DNA from: Caecitellus pseudoparvulus | Taxonomy: Eukaryota; Protista; Bigyra: Bicosoecida | Assembly (NCBI GenBank): GCA_965644315.1 | Contig: CBFFRQ010000181.1 | Location: forward strand, 1 to 12,204 | Reading direction: 5' to 3' | DNA length: 12,204 bases | In this document: piece by piece, positions 1 to 12,204 of the stretch | Numbering within the stretch: the first letter of the stretch is position 1 | Layout: each line of letters opens with the position of its first letter | The notes under the pieces: model-generated | Database searches by the model: none | The model's input: the letters and a program-made list of their open reading frames with translations, nothing else | What the model was told of the DNA's origin: nothing | Made by a program: the position numbers and the translations under genes

Positions 1-2
1 TG

Positions 3-29
3 GAGCACCAAACATGAGTTGATTTCACC
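3..29 (+). repeat. Left TIR of outer element (GAGCACCAAACATGAGTTGATTTCACC)
   Basis: Exact reverse complement of 9157-9183 (27/27). Confidence 0.95.
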
Positions 30-44
30 CTCCTCGCGAGGAGG
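29..44. other. Perfect 16-bp palindrome CCTCCTCGCGAGGAGG abutting the left TIR, flanked by direct repeats TTGATTTCAC (19-28, 46-55)
   Basis: Read directly from the sequence; function unknown. Confidence 0.7.
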
Positions 45-505
45 CTTGATTTCACGCTTGACGGCAGCTTTGAACGCGGCGCTTACAGAGGGACCCGAAG
101 GTTGCAATTTTGCAACCGAATGCTCTGCACGATAAAAAATGCATTTCGGATGATTTCACCACGTCTTGTACGGTTCTGACCGTTGTTGCTGACTGTTTGC
201 ATCCATTCATATTTCAACAGGCCTAAAGCCGCAGCCCATGTTTAAACCATGCTCAACATGTCATCTTGTTGTGGGTAAGGTAAAATGGACAAATCTAGCT
301 CAAGGAGTGGTTTGGTGGGTGATGGGGGGGGCAACGAAGGTGTGAGTGAAGGTGCAGGGCGATGCTTTAAATCGTCTGAATTTCGCTCTATTATGGGGCT
401 CAAGTCAGCACAGCTGTCAGGCAATACAATCAACATACAGTATATACACTGATTTGTCCGTCTTTGTGCTGATATTCGCAGGCTGTGACGCGAACAGGGG
501 CTCAA

Positions 506-2611
506 ATGGAGCAAGGTGAAACTCCGGCAAAACGCCGGGGGACAAAAAGAGGCCGAGTACTGCAGAAACAACGTATACCGCATGGGCCTTTCACGGAGAG
601 CTGGACGACACTCTGCTCAATCGCCGAGCTTGTCCACGAGATGAGCACGGCGCTGCTAAAAGAGTGTGCGGATGAGATGCGAGACACAGGCCTTGCGAGG
701 CGCATCCGCGCACATGCCCGGAGTGGCGTACCGCTTGGACAGCGGGCTGCCAAACGGAAACCCAGTCCGAAGCTGGCATCGATAGGCTTAGGTCACCTTC
801 TTAACTCTGAGGCTGAATGCCGCACGTACTTGGGGATGGGGAGCAAGGCCGCGCGGCACCTCATCGACGGGGTCATCCACAGCATTCAAGCTGACAAACT
901 TGCAGACCCCAAGCTCCTTTCAGCAACTGTCGCATACTCTCCGGAAGTTCGGATCGCTGCTTCCGTGATGCGGGTACGGGGGGTGCGTTCACGTGAGATA
1001 AGCTTGCTATTTCGATGCTCCTCCCAATCCGTTCAGCGCTGGACTGCCGACCTGTTACCATATCTGGGGGGGTTTGTGGGTCGCTACCTTCGTGTCCCCG
1101 TGTCGGAGTCACTTCGATTGGCCGGGAAGATGATGTATGGTGGTACCGTAGGGACTGTGGTTGGGGCAGTTGATGGGATGACTGTACAGATCCACGGTGA
1201 CAGCATACAGTTCTATGAAGGGCACCACAAACACAATGGTCTGGAGTACGTGGTCGTGGTTGACTTGCAAGGATACCCGCTGGGAATGCGCCTTTGTGGG
1301 CGCGGTACACAGTACGAGCCCACTCATGCGGCAATCCTCCTCGCTGAGCTCGTAGAGTGTGGGGTGTTGAAGGAAGGCGATCTCATATTCGGAGATTCAT
1401 TGTACACGGGTGACAACGGGCTGATTCGGGCAACCGCGAGGCCCACACACCAGCTCAAACTCGCAAGAGCAGCTGAAGAGCTACTGCAGAGTGCCATCTC
1501 TGCTGGTAAGGAGCCCCCACCGTCCGTCCGAGCCACAGTAGCTCTGGTGTTGGTGCACCAGCTGTCTGACTCATGGATGTCAGGTTTGCGACTTGTGGTG
1601 GAACACTTCATCAACTGTGTCAAGTCTTTCAACCTTTCGTTCAGCAACCAAAGACCTTGCCTTCCGTTCAACATAAAAGACGACCGCTCCCTTGACTCAT
1701 TCATGAGGTGTGCCATTGGATGCGTCGCCTTTCGGATGGCAGTGGAAGGAACACGTCTCCGCTCCCAAACCTTCCTGACACTCAAAGAACACTGTAAAGG
1801 GCCATCAGAGCTAGCTGAGAACGTGAGGCGATGCTTGGTTGACCGGCAAACAGGGTATATCCAGCGACCAGACAAGTTCGAGAGTGATCCTCGCCGTCGA
1901 AGTGTTCGTCGAGACTTTTCAACACACCAGCGTCTGTACAAGGCAATAGTCGAACGCGAACTCGGCCCGTACCCCACACCACAAACTCCCCGCGAGGACG
2001 CGTGTGTATACTGGATCAAAGCGCTTAGAACATTGCTGGGAGTTCCCCCATCAGCCATTGACGCCATTGTACAAGGGGGTGTCCGTGCGGTCCGCAGAAG
2101 CACACCTGATGGGCATCCACGCCCTGATCCAGAGATGGTAGAGGCGAGTGGTGTAGCCCCGAAAGCAGCCCGCCTTCGTTCAGCAAAGCCTGCATCCTCC
2201 GGCTCGTCGGCGGTGGCCCTGCCTGACCTCCAGCCCCTTGACGCAGTGCAGCCACCCAAACGAGCTCGACGAAAGCGAGAGCCCTCGCGCAAGTGGCCGT
2301 TGATGCATGGGGACATCAGAGAGACAGGTGAACTGTTGTGGGGTGTAAATCAGGTGCGTGGGGTTGGGTACTGTCTTCTACAGGAGGCGCCAGACGAGAT
2401 GTGGATTGCGCATTGGTTCATGCCAAATGGTGAGCCTGAGTGCAACGCCAGTGGGGCAGCCCTTGACACACCATACCAAGGAAAAGCACACATTGCTGCG
2501 CTGAAAAGCAGCACGGCACCCATAAGGCTTCAAGAAGTCATTGGAGTCCTTGGCGATGAGTGTACCCTCGTGCAACTGGCATCGGACTGGAGAGCTGGCC
2601 GGGTGGCATGA
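506..2611 (+). CDS. Harbinger/ISL2EU-like DDE transposase (HTH_Tnp_4-like + DDE_Tnp_4-like + extra C-terminal domain), 701 aa from first ATG
   Basis: Motifs: ECRTYLGM; HTH-like SPEVRIAASVMRVRGVRSREISLLFRCSSQSVQRW; GAVDG (D at 1172-1174); FYEGHHKHNG; VVVDLQG; IFGDSLY (D at 1394-1396); RLVVEHFINCVK (E at 1601-1603). The ORF track opens at GTG 485; the first ATG is at 506. Confidence 0.9.
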   Translation: MEQGETPAKRRGTKRGRVLQKQRIPHGPFTESWTTLCSIAELVHEMSTALLKECADEMRDTGLARRIRAHARSGVPLGQRAAKRKPSPKLASIGLGHLLNSEAECRTYLGMGSKAARHLIDGVIHSIQADKLADPKLLSATVAYSPEVRIAASVMRVRGVRSREISLLFRCSSQSVQRWTADLLPYLGGFVGRYLRVPVSESLRLAGKMMYGGTVGTVVGAVDGMTVQIHGDSIQFYEGHHKHNGLEYVVVVDLQGYPLGMRLCGRGTQYEPTHAAILLAELVECGVLKEGDLIFGDSLYTGDNGLIRATARPTHQLKLARAAEELLQSAISAGKEPPPSVRATVALVLVHQLSDSWMSGLRLVVEHFINCVKSFNLSFSNQRPCLPFNIKDDRSLDSFMRCAIGCVAFRMAVEGTRLRSQTFLTLKEHCKGPSELAENVRRCLVDRQTGYIQRPDKFESDPRRRSVRRDFSTHQRLYKAIVERELGPYPTPQTPREDACVYWIKALRTLLGVPPSAIDAIVQGGVRAVRRSTPDGHPRPDPEMVEASGVAPKAARLRSAKPASSGSSAVALPDLQPLDAVQPPKRARRKREPSRKWPLMHGDIRETGELLWGVNQVRGVGYCLLQEAPDEMWIAHWFMPNGEPECNASGAALDTPYQGKAHIAALKSSTAPIRLQEVIGVLGDECTLVQLASDWRAGRVA

Positions 2612-2659
2612 TGTGCCATAGGCGGAGAGCAGACAGCAGGTTTTGGTGGGCTGGATCAG

Positions 2660-4307
2660 TTACTGTCCACTGCTCGTGACATTCATGCTGGCTGCAATAT
2701 TCTCCAACATGTGTTCAATGCGCTTCAGGCGTTCCTCCGCTGCCGCAGCTCGCTCCTCCGCTGCTGCAGCTTGCTTCTCCAGCTTGACCATTGTTGCATC
2801 AGCCCTTACAAAGTGTGCCAGGGCCCCGCTCACCGCATCAAGCGTGACCAGACTTCGCTCCGATAATTCATGAATCCTTTGCGCCCTTTGCGCTGCGTGC
2901 ATGGTGGCTTGCACGTCGGATGCGAAGAGGTCCACCTCCTCTCCTGATGAGCTTGCGGAATCAGCACCTGCATCAGCCCTCCTGCGTCGCTTGGCACGCT
3001 TGGAGCGCTGGAAAGAACGCATCTCACGAGCCCCTGCAATCCCTTGAGCGATGGACTGCAGCGCCTCCTCTGAGGTACGAGTGGGGCCCGGCCACCAGCT
3101 TGTCGCTGCGGGCCCGCCACTGCCTGCCCCGCTCTGGACAACTTGCGATGAAACATGTGCAGCTGGTGTGGGGAGCAAGGCGCTGGCGATGTCGGGAACC
3201 GTTCCGTTGAGTACCTGGTCAACGGGGTCAGCGCTTTGGGTGTGGGCGGAGGGCAAGGTTGAAGCGGCGGGGAGGTTGGGGACGGCACCGTGCTCCGGAC
3301 TGGCTCCGGTTGGCTCCCTGGCACGCTTTCGGTACGACCCTCTTTTTTGCCCCATGCCTTTCACTTTCGTGAACAGCTTTGTGTACAGCTGTACCGCCCA
3401 TGCATAAAGGACAAGGTGAAGATTTGAAGTGTTTATGTTTTGTGCCTCACGAGTTGGGCAGTACTCGTGCTTGCCGTGGCTGCCTGGCACAGACACTTCT
3501 GTCATGTGCGGCGGGGGGCTTCCAACTTGCACTCGTGAGCACTCAGGCTCGAAACATGTGAGAGGCATGGCGACCCCGAGTGCGCCTGGAGGGGCATCCG
3601 GCGGTAAGGGTGGATACACGGCCCGCAACACCATGTCCACCGTCACAGCGTATGCAGCTGGATAAAGCAGGCCTGCGACTTCTTCTTCAGACAATGCAGG
3701 GAATAGACATCCTTGAACTCGCTCAATTGATTCTACAACACGTTGAAGCTTCATGGAGGGCCGCTTCCTGTTTCTCAGGAAGCTGCCAACGTTGCGTGGC
3801 AAGCCAACGAGAGCTCGGGCAACCTCCTGATCAAATGCAGGGCTGCCCAGCTCTGGGATGCTGCATGCAGGGATTCCAAGTGCCCCGATCTCGCCTAAAA
3901 CCCGTTTGGGGGGATAAAAACCGATGGATGTCGCTCGCGCATTCAACTGGAACCCTGGCTCGTCTTCGGACGAGCCAGGGACTGGCGAGAAAATGGATCG
4001 GAAGTATACAGTGAAGGGAGACGTCTTGTTACGAAGTTCGGAGCAAGGAGGGTGCGTGGTGTCTCCTCCTGGGCTTTCAATCTGCTTCTTGAGGAACTTG
4101 AAGGCCGACTGTGCGAAGGGTGAAACGCCAACGTGACATTTGAGGGGTCGCCACCACCAGAGAAGCTCCCAGCAACGCCAAACTCACGACGAACAGCATT
4201 GCAGCAGCAACATCACTGGCTTTAGCGCCCACATTTTTCCGATGGGGTCGCTTGCCTCTAGAAGTGCTTCCAATTGTCGGCGTCGATGAAACGCCAACCC
4301 CTTCCAT
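2660..4307 (-). CDS. Accessory (ORF2-type) protein of outer element, predicted 522 aa; exons 4307-4188 and 4108-2660
   Basis: The frame of the 428-aa ORF stays open upstream to 4183 but has no ATG there. A phase-0 GT-AG intron joins it to the ATG at 4307 (…AAAMLFV|SAFKFLKK…). It contains CFEPEC…HGKHEYC, a low-complexity linker, basic NLS-like patches and a C-terminal coiled-coil-like helix. It is similar to the inner element's accessory protein. Confidence 0.78.
2730..2771. repeat. 21-bp tandem duplication (2 copies, 19/21 identical) encoding AAAAEER x2 in the coiled-coil tail
   Basis: cgttcctccgctgccgcagct / cgctcctccgctgctgcagct. Confidence 0.8.
3953..3980. other. Perfect 12-bp stem hairpin with C(TTCG)G loop on + strand, inside exon 2 of the accessory gene
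   Basis: CCCTGGCTCGTC-TTCG-GACGAGCCAGGG. Confidence 0.75.
4109..4187 (-). other. Predicted 79-nt spliceosomal intron in outer accessory gene
   Basis: Donor GTGAGT (4187-4182) and pyrimidine-rich acceptor tttcacccttcgcaCAG (ends 4109). Both sites are phase 0 and join two open frames. Confidence 0.72.
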
Positions 4308-4332
4308 GGGTGCGTCACGGATTGGTGGATCA
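4304..4332 (+). repeat. Left inverted repeat of inner element including target duplication (CCATGGGTGCGTCACGGATTGGTGGATCA)
   Basis: Exact reverse complement of 8825-8853 (29/29; 31/32 if extended inward). Confidence 0.95.
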
Positions 4333-4830
4333 GGGTTGGTTTGAACTCCAGGGGCCCCTGTGATTTGTCACCAGCGGAGTCGATTTCCACAGTGAGGAGG
4401 TGTTGTGCAATATGAATTTACCAGCGCCTCCCATCCACTCATGTATGCCTTGTTGGGTGTTCTTTTTTTCGTGCAACTGAGGGTGCGGCAGTACGCGGGT
4501 GTTTGTAGCCGTTTGTGCTCGTGTCTCGATCGGCAGCCCTGCCCCAGCGCAACGTAGGCCCGCTCGTTCGCCTAAAACGGATACTCATCTGTTTCTCCGC
4601 TTTGCACTGAATTGCCACTCAGTGCCTTGGTCTTGGTACTTTCCTCAGCAAGTCTCGAGCACAGTTTGAATGGTGAGCATAACGGCAAGATTTTGAGCGT
4701 TGCTCACAGGTCAAGGTCTCCCCTACCGTGAAAGCAGGCGGGACTTCAAGCCCAAGGGAGGCTAGATCGGCGTGCGAAGTCACAAAGGGGGACTGCATTG
4801 AGTCCACCGGAGCACACCATTCTTGCAGCT

Positions 4831-4902
4831 GTGAGGGTTTGAAACGGTGTGCGGAAATCGCTACGCATACCGTCACACTTCCCCCCCTCCTTTGCCAAAT
4901 AG
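4831..4902 (+). other. Predicted 72-nt intron in inner accessory gene (a further 65-nt intron at 4673-4737 after ATG 4670 is possible)
   Basis: Donor GTGAGG and acceptor cttccccccctcctttgccaaaTAG, both phase 0. Splicing removes in-frame stops and gives …PPEHTILAA|AILYNTK…. With ATG|GTGAGC…aagCAG the protein would be 519 aa, close to the 522 aa of its homologue. Confidence 0.5.
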
Positions 4903-6366
4903 GCGATTCTCTACAACACAAAGGACGCCCCAGTGACGGGGGGCATGTTGGGCACAACTCCTGGGTCACTTTCCTTCTCTTGTCTGTCTCGGGAGCGCCC
5001 CTTTGACCCGAGTGGTGCAAACAACCTACAAAGTCCAGCTACCATGCTCTCTGAATTGGGCATCCCCGTGGATGGACACATCCTGGGCGACGCAATCCTG
5101 CGCCTTTCGAACAGAAATGCCCCCGTCTTTGTATTGGACCCCGCTCTCATCCCCGAATTCTCCTTCCAGAAGCTGGACAGTCATGGACTGTGCTCCCGGC
5201 CGAAGTGCAAGGCACATGCATCAGCCGTGTTTCATGCTACCCACTGCATGTTTTACCATGCAACAAGGAAGAACCTGAACAAGGCACACGCTGAGTTCCA
5301 AGACGTGTTCACTGAGCTGTGGGACAAGGCATGTGCCATGCGAGGCCTACCGAGCACCAGCCGGACTGTTTACCCAACCGTCGCGGACATGGTGCAGACC
5401 ATGTTCCGTGTTTACGAGGACATCGTACCTATTTCCTTTCATGCTCTCATTGACATGTGGTTGGTCCGCAGACTCTTGGACCTCCACAACGCCCCTCGTG
5501 CGAGCCTGGCAACCTTCACGCAGGTCCAGAGCCACGCTGTTGGCTTGCCGATGCAAACACTCCACACCCAGCAGGGTTCACTGGGGCCACCCGGAATCCA
5601 AGGGTCAGCTGTAAGTCAAGAATCGCAAGGAAGTGCCAGCAACGTTCCTACTGTCCCCTCCCTCGGGATATCTCTGGGGCAAGCACCCGCCCCCCAACCC
5701 ACGCCGCCCACCGGAGGGCTGGGTCCAGTTGAGGGCAGCGGAGAGAGCTCCTTGGATTCGTCTTTTGCGAGTAGCACCCAAAGCCACAGCGCGTTGCTCG
5801 AGAATCCTCATCTGCCTCATGACTCGCACGATCTGGCCGGACAGTCACAGCCTGGGGAAGAGCCCGTGGAGCCCGATGCGCAACGTGCTGCCCGAGCAGA
5901 AGCTGCGCGTCAATCGGCGCTGGTGGGGATGGGCATTTCTTCGGCAGTAAATGCTTTTGCTCGTGATGCGATTGCCCTTCTTGCACCATTCGAGAAAATG
6001 GCAGAGATGCTCGTGCTGCTCGTGGACAAAGTGGACCAGGGCCGGGCAGATCAGAGGAGAGCTGTGGAGCTCCTCAGTGTCATAGCTTCTTCACAAACTG
6101 GGCACATTCCCGCTGACACTGCAAGTGCTTCGAGGTCACCATCTTCTTCTCGTGCCCCACCGAGCTCTTCTGGTGCGATGCGGCAAGAAGGATTAGGTGG
6201 TCCCGCCCCAACTCCTTCACCCGAGGCTTCGGACCGCCCCACCATTGGCGGTCACAAGAGAACTCGCCCAAACTTCACTGACAACGTGCCAAGCACAGGA
6301 GATGCATTTCTCCAAGACGTAGCGAGATACAACAGACGCCGCCGAGGGCACTCTGACTCCCCGTGA
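4903..6366 (+). CDS. Accessory (ORF2-type) protein of inner element, main exon (ORF track 4933-6366; first in-frame ATG 4945; likely upstream exons 4670-4672 and 4738-4830)
   Basis: Long ORF convergent with the transposase. It shares blocks with the outer accessory protein: PATMLSELGIP vs PKRVLGEIGALGIP; CSRPKC…HATHC vs CFEPEC…HGKHEYC; GISSAVNAFAR vs AVSGALAHFVR; ELLSVIASS vs HMLENIAAS. Confidence 0.8.
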   Translation, partial: AILYNTKDAPVTGGMLGTTPGSLSFSCLSRERPFDPSGANNLQSPATMLSELGIPVDGHILGDAILRLSNRNAPVFVLDPALIPEFSFQKLDSHGLCSRPKCKAHASAVFHATHCMFYHATRKNLNKAHAEFQDVFTELWDKACAMRGLPSTSRTVYPTVADMVQTMFRVYEDIVPISFHALIDMWLVRRLLDLHNAPRASLATFTQVQSHAVGLPMQTLHTQQGSLGPPGIQGSAVSQESQGSASNVPTVPSLGISLGQAPAPQPTPPTGGLGPVEGSGESSLDSSFASSTQSHSALLENPHLPHDSHDLAGQSQPGEEPVEPDAQRAARAEAARQSALVGMGISSAVNAFARDAIALLAPFEKMAEMLVLLVDKVDQGRADQRRAVELLSVIASSQTGHIPADTASASRSPSSSRAPPSSSGAMRQEGLGGPAPTPSPEASDRPTIGGHKRTRPNFTDNVPSTGDAFLQDVARYNRRRRGHSDSP

Positions 6367-6371
6367 TTGTT

Positions 6372-8515
6372 TCACTCGTTCACGTAGCCGTAGTTGTAGG
6401 ACTGACAATCCATCATGTACGCGACAAGCTGACTCCCGTCAAAGTCCTCCTTGAAGTGCTCTGGTGGGAGCCACGTGTAGTCTTTCTTTGCCACGTCGCG
6501 GGTCTCTGCTTCAAGGAGGGATGTGAGCAAGTGCCCTCCGGTCTGCCCATCAGGGAGGGTCTCGAGGAGTTCATCTCCGTACTTGTCATAGTACCACACA
6601 TCATACGCCTCTTCTGACTCCTCAAAAGTGGCGGTGTCTCGAGTGGGTTCAATAAGAGCGTAGACGATCCCACGAGGGTAGGACAGCTCAGGATCATGAT
6701 TGTACTTGCCGACTACAACTGGCTTGCCGGCAAGAGCAGCCTTGTCTGCTGCAGCACCCCACAGCTTTTCAAGATCCATGACTTCCTGTGGGCGTACCTT
6801 GTCGTCGTCAGTCTTGGCGGGGCGGCAGTATCCAGGTGGAGAGTGTGGCGATGTCATGATGCCAGGAGAGGAGGCCCCCCAGGGGATGCGACACCAGAGC
6901 GTGGCGAGACAGCTACCTGCCTGCGCTGCTTTTTCAGCCTGCCAAGTTCTGTGAGACCACCGCACAAAATGCCACTTACAAGAGGAGACAAGTTCCCTTG
7001 TTCCGACCAGGCGAGCACTTGCTGCAGCTGAGTAGCAGCCTCAATATCGCTTCGTTCCAGTGAAGGCCTCCCGGCCGTACCCAACTCGGCCCCGCGAAGC
7101 AGCCGTAAGACGTCATGAAGAAAAGATACGCTCCTTCGTTTCGCGATGCCGCTCGGAAGGCTTGCGTCAAGTTCACTGTCACGGCGATTAGAAGCAGGAC
7201 AATCTCCAGCCAAGGATGCAAACAGCTCAAACAGGACGAGTGCTGGCTGACGCGAACCGCGGATGTGGAGCCACTGCTCTGACCGAGGAACCCGGTGCCC
7301 CTCTGCTTGTTGGAAAGCGAGCATCCCAGCAGTAATGTACCCCATGTCTCTGATCTCTTTTTCCTTGGTTTGCGCTTGCAATGGTCTGACACTGGACGAT
7401 CGGACGAGACCACACACCGTCTTGAACTCCTTCACACAGTTCTCGACAACCTGGCGACCTGACACGAAGATCTTACGCTGCACAGTTTTGTGTGCCAGGG
7501 CGGAAGCCGTTGCTCTTGCCAAGTCCCGTGGAGAATGCAGAGAGCCAGGGGCTGGCGAGGAGACCCACAGAGACTGAACTCGGGCCGCCATCTTCTCCAA
7601 CGCCTTGTTGCCCGGAAGGTGCCGCACAGCAGGCCTGACTCCCTGGAATACACCGTCACCGACAAAGTACTCGCCTTGCTTGATGGCGCCTGAGCGCAGC
7701 ATGCGCTCGGTTGCTCGTCGCGCGGCTGCAATCTCAGACACTGTGTTGCCCTTGCCCATGGGTTCGATCCATATAACCCTCCCCGAAACACTGCAGAACA
7801 ACAGAAAGTTGTACCCGTACATCGAGTGGTGGTTGCTGTACCAGATGCGGTTCTCTTTGTCTGAAGAAGTTGCTTTCGTCTCCCATGTCAGGCCGTCTAC
7901 GAACCCTACCAGCCCTGGAGCCAGTCCACCATGGAAGGAAAGCGCCTCTCTGCGGTGCTCTGGAAGCACTGCCCAGGGCAGCGCTTTGTAAAAGAAGGTC
8001 TTCAGCACTGGAATCAACCGAGGAATGCTGTCTTGGAGAGTAGTAGCGGCAATGCTCAGCCTAGACGTGATCTCTTGGCGGTTGCGCCCGGCACACACCA
8101 TCATCACCCCGAGCAAGAGGTCGGCTTCACGCCCATTCTGGATGTCCCTGAGGGCGTTCCACCTCAAGAAGCTGTCCGATATCAAGCCAGAGAGGGCTTT
8201 GGCTAAATTTCTTGCTCTCATGCGCATGAAGGTGAGGCACTCGCCCGATGTGAGGAATTCGTAGGTGGGTGTCCCCTTGCGGATTTTGGGGTGCAGCCTG
8301 GCCCCCTCCATCGAGTCGTTGCGGTCGATGTTGCGACGTTTCGTGCCCCGCAGCTTTTGTGTTTTATGGTATACCCTTTTGATCAACTTGTGACCGACAT
8401 GTTGAATCACGCAACATGCAGAATGTGGCGCAGAGGCCCGTCGCTCAACGGATGCTGCCGTTGTCGGGGTGACAGAAACGCTCGGCTGCACCAAGCGTGA
8501 TTGGGTGGACTCCAT
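6372..8515 (-). CDS. Harbinger/ISL2EU-like DDE transposase of inner element, split by one frameshift near 6875-6885 (ORFs 6854-8554 and 6372-6965); ~714 aa if rejoined
   Basis: Motifs: ECLTFMRM; HTH-like RQEITSRLSIAATTLQD; GFVDG (D at 7895-7897); WYSNHHSMYG; FVGDGVF (D at 7655-7657); RQVVENCVKEFK (E at 7442-7444). The downstream ORF carries RGIVYALIE, matching RGVGYCLLQ in the C-terminus of transposase 1. The first ATG is at 8515. Confidence 0.87.
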
Positions 8516-8824
8516 TGCCTCGAAAATGCCACAACACCCGAATAATTGTACCAATGCTTGATTTCCAGAGTCCTAATCGCCGCTCTTGCAGTGCTGACTC
8601 TCTCAGGGTTGATTTCCTGTCTCGACAGCGTGCGACCCCTTTCTCACTAACGCCTGGGGCAAAAAATCAAGGTTCGGCTCGTTGATCTCGCCAAAATGGC
8701 TAAAACAGTTCCTCAGGCATGGTACATTCTCTTTTTCCCGACAGTCAACTAGCGCAAACATAGAAAGATTCTAAGTCGATGTGTTGATCTCACAGGATTG
8801 ACACAAGCCGTTGGTATCTCGCCT

Positions 8825-8853
8825 TGATCCACCAATCCGTGACGCACCCATGG
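8825..8853 (-). repeat. Right inverted repeat of inner element including target duplication
   Basis: TGATCCACCAATCCGTGACGCACCCATGG, the reverse complement of 4304-4332. Confidence 0.95.
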
Positions 8854-9156
8854 GCAAGCGATTGTATCTTCGCTTGAGGAAACCACCTGCCGCAGATCTC
8901 CCTGAATTCAAACCCCACAGCGATTGGAAAGCATAGTTTCGGCTTTAATAAATTGCATGCATGTCTCAAATGCCCCGGACTTTTCAGGAGTGTGCCAAAA
9001 CGTCAGGTGAACAGTCAAGCTCAATCCGACAAGAGATCGAGAAAAACAAACCGTACATAGTTATTCATTTCTACTCTTTACTGTTCAGCAACATCCCCAT
9101 GCAGCGTGCGAGGCCATTTTCGAGTTGAACGCAGAATCGACCATCACAGCCAATCC

Positions 9157-9183
9157 GGTGAAATCAACTCATGTTTGGTGCTC
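9157..9183 (-). repeat. Right TIR of outer element
   Basis: GGTGAAATCAACTCATGTTTGGTGCTC, the reverse complement of 3-29; followed by GCATGC. Confidence 0.95.
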
Positions 9184-9261
9184 GCATGCTGAACTTGCTC
9201 GGGTGCACAGGCTGCAGCATCAGGCGAAGGGCCAAATCGTGCTGAAGTTCCCAGTGCGAGC

Positions 9262-11142
9262 ATGGACAGCGCACAGGCTGACTTGATGTTGGCTTGCCTG
9301 CGCAAGTTGAATTGTTCACCAGGGGTTGCGATGGCGCATGTGCCAGCACTGCGAGGACTGGCGGCCATCGGGCGTGGAGAGCCTTGTGAAGCCGAACCTG
9401 CCCCGTTCTCTACCACCCCAGTGGAACTGGAGGGCTTGCTGCACGTGGCGGGGAGTGCGCTGTTGGAGCAAGCTGGGCTGTTGGCGGGGCAGCGTGAGCG
9501 AGGTGATGTGTGTGCTGCGCTGCAGTACCTGTCGTTCCGGTGCTTCGCCGCGGTGGATGTGCTGCACCAGGCGGCGTCTGGTGTGGAAAAAGAAAGACTA
9601 CCAGAGGGTGACGCACTGTGGGGCGCTATTGTGGGTGCTTGGGGCAGTGTGCGGGCCGGTGTGAATGTGGAGGGAGCGCTGGCTGATCTTACGCGGTGGT
9701 GGCAGGGCTTCACGATAACGGATGTGGCTGTGGCTGGAAAGGGTGGCCCCATCATCCACGATGCCGACGGCAAGGTAGCGATGGATGCGGCTCTGGCTGG
9801 CATGCGTCAGCAAGCTGAGTGGCTGCGAGGCGATGCGGCTGGCGAGCTGGCGAGTGAGAGTGCCGCGGAGCAACTGGAGCGTGCGGCGAGAGCGGTGGAG
9901 GAGATGCGTGGACTGTTGGGGTGCGCTCTGCTCATCAGTGGTCGCAAGGTTACAGCCGCACCTGGCCTGGATCTGCTTAGTAGTTTAGAGTGTTTTAACA
10001 ACGAGGACTCGAGTATGTTCACGGGAAAGAGCCGCATCGACGATGAAGAAATTGGTGGAGCTGGGGATGTGGAGCAGTGGGCAGCAAGCGTGGAGGCGGA
10101 TGCGACTGCGCTCGCCACGAGTGTTGGCGCTGTGAAGCGTGGCGAAGCGGTTCGCATCGCCAGGGGACTGCCGCGCATGGCACAGACTCCACGCAAAGCA
10201 GCACTGGCACACGGCTTCATGGGAGGCAGGCCAAGTGAGCCACTTGGCGAGACAAGCACGGTGATGGTGCAGGTCCAGTGTGAACAAGGGTGGCCGCTGA
10301 ATGCCTTTTTGTGTGACATGGCGTGGGATGATGTTGAGCTGGAAGTGAAAGAACAAGTCTGCGTGAAGGTGCTAGGCGCGTGTGCTGCAGCGGAGGCTTG
10401 TGGGGTGAGTCTGGATGGTGTGGGTGTGGGAAGCTTCGTTGTGGTGGGTTTGGGGAGTGGCAGTGTGGGTGATCTGGTGGTCGCACTGGATGGGGGTGGA
10501 TGTGAGGTGGTGTTGAGTGCGTGTGGCAGTGTATGGGGAACGAGCGACGATGAAGCAAGCGAGTCTGACAGCGAACACGCCAGAGTCGGTGAAGACGTGG
10601 CCATCGCACTTGCTGAGGTCCTGGGATCAGACCGTGATGTGGATGGGAGTTCAGAATCAGCAAGGGGCTCCATTGCAAGTCACGGACATATCAGCGGCCA
10701 TGTTCTGTCAAACGCGTTGCAGGCGTTGAGCGAAGGTGGGCCCAAGTGCTGTGCGGTAGCATACTCGCTGGCATGTGCGTCGATGGGTGACAAGTCTAAG
10801 TGTCAAGAAAGAGATGGCAAAGCTGTGTCAGCATGCACACAGCTGCAGCTTGCGATTGGCAATGTGGCTGAGCGCCGAAACTTGACAGCGCAAGCATTCA
10901 CGAATGCCTGTCGTGATGGGGATGCTGAAACGTTCTGCATGTGCTTGGTCCTCACTGGCGATAGGGCAGTGGATGTTCATTCCTCAGACGGGAATGGAGC
11001 TGATGCCGCTTTTCGAGAGGCATGCAGGTATAATCGCACAAACATCGTACGTGAGCTACTTAACCTCACTGGAGAGAGGAGGATTCCAGACAGTGCGCGA
11101 CAAGAAGCAGCACGTTTCGCTGAATTGAAAGACCTCATCTGA
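9262..11142 (+). CDS. Host protein (626-aa ORF, possibly the last exon of a longer gene) with degenerate kinase-like segment and C-terminal ankyrin-like repeats
   Basis: Long Ala/Gly/Glu-rich ORF outside the TIR. Ankyrin-like units are AFTNACRDGDAETFCMCLVLTGDRAVDVH and AAFREACRYNRTNIVRELLNLTGERRI. The frame is open from 9193, with a candidate acceptor CAG at 9208-9210. Confidence 0.72.
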   Translation: MDSAQADLMLACLRKLNCSPGVAMAHVPALRGLAAIGRGEPCEAEPAPFSTTPVELEGLLHVAGSALLEQAGLLAGQRERGDVCAALQYLSFRCFAAVDVLHQAASGVEKERLPEGDALWGAIVGAWGSVRAGVNVEGALADLTRWWQGFTITDVAVAGKGGPIIHDADGKVAMDAALAGMRQQAEWLRGDAAGELASESAAEQLERAARAVEEMRGLLGCALLISGRKVTAAPGLDLLSSLECFNNEDSSMFTGKSRIDDEEIGGAGDVEQWAASVEADATALATSVGAVKRGEAVRIARGLPRMAQTPRKAALAHGFMGGRPSEPLGETSTVMVQVQCEQGWPLNAFLCDMAWDDVELEVKEQVCVKVLGACAAAEACGVSLDGVGVGSFVVVGLGSGSVGDLVVALDGGGCEVVLSACGSVWGTSDDEASESDSEHARVGEDVAIALAEVLGSDRDVDGSSESARGSIASHGHISGHVLSNALQALSEGGPKCCAVAYSLACASMGDKSKCQERDGKAVSACTQLQLAIGNVAERRNLTAQAFTNACRDGDAETFCMCLVLTGDRAVDVHSSDGNGADAAFREACRYNRTNIVRELLNLTGERRIPDSARQEAARFAELKDLI

Positions 11143-12204
11143 CATTTTCATCACATCTTTGACGATGCACACTCGACATCCACAACCCAAGCAGGATTGT
11201 GTGTTCATTCAGTGGAACGGTCTTGTTTTGTGCCGCTGATACCTCACGCACTAACCTGCAAAATGCAATACCTTGAAGCTACATTGATTTGTACCAACGG
11301 GATATCAGTCTGCACCTTTCCTCAGTTTTCCAAGTAGAGATGTACTAGTCACATTTTCATGTGCAGTTTAGAGAACTATAGATTCTTTCGAGGCAGCAAA
11401 TGCCTTGCTCTCAACACCAGATTGACGCTTGTACTTTGCCACCACGGTCATTTCACGCAGTCTCGGCTTGGCTAGAGAAAACTTTATATTGTTTTTTGTC
11501 GCTAAATATCTCAAACCAAACATCGTATCGCTGTCTCGTTGTGTTGCTAAACGTGTACCTTTCAGTGCAGGTACAAAACAAACAATGGTGCAAACCCTGA
11601 GACAATCTCTGCTGCTTGGAAGTTTCTGAGTTTGCATGATCTGAACGTTTTTAAAAGTGGATATCTGCAAAACGCACTGTTGACAAGAATCACTCTGAAG
11701 CATGATTTCAAGAAGGAACACATGTCGCTCAAGAAAGAGTGACACTATTGTATGCAGAACAGGACGAAAGCTGTGTAGGGTGATCAGTAAAGATAAACAA
11801 GATGGGCCACGTGGATTTGGTTAACCGAATTTCCTGTGAGATTGTTGCACTCAACTTCAAACACACAACGAAACGATTGCCAGCATTGGTTTGAAGTGAT
11901 TGAATTGACTTCTGTACGTTGAACTCTGATGCTCTGCAGTCGACAATCCAATCGGCATTGAGCTTCTGCAGATTACTGCAGTTGAAATCACTTTAGTGGA
12001 AAGGCACATGATTCTAACGAAGGAGTCTTGTAAGGGAACCTCTATTTATTGACTGTCAGTCAGTGGACAAGTTTACAGATGTTTGCAAATCGATTGCCAG
12101 ATGATTCTAGACTTTTACACATACCCGGAAAGAAATGCATTGCAGTGTTCGACAATGTTGTGAGACTCTACCTCCCGAAGCAATGCCAGATTCTCTGTAT
12201 TTTG

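What the first reader, a model, noticed from the sequence alone, without database searches (positions are those of the whole stretch)
3..9183. Possibly undescribed two-gene PHIS (Harbinger/ISL2EU-related) transposon lineage, seen as two diverged full-length members
Seen: two elements of ~4.5-4.6 kb, each with TIRs, a ~700-aa DDE transposase and a convergent ~520-aa partner. The pairs are similar only at motif level, yet layout and sizes match. Established: PIF/Harbinger elements pair the transposase with a Myb/SANT-like protein and make TWA TSDs. ISL2EU elements make AT TSDs and often carry THAP and YqaJ domains. Inference: a CATG-centred target, DD68-70E spacing, an extra C-terminal domain and a Cys/His partner fit neither group, so this may be a new clade.
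Basis: partly seen in the sequence, partly recalled or inferred. Interest (0 to 1): 0.85.

Follow-up and report, generated by a model that had tools for sequence, protein, structure and literature searches.

The report
Nested transposons of a new Harbinger-like group
Two jumping genes, one inserted inside the other, belong to a rare group from marine protists that is distantly related to Harbinger/ISL2EU transposons but duplicates 4 or 5 bases of its target, carries an extra protein domain of unknown fold and has an unrecognisable helper gene.

Summary
Element B (4309-8848, 4540 bp, 27-nt TIRs, CATG duplication) sits inside element A (3-4308 plus 8853-9183, 4637 bp, perfect 27-nt TIRs). Each encodes a ~700-aa DDE transposase and a convergent partner ORF.

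Both transposases fall in one well-supported clade. It has at least 5 families in this 30.6-Mb genome and 8 or more in marine metagenomes. Only 15 of 1.84 billion representative proteins match it at E below 1e-10. Its nearest outsiders are ordinary DDE_Tnp_4 (Harbinger- and ISL2EU-type) proteins.

Features shared by the clade:
- Target duplications of 4 bp (B, 6 of 7 copies) or 5 bp (family C, 7 of 7), with variable sequence.
- Second D to E spacing of 61-84 residues, against 37-49 in other DDE_Tnp_4 proteins.
- A C-terminal domain modelled with high confidence, with no fold or sequence relatives.
- A fast-evolving partner that is not Myb/SANT, THAP or YqaJ.

The "CATG-centred target" and "Cys/His partner" are not supported.

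B is recently active: copies differ by 0-8 nt, and reads contain A without B.

I rate it a new group within the PHIS superfamily, not a new kind of element. Other first-stage notes of this scan flagged copies of families B and C elsewhere in this genome.

The parts
3..4308 (+). Element A, left part. It contains A's transposase and partner genes and ends at the left copy of the CATG duplicated by B.
   Evidence: TIR pair I2. A contig of run X3 joins 4303 to 8848, skipping 4544 bp, which gives A without B.
3..29 (+). Left TIR of A (27 nt, perfect). It contains the TGATTTCAC motif, which recurs at 46 and 150 of A and in the right TIR.
   Evidence: Only three matches exist in the genome: the two in the window and one on a truncated relative on C23.
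506..2611 (+). Transposase of A, 701 aa from the first ATG (the listed ORF starts at 485). It has an HTH, catalytic residues D223/D297/E366, and the C-terminal domain at about residues 588-701.
2660..3946 (-). Partner ORF of A, 428 aa, convergent with the transposase. The frame stays open upstream to about 4180, but an in-frame stop follows the likely ATG, so this copy may be defective.
   Evidence: It is homologous to the partner of family A' (phmmer E 1e-31). No Pfam hit.
4305..4308 (.). Left copy of the 4-bp target duplication (CATG) made by B.
4309..8848 (+). Element B, 4540 bp, inserted into A. It is one of about 8 full copies that differ by 0-8 nt.
4309..4335 (+). Left TIR of B (27 nt, one mismatch to the right TIR).
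4945..6366 (+). Partner ORF of B, 473 aa from the first ATG. It is predicted to be helical, then disordered, then a long C-terminal helix, and has basic clusters.
   Evidence: No Pfam hit and no atlas lead.
6372..8515 (-). Transposase of B. In this copy it is split into two frames (8515-6854 and 6965-6372) at the C homopolymer 6875-6880. It is intact (714 aa) in other copies. Catalytic residues are D207/D287/E358.
   Evidence: (an extra C after 6874 in all four runs).
8822..8848 (-). Right TIR of B.
8849..8852 (.). Right copy of the 4-bp target duplication (CATG) made by B.
8853..9183 (+). Element A, right part, ending in the right TIR (9157-9183).
9184..9188 (.). Probable right copy of A's 5-bp target duplication (GCATG). 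The left copy is cut off by the contig start; only its last two bases, TG, are present at 1-2.
   Evidence: The A-less paralogue on C95 reads ...ACACATG|GCATGCTGAAC. Duplications of 0, 5 or 8 bp fit the data. Relatives A', C and D make 5 bp.

Best explanation
The region holds two cut-and-paste DNA transposons, one nested in the other. Both belong to a previously unrecognised, deeply branching group related to the PIF/Harbinger-ISL2EU-Spy (PHIS) transposons.

Each element has about 27-nt TIRs, a ~700-aa transposase and a convergent partner gene. [quoted passage not shown]

Shown here:
- The element boundaries, copy numbers and target duplications (4 bp in family B, 5 bp in family C, variable sequence).
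- A precise empty site for B.
- The same two-gene layout in 11 or more diverged families.
- Monophyly of the transposases, and homology of their HTH and DDE regions to DDE_Tnp_4 proteins.

Inferred:
- The transposase binds the TIRs and subterminal repeats through its HTH, excises the element, and inserts it with target cuts staggered by 4 or 5 bases.
- The partner has basic clusters and a long C-terminal helix and evolves along with its transposase. By analogy with Harbinger's Myb-like protein, it may be an element-specific cofactor that recruits the transposase or brings it into the nucleus.
- The C-terminal domain either docks the partner or contacts chromatin.

Family B is currently or very recently mobile. 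The A copy here is probably defective in its partner gene.
For: - **Ends.** Perfect 27-nt inverted repeat at 3-29 and 9157-9183, and a 27-32-nt repeat at 4304-4335 and 8822-8853.
- **Family B.** About 8 full copies differ by 0-8 of 4540 nt. Six of 7 have 4-bp duplications of differing sequence. A read-derived contig skips exactly 4544 bp, which is B plus one duplication.
- **Other families.** Family C has 5-bp duplications in 7 of 7 copies. A' and D are compatible with 5 bp.
- **Superfamily.** Pfam gives DDE_Tnp_4 at E 1e-5 to 1e-6. hhalign of the clade profile gives E 2e-9 against a PIF-like protein and 6e-10 against a THAP/ISL2EU-like protein. It gives nothing against E. coli IS5.
- **Rarity.** The profile search of 1.84 billion proteins found 15 hits below 1e-10, all clade members. 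Scores then drop to 50 bits or less for ordinary DDE_Tnp_4 proteins.
- **Tree.** The clade has 100/100 support.
- **C-terminal domain.** Conserved in all members. AF2 model at pLDDT 91.6.
- **Layout.** All external members have a convergent partner of 357-531 aa with no Pfam hit. The partner homology groups mirror the transposase subclades.
Against: - No labelled Harbinger, ISL2EU, Spy, Pangu, Nuwa or ISfinder references were available. The clade could therefore nest within a described but rarely sampled Repbase lineage.
- Homology between partners of different subclades is not statistically demonstrated (best hhalign P 1.3e-3).
- The partner's role is pure analogy. The complex prediction gave no answer, and the partner model is poor (pLDDT 44).
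- No RNA data were found.
- A's own duplication cannot be read because the contig starts 2 bp before the TIR.
- The duplications of A' and D rest on a single copy each and are ambiguous (5 or 7 bp, and 5 or 3 bp).
Confidence: 0.8

Rival explanations
1. These are ordinary, merely divergent PIF/Harbinger elements. The unusual features are lineage noise and the group is already represented in Repbase or Dfam under Harbinger.
For: Pfam DDE_Tnp_4 hits. Two-gene convergent layout of about 4.5 kb, as in Harbinger. HTH plus DDE homology to PIF-like proteins. Repbase could not be searched.
Against: - The duplications are 4-5 bp of variable sequence, not TWA.
- The partner has no Myb/SANT hit.
- The clade is separated from all sampled DDE_Tnp_4 proteins with 100/100 support and a large score gap.
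- The D-to-E spacing is about 30 residues longer.
- The papers consulted list only 0-3 bp duplications for Harbinger relatives (PMC4482050, PMC12730594).
Confidence: 0.12
2. The group is an independent eukaryotic offshoot of bacterial IS5-family insertion sequences rather than a branch of the eukaryotic PHIS radiation. Some IS5-family elements make 4-bp duplications.
For: The 4-bp duplication of family B resembles that of the IS5 subgroup (my own knowledge of ISfinder). Pfam DDE_Tnp_1 (IS4/IS5) scores about as well as DDE_Tnp_4 for A and A'. The backbone of the tree is unresolved.
Against: - hhalign against E. coli IS5 is not significant, while eukaryotic DDE_Tnp_4 proteins reach E 1e-9.
- No NCBIfam IS-family model matches any of 10 members.
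- The N-terminal HTH region aligns with the ISL2EU- and Harbinger-type HTH.
- All members have eukaryote-style long ORFs and a second gene.
Confidence: 0.05
3. The second ORFs are not functional genes. They are chance or antisense frames, and the elements are really single-gene transposons.
For: No Pfam, atlas or structural signal for any partner. Sequence conservation between subclades is near zero. dN/dS between two family C variants is only mildly below 1 (0.52 from 28 differences).
Against: An uninterrupted frame of 357-531 codons sits at the same position and orientation in 11 or more families whose DNA is diverged beyond alignment. Four pairs of partners are clearly homologous at protein level (E 1e-25 to 1e-31) and track the transposase tree.
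Confidence: 0.03

Closest known systems
PIF/Harbinger (PHIS superfamily)
   Same: Cut-and-paste elements with TIRs, about 4-4.6 kb. An HTH plus DDE_Tnp_4-type transposase paired with a second, separately encoded protein. D1-to-D2 spacing of about 75 residues. hhalign E 2e-9 to a PIF-like protein.
   Different: - Duplication is 4-5 bp of variable sequence, not 3-bp TWA.
- The partner has no Myb/SANT domain.
- The transposase is about 700 aa with an extra C-terminal domain.
[quoted passage not shown]
ISL2EU / Spy
   Same: PHIS-type DDE core. The region N-terminal to the HTH (L.S...C..YTG motif) aligns with a THAP-bearing ISL2EU-like transposase (hhalign E 6e-10). Two ORFs, as in many ISL2EU elements.
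   Different: No THAP domain and no YqaJ exonuclease partner. The duplication is neither AT (ISL2EU) nor absent (Spy).
Pangu, NuwaI, NuwaII and PHISTA groups of PHIS
   Same: Minor PHIS groups that are defined mainly by their target duplication and by variation in the partner gene (PMC4482050, PMC12730594).
   Different: Their duplications are ANT, CWG, TNA (or CTNAG) and TA. None of the 14 duplications read here fits these patterns.
Bacterial IS5 family
   Same: DDE transposase of the same broad superfamily. Some IS5 subgroups make 4-bp duplications (my own knowledge).
   Different: IS5 elements are single-gene, 1-1.5 kb, with transposases of about 330 aa. There is no significant profile match to E. 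coli IS5 or to any NCBIfam IS model.

Membership tests
PHIS superfamily (Han et al. 2015 criterion) | Transposase alignable over the catalytic DDE region with members at E below 1e-4 | tested here: met
   hhalign of the clade profile against two DDE_Tnp_4 proteins gives E 2.1e-9 and 5.8e-10. Pfam DDE_Tnp_4 is above the gathering score for B, A' and C and just below it for A. The DDE triad is conserved in 12 of 13 members.
PIF/Harbinger group | 3-bp TWA target site duplication | tested here: not met
   B: CATG, CCAA, TTAA, AGAT, TCTT, TCTT. C: TCTGC, GTAGG, ACAAG, TGAGA, TCTCG, TCTGC, TTAGT.
PIF/Harbinger group | Second ORF encodes a Myb/SANT-like DNA-binding protein | tested here: not met
   No Pfam hit at E of 0.1 or better for four partner sequences, apart from one chance-level hit (PhageMin_Tail, E 0.056); A's partner has no hit below E 0.27. 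A structural test was inconclusive because the model is poor (pLDDT 44).
ISL2EU group | AT dinucleotide duplication | tested here: not met
   The empty site shows that 4 bp are duplicated.
ISL2EU group | THAP domain in the transposase and a YqaJ exonuclease partner | tested here: not met
   No THAP or YqaJ Pfam hit in any transposase or partner scanned.
Spy group | No target site duplication; insertion into AAATTT | tested here: not met
   Duplications are present in 13 of 14 delimited copies of B and C.
Pangu / NuwaI / NuwaII / PHISTA | Duplications of ANT, CWG, TNA (or CTNAG) and TA respectively | tested here: not met
   None of the observed 4- or 5-bp duplications fits these patterns. Definitions are from PMC4482050 and PMC12730594.
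Any described PHIS group | Transposase nests within the group in a phylogeny with labelled Repbase or ISfinder references | not testable with these tools
   No labelled references were available. The tree used unlabelled DDE_Tnp_4 proteins and E. coli IS5 only.
Bacterial IS5 family | Significant similarity to IS5-family transposase models | tested here: not met
   No NCBIfam IS model hit for 10 members. hhalign against E. coli InsH gives probability 0.7%. Only one IS5 reference was tried.

The most novel reading that the evidence does not exclude
This is an undescribed, currently active group of the PHIS superfamily, confined so far to marine protists. [quoted passage not shown]
Probability: 0.6. 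Interest if true: 0.65.

Novelty: new variant of a known kind. Interest (0 to 1): 0.58.

Why it matters
- **Classification.** PHIS groups are defined by their target duplication and partner gene. A lineage with 4-5 bp duplications, a lengthened catalytic core, an unrecognised C-terminal domain and a non-Myb partner would add a new group. It would also widen the known range of target-cut spacing within one transposase superfamily.
- **Experimental access.** Family B looks intact and recently mobile, with near-identical copies and filled and empty sites. That gives a testable two-protein transposition system from a small-genome marine protist.
- **Wider biology.** It bears on how transposases recruit cofactors, and could serve as a genetic tool in marine protists.
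- **Genome annotation.** These elements and their ORFs would otherwise be called as orphan host genes.

Tried and rejected
Rejected: only the window copy of B has CATG.
- **AT duplication with a GGG...CCC terminus for B.** Rejected: other copies have no G before GGTGCG.
- **TA duplication for family C** (an earlier scan note). Rejected: TA belongs to the TIR, and 5 bp are duplicated in 7 of 7 copies.
- **Partner function.** Pfam, the ESM atlas and AF2 gave nothing usable. hhalign between partner groups was weak.
- **Binding of the partner to the transposase C-terminal domain.** Complex prediction gave no answer, which is neither support nor evidence against.
- **C-terminal domain.** Foldseek against PDB gave a best E of 0.28. 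VIA-align gave a best Z of 3.9, with a few PWWP, BAH and Tudor-like rows at Z 2.5-3.5 that are within noise. The atlas fold search gave TM below 0.45. The profile search for stand-alone relatives and the atlas feature search found nothing.
- **Bacterial IS models.** NCBIfam gave no hit. The PDB sequence search with the transposase profile gave no hit.
- **Duplications in metagenome contigs.** Not readable: the ends were missing or the flanks did not match.
- **Organism behind NCBI assembly GCA_024449685.1.** Not found in the paper library.
- **RNA evidence.** No RNA runs were found.
- **Fetching all families in full.** A', C and D were reconstructed from small pieces.
Full report
**Anatomy of the window**

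The window is the first 12,204 bases of contig C181 of a 30.6-Mb, 215-contig genome. Read searches link it to a marine organism.

Two long inverted repeats stand out:
- 3-29 with 9157-9183: 27 nt, perfect.
- 4304-4335 with 8822-8853: 32 nt, 97% complementary.

The two elements are therefore nested, not side by side. Element B occupies 4309-8848 (4540 bp). Element A is 3-4308 plus 8853-9183 (4637 bp). B is flanked by CATG on both sides.

A contig from public run X3 joins 4303 directly to 8848 and skips 4544 bp. That equals B plus one copy of a 4-bp duplication, so A exists without B. This is a precise empty site. It shows that B's insertion is real and recent, and it fixes the duplication at 4 bp.

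**Genes**

- **A transposase.** ORF 485/506-2611 on the plus strand, 701-708 aa.
- **A partner.** Convergent ORF 2660-3946 on the minus strand, 428 aa. Its frame stays open upstream for about 506 codons and matches the N-terminus of the A' partner there. An in-frame stop follows the likely ATG, so this copy's partner gene may be broken.
- **B partner.** 4945-6366 on the plus strand, 473 aa.
- **B transposase.** Convergent, on the minus strand. In the window it is split into 566-aa and 197-aa frames.

The split in B's transposase lies in a C6/C7 homopolymer at 6875-6880. Four other genomic copies carry an uninterrupted frame (733 codons open, 714 aa from the ATG). Contigs of all four sequencing runs examined have the extra C. 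The frameshift may therefore be a slip in this copy or an assembly error.

B landed about 350 bp upstream of A's partner ORF.

**Copies and target duplications**

*Family B.* About 8 full copies differ from one another by 0-8 of 4540 nt. With termini GGTGCG...CGCACC, six of seven delimited copies have identical 4-bp flanks: CATG, CCAA, TTAA, AGAT, TCTT and TCTT. One copy has none.

*Other families.* The genome holds further related families:
- A': 49% transposase identity to A, 2 copies.
- C: 9 or more copies, with a SAP-tailed transposase.
- D, plus a degenerate relative.

Family C has termini TAGGTC...GACCTA and 5-bp duplications in 7 of 7 copies: TCTGC, GTAGG, ACAAG, TGAGA, TCTCG, TCTGC and TTAGT. 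A' (TTTGT) and D (TCTCA) fit 5 bp. Each rests on one copy and allows an alternative reading, 7 bp for A' and 3 bp for D.

*Element A.* A's left flank is cut to 2 bases by the contig start. A 96%-identical paralogous site on C95 lacks A and reads ...ACACATG|GCATGCTGAAC. This allows a duplication of 0, 5 (GCATG) or 8 bp. A's TIR occurs nowhere else in the assembly except on a truncated relative on C23.

**What the transposases are**

Pfam gives only weak DDE_Tnp_4 and DDE_Tnp_1 hits (E 1e-5 to 1e-6), an HTH_23 hit in A' and a SAP hit in C. No NCBIfam IS model matches.

An alignment of 13 members shows these features:
- A conserved HTH.
- The catalytic D, D and E in motifs VDG, GD and VVE(N/H).
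- A conserved C-terminal block of about 130 aa (HG...GY.L.E...W..WY..DG.E).

A profile of the family was searched against 1.84 billion representative proteins. It found only 15 proteins at E of 1e-10 or better. All are clade members or fragments of them, from marine metagenomes plus one NCBI assembly. The next hit is at E 1.7e-8 (50 bits or less). The ten of these weaker hits that I scanned are all ordinary DDE_Tnp_4 proteins, some with THAP, HTH_Tnp_4 or Plant_tran domains.

Profile comparisons give:
- E 2.1e-9 to a PIF-like protein.
- E 5.8e-10 to a THAP/ISL2EU-like protein.
- No significant match to E. coli IS5.

In a maximum-likelihood tree of the core, the 13 members form one clade with 100/100 support. 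It is separate from ten other DDE_Tnp_4 proteins and from IS5. The backbone is unresolved. A and B sit in the two deepest subclades: (A, A', C, D, P0004, P0005, P0007) and (B, P0002, P0009, P0011).

The D1-to-D2 spacing is the same everywhere, at 73-80 residues. The D2-to-E spacing is 61-84 in the clade against 37-49 in the others and 55 in IS5.

**C-terminal domain**

AF2 with a 15-sequence alignment gives a confident alpha/beta model (pLDDT 91.6, pTM 0.87). No search recognised it:
- Foldseek against PDB: best E 0.28.
- VIA-align against 48,161 chains: best Z 3.9, below the noise level stated by the tool. A few PWWP, BAH and Tudor-like rows appear at Z 2.5-3.5, which I do not count as evidence.
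- ESM atlas fold search: TM below 0.45.
- Profile search for stand-alone relatives: nothing.
- Atlas feature search: nothing.

The domain is real, specific to the clade and of unknown function.

**The partner gene**

All six external contigs examined have a convergent ORF of 357-531 aa directly after the transposase, with no Pfam hit. Families A', C and D in this genome have the same layout.

The partners are homologous in four pairs: A with A', C with P0004's, P0011's with P0009's, and D with P0005's (E 1e-5 to 1e-31). These pairs match the transposase subclades exactly. Each partner has therefore been inherited together with its transposase.

Between subclades, similarity is marginal. The best hhalign result is P 1.3e-3 over a collinear N-terminal stretch of about 170 residues.

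No Cys/His pattern is conserved. Common themes are a helical N-terminal half, a low-complexity middle with K/R clusters, and a long C-terminal helix. The AF2 model is poor (pLDDT 44), so I did no fold search with it.

Two family C variants differ at 28 sites in the partner ORF, with no stop or indel and dN/dS of 0.52. That is only mild support for constraint. The stronger argument for a real gene is that a long frame persists at the same place in 11 or more families diverged beyond DNA alignment.

**Mechanism**

These are cut-and-paste elements with a DDE transposase. The 4- or 5-base duplication implies target cuts staggered by 4 or 5 bases.

A carries four copies of TGATTTCAC in its termini, and A' has GATTTCGC at the same TIR position. 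These are plausible protein-binding sites.

By analogy with Harbinger, I infer that the partner is an element-specific cofactor for DNA binding, recruitment or nuclear import. In Harbinger, a separately encoded Myb-like protein binds the subterminal DNA and brings the transposase into the nucleus (established knowledge; see also the abstract of bioRxiv 10.64898/2026.05.26.728016). I also infer that the C-terminal domain is its docking site or a chromatin contact. Neither inference is shown.

**Comparison with known groups and novelty**

The PHIS groups described in the papers I could read make these duplications (PMC4482050; PMC12730594, which states "0 bp, 2 bp, or 3 bp"):
- Spy: none.
- ISL2EU: AT.
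- PHISTA: TA.
- Harbinger: TWA.
- Pangu: ANT.
- NuwaI: CWG.
- NuwaII: TNA or CTNAG.

None matches the duplications here. None is described with this C-terminal domain or this partner. Full-text searches found no PHIS lineage with 4-5 bp duplications.

I therefore rate this a new group (variant) within a known superfamily, not a new kind of element. The main caveat is that Repbase, Dfam and ISfinder references could not be used.

Other first-stage notes of this scan flagged copies of families B and C elsewhere in this genome, including the 5-bp duplication of C. I checked those points independently here.

Noticed in passing
L019 (G000:C94:157870-162195), minus-strand ORF 748-2967: An intact 740-codon homologue of the A/A' transposase in which all three catalytic residues are replaced (D, D, E become S, T, Q). 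It keeps the C-terminal domain and sits on a very long branch. It could be a domesticated or decaying copy.
   Followed up: partly
window 9184-12204 (ORF 9262-11142, plus strand): A is inserted 78 bp upstream of a 626-aa ORF. Its first ~1.3 kb has 40 or more paralogues at 76-79% nucleotide identity across the genome. A stretch at 10936-11117 matches short tandem units in those paralogues. A 96% copy without A lies at C95:134219. GC skew is strongly positive (0.2-0.34) over 9000-11000.
   Followed up: partly
L048 (G000:C159:8435-12974): One full-length B copy has no matching 4-bp flanks (TTGT on one side, CCAT on the other). This could result from recombination between two copies or from a flank deletion.
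   Followed up: no
window 4334 joined to 8824 (runs X3 and X6): Read-derived contigs join B's left TIR to its right TIR with 13 unrelated bases between them. This is either a miniature TIR-only derivative of B or a k-mer assembly artefact at the inverted repeat.
   Followed up: no
L053 (G000:C99:26676-26780): A solo 105-bp terminal fragment of a B-like element, 93% identical.
   Followed up: partly
L014:2992-3531 (family C transposase C-terminus): The family C transposase carries an extra SAP motif after the shared C-terminal domain (Pfam E 8.4e-5, just under the gathering score).
   Followed up: partly
run X12 (organism B) laid on window 4966-8805: A second organism label carries a B variant with 68 differences over 3841 nt (1.8%). 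Family B is therefore shared between related strains or species.
   Followed up: no
window 2733-2780: A 21-bp tandem repeat (2.3 copies) near the 3' end of A's partner ORF encodes a repeated AAAAEER segment in the predicted C-terminal helix.
   Followed up: no
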